Positions 1-64,000 of a DNA stretch of 64,000 bases are shown here, piece by piece. How positions within the stretch are numbered: position 1 is the first letter of the stretch; each line of letters starts with the position of its first letter. The position numbers and the translations under genes were made by a program. The stretch is from Candidatus Nanopelagicales bacterium (GTDB lineage: Bacteria; Actinomycetota; Actinomycetes; S36-B12), in assembly GCA_044240195.1 (NCBI GenBank), contig JBIHZX010000001.1, forward strand, positions 117 through 64,116. Direction: 5' to 3'. Below the pieces are notes generated by a model. It was not told the DNA's origin and searched no databases. It saw only the letters and a list, made by a program, of their open reading frames with translations.

Positions 1-419
1 ACGTGAAGGTGGTTGAAATCGGAAACTGGCAACTCACCGATTGGTATCAAGTTTTCACATCTCGCGTTGGCTCCCGCACTAGGAATCATCGTTCGTTGGC
101 CGTCGCGTTCGTTGAGAATGAGACAGACACCTGTCAATTCACCGGGTACCCGTTGGACCAGCACGTTAACACCGGCATCGCGGATGTTATTGACTAAGTA
201 GTCACCGAGTGGATCATCGCCGATGGCTCCGATCAAATGAACCGTGTTTCCGGCACGGGCAAGCCACGTTGCTGTGTTTGCCGCGCTTCCGCCAGGGCTC
301 AATGTTGTCCGGGAGGGAAAATCACTACCTCGAGCAAGTGTCAGCGCTTCGAGAGTGTCGACCTCACATGCAATGTCAACCATGAGGTCACCAAGAAGTT
401 GAATCGATGCTGTCCCCAC
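1..419 (-). CDS. PfkB-family carbohydrate kinase, N-terminal part (probable pseudouridine kinase); 3' end runs off the left window edge
   Basis: Absent from the ORF track because there is no stop in the window. Manual reverse translation from GTG at 419 gives VGTASIQLLGDLMVDIACEV...SPGGSAANTATWLARAG...GVCLILNERDGQRTMIPSAGAN, a ribokinase/PfkB N-terminal signature with no internal stop. It starts 6 nt after the psuG stop, the usual psuG-kinase pairing. Confidence 0.75.
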   Translation of the reverse strand, partial: MGTASIQLLGDLMVDIACEVDTLEALTLARGSDFPSRTTLSPGGSAANTATWLARAGNTVHLIGAIGDDPLGDYLVNNIRDAGVNVLVQRVPGELTGVCLILNERDGQRTMIPSAGANARCENLIPIGELPVSDFNHLH

Positions 420-425
420 GTGCGG

Positions 426-1367
426 CTAGGCCTGTTTCATTACCACGGAATTTGCAACGGCGATGCGAGCGGCAAGGTCTGCATTGCGAACGATGATGTC
501 AGTGTTTACGACCAAACTCTGACCGTGTGTTGCTCGGTGGAAATGGTCGAGTAGAAATGGCGTGACGTCCTTACCAGAAATCTTTTTTGAATCAACCAAT
601 GTTAATCCATCACTCAAAACTTGGTCATGTAGATCAGGGTCAAGTTGACTCGTCAAAGGCAGCGGATTTGCAATTACGAGACCAGATGTAATCTGCAATG
701 CCCGACGCGCAGCCATAACGTCTGCAATCTCGGAAGGGTCTCCGAGGGACCAGTCAACAGAGAACCCTGAATCACTCAGGTAGAAACCGGGGAATTGATT
801 CGACCCAAAAACGAGTACACCGACATTGAGGGTCTCAAGTCGTTCCAAGGTAGCCCCAACGTCAAGGATCGACTTCACTCCCGAGCACACAATTGTGATT
901 GGGATTTGACTCAAAGCCGTCAAATCGGCTGATTCATCCCAACTCTCGCGGGCATATCGGTGGACCCCGCCTAGACCTCCTGTGGCGAAAATTTCAATTC
1001 CCGCCACCATCGCCAGGTGACTAGTTGCAGCAACGGTTGTGGCGGCGAATCCTTTTCGCGCTGAGACGGTCGCCAGATCTCGGATGCTCGTCTTAACTAC
1101 ATCATCGCGGGTTGCGACTTGTTCCAACTCGGCCTGATTCAGACCAATATGAACTCGTCCTTCAAGCATCGCAATCGTCGCGGGTGTGGCCCCTCGAGAT
1201 CGAACGATACTCTCAACCTCGAGGGCAACCCGCAAATTCTCTGGGCGGGGGAGCCCGTGGCTGATTATCGTGGATTCAAGTGCCACGACAGGCGTTCCAT
1301 TGAGGAGAGCCTCGGAAACCTCGTCGCTATAGACAAAAAGACCGGTTTTTTGATTCGGCAAATTCAC
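426..1367 (-). CDS. psuG: pseudouridine-5'-phosphate glycosidase
   Basis: 313-aa ORF with GTG start. N-terminus ...VVALESTIISHGLPRPENL... and ...IFATGGLGGVHR... are typical of PsuG (indigoidine synthase A-like family). Confidence 0.85.
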   Translation of the reverse strand: MNLPNQKTGLFVYSDEVSEALLNGTPVVALESTIISHGLPRPENLRVALEVESIVRSRGATPATIAMLEGRVHIGLNQAELEQVATRDDVVKTSIRDLATVSARKGFAATTVAATSHLAMVAGIEIFATGGLGGVHRYARESWDESADLTALSQIPITIVCSGVKSILDVGATLERLETLNVGVLVFGSNQFPGFYLSDSGFSVDWSLGDPSEIADVMAARRALQITSGLVIANPLPLTSQLDPDLHDQVLSDGLTLVDSKKISGKDVTPFLLDHFHRATHGQSLVVNTDIIVRNADLAARIAVANSVVMKQA

Positions 1368-1398
1368 GTCTCGACCCTAACCCCTAGACTTACGCTCA

Positions 1399-1971
1399 AT
1401 GAATACCGGTGTGCTGGAGCAGCAGTTGCAAAGTGATCTTGAGCGGCATGGCTATTACCCACAGTTGGTGTTCCAAGCCCTCGATAAAGCACTGGGCCCC
1501 GAGGAGTTACTCGCATTCGTTGTCCACCAGGAAGCCACCTTTGAGCGAGATGAATTGCGACGGCATATGAGCGTTTTGGCACTGACGCATACTCGCTTGA
1601 TCGTTTCGCATACTGACGAGCACAACCACGATGGTGAATTCTACGCATCAACATCTAATGAGAGTGTTCGTTTGAGTGCGATTGACACGGTGGTACTTAA
1701 CCAAGTGATAAAAAACCCTTTGGGTTCGGTTGGACCGATACTTTCTGAAGTCGTACTCTCTGTTGGTTGGGGTGCTGTGAGCCGGATCGAGTTGGAACCT
1801 GCGGCATGTGGTGATCCCGATTGTGATGCGGAACATGGATTTGTTGGAACGGCAACCAATGACGATTTTTCACTCAGGGTGTCTCAAGCAGCCGATGGCG
1901 ATGAGACCGTCGCACAGGTGCGAGAATTTGCCGACATTTTGTCTCAGGCGAGTGTCTCGGGTAAAAACTAG
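1399..1971 (+). CDS. DUF5998-family protein (function unknown)
   Basis: 190-aa ORF with ATG start. It resembles the conserved actinobacterial protein that, as I recall, precedes an alkaline-phosphatase-family gene and tdk. Family assignment is from memory only. Confidence 0.55.
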   Translation: MNTGVLEQQLQSDLERHGYYPQLVFQALDKALGPEELLAFVVHQEATFERDELRRHMSVLALTHTRLIVSHTDEHNHDGEFYASTSNESVRLSAIDTVVLNQVIKNPLGSVGPILSEVVLSVGWGAVSRIELEPAACGDPDCDAEHGFVGTATNDDFSLRVSQAADGDETVAQVREFADILSQASVSGKN

Positions 1972-1977
1972 ACCAGC

Positions 1978-3129
1978 GTGAACCAGCAACCTTCGCACCC
2001 CATGATTAACGCCGGGCTTGAATTAAAAGATGTAATTCCCAGCGCAATTCACGCACTCATGCCCGATCTCATGCCCGCAGGGTCGCTCAATTCATTCGCC
2101 CGCATCCCACCTTCATCGCATGTTGTCGTTCTGCTCATCGACGGACTGGGTGAAGCCCAACTCCAGGAATTTGGGGAAGGTCTATTTTTGACAAGCTCAA
2201 CAAGTTCCACGCAAATGCGAACGCAGTTCCCCAGCACCACGCCGGTTGCGTTGGGATCATTTGGGACGGGTGAAAGTCCCGGACAACACGGCTTTGTCGG
2301 AGCTAGTTTTTTCCTTCCGGAAGTGGAGGCGATGTTTGCGCCACTAAAATGGGGTTCAACGCCGCATCCAAAATCTTTGACACCGTCGGCGCCACTGTTT
2401 GAATGGGCTGCTGAACATGGAATTGACGTTGCCAGCATTGCTCGTGAGAAGTACCGAAACTCTGGTTTGACTCAGTCTGTACTTCGTGGGGGTTCCTATT
2501 TAGGTGCGGCTGATCTGGTTGATATGGACAGGGTTGTTCGTGATCGAATCAAAAGTGCGATTTCACCGGCGCTTACGTACGTATACTGGCCCGACCTTGA
2601 CCGTATTGGTCACGTATATGGTCCTGGATCAACCCAATGGTTAGCAGAACTCAATCTAGTTGACTCATTTATTTCGCGTCTCGCTAGCGACATTACGGAT
2701 AATCCACAGTCTGACATCAGTCTGGTAATCACTTCGGATCACGGTATGGTTTCTTGTCCGGTTGAGCGAAGAATTCATATTGAATCCAACGCTGATTTGG
2801 CGAAAGATGTGAAATTTGTGGGTGGGGATCCGCGTGCCCGTCACATCTACACTCGGACAGGTGCAGCGGGCGATACCGCCACCCGATGGCAGGAAGTATT
2901 AGGCAAGGATTTCTCTGTCGTATCCCGTGAGAACCTGATCCAGGGGGGTCTTTTCCCACGATTTGATCCAGATTTCTTCGAGAGGATGGGTGATTTCATG
3001 GTGATAGCTCATAGCGATGCGATGCTCTCGAGCAACGTTGATACGCGCACCTCGTCCCTCGTGGGACAACATGGTTCGATCTCTGAGGCAGAAATGCTGA
3101 TTCCCCTGAGAGTGTTTCATTCGGGGTAA
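1978..3129 (+). CDS. alkaline phosphatase / nucleotide pyrophosphatase (type I phosphodiesterase) family protein
   Basis: 383 aa. Metal-site motifs VVLLIDGLG and LVITSDHGM match the AP superfamily. Confidence 0.75.
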   Translation: MNQQPSHPMINAGLELKDVIPSAIHALMPDLMPAGSLNSFARIPPSSHVVVLLIDGLGEAQLQEFGEGLFLTSSTSSTQMRTQFPSTTPVALGSFGTGESPGQHGFVGASFFLPEVEAMFAPLKWGSTPHPKSLTPSAPLFEWAAEHGIDVASIAREKYRNSGLTQSVLRGGSYLGAADLVDMDRVVRDRIKSAISPALTYVYWPDLDRIGHVYGPGSTQWLAELNLVDSFISRLASDITDNPQSDISLVITSDHGMVSCPVERRIHIESNADLAKDVKFVGGDPRARHIYTRTGAAGDTATRWQEVLGKDFSVVSRENLIQGGLFPRFDPDFFERMGDFMVIAHSDAMLSSNVDTRTSSLVGQHGSISEAEMLIPLRVFHSG

Positions 3130-3197
3130 GACATTTAAGATGCGTCATGCTGATGGCCAAGTGAGGCTGGCGCTAGGTCACATGGAATTATGCGGGC

Positions 3198-3845
3198 GTG
3201 GCCGAATTGATCTACTTCGTGGGAACGATGGACTGCGGCAAATCCACATTAGCTTTGCAAACAGATCACAACCATTCAAGTCGCGGAAGATCGGGTGTGG
3301 TTTTTACAAAATTTGATCGGGCAGGGGAATCGGTGTTGTCGAGCCGACTTGGGCTTGAAGTGCCAGCCATTGAAGTGAGTGATGAACTAAATCTTCGCAG
3401 GTTTGTGGTTGACAGACTCTCAAGCGGCCACCGAATTGACTATTTAATTTGTGACGAGGCTCAGTTTTACTCGCCAGAACAAATAGAGCAGATCGCCCAG
3501 TTGGTTGATGATTTAGCGATTGACGTTTTTGCATTTGGTATTTTGACTGACTTTCGAACCAAACTTTTCCCCGGATCCGCACGCTTATTGGAACTCGCTG
3601 ATCGCGTTCAGTACCTGCAAGTTGAGGCTTTGTGTTGGTGCGGTAATCGGGCACTTCACAACGCACGCACCATTGACGGTGAAATGACAACTGAAGGCGA
3701 CCAAGTGCTGGTCGGGGATGTGGCCAGTTCTAGCTCAACTTCCTATGAAGTGCTTTGTCGGCGCCACTACCGAGCACGCCTGACAAAATACAAATCAAAT
3801 AAAGCTCATATGTCGAGTAACCCCCTACCATTTGACACTCGGTAA
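3198..3845 (+). CDS. tdk: thymidine kinase
   Basis: P-loop FVGTMDCGKST and a C-terminal Zn-ribbon (CWCG ... CRRHY). The 215-aa length is typical. Confidence 0.9.
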   Translation: MAELIYFVGTMDCGKSTLALQTDHNHSSRGRSGVVFTKFDRAGESVLSSRLGLEVPAIEVSDELNLRRFVVDRLSSGHRIDYLICDEAQFYSPEQIEQIAQLVDDLAIDVFAFGILTDFRTKLFPGSARLLELADRVQYLQVEALCWCGNRALHNARTIDGEMTTEGDQVLVGDVASSSSTSYEVLCRRHYRARLTKYKSNKAHMSSNPLPFDTR

Positions 3846-3862
3846 AGCGAGGGTGGAAAGAG

Positions 3863-4507
3863 TTAATCGTCGGTCGAGCTTGCACCAAAAAGTATTTCAT
3901 CCCAACTAGGAACCTTGGCGCGACCCTTTTTCTTTTTTGTTGTCGGCGCACTCGGTTCATGGGGAATTCTTGACTCAATCGGAATCTCGGTGACAGGTTC
4001 ACTCGTCTCTGTCTCATCAATTGCGAGTAACTCAGGGACGGCACTCAACTTGACGGGTGTGATGAAGCTCTCTTCAGATTCGGTGTAATCGGTTAATGCG
4101 ATTCTGGGCTGTGCGATACCTGAAGTTGTATCAATGATAATGGTCGATTCACGCGAGGTTCCCGCTTGAGTTTCGCGGGTTGGCTCAAGTCCCATCAATA
4201 CCCGGGCCCGTGGATTCAAAGGATTTACGGATTTACCCGCCGGCTCGTATGACCAGTGAGCAATCTCCAACTTCCCAGGCTCATGTAACTGAACAAGCCA
4301 CTGTCCATCGACGTATGAGCTATCCCAGTTGAGTTCATCTGGCTTAAGACCAAGGACATTACCCACCACGATTTCCAGCGTGGCACTTCCCCGGGCCTGG
4401 TGCAGCTGCACCTCACTTGCACATTGAGCGACGTAGGCACGCTCGCGAAGTGGAGGCTCTGCGTAGCGGATAACCCGGTCAATATCCCAGCCTGTTTCCT
4501 GCGCCAC
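3863..4507 (-). CDS. sepH: septation protein SepH-like (DUF3071 family), apparently N-terminally short; may start at CTG 4570
   Basis: The C-terminal KKKKGRAKVPSWDEILFG tail and the central ...WDIDRVIRYAEPPLRERAYVA... helix match SepH/DUF3071 proteins as I recall them. The in-frame conserved stretch LSPREVQQRVRAGETPEF lies upstream of the first GTG. Confidence 0.6.
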   Translation of the reverse strand: MAQETGWDIDRVIRYAEPPLRERAYVAQCASEVQLHQARGSATLEIVVGNVLGLKPDELNWDSSYVDGQWLVQLHEPGKLEIAHWSYEPAGKSVNPLNPRARVLMGLEPTRETQAGTSRESTIIIDTTSGIAQPRIALTDYTESEESFITPVKLSAVPELLAIDETETSEPVTEIPIESRIPHEPSAPTTKKKKGRAKVPSWDEILFGASSTDD

Positions 4508-4663
4508 GAATTCGGGAGTCTCACCAGCGCGAACACGCTGCTGAACTTCTCGAGGACTAAGGGGATTCAGGGGATACTCCTAATATTGATCGGGTGTGTC
4601 GGAAGTACTGGGTACAGATTATCTATTGGTGAGGTCTAAATTTACACCAATTGCGAGCCTAAC

Positions 4664-5998
4664 TTACTCGGCATCACGTTCGTGCAGAAACGCGCCGGGC
4701 GCCGGTCCTGGTATCGGATCCTGATTAAGTGACACGGGGACGGTCAATACGTCGTCATCTCGACGGGCATCGATGGCGGCACTCAAACGGCTCTGGGCGA
4801 GAAGTGAGGCCGCAAGAGCAAGAACCGCAGCTAGCGAGCCCAAACCGAAGGCATACGCAGTTCCAACGTGATCCACAAGAATGCCACTAATTGAGGCACC
4901 GAGTGCAAAGCCGGCCGCTAGGCCTGAATTTGTCCACGTAAGGCCCTCCGTGAGCAACTTAGAGGGAACCAGCCGCTCAGTAAGCGAAAAAGTACAGATC
5001 AAGGTGGGTGAGATAAAGCACCCCGAGAGTGTGGCAGCCATGATCAGCAAAAGCGGAGAAGTGATGAAGGCCAAAGGTAGGACGACGATCGCCAGGACAA
5101 GTGTCGTGTAGGCCAATTGGCGTGAGAGAGGGGCGCTTACATGACGACTTCCATAGATCAAGCCACCAACCATGGAACTGGCAGCCCACAGAGCCAAGGT
5201 GAGGCCGACTAGTTCGGGCGTCCCAGCTTCTTGCATGAATGCGACCGCCGCAACCTCGAAGGTTCCGAACAATGCGCCTACGCCGAGAGCAACCACAATG
5301 GTTGACGTCATACCCGGGAAGCGGATTGCAGATCCTTCACTTTTGTGTTCTGCCCGGGTGAAAGGGGGAGGGGATGACTCATTAAGTGAGGCAAGCAACA
5401 GTGCACCCACGAGCGCGATGATCGCCCCCACCAAAATGGGACTAGCGAAGTTAACACTAAATGCCAGCGCGACGGCAGCGAGTGGTCCAATGGTAAAGAT
5501 CAGTTCATCGAGAATGCTTTCCCAAGCAAAAGCGCTATGCATAAGTCGCTCATTTTTATTTGTAAGGAATGCCCAGCGGGTTCGAACAAAGGATCCGAAA
5601 GAGGGAAAGCTCGCACCCGCAATCACAGCGAGAATGGTCTGCCAGAAACGGGGAAAGTCATTTGATACAGCATAAACAAAGACGAATAGAGTGAATGAAA
5701 AAACACTTGGCAAAATAATGAGAACTATTCGTTGACCGTATCTATCACTCATTCGGCTCGATGCCACGGCGGCAAGGGCTGCCGTGAGTGTGAATGAGGC
5801 TTGTAAGAAGCCTGCAAATGCGTATGAGCCCGTAGTGTTGCTGATGAAGAGAAGAATTCCAAGACCAACCATGGCAAGCGGAATTCGAGCGATGAAACCT
5901 GCGCCAGAGAACTTTGCGGCACCCTTGAGTCGTAACGCCGCTGCATAGGGTTCATACACTGATTTCAACATCGCGGGTGAACGGTACCGCTCACACAC
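4664..5998 (-). CDS. MFS transporter
   Basis: 444 aa, hydrophobic throughout with about 12 helices. Start is uncertain (GTG 5998 or ATG 5971). Confidence 0.75.
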   Translation of the reverse strand: MCERYRSPAMLKSVYEPYAAALRLKGAAKFSGAGFIARIPLAMVGLGILLFISNTTGSYAFAGFLQASFTLTAALAAVASSRMSDRYGQRIVLIILPSVFSFTLFVFVYAVSNDFPRFWQTILAVIAGASFPSFGSFVRTRWAFLTNKNERLMHSAFAWESILDELIFTIGPLAAVALAFSVNFASPILVGAIIALVGALLLASLNESSPPPFTRAEHKSEGSAIRFPGMTSTIVVALGVGALFGTFEVAAVAFMQEAGTPELVGLTLALWAASSMVGGLIYGSRHVSAPLSRQLAYTTLVLAIVVLPLAFITSPLLLIMAATLSGCFISPTLICTFSLTERLVPSKLLTEGLTWTNSGLAAGFALGASISGILVDHVGTAYAFGLGSLAAVLALAASLLAQSRLSAAIDARRDDDVLTVPVSLNQDPIPGPAPGAFLHERDAE

Positions 5999-6038
5999 CC
6001 TCCAAGCCGTAACGGTCTATCTGTGACAGGCTTAGGGC

Positions 6039-6884
6039 ATGTTTACATCCTTGGATTCGCTGCTGAATAGTCATGAAGCCGGCCAACTCGCCTGGGAGTG
6101 CGCCCAAAGCGCTGGGGCGTTTTTGAAGAATGAGAGGCCCCGTAATCTCAACATTGAGACCAAATCGAGTGGGTCTGACCTCGTTAGTGAAATGGACCGA
6201 GGGGCGGAGGCGTTAATCGTGGACGTGATAATCGCATCACGGCCCGATGATTCCATCTTGGGTGAAGAGGGCTCGAATCGAATAGGGACTTCAGGAGTGC
6301 GATGGATTATTGACCCTTTAGATGGAACGACGAATTATCTATTCGGAATTCCGCTCTGGGGAGTATCCATCGGCGTCGAAATTGACGGGGTTGTGCAGCT
6401 GGGGGTCATTGCTATTCCTGAATCAAACAAAAGTTATGTAGGTATCGCGGGCGTGGGTTCATTCTGTGTGAGTGGTGAATCGTTGCAAATACTGAAAGTC
6501 CGTCGTGGTAGCCAACTCAAAGATGCCCTACTGGCGACTGGATTCGGGTATTCACCCGTTCGTCGCGGATTGCAGGCGGACGTTGTTGCCGCCGTTCTCC
6601 CACAGATCGCCGATATCCGAAGGTCCGGATGCGCCGTTGTTGACCTGTGTTGGCTGGCAAGTGGATTCACCGACGGCTATTTCGAAATTGGTCTTAATCC
6701 CTGGGACTACGCTGCGGGAGCGCTCATCGTTTCCTTGGCGGGAGGTCGAGTGGAGGCTCCGATCGACGGCGACCTCGGTAAACTTTTAATTTCAAGCACG
6801 CCAGAAATATTCGATGAATTGGAGCGGGTACTCATGGCAGCTGGCGCACATGACCTGTTAATCAAGGAGTCGCATTTCCGCTGA
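6039..6884 (+). CDS. inositol monophosphatase family protein
   Basis: Motifs ILGEEG and WIIDPLDGTTNY, plus the C-terminal WDYAAG. Confidence 0.85.
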   Translation: MFTSLDSLLNSHEAGQLAWECAQSAGAFLKNERPRNLNIETKSSGSDLVSEMDRGAEALIVDVIIASRPDDSILGEEGSNRIGTSGVRWIIDPLDGTTNYLFGIPLWGVSIGVEIDGVVQLGVIAIPESNKSYVGIAGVGSFCVSGESLQILKVRRGSQLKDALLATGFGYSPVRRGLQADVVAAVLPQIADIRRSGCAVVDLCWLASGFTDGYFEIGLNPWDYAAGALIVSLAGGRVEAPIDGDLGKLLISSTPEIFDELERVLMAAGAHDLLIKESHFR

Positions 6885-7376
6885 GTACCAACTCGCGTTC
6901 CGAATATAAATTTGGGCAGAATAATCGATATCGGCGCTGGTGATTACACCCTCGGTAATGGTTGCCGGCACTCCCAAGGCTCGCGCATGAGGGGGAACTA
7001 TTTTATTATTTCCCACGAGAGCACAGGCGCCGACGAGCGATGTTGGACCCACGACCGCGTTATGCAAGACGACCGCGTGTGAACCAATAAGTGAACCTGA
7101 CTCAATGCGGCACCCTTCAAGGTGAACCCCGTGGCCGATCACGCAGTTGTCGCCAATCACGGTGTCATGGGATGAAGTGCAATGGATCACGGAGCCGTCT
7201 TGGATCGACGTTCCTGAACCGATCACGATTTTTCCACTGTCTGCACGTAAAACCGCGCACGGCCAGATACTCGAGTTCGGACCCACTTGGACATCTCCGA
7301 TCACCACTGCATCTGGGTGAACAAAAGCGGTTGGATCTATGGATGGCGTTTTTTCGCCTAATGCGTAAATTGGCAT
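6858..7376 (-). CDS. gamma carbonic anhydrase-like / hexapeptide-repeat protein (YrdA/PaaY type)
   Basis: 172 aa. N-terminus MPIYALGEKTPSIDPTAFVHPDAVVIGDV is followed by left-handed beta-helix hexapeptide repeats. Confidence 0.8.
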   Translation of the reverse strand: MPIYALGEKTPSIDPTAFVHPDAVVIGDVQVGPNSSIWPCAVLRADSGKIVIGSGTSIQDGSVIHCTSSHDTVIGDNCVIGHGVHLEGCRIESGSLIGSHAVVLHNAVVGPTSLVGACALVGNNKIVPPHARALGVPATITEGVITSADIDYSAQIYIRNASWYSAEMRLLD

Positions 7377-7523
7377 CCTTCATTCTCGCATTAGCCATAT
7401 CCCTCAATGAATAGCAGCCTCAAAGGCACCCAACTGCGCACCTCGAACGACGGTGGGGGACAATCTGCGCGCACCCCGGAAGTTAATTTCGGGATTCCGT
7501 AAAACCGAAGGGAATGGGACACT

Positions 7524-7820
7524 ATGGCGACCGATTACGACGCCCCTCGTAAAACTGACGAGGAGCTCGCTGAGGATAGTCTGGAAGAACTCAAAGCCCA
7601 GCGGGCTGAGAAAGCTTCATCCCCGGTAGACGTTGATGAAGCCGAACTTGCCGAGTCAATCGAGTTGCCCGGCGCGGATCTCTCTGGCGAAAACCTGTCA
7701 GTTGAAGTTGTCCCTAAACAAACGGATGAATTCACCTGTATGTCGTGTTTCTTGGTTCACCACCAAAGCCAGCTGGATCACGAAGGTAAGTCAGGGCCAG
7801 TTTGTAAAGAGTGCGCCTAG
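7524..7820 (+). CDS. DUF4193 family protein
   Basis: 98 aa. Acidic N-terminus MATDYDAPRK..., C-terminal Cys pairs (CMSC ... CKEC). Confidence 0.7.
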   Translation: MATDYDAPRKTDEELAEDSLEELKAQRAEKASSPVDVDEAELAESIELPGADLSGENLSVEVVPKQTDEFTCMSCFLVHHQSQLDHEGKSGPVCKECA

Positions 7821-8110
7821 TTTTTTTTCGCGAGAAACCTGAAGACCGCAACTTCTACAACGGCTGCACTCGCGGCCGTGATAGCCGCCCACGCGAGAGC
7901 CGAACCCAATGCGACTTGCGCATCCTGCGGGTCGGGTGCTTTATGTCCGGTCAACCTGCTGTAGCTGCTATTCAGTGCCTTTCGGACAGCCCACGTCGCT
8001 CCAATGGCGGCTAATGGTGCGAGTACGTGAATCACCAATTGGTTTTCGCCCGACGACTGTTCTTTCAGCCCTGAATCATCGGAAATTAATTGATTTTTGG
8101 CACCTGACAT
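7817..8110 (-). CDS. DUF4235 domain-containing membrane protein
   Basis: 97 aa with two hydrophobic helices. The ...WAVRKALNSSYSRLTG... segment is typical of DUF4235 as I recall it. Confidence 0.6.
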   Translation of the reverse strand: MSGAKNQLISDDSGLKEQSSGENQLVIHVLAPLAAIGATWAVRKALNSSYSRLTGHKAPDPQDAQVALGSALAWAAITAASAAVVEVAVFRFLAKKN

Positions 8111-8140
8111 AGCGCTTGTCTACCATCGCAATATGGACTG

Positions 8141-8617
8141 TCAGATTTTGGGTCCCCGGGCGTAAGAAATCGCCTGAATCAATTTTTCGGGGGTGTGGCT
8201 CGACAGATGCCAATACCCGTGGGGATCTAACGGATCAGAAATAGCTATTTCGACTACCGGAAGTTTCCCTTTGATCACGTTAAAAGCGGTGTCATTTCGA
8301 GTACCACGATCAACCTCGCGTTGTTGCGTTGGCGTTAGTTGATGGGCAGAACCGATCAGGGTGATATTGATCCTGGCCCTGCCGGCCGTGAGAAACCCTT
8401 CACCCGAGCACGTATCGATTCGGACTTGAGGAGCGGTTGTCACCGCAAAAATAATGTACATGGTGCTGATGCCGAGCGCTAATAGAATTCCTACCAGGGA
8501 GCCAAAGGCCGCCGAATAGGCAAGTCCCACCATGAGGAAGAGCCCCAAGCCGAGAAACATGATTGACGCACTCGGCAGGAGTCTTTCGCGGTACACCACA
8601 ATCGGAGTATGGTGCAT
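8141..8617 (-). CDS. DUF3093 domain-containing membrane protein
   Basis: 158 aa. YRERL near the N-terminus is followed by two TM helices. It sits in the conserved position next to dut in actinobacteria. Confidence 0.65.
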   Translation of the reverse strand: MHHTPIVVYRERLLPSASIMFLGLGLFLMVGLAYSAAFGSLVGILLALGISTMYIIFAVTTAPQVRIDTCSGEGFLTAGRARINITLIGSAHQLTPTQQREVDRGTRNDTAFNVIKGKLPVVEIAISDPLDPHGYWHLSSHTPEKLIQAISYARGPKI

Positions 8618-8622
8618 GTGTC

Positions 8623-9189
8623 ATGTCTATGAAACCCTCGGCATCCGCTGTTCCACAAGGTGCGACCCCGCCACCAAGGGCGGAGCACGCACCCAAACCC
8701 GGTGACCAAATTCCGTCACATTTCCAATCGTGTTTTGGCTGCGGTGAAGATCACGAAACTGGCCTACACATGCTGATGTTTGCTGGCTCGGATATGAGTG
8801 TGGTGGGGACGTTCACGGTTACCAAGCACCACCAAGGGGCATCAGGTTTGGCACACGGAGGAGTGCTGAGTGCGGCCCTCGACGAAGCCTTGGGCACATT
8901 GAACTGGCTAGTCGGTGAGCGGGCCGTGACGGGAAGACTTGAGTGTGAATTTCGCATGCCGGTACCGGTAGGTTCGGTTCTGCACTTCCACGCTGAAATT
9001 CTGGGCCAGGAGAGACGCAAAATTTATGCGGTAGCAACTGCTCGCCTCAATAGTGTTGATGGACCGGTGGCTGTTGTTGCTCATTCAATTTTCATTCAAG
9101 TTGGCGTTGAACACTTTCAAAAAAATGGTGACAGATCCAGTGTCGAGGACACGATATTTGCGTCACGAGGTTTTGAGGTGAATCCATGA
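8623..9189 (+). CDS. PaaI-family (hotdog fold) thioesterase
   Basis: CFGCG and HGGVLSAALDEALG motifs. I chose ATG 8623 because the longer track ORF (8563) overlaps the divergent DUF3093 gene. Confidence 0.7.
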   Translation: MSMKPSASAVPQGATPPPRAEHAPKPGDQIPSHFQSCFGCGEDHETGLHMLMFAGSDMSVVGTFTVTKHHQGASGLAHGGVLSAALDEALGTLNWLVGERAVTGRLECEFRMPVPVGSVLHFHAEILGQERRKIYAVATARLNSVDGPVAVVAHSIFIQVGVEHFQKNGDRSSVEDTIFASRGFEVNP

Positions 9190-9632
9190 TTCGCGAAATA
9201 CTTATCCACCGGCTTGACCCGGACCTGCCGCTCCCACAATGGGAATATCCGGGTGATGCTGGACTCGATCTGCGAGCGCGTGTTGATGTTGAGCTGACTC
9301 CGGGCCAACGAGTTCTCATTCCTACCGGTATTTCAATTGCTTTGCCACCAGGTTTCGTTGGACTTATCCACCCACGAAGCGGACTGGCGTTGAGAACTGG
9401 ATTTACGCTGGTTAATTCTCCTGGAACAATTGATGCTGGGTTTCGTGGTGAGATTTCGGTAATTGGAATCAACTTAGATGTCGCGACGACGGTCAAGATC
9501 GAGCGTGGTGACCGCATTGCGCAACTCGTGATTCAACAATTACCCCAATTTTCATTGATTGAAGTTTCCGAGCTGCCAGGGTCAGTGCGCAGTGAACAAG
9601 GATTTGGGTCCAGCGGTGGATTTCGACACTGA
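9186..9632 (+). CDS. dut: dUTP diphosphatase
   Basis: The five dUTPase motifs are recognisable (AGLDL, PRSGLA, GTIDAGFRGE, RIAQLVI, GFGSSG). Confidence 0.92.
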   Translation: MIREILIHRLDPDLPLPQWEYPGDAGLDLRARVDVELTPGQRVLIPTGISIALPPGFVGLIHPRSGLALRTGFTLVNSPGTIDAGFRGEISVIGINLDVATTVKIERGDRIAQLVIQQLPQFSLIEVSELPGSVRSEQGFGSSGGFRH

Positions 9633-9679
9633 GGTACACAGTGATAGCGACGACAAGTTCACCCTGAGAGGATAGGCAT

Positions 9680-10321
9680 ATGACATACCGCAGAGGGATC
9701 GACGGCGGCCCGTGGGATGAATCTGATCCGGGGGCACCGAGCGAGGATCTCGATCCCGGTCGGACATTGAATTTTGGATCCCTTCGACTGCAGGTTCCTG
9801 AAGGCGTTGAGGTTCAGGTCCAAGCAGATCAAGCATCAGGTCGAATCACGCAACTGTCTTTACGCGACGGTGATAGCGGGATGCAACTCCAACCGTATGC
9901 GTCGCGGAAAACTGGTGGCATGTGGCCCGAGGTCATGGACACTCTGAAGTCCTCTATCAACTCTTCTGGGGGGCTGGTGGAAACCGCCGAAGGGCAATTT
10001 GGGACGGAGGTTGTTGCTCAAATCCAGGCAGCAGGTGAGGGCGGAGCCCTGCAGCCGGCCCGATTCGTTGGAGTCGACGGACCTCGGTGGTTTTTGCGGG
10101 CCGTGTTTATGGGAAAGGCTGCTCGGGACCAACTGGCCGCTACTCGGCTCACGGAGATATTTGCAAGTGCGTTGGTGTTGCGTGGAGGTTCAGCAATGGC
10201 CCCGGGTGCCCCATTGGTGATGAATTTGCCCGCCAATACCAACACAGACAATGCATTGCCGCTGAATACGCCGAATCTGAATCCATTTGCTCGTGGACCT
10301 GAAATAACAGAAACCCGCTAG
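9680..10321 (+). CDS. DUF3710 domain-containing protein
   Basis: 213 aa, in the conserved actinobacterial position directly after dut. ...GPRWFLRAVF.G.AA... is typical. Confidence 0.65.
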   Translation: MTYRRGIDGGPWDESDPGAPSEDLDPGRTLNFGSLRLQVPEGVEVQVQADQASGRITQLSLRDGDSGMQLQPYASRKTGGMWPEVMDTLKSSINSSGGLVETAEGQFGTEVVAQIQAAGEGGALQPARFVGVDGPRWFLRAVFMGKAARDQLAATRLTEIFASALVLRGGSAMAPGAPLVMNLPANTNTDNALPLNTPNLNPFARGPEITETR

Positions 10322-10326
10322 TACCG

Positions 10327-10701
10327 ATGAATGCGATAAGTCGCGCATACCGCAGGTTTACTGCTTCCAATGCAGAACTTGAATCAAAGGAATTACGAGA
10401 TAAATTCGGTGCCTCGGATGAAATCCAAACGCAACTAATCGGTCAGTGCCAACCTGGGGCGCAGGTTGAGGTTGTGGGAAGCATTCGCAGTGTCAGTATT
10501 GCGCCGTCGAGCAAATCCCCAGCACTTGAGATTGAACTCTACGATGGATCAGGTGTGGTTACCGTTGTGTGGATGGGGCGTCGAATGATTCCTGGAATAG
10601 TTGCAGGTCGCACCGTGAAAGTGTGTGGCCGTATGACGTGCAATGCTGATCGTTCCATTATTTTCAACCCACGATATGAATTGAGACCCCTGTCCAGATG
10701 A
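10327..10701 (+). CDS. OB-fold nucleic-acid-binding domain protein
   Basis: 124 aa. It occupies the conserved position between the DUF3710 and DUF3159 genes and is beta-rich (VEVVGSIRSV...VTVVWMGRR). Confidence 0.55.
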   Translation: MNAISRAYRRFTASNAELESKELRDKFGASDEIQTQLIGQCQPGAQVEVVGSIRSVSIAPSSKSPALEIELYDGSGVVTVVWMGRRMIPGIVAGRTVKVCGRMTCNADRSIIFNPRYELRPLSR

Positions 10702-11399
10702 CTAATCCCGAACAGCTTGAACCTGGCTCAGAGCCAGGCTCGAATGCAGATCGCGAACACGTGACACCCGCTGACATTCGCGCCGAGCGAATAATGCTTG
10801 ATAAGGCAATTGGTGGGTGGCGTGGCCTGTTTGACAGTGGCGCGCCGACACTCGTTTTCGTCATTGTGTACTTGATTCAACCAGATAATCTGCAGATTGC
10901 CCTTTGGTCGGCACTGGCCGTAGGTATTGCAATTGCGCTATATCGAATGATTCGCAAAGACTCACTTCAGCAGGTTATTGCAGGTTTGGTGGGTGTAGGT
11001 ATTGCAGCAGGTTTTTCTGCTTGGACCGGCAAGGCCGAAAACTTCTTTCTTCCTGGTCTTCTCACAAATGCCGTTTATGGGACGCTCTTCCTAATCTCGA
11101 TCTTGGTGCGCTGGCCATTATTAGGCGTGTTCCTTGGTGTTTTTAGTGGAACCGGCATGAAGTGGCGCACCGTTCCCGAATACAGCCGCGCGGCGGCGGC
11201 AGCAACGTGGATCTGGGTCGGCATGTTTTTCCTTCGCCTGGCCGTGCAACTGCCCGTTTTTCTTGCCGGGGCAATTGGTGCGCTCGGTGTCCTCAAGGTG
11301 GTTATGGGTTGGCCATTATTCTTGGCGGCCGCCTACTTCACGTATCGATTATTGCAGCCGATCTATAACAAACTGGAAGCCAGCAAATCTCAGGAGTGA
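10698..11399 (+). CDS. DUF3159 domain-containing membrane protein
   Basis: 233 aa with multiple TM helices. ATGA overlap with the upstream OB-fold gene. Confidence 0.6.
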   Translation: MTNPEQLEPGSEPGSNADREHVTPADIRAERIMLDKAIGGWRGLFDSGAPTLVFVIVYLIQPDNLQIALWSALAVGIAIALYRMIRKDSLQQVIAGLVGVGIAAGFSAWTGKAENFFLPGLLTNAVYGTLFLISILVRWPLLGVFLGVFSGTGMKWRTVPEYSRAAAAATWIWVGMFFLRLAVQLPVFLAGAIGALGVLKVVMGWPLFLAAAYFTYRLLQPIYNKLEASKSQE

Positions 11400-12049
11400 C
11401 CCAGCATCTGCTGTAATGCTGACTCTTGTCTCGGTGATGAAACAAAAATCAGTTCATCGCCTATTTCCAAGGGATCGTCAGCCGTCGGAGCAATTACCCG
11501 GTCACCCCGCACGATTGCCACAAGCGCCGTGTCCTCTGGCCAATTCTGAGCACCGACTCTCTGTCCGGCAACGGGAGAGTCGGAGGCCAAAGTGATTTCA
11601 ACGAGATCCGCTTCGCCCTGGCGAAATGAGAACAGCCGAACCAAGTCGCCCACGGAAACAGCTTCCTCAACCAGAGCTGACAGCATGCGTGGAGTGGATA
11701 CTGCTACGTCAACACCCCAGGTTGAATCAAACATCCACTCATTCTTTGGGTGATTGACCCGAGCAACAACGCGTGGAACCCCAAATTCAGTCTTTGCCAA
11801 TAGCGAAACCACCAAATTAACTTTGTCGTCACCGGTTGCAGCGACGACAACATCGCACTCAAAAAGACGTGCTTCCTCAAGTGCACTTACCTCGCAGGCA
11901 TCGGCCATCAGAACTTCCGCGCCTTCAACTAGTCCTGGTCGGGCCAACGCTGCATCCCGGTCGATCAGCAAAATTTGATGACCGTTTTGGATAAGTTCGC
12001 GAGCGATCGCCCGGCCTACTTTTCCAGCACCTGCAATAGCAACTCTCAT
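11390..12049 (-). CDS. trkA: TrkA-family potassium uptake protein (NAD-binding RCK)
   Basis: Rossmann motif MRVAIAGAGKVGRAIA. 219 aa, paired with a second TrkA gene as in ceoB/ceoC. Confidence 0.85.
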   Translation of the reverse strand: MRVAIAGAGKVGRAIARELIQNGHQILLIDRDAALARPGLVEGAEVLMADACEVSALEEARLFECDVVVAATGDDKVNLVVSLLAKTEFGVPRVVARVNHPKNEWMFDSTWGVDVAVSTPRMLSALVEEAVSVGDLVRLFSFRQGEADLVEITLASDSPVAGQRVGAQNWPEDTALVAIVRGDRVIAPTADDPLEIGDELIFVSSPRQESALQQMLGHS

Positions 12050-12711
12050 GAATTTCCTTTCTCGCCGTAGAGCGCAAGGCCTTCAATTCGCTCACGCTCT
12101 GCGGGTGGAAAAAGAAGGTGGACGGCGTCATCTTGCTGGATAACCAAATTTTCGGTTGGTAGGACTGCGGATCCATAGCGAGTTACGAATGCAATTCGGG
12201 CACCCGTTGTCTTCTCCAATTCGCTGGCATTGCGGCCTAGCCAGCTTTCGTGCATAGGAACTTCCGCCAAAATCATGGTGCCGGTCCCATCAATGAATTC
12301 TTCGGTTGCTTTTGTAGGGAGTATCGCCTTCATGATTTGAGTTGCAGTCCATGAAACGGTCGCCACCGTTGGGATGCCCAGCCGCTGGTAAACCGCGGCT
12401 CTTTTTGGGTCGTAGATACGTGCAATTACATGCTCTACGCCGTATGTTTCGCGAGCTACTCGGGCGCCTAAAATATTTGTGTTATCACCGCTACTCACCG
12501 CGGCAAATGCATGTGCTCGGTTGATGCCGGCTGACTCCAATGTTTCCCGGTCAAATCCGATCCCCTTTACAGTGACTCCCGAGAAGTTCGCGCTGAGTTT
12601 ACGAAAAGCTGCAGCATCTTGGTCAATGATTGCGACGGAATGCCCCTGCTCGTCTAATCGGGTCGCAAGTAGGGAACCAACTCGGCCGCAACCCAAAATC
12701 ACAATATGCAC
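12046..12711 (-). CDS. trkA: TrkA-family potassium uptake protein (NAD-binding RCK)
   Basis: MHIVILGCGRVGSLLA Rossmann motif. 221 aa, with a 4-nt overlap onto the downstream trkA. Confidence 0.85.
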   Translation of the reverse strand: MHIVILGCGRVGSLLATRLDEQGHSVAIIDQDAAAFRKLSANFSGVTVKGIGFDRETLESAGINRAHAFAAVSSGDNTNILGARVARETYGVEHVIARIYDPKRAAVYQRLGIPTVATVSWTATQIMKAILPTKATEEFIDGTGTMILAEVPMHESWLGRNASELEKTTGARIAFVTRYGSAVLPTENLVIQQDDAVHLLFPPAERERIEGLALYGEKGNS

Positions 12712-12779
12712 ACCCTTACGCTACACGCCGGCGCCCGGGGTTGTCTCGGCCATACGGGGCAGGTCTACGCTTGGGGATC

Positions 12780-14717
12780 GTGTCGATCGCAGATGGCTTA
12801 AAAAGAGCGATTTTGGGCAGAGCCCTTCGTAGTGATCGACTTTCGGAAACCTTATTACCCAAAAGAATTGCCTTGCCGGTTTTCGCTAGTGATGCCTTGT
12901 CGTCAAATGCATATGCCACCCAAGAGATCCTGCTGGTCCTCTCGCTAGGCGGCGCATCGCTATTCGCATTCGGACCATGGATCGCCGCATGCGTTGTTGT
13001 GGTGTATTTCGTCGTGATTGCTTCATATCGTCAAAACGTCCGCGCCTATCCCAGTGGTGGTGGGGACTACGACGTAGTTTCAACGAATCTAGGACCACGT
13101 TGGGGTGTCTTTGTCGCCAGCGCGCTTTTGATTGATTACGTGCTAACGGTTGCCGTCTCAATTTCGGCTGCTGTGGCAAATCTAGGTTCAACTATCGGGT
13201 TTGTTGATCAACACAAAGTTTGGTTTGCTGTGGGAGCGGTTGTGGTTGTGACACTTCTGAATCTACGCGGCGTTAAGGAATCTGGTGGAATGTTTGCAAT
13301 TCCCACCTATCTGTTCATTACGTCAATATTCATAATGATCGGCGTCGCGATTTTCAAGACGCTATCTGGTCAGCCGATGTTGGCGGAGAGTTCCACCTGG
13401 GAAATTTCCGAGGAAGGAACCTTGACCGGCCTTGCTCTCGTTCTTCTGCTCGCGAGGGCCTTTAGTTCTGGCACCACGGCGCTGACCGGTATCGAGGCTG
13501 TCGCAAATGGAGTACCTGCATTCAAAGAGCCTAAGTCGAAGAACGCTGCCACAACTCTTCTGTTACTTGGAGTGATCAGCATGCTGATGTTCTCTGGCAT
13601 CACCTGGCTGGCAATGAAAACAGGGGTGAAAGTATCTGAATCTGATGCGAATCTGATTGGGCTCCCGATCGGTGAGACTCAAAAGACGGTGATTGTTCAG
13701 GTAGCGGCCGCTGTTTTTGATAATGCCGGTTGGGCCGTTTTGTTTATTTCTTTGGCGACCGCCTTGATCCTGGCTTTGGCCGCGAACACCGCTTTTAATG
13801 GGTTTCCCATGTTGGGTTCGATCCTGGCGCGTGATGGTTACTTACCCCGTCAATTGCATACACGCGGGGATCGGCTGGCTTTTAGCAATGGAATTCTTGC
13901 CCTAGCCGGCTTAGCCACGCTTTTGATCATTGGATTCCAAGCCGATGTTACAAAGCTCATTCAGCTGTACATCATTGGCGTTTTCATTGCATTTACGCTG
14001 AGTCAGTTCGGGATGATTCGACATTGGACTAGGTTGCTCAAGACTGAAACCAATCGCAGAGAACGGCAACGTTGTTTTCGATCCCGCATAGTTAATGCAA
14101 TCGGTTTTGTCTTGACAGGAACCGTGCTGATCATTGTTGTGTTTACCAAGTTCACGCACGGTGCCTGGATTGTAATTGTTGCGCTTCCAATTATTTTTTA
14201 CGTGATGTTACGGATTCATAGACACTATGACAAAGTTCGTCGTGAGTTGGCCACCCTTGAAACTGATCACGTTATGTTGCCCGCACGCGTGCACGCGCTT
14301 GTGCTGGTTTCCAAGATTGACAAACCGACTCTGCGTGCGATTGCTTACGCCCGTGCTAGCCGCCCAACAGTAATTGAGGCAGTTACTGCCAATGTTGAGG
14401 ATTCGGAGACGGAGCGCCTGCAGCAGGATTGGATTCGTAGAGATATTCCAGTGACTCTGCGTATTCTTGATTCGCCGTATCGAGAGATAACCAGTCCGAT
14501 AATTGACTACGTGAAAGAGATTAGATCAGAGTCACCCAATGACTTGATTGCTGTATTTGTACCGCAGTATGTTGTTGGGCATTGGTGGGAACAGGTCCTG
14601 CACAATCAATCGGCACTTCGGCTCAAAAGTCGCCTGCTCTTCTCCAACTCAGTTATGGTCATCAGTGTGCCGTGGCAACTTGAATCAAGTGAGCACAGTC
14701 TCGAAAATGACTTCTAA
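12780..14717 (+). CDS. APC-family amino acid/cation permease with C-terminal soluble domain
   Basis: N-terminus ...LKRAILGRALRSDRLSETLLPKRIALPVFASDALSSNAY, at least 12 TM helices. I chose GTG 12780 because the track start (12630) lies inside the divergent trkA gene. Confidence 0.75.
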   Translation: MSIADGLKRAILGRALRSDRLSETLLPKRIALPVFASDALSSNAYATQEILLVLSLGGASLFAFGPWIAACVVVVYFVVIASYRQNVRAYPSGGGDYDVVSTNLGPRWGVFVASALLIDYVLTVAVSISAAVANLGSTIGFVDQHKVWFAVGAVVVVTLLNLRGVKESGGMFAIPTYLFITSIFIMIGVAIFKTLSGQPMLAESSTWEISEEGTLTGLALVLLLARAFSSGTTALTGIEAVANGVPAFKEPKSKNAATTLLLLGVISMLMFSGITWLAMKTGVKVSESDANLIGLPIGETQKTVIVQVAAAVFDNAGWAVLFISLATALILALAANTAFNGFPMLGSILARDGYLPRQLHTRGDRLAFSNGILALAGLATLLIIGFQADVTKLIQLYIIGVFIAFTLSQFGMIRHWTRLLKTETNRRERQRCFRSRIVNAIGFVLTGTVLIIVVFTKFTHGAWIVIVALPIIFYVMLRIHRHYDKVRRELATLETDHVMLPARVHALVLVSKIDKPTLRAIAYARASRPTVIEAVTANVEDSETERLQQDWIRRDIPVTLRILDSPYREITSPIIDYVKEIRSESPNDLIAVFVPQYVVGHWWEQVLHNQSALRLKSRLLFSNSVMVISVPWQLESSEHSLENDF

Positions 14718-15942
14718 ACCCGGTCTGGAAATTGGAAAACAATATTTAGCCGAAATTGGCAATGTTGCTCACGGCGGTCACTTTATAACTCACATTGAGG
14801 GCTGCGTTGTCTTCGTTCGAGGTGCTTTAACGGGTGAGCAGGCAGTTATCCAGATCACTCATAAAAGGCAAAAAGTATTTTATGGCCTAGCCCAAGAAAT
14901 TGTGAAGGCGTCCGATTTTCGCGTTATCCCAAGTTGCCAGGCCAGTCAGTTGTGCGGCGGGTGCGATTTTCAATATGTTTCACCACCCCATCAAAGAGTA
15001 CTCAAGACCTCCGTGCTGAAGGAATCATTGCAACGTTTTGCTCTCCTCGGTGAATCCCAGATTGATCGCCTTGTTGGTTCCGGGGTCCGGGGAATAGGCG
15101 ACCCCTCCGGCTTGAGTTGGCGTGAACGGGCACGCTTTGAATGGGACGAAGGCTGGCAGATGCACCAGTACCGCAGCGGCTCCTTAGTGAGCACGCCCCA
15201 TTGCACAACTATCACGACGCAAATGAGCGAAGAACTCACTCGACTCGAGCAGATGGGAGGGCTGTCACCCGGTGAATACACATTCGCCCAGGGCGTTGAA
15301 GGTGTCAGCTCTATCGGACCGTTAGGGCACGTGTCGGGGCCACATTCGGTAAGTCGGTCTTTTGCCGGTGCTCATTGGGAGAGCAGCCCGCGGGATTTCT
15401 GGCAATCCAATCCGGCGCTCCTGCCGGAAGTCGCGGAATACATTCGTGCCGCTGGAATTGCGTCAGTGGGTACCACTTGGTGGGATTTATACGCGGGTTC
15501 TGGAGTTTTTTCCCAATTACTGGCACAAGAGGTAGGAAGCGCCGGGTCGGTCACCAGCGTTGAGGGTAATCGAAATGCTTCGTACCTTGCTCGCGATCGT
15601 TTTGCCTCAACTACTGATTCCTTGGCGGCACCGGTTCAGGTGATTAACAGCAGTGTCGAATCCTTCGTGGCCCACATGCGCACAGTGGGTGTGAGGCCCG
15701 ACGGTGTTTTCCTTGATCCGCCCCGATCGGGCGCTGGTATTTCTGTATGCGAAGTCTTATGTGAAATTTCGCCGTCACGGATCCTTTACCTTGCATGTGA
15801 TCCGGTTTCCTTGGGGCGTGACACCAAGGTGCTGTGCGGAAGTGGGAATTATGAGTTGAGCAGTGTCGCAGCTTGGGATGCTTTTCCGATGACCCATCAT
15901 TTTGAATCACTCGCGGTGTTCACGAAGATCGAAGTATCTTGA
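14707..15942 (+). CDS. class I SAM-dependent RNA (uracil-5) methyltransferase, TrmA/RlmD family
   Basis: TRAM-like N-terminus, Cys cluster CGGCDFQ, VFLDPPRSGAG and catalytic YLACDP motifs. ATG 14707 overlaps the permease stop by 11 nt. Confidence 0.8.
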   Translation: MTSKPGLEIGKQYLAEIGNVAHGGHFITHIEGCVVFVRGALTGEQAVIQITHKRQKVFYGLAQEIVKASDFRVIPSCQASQLCGGCDFQYVSPPHQRVLKTSVLKESLQRFALLGESQIDRLVGSGVRGIGDPSGLSWRERARFEWDEGWQMHQYRSGSLVSTPHCTTITTQMSEELTRLEQMGGLSPGEYTFAQGVEGVSSIGPLGHVSGPHSVSRSFAGAHWESSPRDFWQSNPALLPEVAEYIRAAGIASVGTTWWDLYAGSGVFSQLLAQEVGSAGSVTSVEGNRNASYLARDRFASTTDSLAAPVQVINSSVESFVAHMRTVGVRPDGVFLDPPRSGAGISVCEVLCEISPSRILYLACDPVSLGRDTKVLCGSGNYELSSVAAWDAFPMTHHFESLAVFTKIEVS

Positions 15943-15968
15943 CGTCAAGATACTTGTGATATCTTGAC
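15932..15968. promoter_or_regulatory. three-half-site palindromic operator-like element upstream of acn
   Basis: AAGTATCTTGAC|GTCAAGATACTT is a perfect 24-bp palindrome (15932-15955). A third copy of TATCTTGAC at 15960-15968 forms a second inverted pair with GTCAAGATA (15944-15952, 7-nt spacer). The element spans the methyltransferase stop codon and ends 28 nt before the acn GTG. Confidence 0.55.
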
Positions 15969-15995
15969 TCCAGGAAATCTAAGCCGGGAGGTCTT

Positions 15996-18653
15996 GTGAC
16001 TAGTCTGAATTCGTTCTCCGCAAAGGAAACACTCACCGTTGGTGGTGCGGAATATGAAATTTTCGCTATCGACGCTGTTCCTGGCAGCAAAAATCTGCCC
16101 TTTACGCACAAGATCCTGCTGGAAAACTTGCTGAGAACCGAAGACGGCGAAAATGTCACCGCCGAGACCATAGCGGCCTTGGGTAAATGGGATGCCAAAG
16201 CAGAGCCCACGGAAGAAATACAATTCACTCCTTCGCGCGTTATTCTGCAGGACTTCACCGGGGTCCCGGTAGTTGTTGACTTGGCGACGATGCGTGAAGC
16301 TGTCATCGCGCTCGGCGGTAATCCGGACAAGATCGAGCCGCTTAATCCCGTTGAACTGGTTATTGACCACTCTGTTATCGCAGACTTTTTTGGGGCCCCA
16401 GATTCTGCTGATCGAAATGTTGAGTTGGAGTACGAACGTAATAGGGAGCGCTACCAGTTCCTGCGATGGGGACAGAGCGCATTTGACGAATTCAAGGTTG
16501 TTCCACCCGGCACCGGAATTGTGCATCAGGTAAATATCGAAAATCTGGCTCGAGTGGTGATGGCCCGAGGAGGCCAGGCCTACCCCGACACGGTTGTGGG
16601 AACGGATTCGCACACCACCATGGTTAATGGGCTGGGTGTGCTGGGTTGGGGCGTAGGTGGAATAGAAGCCGAGGCGGCAATGCTTGGCCAATCCGTCTCG
16701 ATGCTGATACCTCGCGTACTTGGTTTCAAACTGACGGGTGAACTTCCGCCCGGCGCAACCGCCACCGACTTAGTACTGACAATCACAGAAATGCTACGTG
16801 AACGTGGTGTGGTGGGCAAATTCGTTGAATTTTACGGCGATGGCATTGGTTCTGTCCCTCTGGCAAACCGAGCAACTATTGGAAATATGAGCCCCGAGTA
16901 CGGCAGCACGGTGGCAATTTTTCCCATCGATGATGTGACTTTGAATTACCTCGCTCTGACGGGACGGACCCCAGAATCAATCGAATTGGTAAAGGCTTAT
17001 GCCCAGCGACAGGGTCTATGGCATGACACCACCTCGCACGCCACCTACTCAGATTCAATTGAACTAGATATGAGCACCGTGGTGCCCAGTATCGCAGGCC
17101 CAAAGCGCCCACAGGATCGAGTAATTCTGGCGCAATCTCAACCAATGTTTAGAAAAGCATTGGCAGGCTTCACCGCGGCACCGGATCATAAAGTACGTAT
17201 TGACATTGCAGGTGAGTCCGTAGAAGTTGGGCACGGGGCTGTTGGTGTTGCCGCGATCACGTCATGCACCAATACGTCAAACCCGTCCGTCATGATCGGT
17301 GCTGGACTTCTGGCAAAAAAAGCCGTGGAACGTGGCCTTACCCGCAAACCTTGGGTCAAGACGACATTGGCACCCGGGTCAAAGGTCGTAACCGACTACT
17401 ACGAGAAGTCGGGCTTATTGCCATATTTGGAAAAACTCGGATTTAGTGTCGTTGGGTATGGCTGCACAACCTGTATCGGTAATTCTGGTCCATTAATTCC
17501 CGCGTTATCCGCCGCAATAAATACCGATGACATCGTCGTTAGTTCGGTGCTCAGTGGAAATAGAAACTTTGAAGGCAGAATTAACCCGGACGTTAAAATG
17601 AATTACCTTGCTTCACCACCACTAGTTGTTGCTTATGCAATCGCGGGAACGATGGATATTGACCTCGCCAACGATCCACTGGGTTTCGACGAAGACGGCA
17701 CCCCAGTTTTTCTCGCCGATGTCTGGCCCTCATCCACTGAAATTGAACAGGTGATTGCAGGGTCAATTGATTCCCGGATGTACATTGATCGGTATCGCGA
17801 TGTATTCGCCGGTGATGAAGTGTGGCGATCTCTCCCAACTCCGACGGGCAGTATTTTTCAATGGGATGCACAGAGCACATATGTTCGGCGCCCTCCATAT
17901 TTTGAAGGAATGCAACGCGAACCATCGCCCGTCACAAACATCACCGGAGCACGCGTTCTCGCCTGGCTGGGTGACTCGGTTACAACAGACCATATTTCAC
18001 CTGCAGGTTCAATAAAAGCAGATTCACCTGCCGGTATTTATTTGAGCGAACATGGAATCGAACGCAAGGATTTCAACTCATACGGCTCACGTCGAGGGAA
18101 TCATGAAGTAATGATTCGAGGGACATTCGCCAACATTCGATTGAAGAATCTGATCGCTCCGGGAACCGAGGGTGGGTTCACCGTCGATTTCACGGACCCC
18201 AGCATGAGCGTCACGCCAATCTATGACGCGGCGATGAAATACAAGAATGATGACATTCCACTAATTATTCTGGCGGGTAAGGAGTACGGTTCGGGGTCAA
18301 GTCGTGACTGGGCTGCTAAGGGCACCGCACTTCTCGGTGTCAGGGCGGTTATTGCAGAGTCGTATGAACGAATTCATCGGTCCAATCTGATCGGTATGGG
18401 GGTTCTACCACTGCAGTTCGTGGAAGGTGAGAACGCTCAAACACTTGGCCTAACCGGCAGTGAAGTGTTTGCCATTGACGGTGTCACAGAACTCAATGCG
18501 GGAGTAACGCCGAAGCAATTGACGGTTAGCGCAACGACACCACAGGGAAGCGTCATTAATTTTGTTGCGGATCTGCGAATCGACACACCGGGTGAAGCTG
18601 ATTACTATCGAAACGGTGGAATTCTGCAGTACGTCCTTCGTTCGCTTCTGTGA
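15996..18653 (+). CDS. acn: aconitate hydratase
   Basis: 885 aa. Aconitase Fe-S ligand regions [17 protein letters not shown] and [20 protein letters not shown] lies upstream of the GTG. Confidence 0.95.
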
Positions 18654-19015
18654 CCAATATGCCTGCTGGGTGGCCAGCGGACTTGGTTTCCTCCTTCGAC
18701 CCGGAGTTCTCCGGGCAGGTCACTCGTTGGCTGCTCGAGCGCTTGCCGGGTGAATTCCGGGACACGGAGATCAGAAATGATCCGATTGCGCTTTCTTGGG
18801 TACTTCACGAACGCACAAAAAGCGATCTTGAATTGATGCGGCGTCTCTATGCCACCGCTCGAGTCAGCTCGGGAAGCGCTAGACCTTCGGTGCTTCTCGA
18901 GGCGCTTAGCGTGATCGGCGCGCAGCTATTGCGCACCGAACGCGAGGCCATTTCTGTTGCCGGCGCTATCGCAGCGCTAGACCACAGCACGACCAACACT
19001 TCTGATCTAGACTAG
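18650..19015 (+). CDS. hypothetical protein (translationally coupled to acn)
   Basis: 121-aa ORF. GTG 18650 overlaps the acn TGA (GTGA); alternative ATG at 18659. I recognise no family. Confidence 0.5.
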
Positions 19016-19019
19016 GTGG

Positions 19020-20930
19020 GTGCGATATTTGGAGGCAATCCGTGATCCCCGCGATGTTCGGGCCCTCCCCGCTGACAAGCTCCCTGAACTTGCCCGGGAG
19101 ATCCGTGCATTTTTGGTCGAGAAAGTCTCTGCTACAGGCGGTCACTTGGGACCAAACCTGGGTGTCGTAGAACTCAGTATCGCGCTTCATCGGGTATTTC
19201 GTTCACCGGAAGATGCCATCATTTGGGATACCGGGCACCAAGCTTACGTTCACAAAATACTGACGGGGCGAGCTGGAGATTTTGACTCGCTGCGCCAGGA
19301 AGGCGGCATGAGTGGATATCCCAGCCGCAGTGAAAGTGTTCATGACATTGTCGAAAATTCACATGCTTCAACGGCCCTGTCCTACGCCGATGGACTAGCT
19401 AAGGCTTGGCAGCAGCGCGGCCTACTGGGAAAGCAGCATGTGGTTGCCGTTATTGGTGACGGCGCGTTGACCGGTGGGATGGCGTGGGAGGCCTTGAACA
19501 ATATTGCTACGGGGGAGAGACCCGTTGTGATTGTCGTAAACGACAACGCGAGGTCCTACTCGCCGACGATCGGTGGACTGGCCCATCACCTTCACACACT
19601 TCGAACCGCACCAAGTTACGAGAAGGTCATGGGTTGGGGTAAGCGGGTACTGCTGCGCACTCCTGTCGTTGGCCCCCCTGTTTTTGACGCACTGCACGGG
19701 ATGAAAAAGGGAGTCAAGGACGTTGTTGCTCCACAAGGCATGTTTGAAGATCTTGGACTGAAGTATGTCGGTCCGGTAGACGGCCACGATGAAGCAGAAG
19801 TTGAATTCGCCCTCAGTCGTGCCCGCGATTTTGACGCACCCGTGATCGTTCACGTGATAACGCACAAGGGTCAGGGTTACGCTCCGGCCGAGGCTGATGA
19901 AGCCGATCGATTCCACGGTGTGGGCGTAATCGATCCTGAGACTGGATTACCGGTAGCTGCTGCTGGCCGAAGTTGGACGAAGGCATTCTCTGATGAGTTA
20001 GTCTCAATCGGACGAGTTCGACCGGATGTCGTTGCGATAACCGCAGCGATGTTAGGGCCAACTGGTCTCGATCAATTTGCACAGGAGTTTCCCACTCGCA
20101 CATATGACGTCGGTATTGCCGAACAACATGCAGCTACGAGCGCTGCAGGTTTGGCCTATGGCGGAATGCATCCGGTCGTGGCCGTGTATGCGACATTTTT
20201 GAATCGGGCATTCGACCAAGTCGTGATGGACTGCGCACTTCACAAGGCGGGAGTGACCTTTGTTCTGGACCGGGCTGGCATTACCGGTGATGACGGAGCA
20301 AGTCATAACGGTGTCTGGGACATGTCCATGTTGCAAATTGTTCCTGAGTTACACATCGCTGCTCCCCGTGATGAATCAACCCTAAAACAGGCACTACGCG
20401 AAGCAGTTGATATTAACGATGCACCCTCGGTAATTCGCTTCTCTAAGGGCGCCATCCCACTAGATTTTGTGGCATTGGCCCGCGAGGGGTGTGTTGATGT
20501 TCTCGCTCGCCATGGAAATCCCGAAGTGTGCATTGTTGCCATTGGTTCATTTGCCCAACTAGGAATAGATGTCTCTGAGGGGCTCAAAGCCCAAGGTATT
20601 GGAGCGCAAGTACTCGATCCACGATGGGTGAAGCCGATCCCGCAATATGTTCTGGACCAGGCGGCGAAAGCAACGTTGGTCGTCGTGATCGAGGACGGCA
20701 TTCGGGCCGGTGGAGTGGGTGCTGCACTGAGTCAAGCTTTGCGGGATTCAAACGTTGATGTTCCCCTGCGTAACTTTGGCACCCCTCTTGCCTTTCTGGG
20801 TCATGCCAAGCGAAGCTCGATCCTCGCGGATCTAGGGCTTACCCCTCAGTCGATTACGCGGTCAATAGCTGAGTGGATGGCAAGCGGTGAGCGTGGCGAG
20901 GTTGTCGATTCACTCACGCAGGAACGCTAG
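19020..20930 (+). CDS. dxs: 1-deoxy-D-xylulose-5-phosphate synthase
   Basis: 636 aa. TPP motif [17 protein letters not shown] and transketolase-like domains. Confidence 0.93.
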
Positions 20931-23010
20931 CTACCCCTTGGTCTAAAAATCGAGGGTTGCTGTATCCCTCGCGATCGAGGTAGGGGGTAATACCGCCCAG
21001 CCAAAATGGCCAGCCGGCTCCAAGAATCATGCAGAGATCGAGATCTTGCGCCTCGGCGACAACGCCCTCATCAAGCATGATCCGGGCTTCCTGGGCCAAT
21101 GCTTTCAGCGCTCGGTCTCTAATTTGGTCCGGGGTCATTGTGCTGGGCGAATCACCAAAGATCTCCGATACTCGCGGGTCAACCGACTTGTTCCCGGCCT
21201 CATCCCACAACCAGATACCGGGTAGTCCCGCTGCAACTAGTTGACCCATTTTCTCTGAAGCATGGAATCGATCGGGGAAATGCCCGTTGAGGGTTTGCGC
21301 TACATGCTGGGCAACCGCAGGGCCGACCATCTGAACGAGAACGAAGGGATCCATGGGTAGTCCCATCTCATGTACCGCAGCGTCGGCATCAGCGAAACTA
21401 GCCCCTTCATCCACGCACGCAATGATTTCGCCCAGGAAACGGTTGAGCAGGCGGTTCACAACAAATGCGGGGCGATCCGCCACCAACACACATGACTTTT
21501 TGAGGCCTTTGCCAACAGCGAATGCCGTGGCCAACGTCGAATCATTTGTCTTCTCAGCTCGGGCAATCTCGAGTAACGGCATGAGGGCGACCGGGTTGAA
21601 GAAATGGAAGCCCACGACCCGCTCAGGGTTCTTGAGATCGGCTGCCATATCGGTGACGCTGAGAGAAGAGGTATTTGTGGCCAAAATGCAATCGGGCCGG
21701 ACAACTTCCTCCAGTTGTGCGAATACGGTCTTTTTTACACCGAGTTCTTCAAAGACGGCTTCGATAACAAAGTCGGCGTCGGCAAACGATCCCTTATCCG
21801 TTGTGCCGGTGACCAGAGCCTTTAGCCGATTACATTTATCGGGTGATAGGCGTCCCTTCCCGAGTAACTTGTCCAATTCCGCGTGGACATATTTGACGCC
21901 CTTATTCACTCGTTCCTGATCAAGGTCAGTCATCACAACAGGAACCATGAGTGAGCGTGCGAAAAGCAGAGCAAGTTGGCTTGCCATGAGTCCGGCGCCG
22001 ACAATTCCCACCTTTTTTACGGGAAGCGCCAAGGACTTATCGGGGACCCCGACAGGTCGCTTAGCTCGTTTTTGTACCAGGTCAAATGCATACAGCGACG
22101 CGCGCAGGGGATCTGACATTACGAGTTCGGTTAGAGCATGATCTTCGGCGTCAAAACCTTCAGTGCGCGTCGAAATTTTTGCAGCGGATACGAGGTCAAG
22201 GGCCACGTATGGTGCGCGAGTTGAGCCATGAATTCGGGAATCAAGTTGATTGCGTGCAGCATCGATGATTGCATCCCAGCTCTCCCGCTCAATCGGTGGT
22301 CGGTCGACAGTAATCAATTTGGTGAGCACCTTCGCCGCCCACAGGACTGATTGTTCGAGAAAGTCAGCGGGTTCAAACATGACGTCCATGACGCCGAGCG
22401 ATATTGACTGCTTGGGCTTCATTTGCTTGTTTTGACTCATTGAGTTGTTGATTATTATTTCAAGCGCGTTTTTTGGACCAATCAAATTAGGTAACAACCA
22501 TGCACCGCCCCAACCAGGGATTATTCCCAAAAATACCTCTGGAAGTGACAATGCTGCAGCATCGGAAGAGACCGTTCGGTAGTTGCAATGCAGCGCAAGT
22601 TCCAAGCCCCCACCCATTGCAGCTCCATTGACAAATGCGAATGTTGGTACAGAAAACTCACCAAAGCGTCGCAATACATCGTGTCCAAGTTTTCCAAAGG
22701 AGGCAATGATTGTGGGATCATTCACCAAGCCCACGGCTGAGAGATCCGCACCAACAGCAAAAACGAACGGCTTTCCCGTGACGCCGACCGCAGCCACGTC
22801 AGAGCGATCAGCGATTTCGTCCAGGGCGCTATTAAGTGATGCTAATCCGGCTGGTCCAAAAGTTGATGGACGCGTATGGTCCTTTCCATTATCCAAAGTG
22901 ATGAGCGCCATGGTGCCAGCGCCAAGTGGCATCGGGAAATACCTCACCCGAGCTTCGGTGACTACTTCCTCGGGATTAACTACGGCTGTTGTTCCTTGTG
23001 ATTCGCTCAT
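20914..23010 (-). CDS. fadB: fatty-acid oxidation multifunctional protein: enoyl-CoA hydratase / 3-hydroxyacyl-CoA dehydrogenase
   Basis: 698 aa. N-terminal crotonase fold, central Rossmann motif [14 protein letters not shown]. Confidence 0.88.
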
Positions 23011-24197
23011 GAGTTACTCCCTGAAATATTTTCCCAAATAACTGTTCCACCCATGCCCAAGCCGATACACATAGTGGTGATTCCATATTTTGCGCTCGGA
23101 TTCATGGTGAAATTCATGGCGAGGTTGTTCATCAGGCGAATACCACTTGAGGCCAAAGGGTGTCCGACCGCGATTGCGCCACCCATCGGGTTCACGCGCG
23201 GGTCATCGTCATCGATTCCAAAATGGTCAAGGAACGCCAAAACCTGAATCGCGAAAGCTTCATTGACCTCAAATAGATCAATGTCTGCGATCGTGAGTCC
23301 GGTTCGAGCCAAGGCCTTTTCCGTGCTGGGAACGGGACCTACTCCCATTACTTCGGGTTCAACACCAGCGAAAGCGAAACCCACCATTCGCATCTTCTTT
23401 GAGAGTCCTAATTGATCGGCCACTTCTTCATTCGCCAATAGGGCGGCGGTAGCCCCATCGGAGAGACCTGATGCGTTACCCGCGCTCACGCGACCATGTG
23501 GCCGAAATGGTGTCTTCAAACTCGCCAGTGCCTCGAGGGTCGTTCCTGGCCGTGGCGATTCATCTTCGCTCACCAAAATGCTGCCAAGTTCAGCGCTGCG
23601 GGCCGCAACCGGAACTAAATCTGGTTGAATCAAACCGTTCGCATAGGCCTTAGCGGTCTTTTCTTGTGAACCAAGCGCGAATACATCAGCACGCTCTTTC
23701 GTTAAATGGGGGAAACGATCGTGCAGGTTTTCGGCCGTCATGCCCATAGCCATTGCTTCGGGGTCAACAAGTCGCTCTGAGAGGTACCGGGGATTGGGAT
23801 CCATACCTTCACCCATTGGGTGATGCGTCATATGTTCAACACCACCGGCAAGTGCTAAGTCGTAGGCGCCAGCCATGATCGCGCTGGACAATGTCGTTAC
23901 CGCGGTCATCGCGCCCGCGCACCAACGGTCAACCGAGTAACCCGGAACCGTGTTCGGGAGGCCGGCCAACAATGACGCAGAGCGCCCAATGTTCATACCT
24001 TGATCGCCGGTCTGGCTGGCGGCTGCAATGGCAACATCGTCAATTCTTTCCGGCGGAAGATTCGGGTTTCGCCGAAGCAGCTCCCTCATGACTTTCACAA
24101 TCAAGTCATCGGCTCGGGTCTGTGCGTAAAGACTTCCCGCCCGGGCAAATGGGGTTCGAGCCCCGTCAACGAAAACGACACTAGCGCGCTCAGCCAT
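23007..24197 (-). CDS. fadA: acetyl-CoA C-acyltransferase (thiolase)
   Basis: 396 aa. Thiolase C-terminal motif TMCIGLGMGG. 4-nt overlap with fadB. Confidence 0.9.
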   Translation of the reverse strand: MAERASVVFVDGARTPFARAGSLYAQTRADDLIVKVMRELLRRNPNLPPERIDDVAIAAASQTGDQGMNIGRSASLLAGLPNTVPGYSVDRWCAGAMTAVTTLSSAIMAGAYDLALAGGVEHMTHHPMGEGMDPNPRYLSERLVDPEAMAMGMTAENLHDRFPHLTKERADVFALGSQEKTAKAYANGLIQPDLVPVAARSAELGSILVSEDESPRPGTTLEALASLKTPFRPHGRVSAGNASGLSDGATAALLANEEVADQLGLSKKMRMVGFAFAGVEPEVMGVGPVPSTEKALARTGLTIADIDLFEVNEAFAIQVLAFLDHFGIDDDDPRVNPMGGAIAVGHPLASSGIRLMNNLAMNFTMNPSAKYGITTMCIGLGMGGTVIWENISGSNS

Positions 24198-24305
24198 AGA
24201 TCCTCCTTGTGAAAGCCCTATGTTACCCGCTAGTAACTTATTTCCACACCCACTACGGAATTTGTGTACCTACACCCGGAATATGAATGGGTAGCGGTGC
24301 CTGAG

Positions 24306-25604
24306 TCAGAGCAAATCCTCAATTGTCATCTGGTTGGGTAATTCAGCTCGGGCTAGCAGCAAAATCGGAAGAACGAGATCGCATTGCCATTCTCGAGCAC
24401 CACCATCTCTCAACAGGTCCACGTACCATTTCGAATCTTCCGTGGGTTCGGCCCAACAGGCGCGTCGAACCAAATCTGGCTGCATCAGATTTTCCGTTGG
24501 AATACTTAACTCCTCCGAAATGCGGGCCAACTCAACACGAGTGAATTCCAATCGGACGTGAGCACCGGGATTCTTGTCAGCCCACGCTTTGGGTGGCGGT
24601 GGCCCCTCACTCCTCGGAGGCGGCTGGGGGAGTTCTGATTCCGGTAGTGATCGAGCACGCTCAACGGCAGCTACCCACTGTTTTTCATAACGGCCTGCAC
24701 CACGACCGTTGAAGCCCTGCACCTTGAGAAGTTGATCAGCAGGCTTAGCAAGTGCCGCTGCCAAAATGGCCCGGTCGGGCAATATCCGTCCAGGGGCGAT
24801 ATCGCGACGACGAGCAATGTCATCGCGCGTGAGCCACAACTCTCGGACGATACCGCGGGCTAGGGGCGTCTTTGCGCCGTGAACTCCCGATGTACGTCGC
24901 CAAGCTTCACCTTTGTGTTCGCGCGGGCGCCAGTTAATTAAAGCGTCAAATTCCTGTTGAGCGAATTTACGTTTGCCACTTTCATCCAGGCTTGCGGCGA
25001 GTGAGTCACGCAGTTCAATGAGTAACTCAACATCGAGCGCCGCATACCGCAACATCGCTGGGGAGAATGGACGCAGCGACCAATCTGCAGCACCGTGACC
25101 CTTTTCAAGGTACACGCCAAGTTCGTTTTCCATGAGAGGACCAAGACCCACTCGTTCTCGGCCGAGTATCCGACCCGCCAACTCGGTATCGAAAAGTGAA
25201 CTAGGTGTTAGGCCGACCTCACGCAAGCATTCAAGATCTTGGGTAGCTGCGTGCAGAATCCATTCAACATCAACCGTGGCCTCGGCGATGCAACTCAAAT
25301 CGGGGCAGGCAATGGGATCAATAAGCGCGGTCCCGGAACCGGACCTTCGCATTTGAATCAAATATGCCCTTTGCGAATAGGTGTACCCCGAAGCTCGTTC
25401 GGCATCAAGTGCGAGTGGGCCACTACCACCGGCCAGCGCTTCCGCGTACTCAGCAAGCGCAGAGGCGGTAGTGATCAGTTCAGGGACGGGCTCCCGTGTT
25501 TCATGGGGGATTCTCGGTTCAATTTCACTATCAGTGTGATCATCAGGGCTTTCCAGGCTTTCCAGGCTTTCCAGGCTATCCACGGCGTCGCGCGTGTGCA
25601 ACAT
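24306..25604 (-). CDS. rnd: ribonuclease D-like 3'-5' exonuclease with HRDC domain
   Basis: DEDD exonuclease motifs (LALDAERASGYTY..., ...LHAATQDLECL...) and an HRDC region. The track ORF extends to 25883 but would overlap the DUF3000 gene. Candidate starts are ATG 25604, GTG 25613 and GTG 25583. Confidence 0.75.
   Translation of the reverse strand: MLHTRDAVDSLESLESLESPDDHTDSEIEPRIPHETREPVPELITTASALAEYAEALAGGSGPLALDAERASGYTYSQRAYLIQMRRSGSGTALIDPIACPDLSCIAEATVDVEWILHAATQDLECLREVGLTPSSLFDTELAGRILGRERVGLGPLMENELGVYLEKGHGAADWSLRPFSPAMLRYAALDVELLIELRDSLAASLDESGKRKFAQQEFDALINWRPREHKGEAWRRTSGVHGAKTPLARGIVRELWLTRDDIARRRDIAPGRILPDRAILAAALAKPADQLLKVQGFNGRGAGRYEKQWVAAVERARSLPESELPQPPPRSEGPPPPKAWADKNPGAHVRLEFTRVELARISEELSIPTENLMQPDLVRRACWAEPTEDSKWYVDLLRDGGAREWQCDLVLPILLLARAELPNQMTIEDLL
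25547..25577. repeat. 9-bp tandem repeat GGCTTTCCA x 3.4 (encodes SLESLESLES on the minus strand)
   Basis: Direct reading: ggctttcca ggctttcca ggctttcca ggct. Confidence 0.9.
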
Positions 25605-26166
25605 GGGCAACACCCTCGGGTAGGGGTACCAAGCCACCGGCGCACACGAGCACATTGATCCATGCGGTGAGGTGGTCACCCAAATCGTCCAGGGGCGCAC
25701 CGGATGCACTTTCAATCGGAGTCCATGAGGATCGAATCTCAACAAATCCATCGGCAGGTCGGTCAGACAATGTTCCAAAAGATTGGCCAAAGTTCGAAGT
25801 GACGGTTCCGCCGAGTTCGGTGATTTCCAAGTTACCTGTGCTCTCGAGAATCCAGCTCCACGCGACCTCGCGCACGAGATCATCGTTTAACAAGTCAGAT
25901 TCGAGCTCAGCTCGAGCAAAAATAACCGCACGAAATGTGCCGCCCCACTCTTCAACACCATCGGGATCATGCAATAAAACAAACCTGCCGGAAAAGGCGT
26001 CACTGTCGACATCTGTTGGTTCAGCCGTCATAGCCAGGGCAAAGGGAGCCAAACGGCTCGGCGCCGGCACCTGAATCAAAGTGATATCGGGCCGGACAGT
26101 CGCAGCGCTGATTTGCTCAACGGTTAATGCGAAGTGATCAGCTGCTGGGGTAACGGTTCGCATCAC
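25576..26166 (-). CDS. DUF3000 domain-containing protein
   Basis: 196 aa. In the conserved actinobacterial position upstream of the HRDC/RNase D gene. ...FVLLHDPDG...WGG.FR... is typical as I recall. Confidence 0.6.
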   Translation of the reverse strand: MMRTVTPAADHFALTVEQISAATVRPDITLIQVPAPSRLAPFALAMTAEPTDVDSDAFSGRFVLLHDPDGVEEWGGTFRAVIFARAELESDLLNDDLVREVAWSWILESTGNLEITELGGTVTSNFGQSFGTLSDRPADGFVEIRSSWTPIESASGAPLDDLGDHLTAWINVLVCAGGLVPLPEGVAHVAHARRRG

Positions 26167-26210
26167 TCAAGAGTAATGAGAGGGGTGGGATTGCTGGGGC
26201 TGGCGCGCCG

Positions 26211-26660
26211 CTACGGTGACTCGAAGTTGACGGAGATCGAATTGATGCAATAACGCTGATCCGTGGGGGTTCCAAAACCTTCGCCAGTGAACACATGCCC
26301 GAGGTGCCCCCCGCAACTGGCGCAACGTACTTCCGTGCGGGATTGCCCCAAAGTGTTGTCCTCGAGGTAGACCACGGAGTCCTTCGCCAGTGGCTCATAG
26401 AAACTGGGCCACCCGCAATGCGAGTCAAATTTGGTCTCACTGGTGAATAACGCAGCGCCACAGGCGCGGCAGGAGTAGGAACCCACCCGCTTCTCGTTGG
26501 TGAACTCGCCTTGATAAGCGGGCTCGGTCCCGGCTTCCCGAAGGACTCGGTACTCCTCAGAACTCAGTCGCTCTCGCCACTGTTCCTCGGATAAAACCGT
26601 TTCATATTGCGAGCCGTCAGGACGTTGCGAGCCGTCTCGAGCCGGCGTGGACATTCCCAT
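26211..26660 (-). CDS. msrB: peptide-methionine (R)-S-oxide reductase
   Basis: CRACGAALF ... HCGWPSF ... CASCGGHLGHVF: two CxxC Zn pairs and the catalytic region. Confidence 0.92.
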   Translation of the reverse strand: MGMSTPARDGSQRPDGSQYETVLSEEQWRERLSSEEYRVLREAGTEPAYQGEFTNEKRVGSYSCRACGAALFTSETKFDSHCGWPSFYEPLAKDSVVYLEDNTLGQSRTEVRCASCGGHLGHVFTGEGFGTPTDQRYCINSISVNFESP

Positions 26661-26737
26661 ACCTAAAGGATAATGGGCAAGCGTTCTGCGCGCTCATCCG
26701 TGCTGGGCGTTGATTAATGTGTGAAGATGGTGCTGTG

Positions 26738-27271
26738 ATGGAACTCCTAGAAAACTCGGGCGCCTGGTTGTCCACCGATGAGTTAGATAACGCTCGGGCA
26801 AATCTGCCCATTGTTTACATTGACGCCATTCCCGTTCGGGTTGACGCAAACGGGCAAGTGACGGAAGTCGGTTTACTTCTTCGCGTTTTACCCGATGGAA
26901 CGATTAGCAGAGCGGTGGTTTCGGGTCGGATTTTGTATCGAGAGCGAGTACGTGATGCCCTGATGAGACACCTTGAAAAAGATTTAGGCCCGATGGCCTT
27001 CCCGAAGTTACCTGCGTCACCGCAGCCGTTCACCGTGGTTGAGTATTTCCCTGATGAAAGTGTGACGGGTTTTCATGATCCTCGGCAACACGCGATTGCC
27101 CTGGCTTACATCGTTCCAATTGAAGGTGATTGTGCGCCATCGCAAGACTCACTTGACCTCATTTGGGTAACACCCGATGCTGCCACCAGTCCTGAGTTTG
27201 AATTAGAGATGGTAGGTGGCCAAGGAAAGCTCGTCCGGATGGCTCTAGCCCATTGCGGGCTATTGCGCTAG
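26738..27271 (+). CDS. NUDIX-like DUF4916 domain protein
   Basis: ...LPIVYIDAIPVRVDANGQVTEVGLLLR... has a NUDIX-fold-like layout without a clear NUDIX box. I chose the start at ATG 26738. Confidence 0.5.
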   Translation: MELLENSGAWLSTDELDNARANLPIVYIDAIPVRVDANGQVTEVGLLLRVLPDGTISRAVVSGRILYRERVRDALMRHLEKDLGPMAFPKLPASPQPFTVVEYFPDESVTGFHDPRQHAIALAYIVPIEGDCAPSQDSLDLIWVTPDAATSPEFELEMVGGQGKLVRMALAHCGLLR

Positions 27272-27283
27272 ACCGCGCACCAT

Positions 27284-28078
27284 TTAGTTGTTTGGTGGAA
27301 ATTGGGGCGCCACCTTATTGACTTTCCCGATCAAAGCCGCTGCGAGATCTTCCCGGTTAAACGCATGGCCCATTTCAATAAATGCATCGTCGGCACTGTC
27401 ATTGAAATCGGCATTCATCGCCCTGAGCATTTGGGCTTTGATAACAGCCATCGATGCTGGCGAGCAATTGGCAACCAGGTCGTGCGCGCAGGCGTAGGCA
27501 TCGGATAGCGGATCATCACTTGCGGCGAGAACCAACCCGTAGTCGTGGGCATCTGATCCGCTAAATGTTCGACCACTTACCAGAATGTCGGTAGCACGCG
27601 CGAGACCGACAATTCGGGGGAGCAGCCAAGCGATTCCGTATTCTGCAATGAGTCCCAGTCGAGAAAATGTTGAACTGAGTTTTGCGTCTGATTTTGCAAA
27701 GCGGAAGTCAGCACTCATCGCGATCACAAAGCCCAGACCAGCCGCGGGGCCATTTATAGCGGTTATCACCGGTGTCGAAAGGTGGAGGTATTTTCCAGGA
27801 ACTGTTTTGTGACTCTGACCTTTGAGAAATCCTTGAACAAGTTCCGGGTCCTCGCCCAAGATACTCAAATCAGCGCCAGAGCAGAATCCACGGCCAGCTC
27901 CCGTTACGACAATGGCACGCACCTCTGGATCGCCATCAGCAAAATCAAGAAGATCAGAGTAGGTGTGGATCATGTCGGGTAATAGGGCATTTAACCGGTC
28001 CGGCCGGTTGAAAGTGATGGTCGCAATGTGATCTTTAATGGAATATGTCACAAATTCAGTAGCGGGAGACAGACTCAT
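27284..28078 (-). CDS. enoyl-CoA hydratase/isomerase family protein
   Basis: Crotonase motif VVTGAGRGFCSGADL. 264 aa. Confidence 0.85.
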   Translation of the reverse strand: MSLSPATEFVTYSIKDHIATITFNRPDRLNALLPDMIHTYSDLLDFADGDPEVRAIVVTGAGRGFCSGADLSILGEDPELVQGFLKGQSHKTVPGKYLHLSTPVITAINGPAAGLGFVIAMSADFRFAKSDAKLSSTFSRLGLIAEYGIAWLLPRIVGLARATDILVSGRTFSGSDAHDYGLVLAASDDPLSDAYACAHDLVANCSPASMAVIKAQMLRAMNADFNDSADDAFIEMGHAFNREDLAAALIGKVNKVAPQFPPNN

Positions 28079-28217
28079 GCACTATTCATACCAGCAATGC
28101 TTGTGCTTTTTGCCAGGTGAGGTCGAATTGAATCCGGTAGGGATATCAAAATCAACAGGATTTGGCTATATATGTATGGAAGAATCCCGTGTATAATCGA
28201 CGAAAGTGGTGTGAATT

Positions 28218-28481
28218 ATGTCAGATGCTTTTGGACACTCAGAGCAGAAAAAAGGAATGCGCATTACGTGGCGAGGGGTAGTCCTCGTGATTATTGGTTT
28301 TTTACTGGCGCTCTTTGCCGTTCAAAACTTTAATACCGCTGAAGTAACTTTCTTGGGTATGAATTTTGACATTTATGTGTGGGTAATCGTGGTCGTCTCA
28401 TTTTTACTCGGGATGGTCCTTGGGGGAGCAGTACGCGGAACAGCCCGCAAGTTGCGTAAGCCTAAGCCGTCAGCCACATAG
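28218..28481 (+). CDS. LapA-domain (DUF1049) small membrane protein
   Basis: 87 aa with two TM helices and a basic C-terminal tail. A TATAAT hexamer at 28192-28197 lies upstream. Confidence 0.6.
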   Translation: MSDAFGHSEQKKGMRITWRGVVLVIIGFLLALFAVQNFNTAEVTFLGMNFDIYVWVIVVVSFLLGMVLGGAVRGTARKLRKPKPSAT

Positions 28482-28585
28482 CCTTTTTGTACAAGAGGTC
28501 GACCCTAAAAAATTGAATGATCACTTCCCCAATTGCAATACAGGGCTGGGAAGCAAAAGCCCTGCCTACGTGACAGACTAGGGCC

Positions 28586-29527
28586 ATGACCGCGATGCTC
28601 GATGATGTTGCCACCCTTAATCTGCTCAACGAATTGGAACCCATTGTTGAGAGGGAGCTCAATCGTCACATTGCGATCGCTAAAGAGTGGTTTCCCCACG
28701 ACTACATACCGTGGGATGAAGGTCGAAACTTCGCCCACCTGGGTGGTCAAGACTGGACACCTGAAGAAAGACGTTTTAGTGAGGCCGCCCGAACCAGTTT
28801 GATTATCAACCTGCTCACCGAAGATAACCTGCCGAGCTATCACCACGAAATCGCAACCATTTTTGGCCGTGATGGAGCGTGGGGTGAGTGGGTGGGTCGC
28901 TGGACAGCAGAAGAGGGTCGACACGGAACAGCCATACGTGATTACTTGGTGGTGACCCGTGCCGTTGACCCCGTTGAACTTGAAAGGGCCCGCATGGTCC
29001 ACATGCAGGAGGGCTTTCAGGCAATTCACCCCGGCATGCTGGCTGGGTTGTCGTATGTATCTTTCCAAGAGTTAGCAACACGTGTTTCCCATCGAAATAC
29101 GGGCGCCGCTACGGGTGATCCCATCGGTGAGGCTCTGTTGCAACGTATTGCCCTTGATGAAAATTTGCATATGATCTTTTACCGCAATCTCCTCGATGCG
29201 GCACTGGAGCTGCAACCTGATGCGACAATGGCCGCCATCTTGGAGAGCGTGCGAGATTTCGCAATGCCCGGTAACGGAATTGAAGGTTTCCAGCGCAAGG
29301 CGGTAGAAATCGCTGTTGCTGGAATTTATGACCTTAAGCAACACCGTGACGAAGTGATCATGCCCGTGTTGCGTAAATGGCGGATCTTCGAGCGCAATGA
29401 TTTTGGCGCCGAAGGTGATGCTGCGCGTGACCAATTGGCGGAGCTGCTCGCCGACATGGATGTCAATGTCAATCGGTTTGAGGAGCGACGTGACGCCCTC
29501 CGACAACGATTTGCCGCAAGAGACTAA
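28586..29527 (+). CDS. acyl-ACP desaturase (soluble di-iron desaturase)
   Basis: 313 aa. Di-iron motifs WTAEEGRHG and ALDENLHM, with a DesA-like layout. Confidence 0.85.
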   Translation: MTAMLDDVATLNLLNELEPIVERELNRHIAIAKEWFPHDYIPWDEGRNFAHLGGQDWTPEERRFSEAARTSLIINLLTEDNLPSYHHEIATIFGRDGAWGEWVGRWTAEEGRHGTAIRDYLVVTRAVDPVELERARMVHMQEGFQAIHPGMLAGLSYVSFQELATRVSHRNTGAATGDPIGEALLQRIALDENLHMIFYRNLLDAALELQPDATMAAILESVRDFAMPGNGIEGFQRKAVEIAVAGIYDLKQHRDEVIMPVLRKWRIFERNDFGAEGDAARDQLAELLADMDVNVNRFEERRDALRQRFAARD

Positions 29528-29723
29528 ACCGAGCAAAGTAACAGATCTGGAGTTGCGACTTCAGGCCTGGCATCGGCGCGCGAGACAAGCGCTTCATGAC
29601 GATAACAAAAATGCGCTACGGGACTTATTCGTCGAGTTGTCTGACCTTGTCCCACAAGAGAGTGTCAGTCACGAATGGCTGCGAGTAGTCTCAGGCTGGG
29701 ATGCGAAAGCTACGACCGGTTAG
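29490..29723 (+). CDS. small hypothetical protein (start uncertain)
   Basis: The track ORF 29397-29723 overlaps the desaturase 3' end. GTG 29490 is preceded by GAGGAG with a 4-nt spacing; ATG 29460/29466 are alternatives. The product is acidic and helical with no recognised family. Confidence 0.35.
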   Translation: MTPSDNDLPQETKPSKVTDLELRLQAWHRRARQALHDDNKNALRDLFVELSDLVPQESVSHEWLRVVSGWDAKATTG

Positions 29724-29773
29724 CTTCATTGCGAGAAGACATTCATGATTGATATTTTTGGGGAGGAAGATTC

Positions 29774-31228
29774 ATGAAGCGTGCTACATCGAAAGTTGAC
29801 TACTCGGCTACTGTCCAGACAATTTTAGAGCGAGTCTCCTACAACGATATCGAAGCGCCAATGGATCGTCGGCGAGATGTCGCCCGTCCACCAGGGCCTT
29901 CGAGTGTCGCATTCGTGAGTCACGCGACGTTCGGGAATCGCCTATTGCCATTTGCAACCGAGATATCTAAGAAGTACTCACAGATCGCACACTTCCGTCT
30001 AATGCGCGAACACGCATATTTTTTGACCGACCCAGCGTTCATCGTCGAAGTGTTCTCAAATAATGGGCGAAACACAATGAAAGGTCGCGCACTTCAAGGC
30101 GCGAAATCATTCCTCGGCAACGGGCTTTTAACGAGCAACGGTGATGCGCACATGCATAATCGCCGTCTTGCCCAGCCGGCATTCCATCGTGATCGAATTA
30201 CCGGTTACGCAAAAGATATGGTTTCAATTACGGCGCAACATGAAAAGCACTGGCGAGACGGTATGGAGTTGGACATGGCTGCTGACATGTCTGCGTTAAC
30301 GCTTGTCATTGTGGGTCAGACGCTTTTCAATTCGGACTTGCAGGGGGAGGCTCGTGAATTTGGATTGACACTCTCGGAAGTCATGCAGTCCATGAATGCA
30401 CGGCTCTTATTTAGCCCGAAAATCATGTCGATTGATATGAAAATACTGACTCCGAAACGCAAACGTCTGCTGGAAAGCCTTGCCCGCCTCGATGAAATTG
30501 TTCAAGGCATGATCGACGAGCATCGCGATTTGGGTGATGTTGGAGATGTTTTAAGCATGCTGGTTTCAACGACAGATGGTGAAGCTAGTCTGACCGATGC
30601 GCAAATCCGTGATGAAGCAGTGACATTCGTACTCGCTGGTCACGAAACTACGGCTACATCGTTGAGTTGGATGTGGGTGTTATTAGCGAACAACCCTGAA
30701 CAAGCAGCATGGCTTCATGAAGAACTTGATGCGGTACTTGGTGGACGTGAACCGAATCTTGATGATTTAAAGAACCTTCCACGCACACACGCAGTGTTAA
30801 ACGAGACGATTCGACTGTTTCCTGCTGGTTGGATTCAAGGTCGCAGGCTTCTCAGTGACGTTGAGGTGGGCGAGTGGACTCTGCCACGGGGAGCCATGGC
30901 GTTCGCCAGTCCGTGGATGATGCAACGAAGCGAACGTTGGTGGAATGACCCGGAAGAGTTTCTACCACAACGTTGGATTGACAGCGATGGTTCCTTCAGC
31001 GAGGACGCACCGAAACTGCCAAAGGGCGTGTGGTTTCCATTTGGTTGGGGAAATCGCAAATGCATCGGTGAGGCGTTTGCAAGAACGGAAGCGGCGTTGG
31101 TTATCGCCACGCTGGCCCAACACTGGACCCCGGAGATGATTGGTGAAACCCCGCAACCATTGCCCGGAGTTGTGCTGCGCACAGAAAACGGGATACGCAT
31201 GGTCCTGCGCAAGCGTCATGCGAGATAG
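29774..31228 (+). CDS. cytochrome P450
   Basis: I-helix AGHETT, ExxR (ETIRL), and the Cys-ligand loop FGWGNRKCIGEAFA. 484 aa. Confidence 0.92.
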   Translation: MKRATSKVDYSATVQTILERVSYNDIEAPMDRRRDVARPPGPSSVAFVSHATFGNRLLPFATEISKKYSQIAHFRLMREHAYFLTDPAFIVEVFSNNGRNTMKGRALQGAKSFLGNGLLTSNGDAHMHNRRLAQPAFHRDRITGYAKDMVSITAQHEKHWRDGMELDMAADMSALTLVIVGQTLFNSDLQGEAREFGLTLSEVMQSMNARLLFSPKIMSIDMKILTPKRKRLLESLARLDEIVQGMIDEHRDLGDVGDVLSMLVSTTDGEASLTDAQIRDEAVTFVLAGHETTATSLSWMWVLLANNPEQAAWLHEELDAVLGGREPNLDDLKNLPRTHAVLNETIRLFPAGWIQGRRLLSDVEVGEWTLPRGAMAFASPWMMQRSERWWNDPEEFLPQRWIDSDGSFSEDAPKLPKGVWFPFGWGNRKCIGEAFARTEAALVIATLAQHWTPEMIGETPQPLPGVVLRTENGIRMVLRKRHAR

Positions 31229-31557
31229 AGCCCCACTAAGTCACTTTGGGCTAAGGATTGGCGAAACGATCGAGCAGAAATACCCTGCCCAAGACCGTTG
31301 TGATTGAGTTTGTGAGACGAAAAACGACGGGTTGACGACGCATCAAGATGCGAACATAGCTGGTCACAGAGTGCGCGCCTATTGAGGTGGCTGACGCAAG
31401 GTACGCCATTCACCGGTATCCCTCGCCGGTGCACACTTATATATTTACTTGGGAGTTGGAACATCGCATTAGGACGACTCGCTTGGTGCTTTTTTGTACC
31501 CGGGCCGCCTGTGGGCATGTTGTCCACTATCTTTGGCTCGTGTCGTTCTCTCAGTTC

Positions 31558-32388
31558 ATGATCCAGGTTCCTGCCGGGGTTCGCCTGCTGCTCGCTTTGG
31601 TGATCTTCGTCGGAGTGTCATTGGCGTTTGTGTGGGTGTTCCATGAACGGATGCTCCGCATGGATGACAAAAATCTAGTGACCGATGGCAAGTCCGAGTC
31701 CGAAGAGGTCGTGAACCCCGCCGCCCCGCCGCCTATCAAAGTTCCTAACACGGTGTACCTGGCTCAGCGAGTTCTTGGGCTTACCGCGACGGGCTTCGTG
31801 TTCCTGCTCGCCTTCACGCTAGGCAACTTCTGGGGAAACCACACTGCCGCCAGCAGTGCCATCCTCGATGAAGGGACGATGTATGCCCGTGCAGTCACCA
31901 TTGCTCAACTGATTCCTGCCGAGCAAGGTGGCACTCAGATCCTCTCAGCCTTAGAAAAGTACCGCGAAGACATCAGTGAAAAGCAGTGGCCTCTCCTCCA
32001 GGATGGGAACTCTGCGGGCGCCTATGCCATTCAGGTGCAGGCAACCGGTGCGATTGGGAAGGCAAGCGTCGAGGCGGGCCGGGCGGGTGCCACCAAATTG
32101 CCCGAATGGAACCTACTCACTGAAGCGATCACCAGCATGACCGCGGATGCAACCCAGCGCATCGCGCAACTCCCGAGTCCCAATGTGCCAGTTATCTTGA
32201 TGATGATCGGGATCTTGGGAGTGACGAACCTTGTCCTGACCGCGGCCTTCCAGGCGGCGCGGCGCGGTCCTAATCTCTTGCTGATTGGGATCATGGCTGG
32301 AATTACCGGATTGTTGATGTTCTTGGTGGTGGAGGCCAGCAATCCGTTCAACGGCGGCGGCGCCGTGAATATCCCCATCCTCGGATAG
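31558..32388 (+). CDS. DUF4239-like (bestrophin-like) membrane protein, paralogue A
   Basis: Two N-terminal TM helices, a long helical soluble region, two C-terminal TM helices, ending ...VVEASNPFNGGGAVNIPILG. I chose ATG 31558; the track start 31387 adds a non-hydrophobic, implausible extension. Confidence 0.6.
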   Translation: MIQVPAGVRLLLALVIFVGVSLAFVWVFHERMLRMDDKNLVTDGKSESEEVVNPAAPPPIKVPNTVYLAQRVLGLTATGFVFLLAFTLGNFWGNHTAASSAILDEGTMYARAVTIAQLIPAEQGGTQILSALEKYREDISEKQWPLLQDGNSAGAYAIQVQATGAIGKASVEAGRAGATKLPEWNLLTEAITSMTADATQRIAQLPSPNVPVILMMIGILGVTNLVLTAAFQAARRGPNLLLIGIMAGITGLLMFLVVEASNPFNGGGAVNIPILG

Positions 32389-32422
32389 CACTCGGGTCGT
32401 ACCCCGGAGTGTCTTTTGTGTT
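32389..32422 (+). terminator. candidate intrinsic terminator after DUF4239-like gene A
   Basis: The hairpin CACTCGGG-tcgta-CCC(C)GGAGTG (8 bp with one bulge) starts right after the stop codon and is followed by TCTTTTGTGTT. Confidence 0.45.
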
Positions 32423-32495
32423 GGCGTGACCAGCGTGAATTAATCCATGAGCAGAAGATCCATCGCGTTGATTGCGCAATCGTTATGCTTGCAAA

Positions 32496-33383
32496 ATGGC
32501 CGAAAACAACCCAAGTCGTCATATCGCTACTCGTTTGAAGGGTCGGTTACGTCGGGTCCTCGGGGTTGAAGTGGAGGCGCGACATGATTTCGAGGCCGAT
32601 ACACGGCATGACTTCGCGGCCGATGCGCCATCACCGCAACAGACATTAGACATTTTTGCAAACCAGTGGATCTCGGCTTTCCCCAGTGATCTTGGTGTCA
32701 CCGCAGGGTGGGTAAATCATTTCGATCCCGAAGTTGATACCCGAGTCCCTTGGGCAAGCACCGCCATACCGGGTGGCTTCGCAGGGAAATCGATCTTGGA
32801 GTTGGGGCCATTCGAGGGGTATCACACCGCGTCTCTGGAGTGGGCGGGAGCAGCAAGTATTACTTCCGTTGAAGCGAGCCGAACCGCGTATCTGAAGTGT
32901 TTGGTGGTGAAAGAGTTTTTTGGCCTTAAGGCGAAAATGCTTTATGGTGACGTGAACGCTTATTTAGCCTCGACAAGCGATCGATTTGATATCGGGTGGG
33001 CGAGTGGCATCCTTTACCATCAGGTTGATCCGATCGGCTTCCTTGAGGCGATCGCCGCGCACGCAGACACTTTGTTCATTCACTCGCACTTCTTCGACTC
33101 AGAAGCAGTGTCCGGCATGGCTGCTAAAGACAGGTTCCGACCGCACTTGGACGAAATACGATCGTGGCACGGACGAGATATCTGTCTTCACCGTTACGAG
33201 TATGAGCAGGACACCAGCCAAGGAACCTTTGCGGGTGGCCCAAACTCCTACGCCAACTGGCTCGAACTTCCTGATATTGAATTTATTCTGCAGCAATTAG
33301 GATTCGATAATCTCACCTACGGAATCTTGGACCGAGTCAACCCCAATGGGCCCGGGTTCTTTTTGATCGCTTCCCGTTCTTGA
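32496..33383 (+). CDS. class I SAM-dependent methyltransferase, DUF1698/CmoB-like
   Basis: ILELGPFEGYHT (SAM motif I-like), ...DIGWASGILYHQVDPIGFLEAI... and the C-terminal ...YANWLELPDIEFILQQLGF... resemble CmoB-type methyltransferases. Start is ATG 32496 or TTG 32472. Confidence 0.6.
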   Translation: MAENNPSRHIATRLKGRLRRVLGVEVEARHDFEADTRHDFAADAPSPQQTLDIFANQWISAFPSDLGVTAGWVNHFDPEVDTRVPWASTAIPGGFAGKSILELGPFEGYHTASLEWAGAASITSVEASRTAYLKCLVVKEFFGLKAKMLYGDVNAYLASTSDRFDIGWASGILYHQVDPIGFLEAIAAHADTLFIHSHFFDSEAVSGMAAKDRFRPHLDEIRSWHGRDICLHRYEYEQDTSQGTFAGGPNSYANWLELPDIEFILQQLGFDNLTYGILDRVNPNGPGFFLIASRS

Positions 33384-33392
33384 TCGGCATGC

Positions 33393-34211
33393 TCACTTAG
33401 CGAGTGCGATTGTATTGATCCACGTCACCACGTCCACAAGTGGCTGCGTGCTCACCCCGAGGGGCCCAGTGAGCGGATGGTCGAGCAGGAAGACAATCGA
33501 TATGGACAGGCTCACCACGAATGACCATGCCACGAGGAGCACAGGACGGCGAGTGGTGGATAACGCCATCCCCATGACAGCTGCCAAGAGGAGACCGTTC
33601 ATCAGAACCAGGAACTTCAGCAGGGGTGGGAGTGCCCGACGTGAGATTGCGTGAAGTTCTCCTCTCGCACTGGCGATTTCCGACGAGGCCTGCTGCAGGG
33701 CCGAGGACTGAGCCGGATTTGTTTTGGGGTCCAAGATGATGCCGTGAAGAGATCTTTGAAGGTCGGCCATCTTCACAGTCGAGGGAACCTCCAAGATGCT
33801 AGTTGACGCAAGCGCTTGTCGATCTTCTGCGTCTTGAACCCTCAGCAGTTCCAACAAGCTTGCCAACACGGTGATGGATCTCGGGTCCGCTCCGGCCCGT
33901 GCCTGTTCTTCAGTTCGCATATCTAGGGCCCATACGAGCTGCTTGGCTGCCGTTGCCTCCGCCTCCACCTGCACTTGTCCGGCGCTGATGCCCCCCCACG
34001 CGATGGTGATGCAGAAGCCGATGAGGAAGGCAAGTGAGGCGGCGATGGGTCCGAGCGTCTTCTCCGCATGCTGGGAGAGTTCACCTCGTCGGTTCTCGAT
34101 CTTGATGCGATTATTGAGCAGTCGGGCCAGAAGGGCTGTTCCGGTAATGATGATGAAGAACACGCCGATCGTCACGCCAATGGATGCGCTCGGGTTGAGA
34201 TTGTAATTCAT
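33393..34211 (-). CDS. DUF4239-like (bestrophin-like) membrane protein, paralogue B
   Basis: Same TM/helical/TM layout as paralogue A; ends ...FLLDHPLTGPLGVSTQPL.... ATG 34211 is preceded by AAGGAGG at a 7-nt spacing. Confidence 0.65.
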   Translation of the reverse strand: MNYNLNPSASIGVTIGVFFIIITGTALLARLLNNRIKIENRRGELSQHAEKTLGPIAASLAFLIGFCITIAWGGISAGQVQVEAEATAAKQLVWALDMRTEEQARAGADPRSITVLASLLELLRVQDAEDRQALASTSILEVPSTVKMADLQRSLHGIILDPKTNPAQSSALQQASSEIASARGELHAISRRALPPLLKFLVLMNGLLLAAVMGMALSTTRRPVLLVAWSFVVSLSISIVFLLDHPLTGPLGVSTQPLVDVVTWINTIALAK

Positions 34212-34401
34212 GACGCTACCTCCTTCTCGGGCTGAGAGCCCCGAAGTCACCACAGACCGATGGGAATGAAAGTTTTACCACGCCAACGAAGGTACCAGCA
34301 TGTTCAATCGCAATCGCAGTAAATAGAGAAACGAACCTCCGAACAAGCAAGCGGATGCTGGTTTGGGCCGGCGCTCTCGACCTGCGTTCTCATGGCATCG
34401 A

Positions 34402-34429
34402 TGGTTAAGACTGGTTAAGACTGGTTAAG
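34402..34429. repeat. 10-bp tandem repeat TGGTTAAGAC x 2.8
   Basis: Direct reading: tggttaagac tggttaagac tggttaag. The last copy contains the TAA stop (34425-34427, minus strand) of the 287-aa ORF. Confidence 0.9.
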
Positions 34430-35288
34430 GAGGGGGCTTCTTTTTTGCGCTTAGTCGCTCACGGGCCCTGCCCACAGTGCCGAGCATTTTCACGTAGGGC
34501 GCCATGGGCATGGCGTCGTGTTGCTTGTGGTCGACCAGTTCCGGTGTCCCTGCCGCATCTCGCACGACTGCGCCTGTGCCAGTGCTCGAAGTATCCCGTT
34601 TCAGCGAAGGGGAGTACCTTTCTGCCTGCCACTGTTGGGGTAACCCTCCGGAAAGAAGATCCCCGGTACCCCTATGGGTCTGGGGAGCGGCGATGGACTC
34701 GGCTATCCACCTCGCATCCTTCGCGTCTCCGGCGTACTTGAAGGCCTGTGCCTCCGAATGCTGACTCCCGATGTCGTGTTGCTTGAATCCATTACCGGGG
34801 CCGGGGAGCTTCTCGTCGAAGTTTGAACCCGTCCATGCGAGAGCGTGACCTTGAATTGCCTCCTCGCGTTCCGTCGGCATGGGGCTTGTCCAATTGCCAT
34901 TGAACGCCCCCTTGCCTCTTCGAGCGTAGAACTTCTCACCAGGCTGGCGCTGTCGGCTAGTGAACGTTCCTTCGTTGGCGGTCTCGAGCTGGCTATTGAT
35001 TACCTTGTGATCGGTGACTCCAAGCTTCTTAATGGCCTCTACCTCCGGCTGTCTCCGCATGTACGCCTGCTGTTGGTCGCCTGTGAGGCCCGCCGCTTTC
35101 AGTTCATCTTCAAGTGCTGATGGAGTCGTGGCTGGGCGAGTGCTCGCGGTGCCACTGCCTGCCTGGGCACTACCCATCGCGGTCTGAGGCCTCGTAACCC
35201 TCGATGGATCGGTCGCCGGCGCAACGGTCGCCGGTGCTGATTTCCGCGACCGTGGCGGTTTGTATTTACTGGATTTTTTTCGACTCAC
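34425..35288 (-). CDS. hypothetical protein, orphan (basic low-complexity termini)
   Basis: 287-aa ORF. MSRKKSSKYKPPRSRKS... at the N-terminus and ...AKKKPPP at the C-terminus. No TM helix or signal peptide, and no family recognised. Confidence 0.55.
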   Translation of the reverse strand: MSRKKSSKYKPPRSRKSAPATVAPATDPSRVTRPQTAMGSAQAGSGTASTRPATTPSALEDELKAAGLTGDQQQAYMRRQPEVEAIKKLGVTDHKVINSQLETANEGTFTSRQRQPGEKFYARRGKGAFNGNWTSPMPTEREEAIQGHALAWTGSNFDEKLPGPGNGFKQHDIGSQHSEAQAFKYAGDAKDARWIAESIAAPQTHRGTGDLLSGGLPQQWQAERYSPSLKRDTSSTGTGAVVRDAAGTPELVDHKQHDAMPMAPYVKMLGTVGRARERLSAKKKPPP

Positions 35289-35482
35289 CCAGGAGACCTC
35301 CGTTCAGTTCACTTCACTGTATCGCTCGAGCTTCGCCGACGCAGGCAAATCTAAGGGTTACCGATCCGCAATGAGCATTGCGCGAGGACGTTGACCTTCG
35401 GGAATGCTCGAATTCACGTGCGCACGAAAAGGCGGATGAGATTAATATCTTTGCAGCGACACCCTTGCAAACGGTATGGGAG

Positions 35483-35509
35483 TTATCCACAATTCAAACC
35501 TGTGGATAA
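35483..35509. repeat. inverted pair of perfect TTATCCACA 9-mers (DnaA-box consensus), 9-nt spacer; potential hairpin
   Basis: TTATCCACA at 35483-35491 and TGTGGATAA at 35501-35509, 25-50 nt beyond the tRNA-Leu 3' end. Confidence 0.85.
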
Positions 35510-35533
35510 GTACCCCTCTTTTATAGAAGGCCG

Positions 35534-35617
35534 TGTCCGAGGGGGGACTTGAACCCCCATACCCTTTCGGGCACTAGCACCTCAAGCTAGCGCGTCTACC
35601 TATTCCGCCACCCGGAC
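35534..35617 (-). tRNA. tRNA-Leu (anticodon GAG), 84 nt, no encoded CCA
   Basis: Manual cloverleaf. Acceptor GTCCGGG/CTCGGAC (one G-T pair); D arm GCGG-AATAGGTAGA-CGC; anticodon stem CTAGC/GCTAG with loop TTGAGGT; long variable arm GCCC-GAAA-GGGT; T arm GGGGG-TTCAAGT-CCCCC; discriminator A. Confidence 0.93.
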
Positions 35618-35644
35618 TGGGTGCCGCTTGCGCGGCGAAGCGCA

Positions 35645-35673
35645 ACTATACCCTCGCCCATTTTGCCGGTGAA
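35645..35673 (-). promoter_or_regulatory. candidate promoter of tRNA-Leu
   Basis: On the minus strand: TTCACC (35673-35668), 17 nt, TATAGT (35650-35645). The -10 element ends 27 nt before the tRNA 5' end. Confidence 0.4.
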
Positions 35674-35737
35674 TCCGGAGTGAACCGCGCACAGCACTGC
35701 TCGGACGAGAGCACAAGTCGGGTGGCATGATCAACGC

Positions 35738-37087
35738 ATGAGTCAAGGGCCGGCAGAATTCGAATTGAGTGAGTCTTCACGAATAGCGATGGAAACCGAT
35801 GTTGTCACCCTTACTCAGGAATTGATCCGAATTGATTCAAGTAATTGGGGGGATTCACTTGAAACAAAGGGTGAAGTGGAAGTCGCCGAATACTGTGCCC
35901 ACAGATTGCGCGAAGTTGGGTATGACCCACAGGTCTATTCAACGACATCTGATTCACGTAGAGGGGTTCACTTGCGAATCCCTGGCACAGACCCGACTGC
36001 TGGTGCGCTCGTCGTCCACGGTCACCTGGACGTGGTGCCGGCAATGGCGGCAGATTGGACGCACCCTCCATTTAGCGGGGAAGTCCATGACGGTTTTATT
36101 TGGGGTCGCGGCGCGGTAGATATGAAAGATATGGACGCGATGATCCTTGCGGTATTGCGCCATTGGGCTCGAGAGGGGATCAGGCCTCGGCGTGATTTGA
36201 TCATTGCTTTTTTCCCCGATGAGGAAGCCGGCATGCACCACGGATCATCTTGGGTGGTTGCCAACCGACCAGAGTTCTTTGCGGGAGCCACAGAGGCTAT
36301 TGGCGAAGTCGGCGGTTTCTCTGTCTCAGTTAACGACAACTTACGTTTATATCCGATTCAAACAGCAGAAAAAGGAATTCGCTGGCTCAGGCTTCGCGCT
36401 GCTGCTCGAGCGGGTCATGGCTCGTTGATCCATACAGATAATGCCGTTACCGAGTTGGCGCGCGTTGTGACTCGAATCGGTGATCACAAGTGGCCGATTC
36501 GCCGCACAAGAACCGTTGACGCTTTTCTCTCACAGCTCAGTGATGCGTATGGTGTTGAGATCGATGGAAGCGATACTGAGGAGTTGGTGGCAAAGCTGGG
36601 TGCATTGGGATTACTCGTTGGTGCCACGCTGCAAAACACGGCAAATCCGACCATGTTGAACGCAGGATACAAAGTTAATGTGATTCCTTCTGAAGCCACC
36701 GCATATATAGACGGCCGGGTACTACCAGGGTTTGAAAGTGAATTTGAGCAAACTATCCGTGAACTCGTGGGCGAACACATCAATGTTGAATCTTTGAGTT
36801 CGGACATTGCAATTGAATCCGCGTTTGACACGGCAACTTTTGATTTGATGGCGAGTGTTTTGCGCCACGAAGATTCTGGGGCACGCGCAGTTCCCTACAT
36901 GATCTCGGGTGGAACGGATGCAAAGGCGCTGAGCAAAATAAATATCGACTGTTACGGATTCTCCCCGCTTCGGATGCCACCTGATGTTGACTATTGGCAA
37001 CTATTCCATGGTGTCGACGAACGAGTGCCCATTAATGGTCTGCATTTTGGCGTCCGCACCCTTGACCGTTTTTTGCGTTCTGTTTAA
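35738..37087 (+). CDS. M20/M25/M40-family metallopeptidase (dipeptidase / desuccinylase-like)
   Basis: VVHGHLDVVPA, GRGAVDMKD and FFPDEEAG metal-site motifs. 449 aa. Confidence 0.85.
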   Translation: MSQGPAEFELSESSRIAMETDVVTLTQELIRIDSSNWGDSLETKGEVEVAEYCAHRLREVGYDPQVYSTTSDSRRGVHLRIPGTDPTAGALVVHGHLDVVPAMAADWTHPPFSGEVHDGFIWGRGAVDMKDMDAMILAVLRHWAREGIRPRRDLIIAFFPDEEAGMHHGSSWVVANRPEFFAGATEAIGEVGGFSVSVNDNLRLYPIQTAEKGIRWLRLRAAARAGHGSLIHTDNAVTELARVVTRIGDHKWPIRRTRTVDAFLSQLSDAYGVEIDGSDTEELVAKLGALGLLVGATLQNTANPTMLNAGYKVNVIPSEATAYIDGRVLPGFESEFEQTIRELVGEHINVESLSSDIAIESAFDTATFDLMASVLRHEDSGARAVPYMISGGTDAKALSKINIDCYGFSPLRMPPDVDYWQLFHGVDERVPINGLHFGVRTLDRFLRSV

Positions 37088-37115
37088 GTAAAATTCTTTA
37101 CCGGCTGTTTCCCAG

Positions 37116-37322
37116 TTAAAGCGCGCTCACGACCCGGTACACCTTTCGGCGGAGCCGGACTTTTTTTCGTCCATCACGGAAGATTCTGGTTTGATCCAAT
37201 TCCCAGCGGCCCCGCTCAGCCTTATAGGTGAGCAGCTGGCGAGTTTCTTCGCGGTCACTGTCCCTAGAGAATAAAATCTCACGAAACTCCCAAATTGGTT
37301 CGGCACGGGTTTGTGGTTTCAT
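37116..37322 (-). CDS. DUF5703 family protein
   Basis: MKPQTRAEPIWEFREI...RGRWELDQTRIFRDGRKKVRLRRKVYR matches the small actinobacterial DUF5703 family as I recall it. ATGA overlap with the upstream aldo/keto reductase stop. Confidence 0.6.
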   Translation of the reverse strand: MKPQTRAEPIWEFREILFSRDSDREETRQLLTYKAERGRWELDQTRIFRDGRKKVRLRRKVYRVVSAL

Positions 37323-38302
37323 CGGAGCTGCGCCCAACCTGATTCGGGGTAGCCCATTGCTGGCTCGGAAACGTCGTTGAGTGCCATTGTTATCTCATCA
37401 GGAAGTTCAAGTTCCTCGGATCCCAATGCCATGAGCAACTGCGCATTTGTTCTGGCACCCAAAATGGGGGCGATCACACCAGGGCGATCGCGGAGCCACG
37501 CGAGAGCAACTTCCGCTGGGCTGGCATCCAATCCTTGGGCGGCGGTTGCGAGCGCATCGACGATTCGCTTTGCTCGCTCGTCCGAATAAAAGTTAACAAA
37601 CGCGCTGGTGTCAGCCGATGCGCCACGCGAGTCAATCGGAATTGAATGGCGGTACTTACCGGTGAGAACGCCCCTGCCCAGCGGGGACCACGGCAGGATT
37701 CCGATTCCCAGTGATTTGGATGCGGGAACGATTTCCCGCTCAACACCGCGTTCAAGAAGGGAGTACTCCATCTGGGTCGTGATTAACGGGACCGAGCCGG
37801 GTTTGGCTTGCTGCATTGTGCAGGCACGCGCGGTTTGCCAGCCGGAGTAATTAGATACACCCGCGTATCGAACCTTGCCCGAGGTAATCGCCGAGTCGAT
37901 TGCGGAGAGAGTCTCCTCGATCGGGGTGTGTGAATCCCACGCATGCATTTGCCAGAGGTCAATATGTTCAACATCGAGGCGTTTAAGGCTGCGCTCGAGT
38001 GCGTCAAGGAGATGCCTTCGGCTGGCATCGAACCTGCGCTCCGTGTTTGGCAGCGAAACAGCCTTGGTGGCCAAAACAATTGAATCGCGACATTCAAATT
38101 CTTGAATAAGAGTTCCCAGCATTTCCTCGCTGGCACCTTCGGCATAAACATCGGCCGTGTCGATGAGTGTTCCACCGGCGTCGAGGAAGGCGGCAAGCTG
38201 ATCGCGTGCGTCATATTCATCGGTTGCACGACCCCAGGTCATTGTGCCCAGCGCCAATCGCCCGACTCGAATTCCAGAATTACCCAGTGGTCGTTGCTGC
38301 AT
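37319..38302 (-). CDS. aldo/keto reductase
   Basis: 327 aa. ...LGTMTWG...DTADVYA...ATK... are AKR signatures. Confidence 0.85.
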   Translation of the reverse strand: MQQRPLGNSGIRVGRLALGTMTWGRATDEYDARDQLAAFLDAGGTLIDTADVYAEGASEEMLGTLIQEFECRDSIVLATKAVSLPNTERRFDASRRHLLDALERSLKRLDVEHIDLWQMHAWDSHTPIEETLSAIDSAITSGKVRYAGVSNYSGWQTARACTMQQAKPGSVPLITTQMEYSLLERGVEREIVPASKSLGIGILPWSPLGRGVLTGKYRHSIPIDSRGASADTSAFVNFYSDERAKRIVDALATAAQGLDASPAEVALAWLRDRPGVIAPILGARTNAQLLMALGSEELELPDEITMALNDVSEPAMGYPESGWAQLR

Positions 38303-38361
38303 GGCATAACCGTAGACCCATGGGCCAGAAAATTGGGGAATGCAGGCCGTAGGCTACTTCC

Positions 38362-39432
38362 ATGAAACTATCAGTCAACCTTGGATATTGGGGCGCGGGA
38401 AACGACGCGGACAATTTAGAAGTTGCTCGAGAGGCCGACCGCCTGGGCTATTCGTGCGTCTGGGCCGCTGAGGCTTATGGCTCCGATGCTGCAACTGTTC
38501 TCACTTGGATTGCCGCCCAAACCAAGCAGATTGATGTTGGTAGTGCAATTTTTCAGATCCCAGGGCGGACTCCGGCAAATACCGCCATGACAGCCGCAAC
38601 CTTGGACACACTTTCTGGTGGTCGCTTTCGACTGGGACTTGGTGTTTCTGGACCACAAGTTTCTGAAGGCTGGCACGGCGTACGATTCACAAAACCTTTG
38701 CAAAGAACCCGCGAGTACGTGGACATTGTGCGAATGGCACTTTCACGCCAGAGGGTTCAGTACGACGGCGAATTTTTTACCCTGCCTCTGCCCGATGGCC
38801 CCGGGAAGGCACTCACGCTCACGGTTCACCCAGTCCGCGAAAACATTCCCATTTACTTGGCCTCCATTGGGCCCAAAAACCTCGAACTGACAGGTGAGAT
38901 CGCTGACGGGTGGTTGGCCATCTTTTTTTCACCCGAGCATGCTTCTGAGCTTATGAAGCCTCTCATCGCTGGCCGCGAAAAATCGGGAAAGACGATGGAA
39001 GGCTTTGACGTTGTTCCCACCGTGCCTGTGGTGCCCGGAGAAGATGTTGAAGAGTGCGCCAACTATGTGCGCCCCTACGCAGCCCTGTATATCGGTGGCA
39101 TGGGTGCAAGAGATAAGAATTTTTACAATCAGCTGGCCACGCGCATGGGGTATGAAGAAGCAGCGATTGAAATTCAAGATCGTTATATGTCAAAGGACTA
39201 CGCAGGTGCTGCAGCCGCTGTCCCTTTCGAATTCATCGATGCTACCTCACTCATCGGGCCGCCTGAGCGAATCGCGAAACGCTTACCCGCCTATGCAGAA
39301 GCTGGCGTGACCAATCTAAGTGTTGCCTCCTTCGCCGGAACCTTGAAGGAACGTGTGGGAACTTTGCATGTGATGAAAGATGTTCTCAAGAGTTCTGGCT
39401 TGGGAGATCTGAATGCAAACGCCGGCGATTAA
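38362..39432 (+). CDS. LLM-class (luciferase-like) F420-dependent oxidoreductase
   Basis: 356 aa. MKLSVNLGYWGAG... N-terminus and ...RFRLGLGVSGPQVSEGWHG... are typical of the LLM family. F420 dependence is inferred from family membership only. Confidence 0.75.
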   Translation: MKLSVNLGYWGAGNDADNLEVAREADRLGYSCVWAAEAYGSDAATVLTWIAAQTKQIDVGSAIFQIPGRTPANTAMTAATLDTLSGGRFRLGLGVSGPQVSEGWHGVRFTKPLQRTREYVDIVRMALSRQRVQYDGEFFTLPLPDGPGKALTLTVHPVRENIPIYLASIGPKNLELTGEIADGWLAIFFSPEHASELMKPLIAGREKSGKTMEGFDVVPTVPVVPGEDVEECANYVRPYAALYIGGMGARDKNFYNQLATRMGYEEAAIEIQDRYMSKDYAGAAAAVPFEFIDATSLIGPPERIAKRLPAYAEAGVTNLSVASFAGTLKERVGTLHVMKDVLKSSGLGDLNANAGD

Positions 39433-40262
39433 TGGAAATGACGTGGTTTGAAGCAATCGTTTTAGGCACTCTTCAAGGTCTGACCGAGTTCCTGCCCATT
39501 TCTTCTTCAGCACATCTACTTATCTTTAGTCAGTTTTTCGGTTGGACAGATCCTGGAGCTGCCTTCACCGCGGTGAGTCAAATTGGTACCGAGCTCGCCG
39601 TGATTGTGTACTTTTGGCGTGATATTCGGCGAATTGTGTCAACATGGTTGCGGTCACTGGCAGATCCAGCGCTGCGTAAGTCACTCGATGCCCGAATGGG
39701 CTGGTATGTGATCGTTGGAACAATTCCAGTGGCGGCGCTTGGTTTTACATTCTCGAGTCAGATTGAGACTACGGCCCGGAATCTTTACCTCGTAGCCACG
39801 ATGTTAATTGTCTTTGGAATTATCCTTGGCCTAGCGGACCGCTACGGCCGCAAAATAAAGTCGATTGATCGGCTCACGTTCCCTGATGCCATCGCATTTG
39901 GCTGCGGTCAGGCGCTTGCATTGATTCCTGGCGTGTCTCGCTCGGGTGCAACGATCACGACGGGATTAGCGTTGGGCTATGACCGAGTCGCCGCAACGCG
40001 ATATGCGTTTCTACTCGCAATTCCAGCGGTGCTTGGTTCTGGGCTATATGAGGCAACGAAAATCTCGGATCAACAAAACACGCAATGGGGTCAGACCATC
40101 CTCGCAACAATAATTGCCTTTTTTGTTGGACTAGGTGTTATTGCATGGCTACTTCGATGGTTAACGACACGTACCTACACACCATTCGTGATTTACCGGG
40201 TTGTGCTCGGAGTTCTGGTGCTGGTGTTGCTGTCCACCGGCGCACTAACTTCCGGCAGTTAG
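39432..40262 (+). CDS. uppP: undecaprenyl-diphosphate phosphatase
   Basis: GLTEFLPISSSAHL and PGVSRSGATI motifs. 276 aa. Confidence 0.92.
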   Translation: MEMTWFEAIVLGTLQGLTEFLPISSSAHLLIFSQFFGWTDPGAAFTAVSQIGTELAVIVYFWRDIRRIVSTWLRSLADPALRKSLDARMGWYVIVGTIPVAALGFTFSSQIETTARNLYLVATMLIVFGIILGLADRYGRKIKSIDRLTFPDAIAFGCGQALALIPGVSRSGATITTGLALGYDRVAATRYAFLLAIPAVLGSGLYEATKISDQQNTQWGQTILATIIAFFVGLGVIAWLLRWLTTRTYTPFVIYRVVLGVLVLVLLSTGALTSGS

Positions 40263-41293
40263 AGCCATCCGCTTTTTTTAAACCCGCGAAACAGAAGACC
40301 GCAAGTGATAGCCATGAACGCCAAAACGAAGTAGTAGCCGTAATCGCTCTTGAGCTCAGGCATATTTTCAAAATTCATCCCGAAAATACCTGCGGTCAGA
40401 GTAGGAACGGCCGCAATCGCCACCCAAGCAGAAATTTTACGCATATCTGTGTTCTGCTTAAGGTCTTGCAAGGCGGTTGAAGCCATCAGCATTGTGAGCA
40501 GTGCGTTGTCGGTACTTTCTACCACGTCATTTACGCGCAGAATGTGATCACCTATATCAGCAAAAAATGGTTCTAATTCTTGTGGAATAGAATCGTATGT
40601 TTCATTAGAAAATTTCTGTGCGGCGTTAACCAGGGGTGCTGCGGCTTGGCTGACAGCGATATTTTCCCGCTTCAGTTGATAGATATTCTTTGTTGTCACT
40701 GCCGTTGGCTGCATTGAAAAAACATCTTGTTCAATTACACGCATATCTTCATGAACGTCCTCGGATACTGCGAGATAGGTATCAACTGTAATATCCATAA
40801 CGGCGTAGAGAACGGCAAGTGGCCCATGTTTTCTGAGTCGTTCATCATGAGACATTCGTTTGCGCACATTTGTGAGGTCGCCAGCGACACCGTACCGAAC
40901 CGTGATCGCGAACCATTCGCCGACAAATACTGAAGTCTGTCCTGTTGTCACTTCCCGGCTATTGGCGTCGTATGACAATGTCTTGAGTAATGCAAAGCCC
41001 TCACCATTATTCAACTCAAACTTAGCGCGTTGGGTAACATTGGCGGCGTCTTCGACGTCGAGCGGTTCGAGCGCAAAAAGTTCAGTCACCAAGGACAACT
41101 CAGCCGCGGTGGGGGAAACCAAACCGAGCCACACAAAGGACCCCGTATCAGCTTTAACCTGGGATATCAGGTCGGTTATGGCGACTCGAGCTTCCTGTGC
41201 TGCAGCGTCATCGGGGGCAATAACGTCAATCGGCGGCATGTGCTGATGCTCAAATTGGCCGTCGGCTGAATACCGTCCCATACGTCGGATCAT
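40259..41293 (-). CDS. corA: magnesium/cobalt transporter CorA
   Basis: GMNF motif (IFGMNFENMPEL) before the last TM helix. 344 aa. Confidence 0.88.
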   Translation of the reverse strand: MIRRMGRYSADGQFEHQHMPPIDVIAPDDAAAQEARVAITDLISQVKADTGSFVWLGLVSPTAAELSLVTELFALEPLDVEDAANVTQRAKFELNNGEGFALLKTLSYDANSREVTTGQTSVFVGEWFAITVRYGVAGDLTNVRKRMSHDERLRKHGPLAVLYAVMDITVDTYLAVSEDVHEDMRVIEQDVFSMQPTAVTTKNIYQLKRENIAVSQAAAPLVNAAQKFSNETYDSIPQELEPFFADIGDHILRVNDVVESTDNALLTMLMASTALQDLKQNTDMRKISAWVAIAAVPTLTAGIFGMNFENMPELKSDYGYYFVLAFMAITCGLLFRGFKKSGWL

Positions 41294-41392
41294 TTGCCCA
41301 TTGTGTCAGTGAATGCGGGCATCTTTCCGCCCCACGCGAACACCTCCAAAATATATATGGTCAAAATCGATCTCGGCACTACGTTAGGGGGC

Positions 41393-42088
41393 ATGGCTAC
41401 GGTTTTGTTGGTTCGTCACGGGCGGACAAGTGCCAATGAAAAGGGAATATTGGCGGGAACTGCACCGGGGACGGTTCTTGACAGTCGTGGAATCGAGCAG
41501 GCTCAGCATTTGGCCGAACTGTTATCAGGTCTTGAGGTATCCGCCATCATTTCCTCACCTCTCGAGCGCACCGTGCAAACAGCCGAGGCCCTTGCTACAA
41601 CTTTGGTGAATAAATCCGGTGACGGATTAGAGATTTCGATCGATTCGGGCCTGTCAGAGTGCGAGTACGGTGATTGGACCGGCCGAAGCTTGAGTGAATT
41701 GGCCCAAGAGGACTTGTGGCGCGCGGTTCAAGACCACCCGGCGTCAGTGGTTTTTCCCGGTGCGGAGGGAGAATCAATGGCGCATATGGCGCACAGAGCC
41801 GTTGCTTCTATTCGGCATTGGAATGACTTATTGGGACCCGATTCTGTCTATGTGGCTGTTTCCCACGGCGATGTCATCAAGGCGATCATTGCCGATGCAC
41901 TCGGAATTCATCTCGATTTGTTCCAACGAATCGGGGTTGATCCAGGCTCGGTGAGTGTTATTAATTACACGCCTTCCCGTCCCTTCGTATTGAGTACAAA
42001 TGGCAATGGATCTGATATCCGCAGGCATGTAAGCGTTGCACACAAGAGTAAGAGTGATGCTCCAGTGGGAGGTGGGTCCGGTGACTAG
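41393..42088 (+). CDS. histidine phosphatase family protein (MSMEG_4193-type putative phosphomutase/phosphatase)
   Basis: RHG motif LLVRHGRTSAN and second His in VSHGDVIKA. I chose ATG 41393; the track start 41294 abuts corA. Confidence 0.8.
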   Translation: MATVLLVRHGRTSANEKGILAGTAPGTVLDSRGIEQAQHLAELLSGLEVSAIISSPLERTVQTAEALATTLVNKSGDGLEISIDSGLSECEYGDWTGRSLSELAQEDLWRAVQDHPASVVFPGAEGESMAHMAHRAVASIRHWNDLLGPDSVYVAVSHGDVIKAIIADALGIHLDLFQRIGVDPGSVSVINYTPSRPFVLSTNGNGSDIRRHVSVAHKSKSDAPVGGGSGD

Positions 42089-42650
42089 ACGGGTCATAGA
42101 ATACCGTCTGCCTGAGCGCTTTGTTGTCGGAACCGTCGGTATGCCGGGTGAGCGAACATTTTATTTACAAGCGAAATCAGCCGGTGCACTAACAGCCGTT
42201 GCTTTTGAAAAGCAGCAAGCGATTGTTTTAGCTGAGCGAATCGATGACTTACTCGATGAAGTTCGGGCCAGCAGAGATCCCGGTGGAGTGGTGCCTGAAA
42301 GTGCACCACTTGAGCTACTGGATGCAGAACCTTTAGATATGCCTCTTCTCGAAGAATTCCGGGTAGGAGCGATGGCATTAGGTTGGGATGAAGGCAGTTC
42401 GTGTGTTGTGATTGAAGCGCATGCAATTGCCGATGAAAGTGACGAGGTCCCAGAGTTAGGCGAGGACGGCGATGAAGGACCCGACACGCTTCGAGTCTGG
42501 TTGAGCGCCCCCTATGCACGCGCATTCGCTGATCGAACCCATCGGGTCGCGCAATCGGGTCGGCCGCCATGCCCCTTTTGCCAGCAACCACTCGATCCAG
42601 AGGGTCACATTTGTCCGAGGGCCAATGGATACAAGCGACGAGACTTCTAA
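42081..42650 (+). CDS. DUF3090 domain-containing protein
   Basis: ...PERFVVGTVGMPGERTFYLQA... N-terminus, and a C-terminal CPFC...HICPRANGYKR Zn-ribbon-like motif. GTG 42081 overlaps the upstream stop by 8 nt. Confidence 0.7.
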   Translation: MTRRVIEYRLPERFVVGTVGMPGERTFYLQAKSAGALTAVAFEKQQAIVLAERIDDLLDEVRASRDPGGVVPESAPLELLDAEPLDMPLLEEFRVGAMALGWDEGSSCVVIEAHAIADESDEVPELGEDGDEGPDTLRVWLSAPYARAFADRTHRVAQSGRPPCPFCQQPLDPEGHICPRANGYKRRDF

Positions 42651-43407
42651 CTCGATTTTCAAGGGCACCCTTGAACCCATTGGGCAATTACGAGACGCGA
42701 GTAATGGCTCCCTCCTCTGCCAGGACGACAGCGAATCTCTTTTTGTTTATAAGCCCGTCGCGGGTGAACGTCCACTATGGGATTTTCCCGAAGACACGCT
42801 GTCCGGGCGTGAAGTAGCTGCAGCAAATCTTGATGGGTTATTGGGTTGGGGCTTAGTCCCACCAACACGTTGGATTCCTGACGGACCGGTAGGGCCGGGC
42901 ATGGTACAGAAATGGGTAGATGAAGTGGATGAACTTCGTCCCGTAAACATTTTTGACGCGCAGAGTGCCCCCTCGGGATGGTTGATAGTTTTGGAAGCAG
43001 CGGATCAAAGAGGTAACCCGGTGGTGCTGGCGCATGACTCCAGCGAGTCACTCATGCGCATGGCTCTCTTTGACGCGATTGTGAATAACGCGGATCGTAA
43101 AGCGGGACATGTTTTGGCGGATTCAACCGGCCGAATCTTCGCCATCGATCACGGAGTGTGTTTCAATGAGGAGCCGAAATTGCGCACCGTTCTATGGGGT
43201 TGGGTGGATCAACCGATCTTAGAGCTTGACCTTACGACCATCGAAGTACTACAGCGAACACTCGGTGATTTTCATGACCAGATTGACCCGTATTTGACTC
43301 TCGCTGAATCACATGAATTGCGACAAAGAATCGCCGGATTGCTCAAAACACAAATGTTTCCGCAACCGAATACGCAGTGGCCGGCTATTCCATGGCCGGT
43401 GTTTTAA
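42625..43407 (+). CDS. SCO1664-family protein (PI3/PI4-kinase-like fold)
   Basis: Catalytic-loop-like NNADRKAGHVL and AIDHGVCF (DFG-equivalent). ATG 42625 overlaps the DUF3090 gene by 26 nt. Confidence 0.7.
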   Translation: MDTSDETSNSIFKGTLEPIGQLRDASNGSLLCQDDSESLFVYKPVAGERPLWDFPEDTLSGREVAAANLDGLLGWGLVPPTRWIPDGPVGPGMVQKWVDEVDELRPVNIFDAQSAPSGWLIVLEAADQRGNPVVLAHDSSESLMRMALFDAIVNNADRKAGHVLADSTGRIFAIDHGVCFNEEPKLRTVLWGWVDQPILELDLTTIEVLQRTLGDFHDQIDPYLTLAESHELRQRIAGLLKTQMFPQPNTQWPAIPWPVF

Positions 43408-43438
43408 GCACCCTGAAATCAACCGGTAGGCTCACAGT

Positions 43439-44665
43439 ATGCAGAGTTGGTTGGAGCCGGTAAACCCAAAACTCCCAGGAATGGGTCGCGACCTCCGACT
43501 GTTTGACTCGGCAACCCAATCTATCCGGCCGACAGCTCCGGGGAAGATCGCAAAAATTTATGTCTGTGGGATAACTCCGTATGATGCGACGCATATGGGG
43601 CACGCCAACACCTATGTGGCATTTGACCTGTTAATCCGGGTTTGGCTTGATTGCGGAATTTCCGTCAACTACGTGCAAAATGTTACCGATATTGATGAGC
43701 CTCTACTGGAACGGGCAATCGCCACCGGTCAGGATTGGCGTGAGATCGCCAATAGAGAAACGGCATTGTTTCGTGAGGACATGCAGGCCCTCGGAGTCAT
43801 CCCTCCCCAGCATTACATCGGGGCTGTTGAATCAATCCCACAGGTGGCTGAGCACGTACTGCAATTGCAGAGCGCGGGCAAAACTTACGCACTCGACGGC
43901 GATATCTATTTCACAATTGAGAAGGCACCTCTTTTTGGATCGATTTCACACCTGACTCGACCCCAGATGCTTGATATTTTTGGTGAGCGAGGTGGTGATC
44001 CAGAACGCACCGGGAAAATTGACCCACTTGATCCGTTGCTGTGGAAGAACGAGAGGCCCGATGAACCCGCATGGAACACGGTTCTTGGTCACGGACGTCC
44101 GGGGTGGCATATCGAATGTTCAACAATTGCTTTGACCTATTTGGGAGATCAGATCGATGTTCAGGGAGGTGGATCTGACCTTGTCTTCCCGCATCATGAA
44201 ATGAGTGCAGCCCAAGCAGAAAGTCTGACCGGTGTTGAGCCATTCGCACGGTTCTATGTCCATTCAGGGATGGTTTCTTGGCAAGGGCACAAAATGTCAA
44301 AATCACGCGGGAATTTGGTTTTCGTTTCAACTTTGCGCCATGAAGGCATTGATCCGGCTGCGATCCGGCTGGCGCTATTGGCACACCATTACCGCGCTGA
44401 CTGGTCGTGGACCCCGCAAGGGTTGGAAGGCGCGCTGTCCAGACTTGACCTTTGGAGGGCAGCGACGAGTCTGGAATCTGCCATGGACGCCGAACCCGTT
44501 CTGGATCGTGTGCGCGAGGTCATGTCTGATGACTTAAAAACCCCAAGTGCACTTGACGCAATCGATAACTGGGCGCGAGACTCTCTGCACGCTGGAGGTT
44601 CTCACCCTAATGCTCCTGGGCTAGTCAAAGCCCTGTGTGCAAGCCTGCTGGGTGTGTATCTTTAA
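43439..44665 (+). CDS. mshC: L-cysteine:1D-myo-inositol 2-amino-2-deoxy-alpha-D-glucopyranoside ligase (mycothiol ligase)
   Basis: CysRS-like HIGH (ATHMGHA) and KMSKS motifs, but only 408 aa with no anticodon-binding domain. It sits in the conserved phosphatase/DUF3090/SCO1664 context. Confidence 0.88.
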   Translation: MQSWLEPVNPKLPGMGRDLRLFDSATQSIRPTAPGKIAKIYVCGITPYDATHMGHANTYVAFDLLIRVWLDCGISVNYVQNVTDIDEPLLERAIATGQDWREIANRETALFREDMQALGVIPPQHYIGAVESIPQVAEHVLQLQSAGKTYALDGDIYFTIEKAPLFGSISHLTRPQMLDIFGERGGDPERTGKIDPLDPLLWKNERPDEPAWNTVLGHGRPGWHIECSTIALTYLGDQIDVQGGGSDLVFPHHEMSAAQAESLTGVEPFARFYVHSGMVSWQGHKMSKSRGNLVFVSTLRHEGIDPAAIRLALLAHHYRADWSWTPQGLEGALSRLDLWRAATSLESAMDAEPVLDRVREVMSDDLKTPSALDAIDNWARDSLHAGGSHPNAPGLVKALCASLLGVYL

Positions 44666-45705
44666 TCTGTTTTCTCATCATGTCCACCAAAACCCTTGCG
44701 CATGGCGCTAAGGATTTGGTTAGCAAACTGATCTTTGCCCTGTGAAGCAAATCGGGAAAACAACGCCGAGGTTAAAACCGGTGTTGGAACTCCTTCTTCG
44801 ATCGCTGCGATCGAAGTCCAACGACCCTCGCCCGAATCAGAAACACGACCCGAGAACTCCGTGAGCTCGGGACTCTGAGCCAATGCGGCTGCGGTGAGGT
44901 CGAGTAGCCATGAACTCACTACGGAACCGCGACGCCAAACTTCGGCGACTGCGGGGATATCAATGTCGTATTGATAAAACTCTGGATGGGAAAGTGGAGC
45001 AGTTTCCGCGTCATGCTCTGAATCTCGTGAACCTTCCGCGCCTGAATTGGCGTGCTTGAGAATATTAAAACCTTCCGCGTAAGCTGCCATGAGCGCGTAT
45101 TCGATTCCGTTGTGAACCATTTTCACGTAGTGCCCAGCGCCACTTTGTCCGCAATGCAACCAACCGCGCTCGGCGGCACTCTCCGGCTGAGAGGAATCTG
45201 TGCGCGGAGCTGATTCGACACCGGGCGCTAATGAATCCCATAGGGGAGTGAGGGCGTTTACCTGCTCGGATGATCCGCCGATCATGAGGCAATAGCCGCG
45301 TTCTAAGCCCCAGACGCCACCGGAGGTCCCGACGTCAATGAACGAAATCCCCTGGGCTTGCAACTGATGCGAATGGGCAATGTCGTCACGGTAGTAGGAG
45401 TTTCCACCGTCGATAATCGTATCGCCCGGTTCGAGCAAGACTGCAAGTTCATCGATCACACTTTGTGTTGGAGGGCCGGCGGGAACCATGATCCAAACTG
45501 TCCGAGGCGCTGGCAGAGCCGCAACTAGTTCGGGCAGTGAGTCAGCTCCGCGAACGCCATAAACATTTAGCTGTGATACCAGGTTGGGATTACGATCAAA
45601 ACCCACAACGTTGTGACCAGCAGCTGCTGCGCGCCGACTCAGATTTGCGCCCATTCGACCCAAGCCAACCATGCCCAGACTCACGTTCGCGCTGTGTTCA
45701 ACCAC
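44662..45705 (-). CDS. gnd: 6-phosphogluconate dehydrogenase, decarboxylating (short YqeC-type form)
   Basis: Rossmann motif MVGLGRMGANL, ...GHYVKMVHNGIEY.... 347 aa. Confidence 0.85.
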   Translation of the reverse strand: MVEHSANVSLGMVGLGRMGANLSRRAAAAGHNVVGFDRNPNLVSQLNVYGVRGADSLPELVAALPAPRTVWIMVPAGPPTQSVIDELAVLLEPGDTIIDGGNSYYRDDIAHSHQLQAQGISFIDVGTSGGVWGLERGYCLMIGGSSEQVNALTPLWDSLAPGVESAPRTDSSQPESAAERGWLHCGQSGAGHYVKMVHNGIEYALMAAYAEGFNILKHANSGAEGSRDSEHDAETAPLSHPEFYQYDIDIPAVAEVWRRGSVVSSWLLDLTAAALAQSPELTEFSGRVSDSGEGRWTSIAAIEEGVPTPVLTSALFSRFASQGKDQFANQILSAMRKGFGGHDEKTD

Positions 45706-45764
45706 GATGACTCCTTAAATCTGGGTAACACGGGACTTGATCCAACATATGCAAGACTAGATGA

Positions 45765-47384
45765 GTGACCGATCCCACCACCACCCCTGCTTGGAAAACT
45801 CTCGAGGCCCAGAGCGCCATCATCGCTCCGATACGAGATTTGGTCGATCACGACAGAAGCGAATTCCGAAACACGGTAGCAGGGGTTGAGGCTGATTTCA
45901 GTAGGCAGCGCATTGATTCCACGGTGTGGAGAGACCTCAAAGCACTTGTTGATCAATGTGATGTCGCTCGGTCGCGCGATGACATGTTTGCTGGTGTTCA
46001 TGTCAATACGACGGAGGGTCGCGCCGTGTTGCACACAGCGCTACGACTTCCCCGGGATTCAGTATTGCTCGTGGACGGCGTTGACATCGTGGAGCAGGTT
46101 CATGTAGTTCTTGACCAAATGGCAGTTCTTGCAGAGCGCGTACGAGATGGATCCTGGAAAGGATTTTCAGGTAAACGAATTACATCTGTGGTAAATATTG
46201 GAATCGGTGGTTCAGATCTCGGGCCCGCTATGGCCTATCGCGCACTGCGTGCTTACAGCGATCGGTCTATCGCAATTCATTTCGTGTCAAATGTTGACCC
46301 GACGGATCTCACTGAGACCCTAAGACTCTGCGATCCTGAATCGACGCTTTTCATAATTGCATCAAAAACATTTACGACTACCGAAACAATGTTAAATGCA
46401 CAGCAGGCAAGTAGCTGGGTTCATGCGGCCTATGAAACAGAGGCCATAGGTGACGTTGTTGCTCGGCATTTTGTCGCTTTGTCAACGAACGCTCAAGCCG
46501 TAGCGGACTTTGGGATAGACCCCGCCAATATGTTCGGTTTCTGGGATTGGGTCGGAGGCCGTTATTCGATGGAATCAGCAATCGGTTTGAGTACCATGAT
46601 TGCCATCGGTGCTGATCGGTTCCATGAAATGCTGGAAGGTTTTCACGCAGTAGATCTGAACTTTGCAAATGAACCTTGGGAAACAAATGTGCCCATGCAG
46701 ATGGGCGCCCTGGCTGTATGGAATAGGAACTTTCTCAAAATCGAAACGACCGCGGTTCTTCCATATTCACAGTACCTCTCTCGCTTCCCCGCTTACTTGC
46801 AGCAACTCACCATGGAGAGTAATGGCAAAAGCGTCCGCTCTAATGGCGAGAGTGTGGGGTACAACACGGGAGCAATATATTGGGGTGAACCAGGAACGAA
46901 CGGGCAACATAGTTTTTATCAACTTCTTCATCAGGGAACGAGTGTGGTTGCCTGTGACATCATCGTGATAGCTCGAGCGCAACATAACTTGGGTGAGCAA
47001 CAGGATGTTTTGGTCGCCAATGCACTCGCACAGGCATCGGTTCTTTCACTTGGAATTAGTGCGGAACAGTTAGCTGAAAGTGGTGTATCGGCGGACGTGA
47101 TCCCGCACAAGGTTATGCCAGGAAATCGCCCTGTGAGCCTCATGCTCTGTCAGGACTTGAATCCGTACACACTAGGAGTGCTCGTTGCCCTTTATGAGCA
47201 TTCCACTTTCGTGCAAGGAGCTATTTGGGGGGTTAATTCATTCGATCAATGGGGCGTTGAATTGGGTAAGAAAGTTGCAACCGGAATTGAAGATTCCTTT
47301 AGTGGCCCGACGCCCTCGCACAACTTCGATGCAAGTACTGAGTATTCCATAAATAGATACTTGCAACTACGCGAGAAAAGTTAA
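45765..47384 (+). CDS. pgi: glucose-6-phosphate isomerase
   Basis: 539 aa. ...IGIGGSDLGP..., ...SKTFTTTET... and ...GEPGTNGQHSFYQL... are PGI signatures. Confidence 0.93.
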   Translation: MTDPTTTPAWKTLEAQSAIIAPIRDLVDHDRSEFRNTVAGVEADFSRQRIDSTVWRDLKALVDQCDVARSRDDMFAGVHVNTTEGRAVLHTALRLPRDSVLLVDGVDIVEQVHVVLDQMAVLAERVRDGSWKGFSGKRITSVVNIGIGGSDLGPAMAYRALRAYSDRSIAIHFVSNVDPTDLTETLRLCDPESTLFIIASKTFTTTETMLNAQQASSWVHAAYETEAIGDVVARHFVALSTNAQAVADFGIDPANMFGFWDWVGGRYSMESAIGLSTMIAIGADRFHEMLEGFHAVDLNFANEPWETNVPMQMGALAVWNRNFLKIETTAVLPYSQYLSRFPAYLQQLTMESNGKSVRSNGESVGYNTGAIYWGEPGTNGQHSFYQLLHQGTSVVACDIIVIARAQHNLGEQQDVLVANALAQASVLSLGISAEQLAESGVSADVIPHKVMPGNRPVSLMLCQDLNPYTLGVLVALYEHSTFVQGAIWGVNSFDQWGVELGKKVATGIEDSFSGPTPSHNFDASTEYSINRYLQLREKS

Positions 47385-48223
47385 CTTTCGCGTCTTCGCA
47401 AGTAGCGTTCAAATTCTTTAGCGATCGCATCCCCTGACGCCTCGGGTAGTTCCGTGGTGTCTTGATCTTCCTCAAGTTGCGCAACGTAGTCCGCAATATC
47501 CTCGTCTTCCTGAGCGAGTTCATTAACCCCTGCCTCCCAGGCGCGAGCATCTTCGGTCAGTTCGCCCAGGGGGATCGGCAGGTCAAGTAAGTCTTCGATT
47601 TTTGCAACCAAAGCCAAAGTTGCCTTAGGACACGGTGACTGACCCACATAGTGGGGAACTGACGCCCATAGGGACAAGCTAGGGATTCCAAACTGATCAC
47701 AGGCTGCTGCCAATGCTCCGACAATTCCGGTCGGGCCCTCGTATGTTGATTTCGAGACATCAAGCTCACTGATGAGTTGCGGGTCACTAGATGTTGCGGT
47801 GACAGGAACCGGCCTGGTGTGCGGGTTGTCTGACAGGAGCGCGCCCAAGGTTAAAACAAGTCCTGCATCAAGCTCAGCAGCAAGTGAGAGAATCTCTCTG
47901 ATGAACTGCGGCCATTTCATGTTGGGTTCAATTCCGGACACCAAAATCACATCACGTTTAAGCTCAGGTACATGGGCGGTGTATACGCGGGTCGCCGGCC
48001 ACATAATCCCTCGATCTCCGGAGTCACTCACGTACGTATGCGGCCGATTAACTTGATAGTCGTAATATTCTTCAGGATCGAGTTCGAGAAGCAACTCTGC
48101 CTTCCACGTTTCACGTAGGTGGGCAATGACTCCGGATGCGCTCTCTGCGGCGTCATTCCATCCCTCGAAAGCGCATAACAAAATTGGGTTATTCAGCACA
48201 GGAAGGTCGTCGTATTCGATCAT
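47381..48223 (-). CDS. PAC2-family (proteasome assembly chaperone-like) protein
   Basis: N-terminus ...PILLCAFEGWNDAAESAS... is typical of actinobacterial PAC2 proteins. Acidic C-terminal tail. Confidence 0.7.
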   Translation of the reverse strand: MIEYDDLPVLNNPILLCAFEGWNDAAESASGVIAHLRETWKAELLLELDPEEYYDYQVNRPHTYVSDSGDRGIMWPATRVYTAHVPELKRDVILVSGIEPNMKWPQFIREILSLAAELDAGLVLTLGALLSDNPHTRPVPVTATSSDPQLISELDVSKSTYEGPTGIVGALAAACDQFGIPSLSLWASVPHYVGQSPCPKATLALVAKIEDLLDLPIPLGELTEDARAWEAGVNELAQEDEDIADYVAQLEEDQDTTELPEASGDAIAKEFERYLRRRES

Positions 48224-49170
48224 GCCAATCCACTCTTCCCGCTGTAATCCGAGATTGATATCGGTGGTAATTGAGAACTAGAAACTGCGTGTGAGATCAA
48301 TTGCGAGACCTGATGGGGCCAGTACAGAGGAACGTCATGCACTGCACCGTACCAATGCTGCAGCGCAATGTTCAATTTTTTACGAACTTTTCTATCAACC
48401 TGGCTTCTCGCCCTCGCCCATCCGTGAATTGAACCGGTCTCGCTTGGGGTAAAGGGACCCCTTGCCATCAGGATCCAGGCCGGGACCGTGAGTGACTCCA
48501 AGTCGACATCGGGGTTGTAGTCAAGAAAAGCCTCGAGAACGGCCATATGGCGGTCAAAGCCGATAGTTGTCACCCATCCGCCTCGTGGCGCTGACACGTA
48601 TGCCCTCCCGATAGCGGACATGACCGAGCGTTGCTGGTCTGCCAACAAGATGCCGTGCGCCAGAAGATAGTGATCCTTTAACTCGTCCTCGGTGAACGGA
48701 CCCAAGGGTGGTGTCAGCGCCGCTATCAAGTCGTTGCGAGTGAATGATCCATCTTCAAGAATGTTTGCAGGAGTGAAGGCCCCGCCGTCGATGAGAACAC
48801 AGCTATCGACGCGAAATGGGTGCACCGCTCCCTGCGCGGCAATGTTGAGGGCAACAGAGGCGCCCCACGAGTGGCCGACAACACACACGCTGTTGAATGC
48901 CATTTCGCCCATGAGATCAATGCAGTCGTGAGCCACCTGCGCGATTCGATAATCCGGTGGCATATTTCTGGACTCGCCGTGGCCACGTAGATCTATGGAC
49001 ACGGTGCTGTATCGGCTCCCTAGTGCATCAACTACGGGGAGCCAAAAATCAGATTGTTGGGAAAGTCCGTGCAAGAGAATAATTGTGGGCAGGGAAGGAT
49101 CACTTCCCTGCGCGTAGCGAAACGCTAACCCAGAGGTGCTCACAGCAGGTGGCGCGCTCGGATAATTCAC
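48220..49170 (-). CDS. alpha/beta hydrolase
   Basis: HGLSQQ oxyanion region and nucleophile elbow VGHSWGA. 316 aa. Confidence 0.8.
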   Translation of the reverse strand: MNYPSAPPAVSTSGLAFRYAQGSDPSLPTIILLHGLSQQSDFWLPVVDALGSRYSTVSIDLRGHGESRNMPPDYRIAQVAHDCIDLMGEMAFNSVCVVGHSWGASVALNIAAQGAVHPFRVDSCVLIDGGAFTPANILEDGSFTRNDLIAALTPPLGPFTEDELKDHYLLAHGILLADQQRSVMSAIGRAYVSAPRGGWVTTIGFDRHMAVLEAFLDYNPDVDLESLTVPAWILMARGPFTPSETGSIHGWARARSQVDRKVRKKLNIALQHWYGAVHDVPLYWPHQVSQLISHAVSSSQLPPISISDYSGKSGLA

Positions 49171-49197
49171 CTACCTACTCTTCCATTAGGGTTATGT

Positions 49198-49857
49198 GTG
49201 ACTAAACCCAAGGCTCTCTTGCTCGATCTTGATGGCACATTGTTGGAATCTGAGAGACTTTGGCTGATGGCGGAGCGGCGGGTAATGGACCAATATGGCT
49301 ACTCGTGGACTACCGCAGATCAGACACACTGTCTGGGTGGACCTTTAGAGCGAGTTGCCACCTACATGGAAGAAAAAGCCAATGGTGCAGCAAATTCGGC
49401 TGTCATCGAAGCTCAACTCTTGAGTGCGGTTGCCCAACTTTTCGTATCCGAGGAAGTCGAATGGCGGCCAGGAGCCCAAGCCCTCGTGGAACAGGCACAT
49501 CAGCTTCGCATTCCAACCGTCATTGTGACGGCTACTTGGCGATCGGTTCTAGATTCGGTGATGGCGCGCATGACTGCGAGTGTGGGCAATTTTACCCATT
49601 CAATTGCAGGTGATGAAGTTCAGAACTCGAAACCGCACCCAGAGCCTTATCTGCGTGCTGCGATCAGTGTTGGTGTTCCCATCGCGGAATGTTTAGCGAT
49701 TGAGGATTCCCCTACCGGGACGTTGTCAGCTGTGATTGCCGGTGCCAAAGTAATTGCAGTTGAGCACCTGGCAACTATCGATGTAGAAGGTGTCGTGATT
49801 GTGAAAACCCTTGTTGGTCAAGACGTAGAATCACTATGGAAGCTCGTTAGCGACTGA
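49198..49857 (+). CDS. HAD-family hydrolase
   Basis: Motif I LLDLDGTL, motif III/IV K...EDS. 219 aa. Confidence 0.8.
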   Translation: MTKPKALLLDLDGTLLESERLWLMAERRVMDQYGYSWTTADQTHCLGGPLERVATYMEEKANGAANSAVIEAQLLSAVAQLFVSEEVEWRPGAQALVEQAHQLRIPTVIVTATWRSVLDSVMARMTASVGNFTHSIAGDEVQNSKPHPEPYLRAAISVGVPIAECLAIEDSPTGTLSAVIAGAKVIAVEHLATIDVEGVVIVKTLVGQDVESLWKLVSD

Positions 49858-50697
49858 CTCCAGTGCGGCCTTAAGGGATTCTTCAACGAGGGAACTCCCC
49901 GAGGTCCATAGGCTCTGTTCGGGAATCGGTGGGGGAGTGCCACCAAATGCGGGGCAGATCGGTTTAAACGAGCACCAACCGCACAGTTTCGAGGGGGTTG
50001 GCGGAAAGGATTGCTGATCTGCACTGTGCGCGATAGCGCTTCGCAGGGCTAAAATCTTCTTCTCGGTAACGAGTAGGTCATTCTGAGTCGGCTCATATCT
50101 AAGAAACTGACCGTTACCCAAATACATGAGTTGCAACATACGTGGAATCTCGCCATTTATCCGCCACCAAGCTAAGCCATAGAAGCGCATCTGGAACATG
50201 GCTTTCTCCGCGTACAAAGGAGACGGCGCTTTCCCACTTTTGTAATCGACAATTCGAATATCACCGGATGGTGTCCGATCAACCCGATCAATGAAGCCTC
50301 GAATTTCGAAACCTTCGTCAAGTTCGACACTCATGGCGAGTTCCCGAGCATATGGTTCAAGACGATTGGGATCTTCCATCGCAAAATACGTCTCCAACAG
50401 GGGCCGAATCGGTGCCAACGTTTTTTCAACGGTTTCACCGTGAATCAGTTCGGCTTCTGCGGGTGCGGTCTCCGCAAGTGCGTCAAGGGCCGATGTAAAC
50501 AGTGAAATGGCAAGTTCATAGGTGCGTCGTCCGGCCGGGGCATCGAAAATATTCTCCAAAACCGAATGGACCAGCGTTCCTCGCACCGCTGCTATCGAGG
50601 GTTCCTCGGGCAACTGATCAATCGTCTTGAACCGGTAGAGAAGTGGACATTGTTGGTAATCTGCGCTTCGCGAGGGTGAGAGAGATGTCGGAAACAC
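49834..50697 (-). CDS. RecB-family (PD-(D/E)XK) exonuclease with Cas4/AddB-like Cys cluster
   Basis: N-terminal ...YQQCPLLYRF... plus C-terminal CGWCSFKPIC (C-x2-C-x5-C) form a four-Cys pattern. Nuclease core ...GFIDRVD...IVDYKSGK.... Confidence 0.75.
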   Translation of the reverse strand: MFPTSLSPSRSADYQQCPLLYRFKTIDQLPEEPSIAAVRGTLVHSVLENIFDAPAGRRTYELAISLFTSALDALAETAPAEAELIHGETVEKTLAPIRPLLETYFAMEDPNRLEPYARELAMSVELDEGFEIRGFIDRVDRTPSGDIRIVDYKSGKAPSPLYAEKAMFQMRFYGLAWWRINGEIPRMLQLMYLGNGQFLRYEPTQNDLLVTEKKILALRSAIAHSADQQSFPPTPSKLCGWCSFKPICPAFGGTPPPIPEQSLWTSGSSLVEESLKAALESVANELP

Positions 50698-50790
50698 GTT
50701 ACGAGCCTAGTTGCCGAACTCACCCGTATACCTGAACCAGGCATACGACGCGGTCCGCGATCAAATGCCTCCCGCCGATAAAGTCCGCAT

Positions 50791-51753
50791 ATGCCCAAAC
50801 GCCCAGTTCACCCGCCAGCGCCACGCGAGCGGGTAAGTGTGGGAGCCCGACCCAGGGGCCCACTCAGTTCGGGTGATCTCGTGCAACTTATTGACGCAAA
50901 AGGGAATAAATACACAATTACGTTAGCCGAGGGGCTTATTTTTCATAGCCACCGTGGTCAGCTTGCCCACGACGACATGATTGGAAATAGCGAAGGAATC
51001 ATCATCAATAGCGATCGGGCTATCGCGTATCAAGTATTGCGCCCGGCATTAGATGACTACGTACTGTCGATGCCCAGAGGAGCTACCGTTGTCTATCCAA
51101 AAGATGCGGCGCGAATTGTTGGTTTGGCTGATATCGGTGAAGGTTCGCACATCCTGGAGGCTGGAGTGGGTTCCGGTGCTTTGACCTGTTCCTTGCTACG
51201 CAGCGCAGGGATTACTGGATCGGTCATCAGTCTCGAACGTCGGGAGGATTTTGCTGAAATTGCGACGGAGAATGTGTGTCGCTGGTTTGGGGGTTTTCCC
51301 GCATCATGGTCACTGAAAATTGCCGACCTCGTGGACTTTGAACCAGATTTTCGCAAATATGACTCCGTCGTTTTGGACATGTTGGCACCCTGGGAATGTC
51401 TCGGGGTCGTGGAACGCGCACTACGGCCTGGTGGGGCCCTCGTGGCCTATGTTGCTACGACAACGCAATTGTCTCGGCTTGTGGAAACAATCAGGGTTCG
51501 CAATGTATGGACGGAGCCGCGCGCAGAGGAGAGTTTGCTCCGAACGTGGCATCTGGATGGCCTCTCGGTGCGCCCCGACCACAAAATGAATGGACACACA
51601 GGGTTTCTCGTTGCTGCCAGATTGATGAACGGCCCGGCACTTGATCGAAAGCGGCGCCCAGCGCCAGGGGCTTACGGGGTGGACTACCACGGGCCAGGGG
51701 GAGAAAATAGTTTTGAGGAATCTATGCCTGCTTCAGTCGCTGAAACCGACTAA
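50791..51753 (+). CDS. trmI: tRNA (adenine(58)-N1)-methyltransferase
   Basis: ...GATVVYPKDAARIV... and SAM motif ILEAGVGSGALT. In the conserved position upstream of arc. Confidence 0.85.
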   Translation: MPKRPVHPPAPRERVSVGARPRGPLSSGDLVQLIDAKGNKYTITLAEGLIFHSHRGQLAHDDMIGNSEGIIINSDRAIAYQVLRPALDDYVLSMPRGATVVYPKDAARIVGLADIGEGSHILEAGVGSGALTCSLLRSAGITGSVISLERREDFAEIATENVCRWFGGFPASWSLKIADLVDFEPDFRKYDSVVLDMLAPWECLGVVERALRPGGALVAYVATTTQLSRLVETIRVRNVWTEPRAEESLLRTWHLDGLSVRPDHKMNGHTGFLVAARLMNGPALDRKRRPAPGAYGVDYHGPGGENSFEESMPASVAETD

Positions 51754-51809
51754 TCGGGTTATGGTGTTGTTGGTACAAAACGAGTGAACCTTAAAGGGAT
51801 GGTGACCAC

Positions 51810-53435
51810 ATGGAGCAGAACTCCAATCTGACTCAGATACAGGGTGAGCTGGCTGCCGCGCGGGATCATAATGAGCGTCTCATCTCGACTTTGCGCGATG
51901 CACGTGAGCAAATCGTGTCGTTGAAAACGGAAGTGGATCGATTAGGTCAGCCCCCAAGTGGTTTTGCCACAATTTTGGTAGCACACGATGATGCCACCGC
52001 GGACATCATGGCCTCGGGGAAAAAGTTGCGGGTGGGAGTGAGTCCGACCATTGATATAGCTGACTTGGTGCTTGGGCGTGAAGTTCTCCTCAATGAATCG
52101 ATGAATATTGTCAGTATCCGTGAATACGACGAAACCGGTGAAATAGTCGTTCTGAAAGAACGCATTGATGGCAATCGCGCTTTGGTGGTTGCCCACTCTG
52201 ACGAAGAGCGGGTGATCAAACTCGGGCAGCCACTGATTGATCAAAAGCTTCGTGCCGGTGACACACTCTTGTGTGACATGCGTAACGGAGTCGCCGTCGA
52301 GAAAATTGCCCGTGCAGAGGTTGAGCAACTCGTTCTCGAGGAAGTGCCCGACATTCATTACGAGGATATTGGCGGGCTAGGCGAGCAAATTGAAGCCATC
52401 CGGGACGCGGTTGAGTTGCCGTATTTACATGCCGACTTGTATCTCGAGCATAAGCTCAGACCACCAAAAGGGATTTTGCTTTATGGTCCTCCAGGGTGCG
52501 GGAAAACCCTGATTGCCAAGGCGGTAGCGAATTCATTGGCCCAAAAAGTTGCCGAGAAGACGGGAATGGGGGAGGGACGCTCCTATTTCCTGAATATTAA
52601 GGGCCCAGAACTGCTGAATAAATATGTTGGTGAAACTGAGCGCCATATCCGTCTCGTGTTTCAACGCGCTCGAGAAAAGGCCTCTGAAGGCATGCCCGTC
52701 ATTGTGTTCTTCGACGAAATGGATTCGCTGTTTCGAACACGCGGCACCGGGGTGAGCAGCGATGTTGAAAATACCATAGTTCCCCAACTACTTAGTGAAA
52801 TTGACGGAGTTGAAAGTTTGGAGAACGTCATTGTTATCGGTGCAAGTAACCGTGAAGACATGATTGATCCGGCGATTTTGCGACCTGGTCGACTTGATGT
52901 GAAGATCAAGATTCAAAGGCCTGATGCGCAGGCTGCTGCTGCCATTTTCTCCAAATACCTCACATCAGATCTACCCCTTCATGAGGAAGATCTGGCAGAG
53001 CACTCCGGTGATCGCGACGCCACAGCCGCCGACATGATTTCTCGGGCGGTCGAGCGTATGTACACCGACATGGACGAGAACCGCTTCCTGGAAGTCACAT
53101 ATGCCAATGGCGACAAAGAGGTGCTGTACTTCAAGGACTTCAATTCTGGTGCCATGATTGAAAACATCGTTTCTCGGGCTAAAAAATCTGCAATAAAAGA
53201 CTTCCTGACATCCGGTCAGCGAGGAATTCGTGTTCAGCACCTTCTTGATGCTTGTATTGATGAGTTCCGTGAGAATGAAGATTTACCGAATACGACAAAT
53301 CCCGACGATTGGGCACGCATTTCCGGTAAAAAGGGAGAAAGAATTGTCTTTATCCGCACCCTGATCGAAGGGAAAAAAGGCACCGAGCCCGGTCGCTCAA
53401 TCAGCACGTTGTCCAATACCGGGCAGTATCTTTAA
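51810..53435 (+). CDS. arc: proteasome ATPase (AAA ATPase forming ring-shaped complexes)
   Basis: N-terminal coiled coil, Walker A GPPGCGKT, Walker [10 protein letters not shown], and the C-terminal proteasome-docking GQYL. Confidence 0.95.
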
Positions 53436-53509
53436 ACCTTTAAACCTGTAGTTGTTTTTGGGTATCCATTATCCGCAGGGCGTTGAGAATTAGGGAATTT
53501 AAGGTAGTC

Positions 53510-55033
53510 ATGAGTGTAAATCGGATAATGGGAATCGAAACCGAGTACGGGATAACCGTTCCCGGCCACCCAACCATGAATGCCATGGTGACTAGTTCAC
53601 ATATTGTGAGCGCATACGCACGCCTAAGCGGGCTAGATCAAGGATTACATGCGCGTTGGGATTATGACCGCGAGTCACCATTACGCGATGCCCGCGGCTT
53701 TGATCAGAGTCGTGCCGACGCTGACCCTAGTCAGTTGACCGATGACATGGAGCTTGGACTGGAAAACATAATCCTGACAAACGGCGCTCGGCTGTACGTG
53801 GATCATGCACACCCGGAGTATTCAAGCCCTGAGGTGACGAATCCGCGTGATGCAGCGCTTTGGGACAAAGCAGGTGAAGTGATCATGCATCAAGCAGCAC
53901 TTTTCGCTCCAAAGTTTGACGGTGTGCAAATCAAATTGTACAAAAACAACGTTGACAATAAAGGCGCCTCATATGGCACACACGAGAATTACTTAATGGC
54001 TCGTCAGACACCATTTACAAATATCGTTCGGCTGTTAACACCGTTTTTTGTAACAAGACAAATATATACCGGTGCTGGTCGACTTGGTCGTGGTCAGGAA
54101 GGAACGGTAAAGGAATTTCAAATTTCCCAGCGAGCAGATTATTTTGAGGCCGAAGTTGGTCTAGAAACGACATTAAAACGTCCCATTATTAACACCCGGG
54201 ATGAACCGCATGCAGATCCCGAAAAATATCGTCGTCTCCATGTCATCGTGGGAGATGCCAACATGTCAGAAAAAGCCACGATGCTCAAAATGGGCACTAC
54301 TTCGCTCATCTTGGCCCTAATAGAGTCCGGCTTCGAGGATTTTGGCCGATTCGAATTGGCGAATCCGGTTGCAGCAATGTCCAAAGTTTCCTACGACACC
54401 TCGATGAAGAATGTTCTTGCGATGTCAGATGGGACGTCGATGACGGCAATAGAGATTCAACACGCCTACCTTGATGCTGTTCGTTCTCATTTATATGCAC
54501 ACACCGAGCCGGATGCACAGAGCGCCGATATTCTTGACTTGTGGCAACAGACCTTGGATTCTCTCAACGACATATCAGGTGAACATGCAGTAGCCGCTCG
54601 GTACATTGACTGGATTGCAAAGTTTCAGCTGATGCAGGGCTATCGTGACCGAGATTCCCTTGGCTGGGACAGTCCCCGCTTATCGCTGATTGATCTGCAG
54701 TACAGCGATATTGATCCGGGCCGCGGAATCGCCATCAAACTCATGAATAAGGGGGTCATCGATACCCTTTTTACGCACGATCAGGTCGAGCTTGCGGCTA
54801 CTGAAGCCCCACACGACACCCGGGCTTACTTCCGTGGCGAGTGTGTTCGGCGTTATCCACAAAATGTCGCTGCGGCCTCGTGGGACAGCATAGTTTTTGA
54901 TACGGGGGGAGACACTCTTCTTAGGATTCCTACCCTCGAGCCGCGAAAGGGCAACCGGGCATCAATTCAGGACCTTCTCGACCAAAATGTGAGTGCCGCG
55001 GACCTCCTCAATTCGTTGCGCTCCCACGACTAG
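53510..55033 (+). CDS. dop: Pup deamidase/depupylase
   Basis: MGIETEYG N-terminus, with PafA/Dop family similarity throughout. Located between arc and pup. ATG 53510 has an AAGG RBS. Confidence 0.9.
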   Translation: MSVNRIMGIETEYGITVPGHPTMNAMVTSSHIVSAYARLSGLDQGLHARWDYDRESPLRDARGFDQSRADADPSQLTDDMELGLENIILTNGARLYVDHAHPEYSSPEVTNPRDAALWDKAGEVIMHQAALFAPKFDGVQIKLYKNNVDNKGASYGTHENYLMARQTPFTNIVRLLTPFFVTRQIYTGAGRLGRGQEGTVKEFQISQRADYFEAEVGLETTLKRPIINTRDEPHADPEKYRRLHVIVGDANMSEKATMLKMGTTSLILALIESGFEDFGRFELANPVAAMSKVSYDTSMKNVLAMSDGTSMTAIEIQHAYLDAVRSHLYAHTEPDAQSADILDLWQQTLDSLNDISGEHAVAARYIDWIAKFQLMQGYRDRDSLGWDSPRLSLIDLQYSDIDPGRGIAIKLMNKGVIDTLFTHDQVELAATEAPHDTRAYFRGECVRRYPQNVAAASWDSIVFDTGGDTLLRIPTLEPRKGNRASIQDLLDQNVSAADLLNSLRSHD

Positions 55034-55049
55034 CAGTTAGGCTGAGCAC

Positions 55050-55250
55050 ATGCCCACCCATGACAGCAACCAAATAAAGCGTTCCCGTCGGGACGAAGAC
55101 CAGGTAGAGCAGGACAGCACGGTTACTTCGACGAGGAATAACGCTGAACTGGATAGTGACGTGGATTCACTCCTTGATGAGATCGATGAAATCTTAGAAG
55201 TCAACGCTGAGGATTTTGTGAAGTCGTTCGTTCAAAAAGGCGGCCAGTGA
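55050..55250 (+). CDS. pup: prokaryotic ubiquitin-like protein Pup
   Basis: 66 aa, acidic. The C-terminal ...FVQKGGQ (GGQ end) requires deamidation by Dop. Confidence 0.93.
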
Positions 55251-56053
55251 ACCCCGAATCTTCGTTTGCTGCGCACCTACAATCCCAAGGCAAGCTTCCC
55301 AACGCAATCTCGATGGGAACAACATCTGATCACCTTGCACCACATGGAACCACAATTGTTTCACTGCGTCACGCCGATGGCGTGCTCATGGCAGGTGACC
55401 GCAGAGCAACAATGGGAAATATCATCGCGCAACGCGATATCCAAAAAGTATTTCCAGCAGACACGTATTCCTTGATTGGCATTGCGGGTTCTGCAGGAAT
55501 TGCATTGGAGTTGGTGCGTCTTTTTCAGGTTGAACTTGAGCACTATGAAAAAATTGAGGGAACATCCTTATCGCTGAATGGTAAAGCCAATCGCCTTTCG
55601 AGCCTATTACGTTCCAATCTTGGACTAGCGATGCAAGGTTTGGCGGTTGTGCCGTTGTTTGCAGGATTTGATAGTAACTTAAATATTGGACGTATATTTT
55701 CCTACGATGTGACCGGTGGCCGCTATGAAGAGCATGATTTTTTTGCGGTTGGTTCTGGGTCGCAATTCGCCCGAGGAGCACTGAAGAAAATTAATGCACT
55801 TGATCAAAGCGAGGATGAAGCGATCGCTGCGGCAATCGAAGCACTCTTTGATGCGGCAGACGATGACAGCGCTACAGGTGGACCCGATATCAGTCGCGGG
55901 ATTTTTCCGGTGATTTATACCGCTGGTCCTTATGGCGTTCGAGAAATCGCTAACGATCGGATTGCGCAACTGTCACAGGCAATGCTTCTTCGTCGATCCG
56001 TAGAACCCAATGGTCCTCGTGCACATTTGACTAACGGCAAGGATCGCACATGA
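55247..56053 (+). CDS. prcB: proteasome subunit beta
   Basis: Propeptide followed by catalytic Thr (…APHG|TTIVSL). GTG overlaps the pup stop (GTGA). Confidence 0.92.
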
Positions 56054-56724
56054 GCATGCCGTATTACGTATCACCAGAACAAATAATCGCTGACAAAGCG
56101 GAGTTTGCCCGTAAGGGAATCGCGCGCGGTAGATCTGTGATTGTGGCCAGCGCCTCTGATGCCATTTATTTTATTGCGGATAATCCTTCACGAGCACTTC
56201 ATAAGATCGGGGAAATATACGACCGCATTGGTTTTGCGGCAGTCGGTCGATACAACGAGTTTGAGAATTTGCGGGTTGCCGGAGTTCGTCTCGCTGATAC
56301 CCGCGGTTACTCATACGACCGAGCTGACGTGACCGTTCGAACCATTGCAAACGCATACGCCCAAACGTTGGGGAGTATTTTTATTGAGGCTGCCAAACCA
56401 TTTGAAGTTGAAATTGCCGTCGCCCAAGTAGGTGACACCCCAGATCAAGATCAGTTGTATCGGATCTCATTTGATGGGTCAGTTCACGATCAAGCTGGAT
56501 TTATCAGCATGGGTGGGGACAGTGAGACTGTGGGCAATCACATGGAACAGAACTGGAAAATGGGCGCCAGCGGCCAGGACACGCTAAAGGCTGCCGTCAA
56601 TGCACTTTATCCAGGAGCCAAGCCAGATATCACCTCGTTGGAAGTTGCCATACTGAGTAGGAAAGGTGATGGACGCTGTTTTAGTCGGTGCTCCGCTGAA
56701 TTGATAACAGAGCTACTGGGCTAG
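56050..56724 (+). CDS. prcA: proteasome subunit alpha
   Basis: [24 protein letters not shown]-terminus. ATGA overlap with prcB. Confidence 0.92.
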
Positions 56725-56739
56725 GGAAGCGACCCCGCT

Positions 56740-58101
56740 ATGGAACGCCGAATATTTGGCATAGAAACGGAATACGGTGTCACCTGCACTTTCAAGGGTC
56801 AGCGACGCTTGAGTCCTGATGAAGTTGCTCGATATTTGTTTCGTCGCGTTGTGAGCTGGGGTCGCAGTAGCAATGTGTTTCTATCAAATGGAGCACGGCT
56901 CTATCTCGATGTTGGGTCACACCCTGAATACGCAACGGCAGAGTGTGATGACTTCATAGAATTATTGGCCCAGGATCGGGCTGGTGAACGAATACTCGAG
57001 GGTTTAAGTATTGAGGCGGAGGAACGGCTAGTCCAAGAGGGTATTTTCGGTGATGTATATCTCTTCAAGAACAATACGGATTCAGCAGGAAACTCATACG
57101 GATGCCACGAAAATTATCTCATCGATAGGTCCACTGATTTCGCACATCTTGCACAAATCTTTATCCCATTTCTCATTAGCAGACAAATTTTGGTCGGTGC
57201 GGGGAAAGTTGTGCAGACTCCACGCGGATCGACGTACGCTGTCAGTCAACGCGCCGACCATATTTGGGAGGGTGTTTCTAGCGCCACGACCCGTTCACGG
57301 CCAATCATTAACACACGAGATGAACCACATGCGGATGCAGACCTATATCGACGTCTTCACGTAATTGTTGGAGACAGCAACATGAGTGACACGACCAATC
57401 TCCTCAAAGTCGTTTCAGCGCATTTGGTGCTTTCAATGATTGAGTCGGGCGCGGTCATGCGTGACCTCAGTCTCGCAAATCCCATCCGAGCCATCAGGGA
57501 GATCAGCCACGACACCACCGGCACACGGACGGTTAAATTGGCCAATGGAAGAGAAATCTCAGCAATTGCGATGCAGAGTGAATATTTTCAAAAGGTTTCT
57601 GATTTTGTTTCCCGCCGTGGGATTGTAGATCCGGTTACGCAGCAGGCTATGGAACTGTGGGAAAGGTCGATTAAAGCTGTCGGTTCGGGCGATTTGCATC
57701 TCATCGATCGAGAAATTGATTGGGTGATCAAATTGCGTCTCATTGAGCGTTACATGCGTAAAAATAACATGACCCTGGAAGACGCGCGGATTGCACAACT
57801 GGACTTGGCCTACCACGATATTCGCCAAAATCGAGGGTTGTTTTATCTTCTGGAACGCGGTGGGGCTGTGGATTCCATCCTGACACCCGATCAGATTGAA
57901 ACAGCAAAGAATATCGCGCCGCAAACTACGCGTGCGAAGTTGCGAGGTGACTTTATTTCACGGGCGCAGGAGCGTCGCCGGGACTACACGGTCGATTGGG
58001 TACACCTCAAACTTAATGACCAAGGTCAGCGAACTGTCCTTCTCAAGGATCCTTTCCAGCACACCGACGAACGCGTTGATCGACTCATCGCCTCAATGTA
58101 G
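56740..58101 (+). CDS. pafA: Pup--protein ligase
   Basis: FGIETEYG N-terminus. 453 aa, a paralogue of Dop, located after prcA. Confidence 0.92.
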
Positions 58102-58127
58102 GTCCGCCTGAGTTAAGCGGGTATTCT

Positions 58128-58724
58128 GTGCAAGTGAGAAAACACAGAGCCACCACAGCCACCACAGCCATCGCCCTGACCGCCCTCATCCTTGTGACCG
58201 GCTGCTCAAGCAGCCAGGATGGTGACCCTGAATTCACCGAAACAGGCGCCGCCTCCGGACCATATTCAGTGAATGATTGCGCGACTTTAGGCTCACCCAT
58301 TAGTTCAGAAACAGCACCCCCAGGGCTTGCCATTGACGGGCTGGTGATCGGCGGAGACGCGGTACCTACGATCAGCGTTGGCCCCGACTCAGTACCTGCC
58401 GTAGAACTTGTATCACAGCAACTCATCCCGGGCAGTGGCGCAAGCGTTGTCGTTGGGGACACCATTACCGTCAATTACTGCGGAGTCGGTCAAATTTCGG
58501 GTGCCCTTTTTGATTCCTCATGGGGGCGTGGTGAGCCAGCCACATTTGATCTTGTGCCGGGAGGCCTCATCGAAGGTTGGACTCAGGGCGTGCCAGGAAT
58601 GCAGGTCGGTGAACGTCGCCTGTTGCAGATCCCCGGTGATTTGGGATATGGCGCAAACCCACCCGGCGGCATTGAAGTTGATGAAACCCTTATTTTTGTC
58701 GTTGAACTTGTTTCCATCGGTTAA
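58128..58724 (+). CDS. FKBP-type peptidyl-prolyl isomerase, lipoprotein
   Basis: Lipobox LVTGC. FKBP domain ...FDSSWGRGEPATFDL...GWTQGVPGMQVGERRLLQIP..LGYG. Confidence 0.85.
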   Translation: MQVRKHRATTATTAIALTALILVTGCSSSQDGDPEFTETGAASGPYSVNDCATLGSPISSETAPPGLAIDGLVIGGDAVPTISVGPDSVPAVELVSQQLIPGSGASVVVGDTITVNYCGVGQISGALFDSSWGRGEPATFDLVPGGLIEGWTQGVPGMQVGERRLLQIPGDLGYGANPPGGIEVDETLIFVVELVSIG

Positions 58725-58762
58725 TCTCACAATTTTTCACTTATCAAGAAAGTTGGATTCAC

Positions 58763-59128
58763 ATGTCTGAGTTGACTAAGCCCGAAATTGATTTCATTGA
58801 AGGACCAGCACCAACTGAGTTAGTAATCACCGATTTAGTGGTCGGAACGGGTGCAGAAGCCACACCCGGTGCAACGGTCGATGTCCACTATCTTGGGGTT
58901 GAATTCGAGACCGGGGAGCAATTCGATGCTTCTTGGGATCGTGGGGAGAGCATCAATTTCCCTCTTTCAGGTCTTATTGCCGGTTGGCAGGAAGGCATCC
59001 CCGGCATGAAAGTGGGAGGCCGCAGGCAATTAGTCATCCCGCCCGCACTCGCGTACGGGGAATCCGGTGGACATCGTTTATCGGGTAAGACCCTAGTTTT
59101 CATCATCGATCTCCTCGGCGTTAAATAG
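58763..59128 (+). CDS. FKBP-type peptidyl-prolyl isomerase (cytoplasmic)
   Basis: 121 aa. ...FDASWDRGESINFPL..LIAGWQEGIPGMKVGGRRQLVIPP.LAYG. Confidence 0.88.
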   Translation: MSELTKPEIDFIEGPAPTELVITDLVVGTGAEATPGATVDVHYLGVEFETGEQFDASWDRGESINFPLSGLIAGWQEGIPGMKVGGRRQLVIPPALAYGESGGHRLSGKTLVFIIDLLGVK

Positions 59129-59143
59129 ACAAACAGTGCATTA

Positions 59144-60118
59144 ATGCCTCGACGCGACAAAACTGAGCGGCTGCTCAACCTGGTATTCGCCATGATGTCA
59201 ACTCGTCGCGCAATTTCGCGCGCCGACATTAGAGATAACGTTGCGGGCTATGAGGATGCGCACTCAGATGAAGCATTCGAGCGGATGTTCGAACGCGACA
59301 AAGACGAACTTCGATCGATGGGTCTGCCGATTGAAACGGTGACGGACACCATGGGTGACATTTTGGGCTATCGAATCCTGCCCAGCGAATACGAATTCGT
59401 GGATTTGGAATTAAGCCCCGAGGACCTGATTGTTTTGGGAGTAGCAGCACAGGTGTGGGATCAAGCAGTGCTCAGCGCGCCCGCACAAAGTGCACTGCGA
59501 AAAATCGAAGCCAAATACGGCAAGAGCGTTGTTTCGCCCCCCGCTGAATTGTCTGGTCTCGTTCGGTTGCAGGCGCATGACGTGTCACTGCCAGTATTGC
59601 TCCGAGCAGCACGTGAAAAGCGTGTCGTGAAATTCAATTATCAAAACCGCGACGGGTTGCAATCGGCGAGAAGTATTGAGCCATGGGCCGTTCTGTGTCG
59701 CGAGGGGCATTGGTACTGCATCGGTTTTGACCGTGATCGTCAGGAGCAGAGAACGTTTAAGCTCCCGAGAATCCAGGGTGGTGTTAAATTGACCGCCGAG
59801 GCTCACACTGCTTCGCGGCCTGATAATCCGACAATGCAGATGCCACAGCCTGATGAAATGATCACGGCCCGAATCGCCATTGCGCCCAATCGCGGAGCCA
59901 TGCTGCGCCGAAATGCAACTTTGATTGAGCACACGGTCGATGGTGATGTTTTGACGGTCCGAGGCCAACTGTCTGATTTAACCCAATGGACGCTGCTCGC
60001 ATTATCCGATGTCACAAGAATTGAATCACCCATACTCGCCGAATCTGTACTCAGCGCCAGTAAACAGATCTGCGAAGAACATCTTGTTGTGGCCAAGGGT
60101 GGTGAAACCCATGGCTGA
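59144..60118 (+). CDS. pafB: WYL-domain transcriptional regulator PafB
   Basis: N-terminal HTH (ERLLNLVFAMMSTRRAISRADI), a WYL-type middle domain (...GHWYCIGFDRDRQEQRTFKLPRI), located after pafA. Confidence 0.85.
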   Translation: MPRRDKTERLLNLVFAMMSTRRAISRADIRDNVAGYEDAHSDEAFERMFERDKDELRSMGLPIETVTDTMGDILGYRILPSEYEFVDLELSPEDLIVLGVAAQVWDQAVLSAPAQSALRKIEAKYGKSVVSPPAELSGLVRLQAHDVSLPVLLRAAREKRVVKFNYQNRDGLQSARSIEPWAVLCREGHWYCIGFDRDRQEQRTFKLPRIQGGVKLTAEAHTASRPDNPTMQMPQPDEMITARIAIAPNRGAMLRRNATLIEHTVDGDVLTVRGQLSDLTQWTLLALSDVTRIESPILAESVLSASKQICEEHLVVAKGGETHG

Positions 60119-61058
60119 ACAGGTATCTGACCGAATATCTCGGCTACTCGCCTTGGTTCCATGGCTCGCCAAGCGTCCGGGAATAACGTTGACACAAACA
60201 GCTGAACATTTTGGTATCAGCGTCGAGACGCTCACCAAAGATCTTTGGCAGCTCGTTTTGTGTGGGCTTCCGGGTTATGGACCTGATCAACTCGTTGACA
60301 TTGATTTTTGGGACGATGACCGAATCTGGGTTCACGACCCACAAACGTTGACGGTTCCCATGCGCATCAGTTCTGATGAGGCCATCGCTCTGTCGATAGC
60401 GCTCCGGCGCATGAACCAGATTCCTGGGGTCGCCGAAAAGGACGCAATCAACAGACTGATTGCAAAGATGGACACCGTCACTGGTTCAGTAGTCAGTGTC
60501 GTGGCTACGTCGAGTGAAGATCAGATCGCCCAGAATCAATTAATTGAATCTGCTCTGGCTAACAATCTCTCATTGAACTTCGCGTATTCAACAGCTAAAG
60601 ACGATCATTCGCGCCGCAATGTAGCCCCTATCAGAGTTTTTAGTGTTGATGACTATCTGTACTTATCCGCATGGTGCGAGCAAGCTGAGGCCGTGCGTTC
60701 CTTCCGTTTTGACCGCATCACCGATCTCCGTACTGGCCATCCTTTCTCTTCCACTGATGTGGATTCGACGGTCGAAGTTTTTGGTTTAACGGATTTAGCC
60801 TCAGCTCCCGCTGCCCTTGTTAGAATTGATCCGACCATTGCTTGGGTCACCGAAGAAGCTTGGGTGACCCGCTTACCTGACAACCCTGGATTGCAGAAGG
60901 ATGGACAAATCCTGATTAGCGTGCCCTATCTGTCCAAGGAATGGCTTATTCGTTGGATCCTTTCCATGGCAGGTGCGGCTACCGTGCTCGAGCCAACCGC
61001 ATTTGCGAGGGAAATCAGTGAATTAGTATCAGAATCAATGGTCCGGTTGAGCAATTAA
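60111..61058 (+). CDS. pafC: WYL-domain transcriptional regulator PafC
   Basis: MAEQVSDRISRLLALVPWLAKRPGITL HTH; ...DDYLYLSAWCEQAEAVRSFRFDRI WYL-type motif. ATG 60111 overlaps the pafB stop by 8 nt. Confidence 0.85.
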   Translation: MAEQVSDRISRLLALVPWLAKRPGITLTQTAEHFGISVETLTKDLWQLVLCGLPGYGPDQLVDIDFWDDDRIWVHDPQTLTVPMRISSDEAIALSIALRRMNQIPGVAEKDAINRLIAKMDTVTGSVVSVVATSSEDQIAQNQLIESALANNLSLNFAYSTAKDDHSRRNVAPIRVFSVDDYLYLSAWCEQAEAVRSFRFDRITDLRTGHPFSSTDVDSTVEVFGLTDLASAPAALVRIDPTIAWVTEEAWVTRLPDNPGLQKDGQILISVPYLSKEWLIRWILSMAGAATVLEPTAFAREISELVSESMVRLSN

Positions 61059-61154
61059 CACGAAGGCCGGCGTAGAATTTCCTCGAGAAGTAGACTGTGC
61101 AAGGCGCCAATGGGGCAGTTCATAAAGTAATCTGCGTTGCAGGAAAGGGATCAC

Positions 61155-61436
61155 ATGTTCAGTAATCTTAAAGGCTGGGAATGGCTTATAATTGTGGCCT
61201 TAATTCTTCTGTTGTTTGGGGCAAAACGTCTGCCCGATGCTGCACGCGGCCTTGGCCGTTCCCTTCGGATCTTCAAGGCGGAAACGAAAGGCCTCGTGAA
61301 TAACGAATCCGAAGAGGAAGTAAAGGCCGTAGAACCAAAGAAATTAGAATCCAAGGCAGTCCAGTCCGGTACCGCTGACTCGACAGCACCCGAAGTGAGC
61401 GCAGAAACACAGCCTGCTTCGCCCACTGAACGTTAG
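61155..61436 (+). CDS. tatA: twin-arginine translocase subunit TatA
   Basis: ...[39 protein letters not shown] 61155 has a GAAAGGGA RBS. Confidence 0.9.
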
Positions 61437-61478
61437 CTGTAGCTAGTGGCCCTGCGCGAAAAGCAGGAGTCGGTCGGT

Positions 61479-62279
61479 ATGCCGCTGATTGAGCATTTGC
61501 GGGAGTTACGATCCCGATTGGTTAAAAGTGGGATTGCGATCGCTATCGGCATGATTATCGGTTGGATTTATTATGCCGAAATCTTTGCTTGGATAGCCGA
61601 ACCTTTCACCTACGTCATCGAAGAAGCCAAAGCGAATGGCCAAGATGTTGTTCTGGCACTTACCGGGGTAGCCGATCCATTCGTTTTGCAAATTCAAGTT
61701 TCCGCTGCTGCCGGGCTCGCCCTGAGTTCACCGGTGTGGCTTTATCAGCTCTGGAGATTCGTAACTCCGGGCTTACACCGTAATGAGAAGAAATGGGCGC
61801 TTGGTTTTGCCGCCGTCGCCACACCGCTTTTCGCTGCTGGAATATGTCTGGCTTATGTCGTAATGCCCCTCGGCTTAGAAATTCTGCTCGGGTTCACTCC
61901 CGCTAACGTTGAGAATATTGTCTCGGTTGACCGCTATCTATCATTTTTCCTTCGGACAATTCTGGTCTTTGGGGTTGGATTCCTCACCCCACTTCTCATT
62001 GTTCTGTTGAACTTCGCCGGAATTCTGTCCGGTAAACGCCTACTTTCCTGGTGGCGTTGGATTATTTTTACGGTGCTCATTTTTTCCGCGATCGCAACCC
62101 CAACGGGTGACCCCATTAACTTAATGTTGCTGGCTGGTCCGATCATGATCCTCGTCATTATCGCGGTCGGGATCTCGTTGCTTAATGATCGTCGGCGGGC
62201 CCGAAAGACTCGAAATTCTGACTTTGGTCAACTTGATGACGACGAAATCTCACCACTTGACACAAATCTAGAAGATTGA
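61479..62279 (+). CDS. tatC: twin-arginine translocase subunit TatC
   Basis: MPLIEHLRELRSRL N-terminus and six TM helices. AGGAG lies 9 nt upstream of ATG 61479 (the track start GTG 61446 is possible). Confidence 0.9.
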   Translation: MPLIEHLRELRSRLVKSGIAIAIGMIIGWIYYAEIFAWIAEPFTYVIEEAKANGQDVVLALTGVADPFVLQIQVSAAAGLALSSPVWLYQLWRFVTPGLHRNEKKWALGFAAVATPLFAAGICLAYVVMPLGLEILLGFTPANVENIVSVDRYLSFFLRTILVFGVGFLTPLLIVLLNFAGILSGKRLLSWWRWIIFTVLIFSAIATPTGDPINLMLLAGPIMILVIIAVGISLLNDRRRARKTRNSDFGQLDDDEISPLDTNLED

Positions 62280-62290
62280 TGATTCACGGC

Positions 62291-62296
62291 TAGACT
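62291..62296 (+). promoter_or_regulatory. candidate -10 element (TAGACT) for a leaderless helY transcript
   Basis: TAnnnT-type hexamer 6 nt upstream of ATG 62303. The 23-nt tatC-helY gap has no Shine-Dalgarno sequence. Confidence 0.35.
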
Positions 62297-62302
62297 TGCG
62301 AC

Positions 62303-64000
62303 ATGACGTCCGCGGCCGAAAAGTATGCCGCATCTCGTTTACGAGCCAAAGATGATAAAACCATGGTGGGGGCCTTCACCGCCGGTTACGCGTTCGATCT
62401 CGATCAATTCCAGTTGGAAGCCGTACGAGCAATTGAGTCGGGCAAGGGTGTATTAGTAGCCGCACCCACGGGAGCAGGTAAAACGGTGGTGGGGGAGTTC
62501 GCAATATTTCGAGCCCTGAACTCCGGGACAAAGTGCTTCTACACGACTCCTATCAAAGCCCTCTCCAACCAAAAATTCGCCGAGCTCGTTGAGCGTTATG
62601 GCAGTGAAAATGTGGGATTGCTTACGGGAGATAACAGCATCAATGGAGATGCCCCGATAGTCGTTATGACCACCGAAGTTTTGCGCAACATGTTGTATGC
62701 CCGTTCAACCACCTTGAATAATCTTTCATTTGTTGTCATGGATGAAGTTCACTATCTCGCCGACCGGTCACGAGGTGCCGTCTGGGAAGAAGTGATTATT
62801 CATTTACCCGAGTCAGTCACGATTATTGCCTTGAGCGCCACTGTGAGTAATGCAGAAGAGTTTGGCCGGTGGCTTGCGACCATCCGAGGTGAAACCGAGG
62901 TGATTGTTGAAGAGGTGCGCCCTGTGCCTTTGTGGCAGCACGTGATGGCGGGCAAAAGGCTCTACGACCTATTTATTGATGACTCACAACATGAAGTGAA
63001 CCCTGAGTTAGCGGCACTGGCTCGCAACTCTTCACAAGCATCAGCTGCCCGAAGCCAATCGAAATACGGCAGCAAAGGTCGTAGTGCACCCCGAAGGACA
63101 TCCCTGACACCACGACGAAGTGACGTGGTCGCTCTTCTCGAGGCTGAAGTGTTGCTCCCGGCCATCTACTTTCTTTTCAGCCGTGCCGGTTGTGACGATG
63201 CAGTTGAGCAAATCCTTGCGTCCGGACTCCGTTTAACATCGACCGTAGAGCGTGAAAAGATTCGACATCAAGTTCTTGAATCCACGCGAGATATTCCTGA
63301 TGAGGATCTTGCAGCACTTGGATTTAGCGACTGGATCGATGCGCTCGAACGTGGGGTAGCGGCACATCATGCTGGGGCATTACCACGATTCAAAGAGATC
63401 GTGGAATCCCTTTTTCAGCAGGGCTTGTTGAAAGTTGTATTTGCTACCGAAACCCTCGCGCTGGGCATCAATATGCCGGCTAAATCGGTGGTTCTCGAAC
63501 GATTGGTCAAGTGGAACGGTGATGCCCACGTTGACCTTTCCCCAGGGGAATACACCCAAATCACCGGTCGTGCTGGACGTCGTGGCATTGATATTGAGGG
63601 TCATGCGGTCGTGCTCTGGCAACAGGAACTCGACCCTAAATCCCTCGCTGGTTTGGCTTCCACACGAACGTATCCCTTAAAATCTTCATTTCGACCCAGC
63701 TACAACATGACGGTCAACTTGGTTGGTTCAATAGGCACCGAGCGTGCACGTGAACTATTGGAGACATCATTTGCCCAATTCCAGGCCGATGCTTCTGTCG
63801 TTGGATTAGCCACGGAACTACGAAAACTCGAAGAGGCAAAAGCCGGTTACTTTGACTCTATGCAATGCCATCTTGGTGACTTTGAGCAATACAGCGCCCT
63901 TCGATACGAGATTTCAGTTGCCGAACGTCAAGACAGCAGGCAAGTTGTACGTCAAAGGCGCGATTTTGGTGAAGCACAACTGCGAACTCTAAAGGTCGGA
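62303..64000 (+). CDS. helY: DEAD/DEAH-box (Ski2-like) RNA helicase HelY, N-terminal 566 codons; continues beyond the right window edge
   Basis: Absent from the ORF track because there is no stop in the window. Manual translation: MTSAAEKYAASRL...LVAAPTGAGKTVVGEF (Walker A), VMDEVHY (DEVH box), SATVSN; open through 64000. In the conserved position after tatC. Confidence 0.85.
   Translation, partial: MTSAAEKYAASRLRAKDDKTMVGAFTAGYAFDLDQFQLEAVRAIESGKGVLVAAPTGAGKTVVGEFAIFRALNSGTKCFYTTPIKALSNQKFAELVERYGSENVGLLTGDNSINGDAPIVVMTTEVLRNMLYARSTTLNNLSFVVMDEVHYLADRSRGAVWEEVIIHLPESVTIIALSATVSNAEEFGRWLATIRGETEVIVEEVRPVPLWQHVMAGKRLYDLFIDDSQHEVNPELAALARNSSQASAARSQSKYGSKGRSAPRRTSLTPRRSDVVALLEAEVLLPAIYFLFSRAGCDDAVEQILASGLRLTSTVEREKIRHQVLESTRDIPDEDLAALGFSDWIDALERGVAAHHAGALPRFKEIVESLFQQGLLKVVFATETLALGINMPAKSVVLERLVKWNGDAHVDLSPGEYTQITGRAGRRGIDIEGHAVVLWQQELDPKSLAGLASTRTYPLKSSFRPSYNMTVNLVGSIGTERARELLETSFAQFQADASVVGLATELRKLEEAKAGYFDSMQCHLGDFEQYSALRYEISVAERQDSRQVVRQRRDFGEAQLRTLKVG

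Follow-up and report, generated by a model that had tools for sequence, protein, structure and literature searches.

A histidine phosphatase, DUF3090 and putative PI4K-like kinase gene trio preceding mshC in a Candidatus Nanopelagicales bacterium

Gene layout and family membership

The window analyzed here, a stretch of 64,000 nucleotides from Candidatus Nanopelagicales bacterium, holds four plus-strand genes between positions 41393 and 44665, which encode a histidine phosphatase, a DUF3090 protein, a SCO1664-family protein and the mycothiol synthesis enzyme MshC (Table 1). The phosphatase gene overlaps the DUF3090 gene by 8 nt, which in turn overlaps the SCO1664-family gene by 26 nt; mshC follows after a gap of 31 nt, and no terminator-like or promoter-like sites were found between the four genes. 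From the overlaps, translational coupling of the first three genes may be read. The positions, the common strand, the overlaps, the gap and the sequence motifs given in a preliminary description of this DNA were all recovered exactly.

Table 1. Genes and motifs of the trio locus, with positions in the window
Feature	Position (nt)	Strand	Product or remarks
uppP	39432..40262	+	undecaprenyl-diphosphatase; NF001392, 346 bits; neighbor 5' of the trio
histidine phosphatase	41393 (ATG)-42088	+	231 aa; branch-1, MSMEG_4193/Rv2135c family; TIGR03848, Pfam His_Phos_1
RHG motif	41414-41422		phosphatase, aa 8-10; catalytic
SHG motif	41861-41869		phosphatase, aa 157-159; catalytic
DUF3090	42081 (GTG)-42650	+	189 aa from GTG; TIGR03847
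CPFC motif	42570-42581		DUF3090
HICP motif	42606-42617		DUF3090
SCO1664-family protein	42625 (ATG)-43407	+	260 aa; TIGR03843
VYKP motif	42745-42756		SCO1664-family protein; ATP-binding K43
NNADRKAGH motif	43084-43110		SCO1664-family protein; D157, H162
IDHG motif	43144-43155		SCO1664-family protein; D175
mshC	43439-44665	+	408 aa; TIGR03447; HMGH and KMSKS motifs; cysteine:GlcN-Ins ligase

All four products score far above the curated cut-offs of their family models, with 267.8 bits for the phosphatase (TIGR03848, cut-off 203.85), 217.1 bits for DUF3090 (TIGR03847, 117.25), 306.5 bits for the SCO1664-family protein (TIGR03843, 172.4) and 600.9 bits for MshC (TIGR03447, 485.1), the last against 290 bits for cysS. 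The phosphatase and DUF3090 are also matched by the Pfam models His_Phos_1 (E 9e-46) and DUF3090. Judged by these matches, the locus is a typical ortholog of a three-gene system for which family models exist; Rv2135c-Rv2134c-Rv2133c, MSMEG_4193-4191, and SCO1664 with its neighbors belong to it. The window members are full-length and share the gene order and the linkage to mshC and uppP with this actinobacterial system, from which nothing essential differs. An opposite-strand corA lies between uppP and the phosphatase in the window lineage and is missing from some relatives; uppP itself is context only and no part of the proposed module. That the cassette is conserved in actinobacteria and annotated by family names only, as described before, is borne out by the family matches, and our literature search found no paper that defines what DUF3090 or SCO1664 proteins do.

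Predicted properties of the three proteins

The phosphatase is catalytically intact by its motifs. RHG and SHG are kept in its orthologs in Actinomycetota and Chloroflexota; the M. tuberculosis protein has RHA where the window protein has RHG. A longer protein starting from TTG 41294 is possible, the extension falling outside the family profile. Among proteins of solved structure, CobC and PspA-type phosphatases are nearest to it, and GpgP (PDB 4pz9) is detectable with an E value of 1.8e-7; all of these characterized relatives act on small molecules. The fructose-2,6-bisphosphatase domain is weakly related in sequence (1bif, 3bif, E 3.5e-5). The earlier label of a phosphomutase with no defined function needs a minor amendment: assays of the M. 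tuberculosis ortholog Rv2135c showed that it is not a phosphoglycerate mutase and is instead a weak acid phosphatase, with a Km of about 10 mM on pNPP, PEP and Fru-6-P and no activity on Glc-6-P and 3-PG.

For the SCO1664-family protein, the Pfam PI3_PI4_kinase match is borderline (27.4 against a threshold of 27.1). Human PI4K II alpha (4hne) is the top Foldseek match of its AlphaFold2 model (pLDDT 92, pTM 0.90), with an E value of 2.8e-8, and FAM20 kinases and PI4K II beta come next; this agrees with the resemblance to inositol-lipid kinases proposed earlier. The motifs of the window protein presumably line up with those of PI4K2A, namely the (V/F)xKP ATP-binding lysine, the DRxxx(N/H) catalytic loop and the ID(N/H)G metal-binding motif. 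K43, D157 and D175 show no variation among 36 Actinomycetota sequences or in the Chloroflexota orthologs, and the C-terminal sequence WPAIPWPVF is also conserved. In contrast to type II PI 4-kinases (PI4K2A, PI4K2B), the protein has only 260 residues, gives modest TM-scores of 0.57 and 0.45, carries His in place of the catalytic-loop Asn and of the Asn of IDNG, and has no known membrane-anchoring element; moreover, the FAM20 protein/xylose kinases are almost as close. On the strength of this model, we confidently predict a minimal PI4K-type-II-like kinase with an invariant catalytic Lys/Asp/Asp set, an assignment that is new here.

With type II PI 4-kinases as the closest structural relatives, the trio could conceivably serve an inositol-lipid cycle, in which the kinase phosphorylates phosphatidylinositol and the phosphatase is the actinobacterial PIP phosphatase that finishes PI synthesis after PIP synthase. 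Rv2135c has indeed been detected in membrane fractions, and its adjacency to the lipid-phosphate phosphatase gene uppP (Rv2136c) has been noted in the literature. The identification of a PIP phosphatase in Bacteroides (BT_1525), which filled what was described as a gap in the bacterial pathway, bears on this reading from both sides, since that enzyme is an unrelated protein, formerly annotated as phosphatidylglycerophosphatase (PgpA). Furthermore, no membrane-binding segment is evident in any of the three proteins, and neither a PIP synthase gene nor ino1 lies nearby at any locus examined. We regard a lipid cycle of this kind as improbable.

The start of DUF3090 is ambiguous. GTG 42081 is preceded by GGAGGTG, and the family profile starts at residue 5 of the resulting protein; public gene calls for close relatives, at 197-207 aa, are consistent with a start 5' of it, and with the in-frame ATG 42057 the protein would be 197 aa long and the overlap 32 nt. 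In the AlphaFold2 model (pLDDT 84), two beta-beta-beta-beta-alpha repeats (aa 5-64 and 91-158) are followed by a C2HC zinc knuckle formed by C164, C167, H176 and C178 and then by a basic tail. Family-wide, the columns conserved to at least 95% are the four zinc ligands together with G160, R161, Q30 and P88, and the alignment across phyla holds no invariant Ser, Thr or Tyr and no catalytic-type residue outside the zinc site. DUF3090 is therefore not evidently an enzyme or a phospho-acceptor, and is probably a non-catalytic partner, given its lack of conserved catalytic-looking residues. With a median identity of 69% among 80 close relatives, it is better conserved than the phosphatase (56%) and the kinase (48%), and also than MshC.

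The only meaningful Foldseek match of DUF3090 is to Pur-alpha repeats I-II (5fgp_A, probability 0.99, E 8e-3), which have the same topology; in such PUR repeat proteins, with their Whirly-like fold, two consecutive repeats likewise make up one domain. The predicted PUR-like two-repeat fold with its zinc knuckle is new in this analysis. If DUF3090 bound single-stranded DNA or RNA in the manner of PUR/Whirly proteins, the kinase and phosphatase could act on or around nucleic acid, for which the zinc knuckle and the basic tail might also speak, as might the raised rifampicin sensitivity that transposon mutants of Rv2134c in BCG share with rnhC and uvrA mutants. The protein is, however, strongly acidic rather than basic, with a pI of 4.6 and a net charge of about -14 (family median pI 4.8), whereas nucleic-acid-binding PUR proteins are, to our knowledge, not strongly acidic. 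Nor was the profile-profile comparison with PUR proteins significant (E 0.14 over 12 columns), and DUF3090 gave no Pfam PurA signal. We also know of no polynucleotide kinase with a PI3/PI4-kinase-type fold, and a nucleic-acid role seems very improbable indeed.

Conservation of the trio and its linkage to mshC

Synteny was assessed in 80 related loci. The phosphatase and DUF3090 genes are adjacent in 73 of 73 loci that extend far enough on the 5' side, and the order DUF3090-kinase-mshC is kept in 65 of 65 that extend far enough on the 3' side, an arrangement that is not due to chance. In distant Actinomycetota (loci L084, L085, L091, L094 and L095), mshC again lies 3' of the DUF3090-kinase pair while the flanks differ, and uppP is found 5' of the trio in 64/80 related loci as well as in L084, L094 and L095. 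Overlaps of 1, 4, 8 or 26 nt tie the trio genes together in several lineages. The invariant core is the DUF3090-kinase pair; in most lineages these two genes overlap or adjoin each other. The phosphatase gene usually comes first; in one lineage, represented by three independent contigs, it is fused to DUF3090 in a protein of 404 aa with both domains at full length, and in Actinopolyspora alba it is missing from an otherwise whole DUF3090-kinase-mshC cluster. The pair tied to mshC is thus DUF3090 and the kinase, not the phosphatase.

These data bear on the proposal of the preliminary description that the histidine phosphatase is a candidate for MshA2, which would dephosphorylate GlcNAc-Ins-3-P, and on the specific reading of it in which the whole cassette is dedicated to mycothiol synthesis and feeds mshC. 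We likewise found no gene assigned to the MshA2 step in the literature. The trio is co-oriented with mshC, its adjacency, already noted in a 2013 review, holds across divergent Actinomycetota, and GlcNAc-Ins-P was not among the substrates on which Rv2135c was assayed. A precedent is offered by the related histidine phosphatase GpgP (Rv2419c; PMC3240985), which completes the analogous glycosyl-phospho-acceptor step of another pathway. However, the linkage lies within a long and ancient syntenic block (LLM oxidoreductase-uppP-trio-mshC-PAC2...Mpa/Dop), which makes it weak functional evidence, and the MshA2 reading leaves the kinase and DUF3090 without a role. The phosphatase gene is missing from the Actinopolyspora cluster, and the fusion suggests that the phosphatase works inside a protein complex and not as a free-standing enzyme of a pathway. 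BCG and M. smegmatis survive transposon insertions in their DUF3090 orthologs, whereas mshC has been reported to be essential in M. tuberculosis, and the candidate suggested in the literature for MshA2 is ImpC, an IMPase-family enzyme.

The complete trio is also common in Chloroflexota (Caldilineae, Anaerolineales), while mycothiol has been reviewed as confined to actinobacteria. Wide occurrence in genomes lacking mycothiol genes had been named beforehand as an argument against the MshA2 proposal, and this is largely what we find, at the level of loci rather than whole genomes: mshC is adjacent in none of six Chloroflexota-type loci. In all six, the next gene encodes a fusion of mannose-1-P-guanylyltransferase-like and GlmM/PMM-like domains (sugar-1-phosphate nucleotidyltransferase/phosphohexomutase). 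The phosphatase-DUF3090 fusion, the order kept across divergent Actinomycetota and the occurrence in Chloroflexota are likewise new observations. The module therefore predates mycothiol and reaches beyond it. Because Chloroflexota, for which no mycothiol production is known, have the same genes, the trio is probably not simply the missing phosphatase of mycothiol synthesis, and we consider the dedicated MshA2 role quite unlikely. The Chloroflexota loci come from related classes and also share TsaE on the 3' side, and both this linkage and that to mshC could reflect inherited order rather than function.

Possible functions of the trio

As a tentative explanation, we propose that the kinase and phosphatase, with DUF3090 as partner, act on a small sugar- or inositol-type molecule through phospho-acceptor logic, which is known from MshA/MshA2 and GpgS/GpgP. 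The kinase would add, and the phosphatase remove, a phosphate at a hydroxyl of this molecule, possibly a free metabolite, possibly the head group of a lipid. DUF3090 would be their stoichiometric partner without catalysis of its own, docking or regulating the kinase and, in most cases, the phosphatase as well. The phosphorylated acceptor made by the kinase, for example inositol phosphate from myo-inositol, would receive a sugar from an NDP-sugar through a glycosyltransferase encoded elsewhere, after which the histidine phosphatase would strip the phosphate from the glycosylated product. As in these two-step pathways, among whose enzymes GpgP is a branch-1 histidine phosphatase, a phosphatase of this type here adjoins genes for sugar or inositol conjugates, but the trio has no linked glycosyltransferase and adds a kinase and a non-catalytic partner that are absent there. 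A second parallel is 6-phosphofructo-2-kinase/fructose-2,6-bisphosphatase, in which a branch-1 histidine phosphatase is physically tied to a kinase and a single phospho-metabolite is formed and broken down by the pair; there, however, a P-loop kinase is part of a single fused chain, whereas here a PI3/4K-fold kinase is separate and a third protein is present.

Several observations count against this proposal. No glycosyltransferase, ino1 or inositol-lipid gene was found within 8 kb of the trio at any locus examined, Rv2135c was poor on the few sugar phosphates assayed, and protein and xylose kinases (FAM20) have the kinase fold too. A complex uniting the kinase with the phosphatase would also look more like a regulatory switch than like two distinct steps of a pathway. 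Such a switch could operate at the protein level, with the PI4K-like enzyme as a protein kinase, the histidine phosphatase as its counterpart and DUF3090 as an adaptor or a zinc- or redox-sensing subunit, the target being DUF3090 itself or the downstream product (MshC, or the phosphohexomutase fusion in Chloroflexota). SixA, PGAM5 and Sts-1 are protein phosphatases of the same superfamily. The combination of a kinase, a phosphatase and a conserved non-catalytic partner, the last fused to the phosphatase in one lineage, is consistent with this, as are the placing of FAM20 protein kinases among the best structural matches and a downstream gene that differs between phyla while the trio is constant. 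The CxxC...HxC zinc site of DUF3090 could sense thiol redox state, and a study of the ClpC1 interactome lists MSMEG_4192 in one of its tables. Yet DUF3090 offers no invariant phosphorylatable residue, the closest characterized phosphatases use small molecules, no phosphoproteomic evidence for a switch was found, and HipA-type kinases, which target aminoacyl-tRNA synthetases, are absent among the structural matches of the kinase model. A protein-level switch strikes us as rather doubtful.

Of the chemistries considered, we infer that the phospho-acceptor one would be the most economical. It would account for both neighbors of the trio, mshC in Actinomycetota and the NDP-hexose synthase/phosphohexomutase fusion gene of Chloroflexota. 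The module would then not be a dedicated step of mycothiol synthesis, and its phosphatase could contribute MshA2 activity in Actinomycetota.

Layout and conservation of the trio–mshC block

The histidine phosphatase, DUF3090 and SCO1664-family kinase-like genes (the trio) and mshC lie exactly where the preliminary description had placed them; all boundaries, both overlaps and the gap were verified, and every motif claimed for the products (RHG, SHG, CPFC, HICP, NNADRKAGH and IDHG) is present in the window proteins. The sole uncertainty in the gene layout is the start codon of DUF3090, which is ambiguous. The GTG at 42081 is preceded by a Shine-Dalgarno-like sequence (GGAGGTG), and the family profile begins at residue 5; an alternative in-frame ATG at 42057 would yield 197 aa, and the 8-nt overlap with the phosphatase gene would grow to 32 nt. 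Public gene calls for DUF3090 in close relatives are 197–207 aa long, which fits a start upstream of the GTG.

Coordinates of the trio, mshC and a phosphatase::DUF3090 fusion found in related loci (L-numbers denote fetched relative loci)
Feature	Position	Strand	Remark
Histidine phosphatase gene	41393-42088	+	TIGR03848
DUF3090 gene	42081-42650	+	GTG start; overlaps phosphatase gene by 8 nt
SCO1664-family gene	42625-43407	+	overlaps DUF3090 gene by 26 nt
mshC	43439-44665	+	begins after a 31-nt gap
phosphatase::DUF3090 fusion	L089:7001-8215 and L090:145-1359		

No terminator-like or sigma-70-like sites were found between the four genes, so co-transcription of the trio with mshC appears plausible from the sequence. 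Across window positions 39300–45900, there are no sigma-70 consensus matches in 6.6 kb, where shuffled sequences lead one to expect 5.3; this probably reflects promoters that are not of the E. coli type rather than an absence of promoters. Corynebacterium produces mycothiol, and in C. glutamicum a dedicated SigH promoter lies 141 nt upstream of mshC. The identity of the window MshC is clear: it scores 600.9 bits against TIGR03447 (cut-off 485.1) and 290 bits against cysS, carries HMGH at aa 52–55 and KMSKS at aa 285–289, and, with 408 aa against the 466 positions of the cysS profile, is devoid of the tRNA anticodon-binding extension.

The closest loci come from freshwater metagenome-assembled genomes (MAGs) labelled Candidatus Nanopelagicales. 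Our contig profile scan covered the 80 closest loci, all from Nanopelagicales-like MAGs, and is thus a sample of near relatives rather than a broad phyletic one. Wherever enough DNA was available, DUF3090 is immediately preceded by the phosphatase gene (73 of 73 loci) and followed by the kinase gene and then mshC (65 of 65). The wider neighborhood, comprising uppP, an optional corA, the trio, mshC, a gnd-like gene, pgi and PAC2, is likewise syntenic; because this holds for the entire neighborhood, adjacency of the trio and mshC in close relatives does not by itself indicate a functional link. Among these relatives, DUF3090 is better conserved than the other two trio members and mshC, with a median identity to the window protein of 69%, compared to 64% for mshC, 56% for the phosphatase and 48% for the kinase. 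Several public MAG records (L004, L070, L072, L078, L016, L018, L026 and others) carry this Nanopelagicales-type locus under the title "Bifidobacterium breve" or "Rubrivirga sp.", evidently a wrong taxonomic label.

Upstream of the trio, a corA-like gene on the minus strand (40259–41293) separates uppP from the phosphatase gene. It is missing in about one third of the 80 related loci and is therefore an insertion that varies between lineages, the rest of the block being fixed. The open reading frame at 38362–39432 ends at the start of uppP (39432–40262), with base 39432 common to both. The same pair order is seen in two distant Actinomycetota loci (L094 and L095), where a gene of the Bac_luciferase family overlaps BacA and the two precede the trio; the Pfam class is that of the L094/L095 genes and not of the window frame itself.

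Predicted folds and conserved residues of the three proteins

The SCO1664-family protein scores 306.5 bits against TIGR03843 (cut-off 172.4), matches the Pfam PI3_PI4_kinase family only at threshold level, and finds no match among all PDB chains in a sequence search, even at E 10. Its AlphaFold2 model (pLDDT 92, pTM 0.90) has as its best PDB match in Foldseek the catalytic domain of human type II alpha PI 4-kinase (E 2.8e-8), followed by FAM20 kinases, PI4K II beta, PI4K III beta and PI3Ks. Lys43 (VYKP, ATP-binding), Asp157 (catalytic loop) and Asp175 (IDHG, metal-binding) are invariant in 36 Actinomycetota sequences and in the Chloroflexota orthologs. The fold, the ATP-binding lysine and the catalytic-loop and metal-binding aspartates of the PI3/PI4 kinases are thus all represented. 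The canonical DRHxxN/DRxxxN catalytic loop, in contrast, is replaced by DRKAGH, in which the invariant His162 occupies the position where PI kinases carry an asparagine, and the protein differs from these kinases also in being only 260 aa long. Given the confident PI4K-like model and the three invariant residues, the SCO1664-family protein is very probably an active phosphotransferase. A literature search returned no published enzyme assay for any family member. Participation in a PI/PIP lipid cycle appears improbable to us. A HipA-like kinase acting on MshC, a class-I aminoacyl-tRNA synthetase paralog, is not a leading explanation; no HipA occurs among the top 50 fold matches.

A stretch of about 26 residues in the kinase (window 42955–43035, aa ~111–137; DAQSAPSGWLIVLEAADQRGNPVVLAH) is modelled as two strands. 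This insertion is also present in Actinopolyspora and absent from the Chloroflexota orthologs and from L084 and L085, two loci of MAG Actinomycetota with a short DUF3090. An acidic loop in DUF3090 (aa ~116–135) is longest in the lineages having the kinase insertion.

The phosphatase scores 267.8 bits against TIGR03848 (cut-off 203.85) over positions 1–203 of 204, and also matches Pfam His_Phos_1. Its RHG (aa 8–10) and SHG (aa 157–159) motifs are kept in orthologs of two phyla, and the catalytic motifs are intact in every lineage compared. The nearest characterized relatives are the small-molecule phosphatases CobC, PspA and GpgP. The purified M. tuberculosis ortholog Rv2135c runs as a tetramer and lacks phosphoglycerate mutase activity; it is a weak acid phosphatase on pNPP, PEP, Fru-6-P and glycerol-1-P (Km 8–14 mM) and is inactive on Glc-6-P, 3-PG and ADP (PMC3866925). 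By analogy with Rv2135c, the protein on which this was demonstrated, the window enzyme would be a phosphatase and not a mutase.

DUF3090 is recognized by TIGR03847 (217.1 bits, cut-off 117.25) and Pfam PF11290 (204.5, cut-off 27), and a sequence search against all PDB chains gave no relative, even at E 10. In the model (pLDDT 84), residues 5–64 and 91–158 form two beta-beta-beta-beta-alpha repeats in succession, followed by a poorly ordered C-terminal segment with the CPFC...HxC motif. The only meaningful Foldseek match is to repeats I–II of Drosophila Pur-alpha (5fgp_A; probability 0.99, E 8e-3, TM 0.43/0.55), which have the same repeat topology, so that the model places two PUR/Whirly-like repeats in a single domain. 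We looked for sequence homology, using a PUR profile built from human and Drosophila Pur-alpha sequences that were recovered from PDB alignments and verified. The hhalign comparison was not significant (E 0.14 over 12 columns, aligning only "ERTFYLQAK" with "KRFYLDVKQ"), and a Pfam scan of 31 DUF3090 members at E 10 contained neither PurA nor any other relevant match. The likeness to PUR proteins is accordingly confined to the level of the fold. DUF3090 is also strongly acidic, with a pI of 4.6 and a net charge of −14 (family median pI 4.8), so the basic nucleic-acid-binding surface of PUR/Whirly-like proteins is not present. This acidity argues against generic nucleic-acid binding, and we consider a nucleic-acid role highly improbable.

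Cys164, Cys167, His176 and Cys178 occur in 88 of 88 aligned full-length members, which, having been chosen from several lineages for the CxxC...HxC motif, contain these zinc ligands by construction; 21 of 99 size-filtered representatives are motif-free, most with C-termini that look frameshifted or cut off. Beyond the zinc ligands, only Gly160, Arg161, Gln30 and Pro88 are at least 95% conserved (n = 88), and the same alignment has no invariant Ser, Thr or Tyr. The "EAHA" motif of Actinomycetota DUF3090 is not preserved in other lineages. In our reading, DUF3090 is a partner protein that binds zinc and has no catalytic role.

The trio in distant lineages and the MshA2 step

The trio is among the listed "signature" genes of actinomycetes and is conserved across Actinomycetota. 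As the preliminary description had it, the cassette goes by family names, its members being defined by family models, and its linkage to mshC had already been noted for SCO1664 (PMC4255298). When 1.84 billion cluster representatives were searched with a DUF3090 profile, 2362 DUF3090 clusters were identified. Four divergent Actinomycetota loci (L084, L085, L094 and L095) keep the order phosphatase–DUF3090–kinase–MshC with partly different flanks; the L085 cluster has members named Actinomycetota, and MshC in L084 and L085 scores 464–475 bits, compared to 276–291 for cysS. L094 and L095 also carry Mpa and Pup ligase, and the arrangement luciferase-like oxidoreductase–uppP–trio–mshC–PAC2...TrmI–Mpa–Pup ligase represents an ancient synteny.

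Other loci depart from this arrangement. In Actinopolyspora alba (L091:6428–9233), DUF3090, the kinase gene and mshC are adjacent and no histidine phosphatase gene adjoins them; a peptidase S66 gene lies upstream of DUF3090 on the other strand. On three independent contigs, a full-length MSMEG_4193-type phosphatase and a full-length DUF3090 are fused into a protein of 404 aa, the kinase gene follows with a 4-nt overlap, and mshC is absent nearby. In L083, the trio is followed by PQQ-type sugar dehydrogenases. The L081 kinase has at least 120 relatives with 57–91% identity among the matches listed, and all eight with an organism name belong to Chloroflexota, Caldilineae, Caldilineaceae or Anaerolineales. 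All six Chloroflexota-type loci (L081, L086, L087, L088, L092 and L093) contain the complete trio, followed not by mshC but by a gene of about 835 aa that fuses a mannose-1-phosphate-guanylyltransferase-like nucleotidyltransferase to a GlmM/PMM-like phosphohexomutase. TsaE lies further downstream in five of these six loci, straight after this fusion or one gene later; the block is conserved downstream, and the upstream genes vary. The core unit is DUF3090 with the kinase, not the phosphatase.

These distributions bear on the earlier proposal that the phosphatase is MshA2, which dephosphorylates GlcNAc-Ins-3-P in the mycothiol pathway. Its premises stand: a 2026 paper still gives the MshA2 step without a named gene, and our literature search found no published function for DUF3090 or SCO1664 proteins. 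The only MshA2 candidate in the literature searched is ImpC, an IMPase homolog (PMC2834668). The IMPase-family gene at 6039–6884, put forward earlier as an alternative candidate, scores 147 bits against both HisN and SuhB-type inositol monophosphatase, below both cut-offs. The assignment of the phosphatase simply as MshA2 is itself weakened. An MshA2 would be expected to track mycothiol producers; the trio, however, occurs commonly in Chloroflexota, and a review restricts mycothiol to actinobacteria. Wide occurrence in genomes lacking mycothiol genes had been named beforehand as counting against the cassette's role; the wide occurrence in Chloroflexota is borne out, and the lack of msh genes there is probable, judged from the reported range of mycothiol. 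Moreover, Actinopolyspora retains the DUF3090–kinase pair beside mshC with no phosphatase gene in the cluster, the 404-aa fusion binds the phosphatase to DUF3090, and BCG and M. smegmatis tolerate transposon insertions in their DUF3090 orthologs, whereas mshC has been reported to be essential in M. tuberculosis. The Chloroflexota occurrence, the DUF3090–kinase core and the non-catalytic nature of DUF3090 lower our prior for the strict reading, which we now regard as unlikely by a wide measure; the phosphatase could nonetheless contribute to MshA2 activity. For DUF3090 orthologs, the phenotypes found in the literature search were limited to incidental table entries in Tn-seq and interactome studies, and the supplements of a mycothiol-redox biosensor transposon screen contain nothing on Rv2133c–Rv2135c, the M. 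tuberculosis trio.

Possible roles of the module

The module combines an intact PI4K-II-like kinase and histidine phosphatase with a conserved zinc protein, tight gene coupling and, in one instance, a gene fusion, and its neighbors are enzymes of amino-sugar/inositol conjugate (MshC) or NDP-hexose metabolism. We tentatively propose that a phosphoester of the sugar or inositol type is the target of both the kinase and the phosphatase and that DUF3090 holds or regulates the two enzymes. The pair would then follow the logic of a phosphorylated acceptor, glycosyl transfer and subsequent dephosphorylation, as in MshA/MshA2 and GpgS/GpgP. The main rival explanation, which seems somewhat doubtful to us, is a protein phospho-switch in which DUF3090 would serve as adaptor or as redox/zinc sensor and the target would be the enzyme encoded downstream. 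A caveat to all these readings is that the trio may sit beside mshC through inherited gene order, with no function in common.

A further reading would make the kinase a myo-inositol or GlcN(Ac)-Ins kinase and the phosphatase MshA2 and/or the actinobacterial PIP phosphatase, with DUF3090 coupling both. Here, the ATP-dependent PI4K-II-like kinase would regenerate the phosphorylated inositol acceptor, the phosphatase would strip the inositol phosphate after conjugation, and DUF3090 would be a new PUR-fold zinc-knuckle subunit coupling the two enzymes. We give this reading a low probability; if true, it would fill two long-standing gaps in bacterial inositol metabolism together.

The window locus is an ordinary ortholog of a known three-gene system. 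The Chloroflexota context, the phosphatase::DUF3090 fusion and the combination of a PUR-like fold with a zinc knuckle in DUF3090 are absent from the literature searched and are useful leads. The mycothiol pathway is drug-relevant in mycobacteria, and its MshA2 step is without an assigned gene in the literature searched. The results that narrow the choice of experiments are the Chloroflexota trio beside an NDP-hexose-synthesis gene, the DUF3090–kinase core, and DUF3090 as a non-catalytic PUR-fold zinc protein. The substrate, if found, would define a new type of bacterial kinase–phosphatase system built on a PI4K-like fold.
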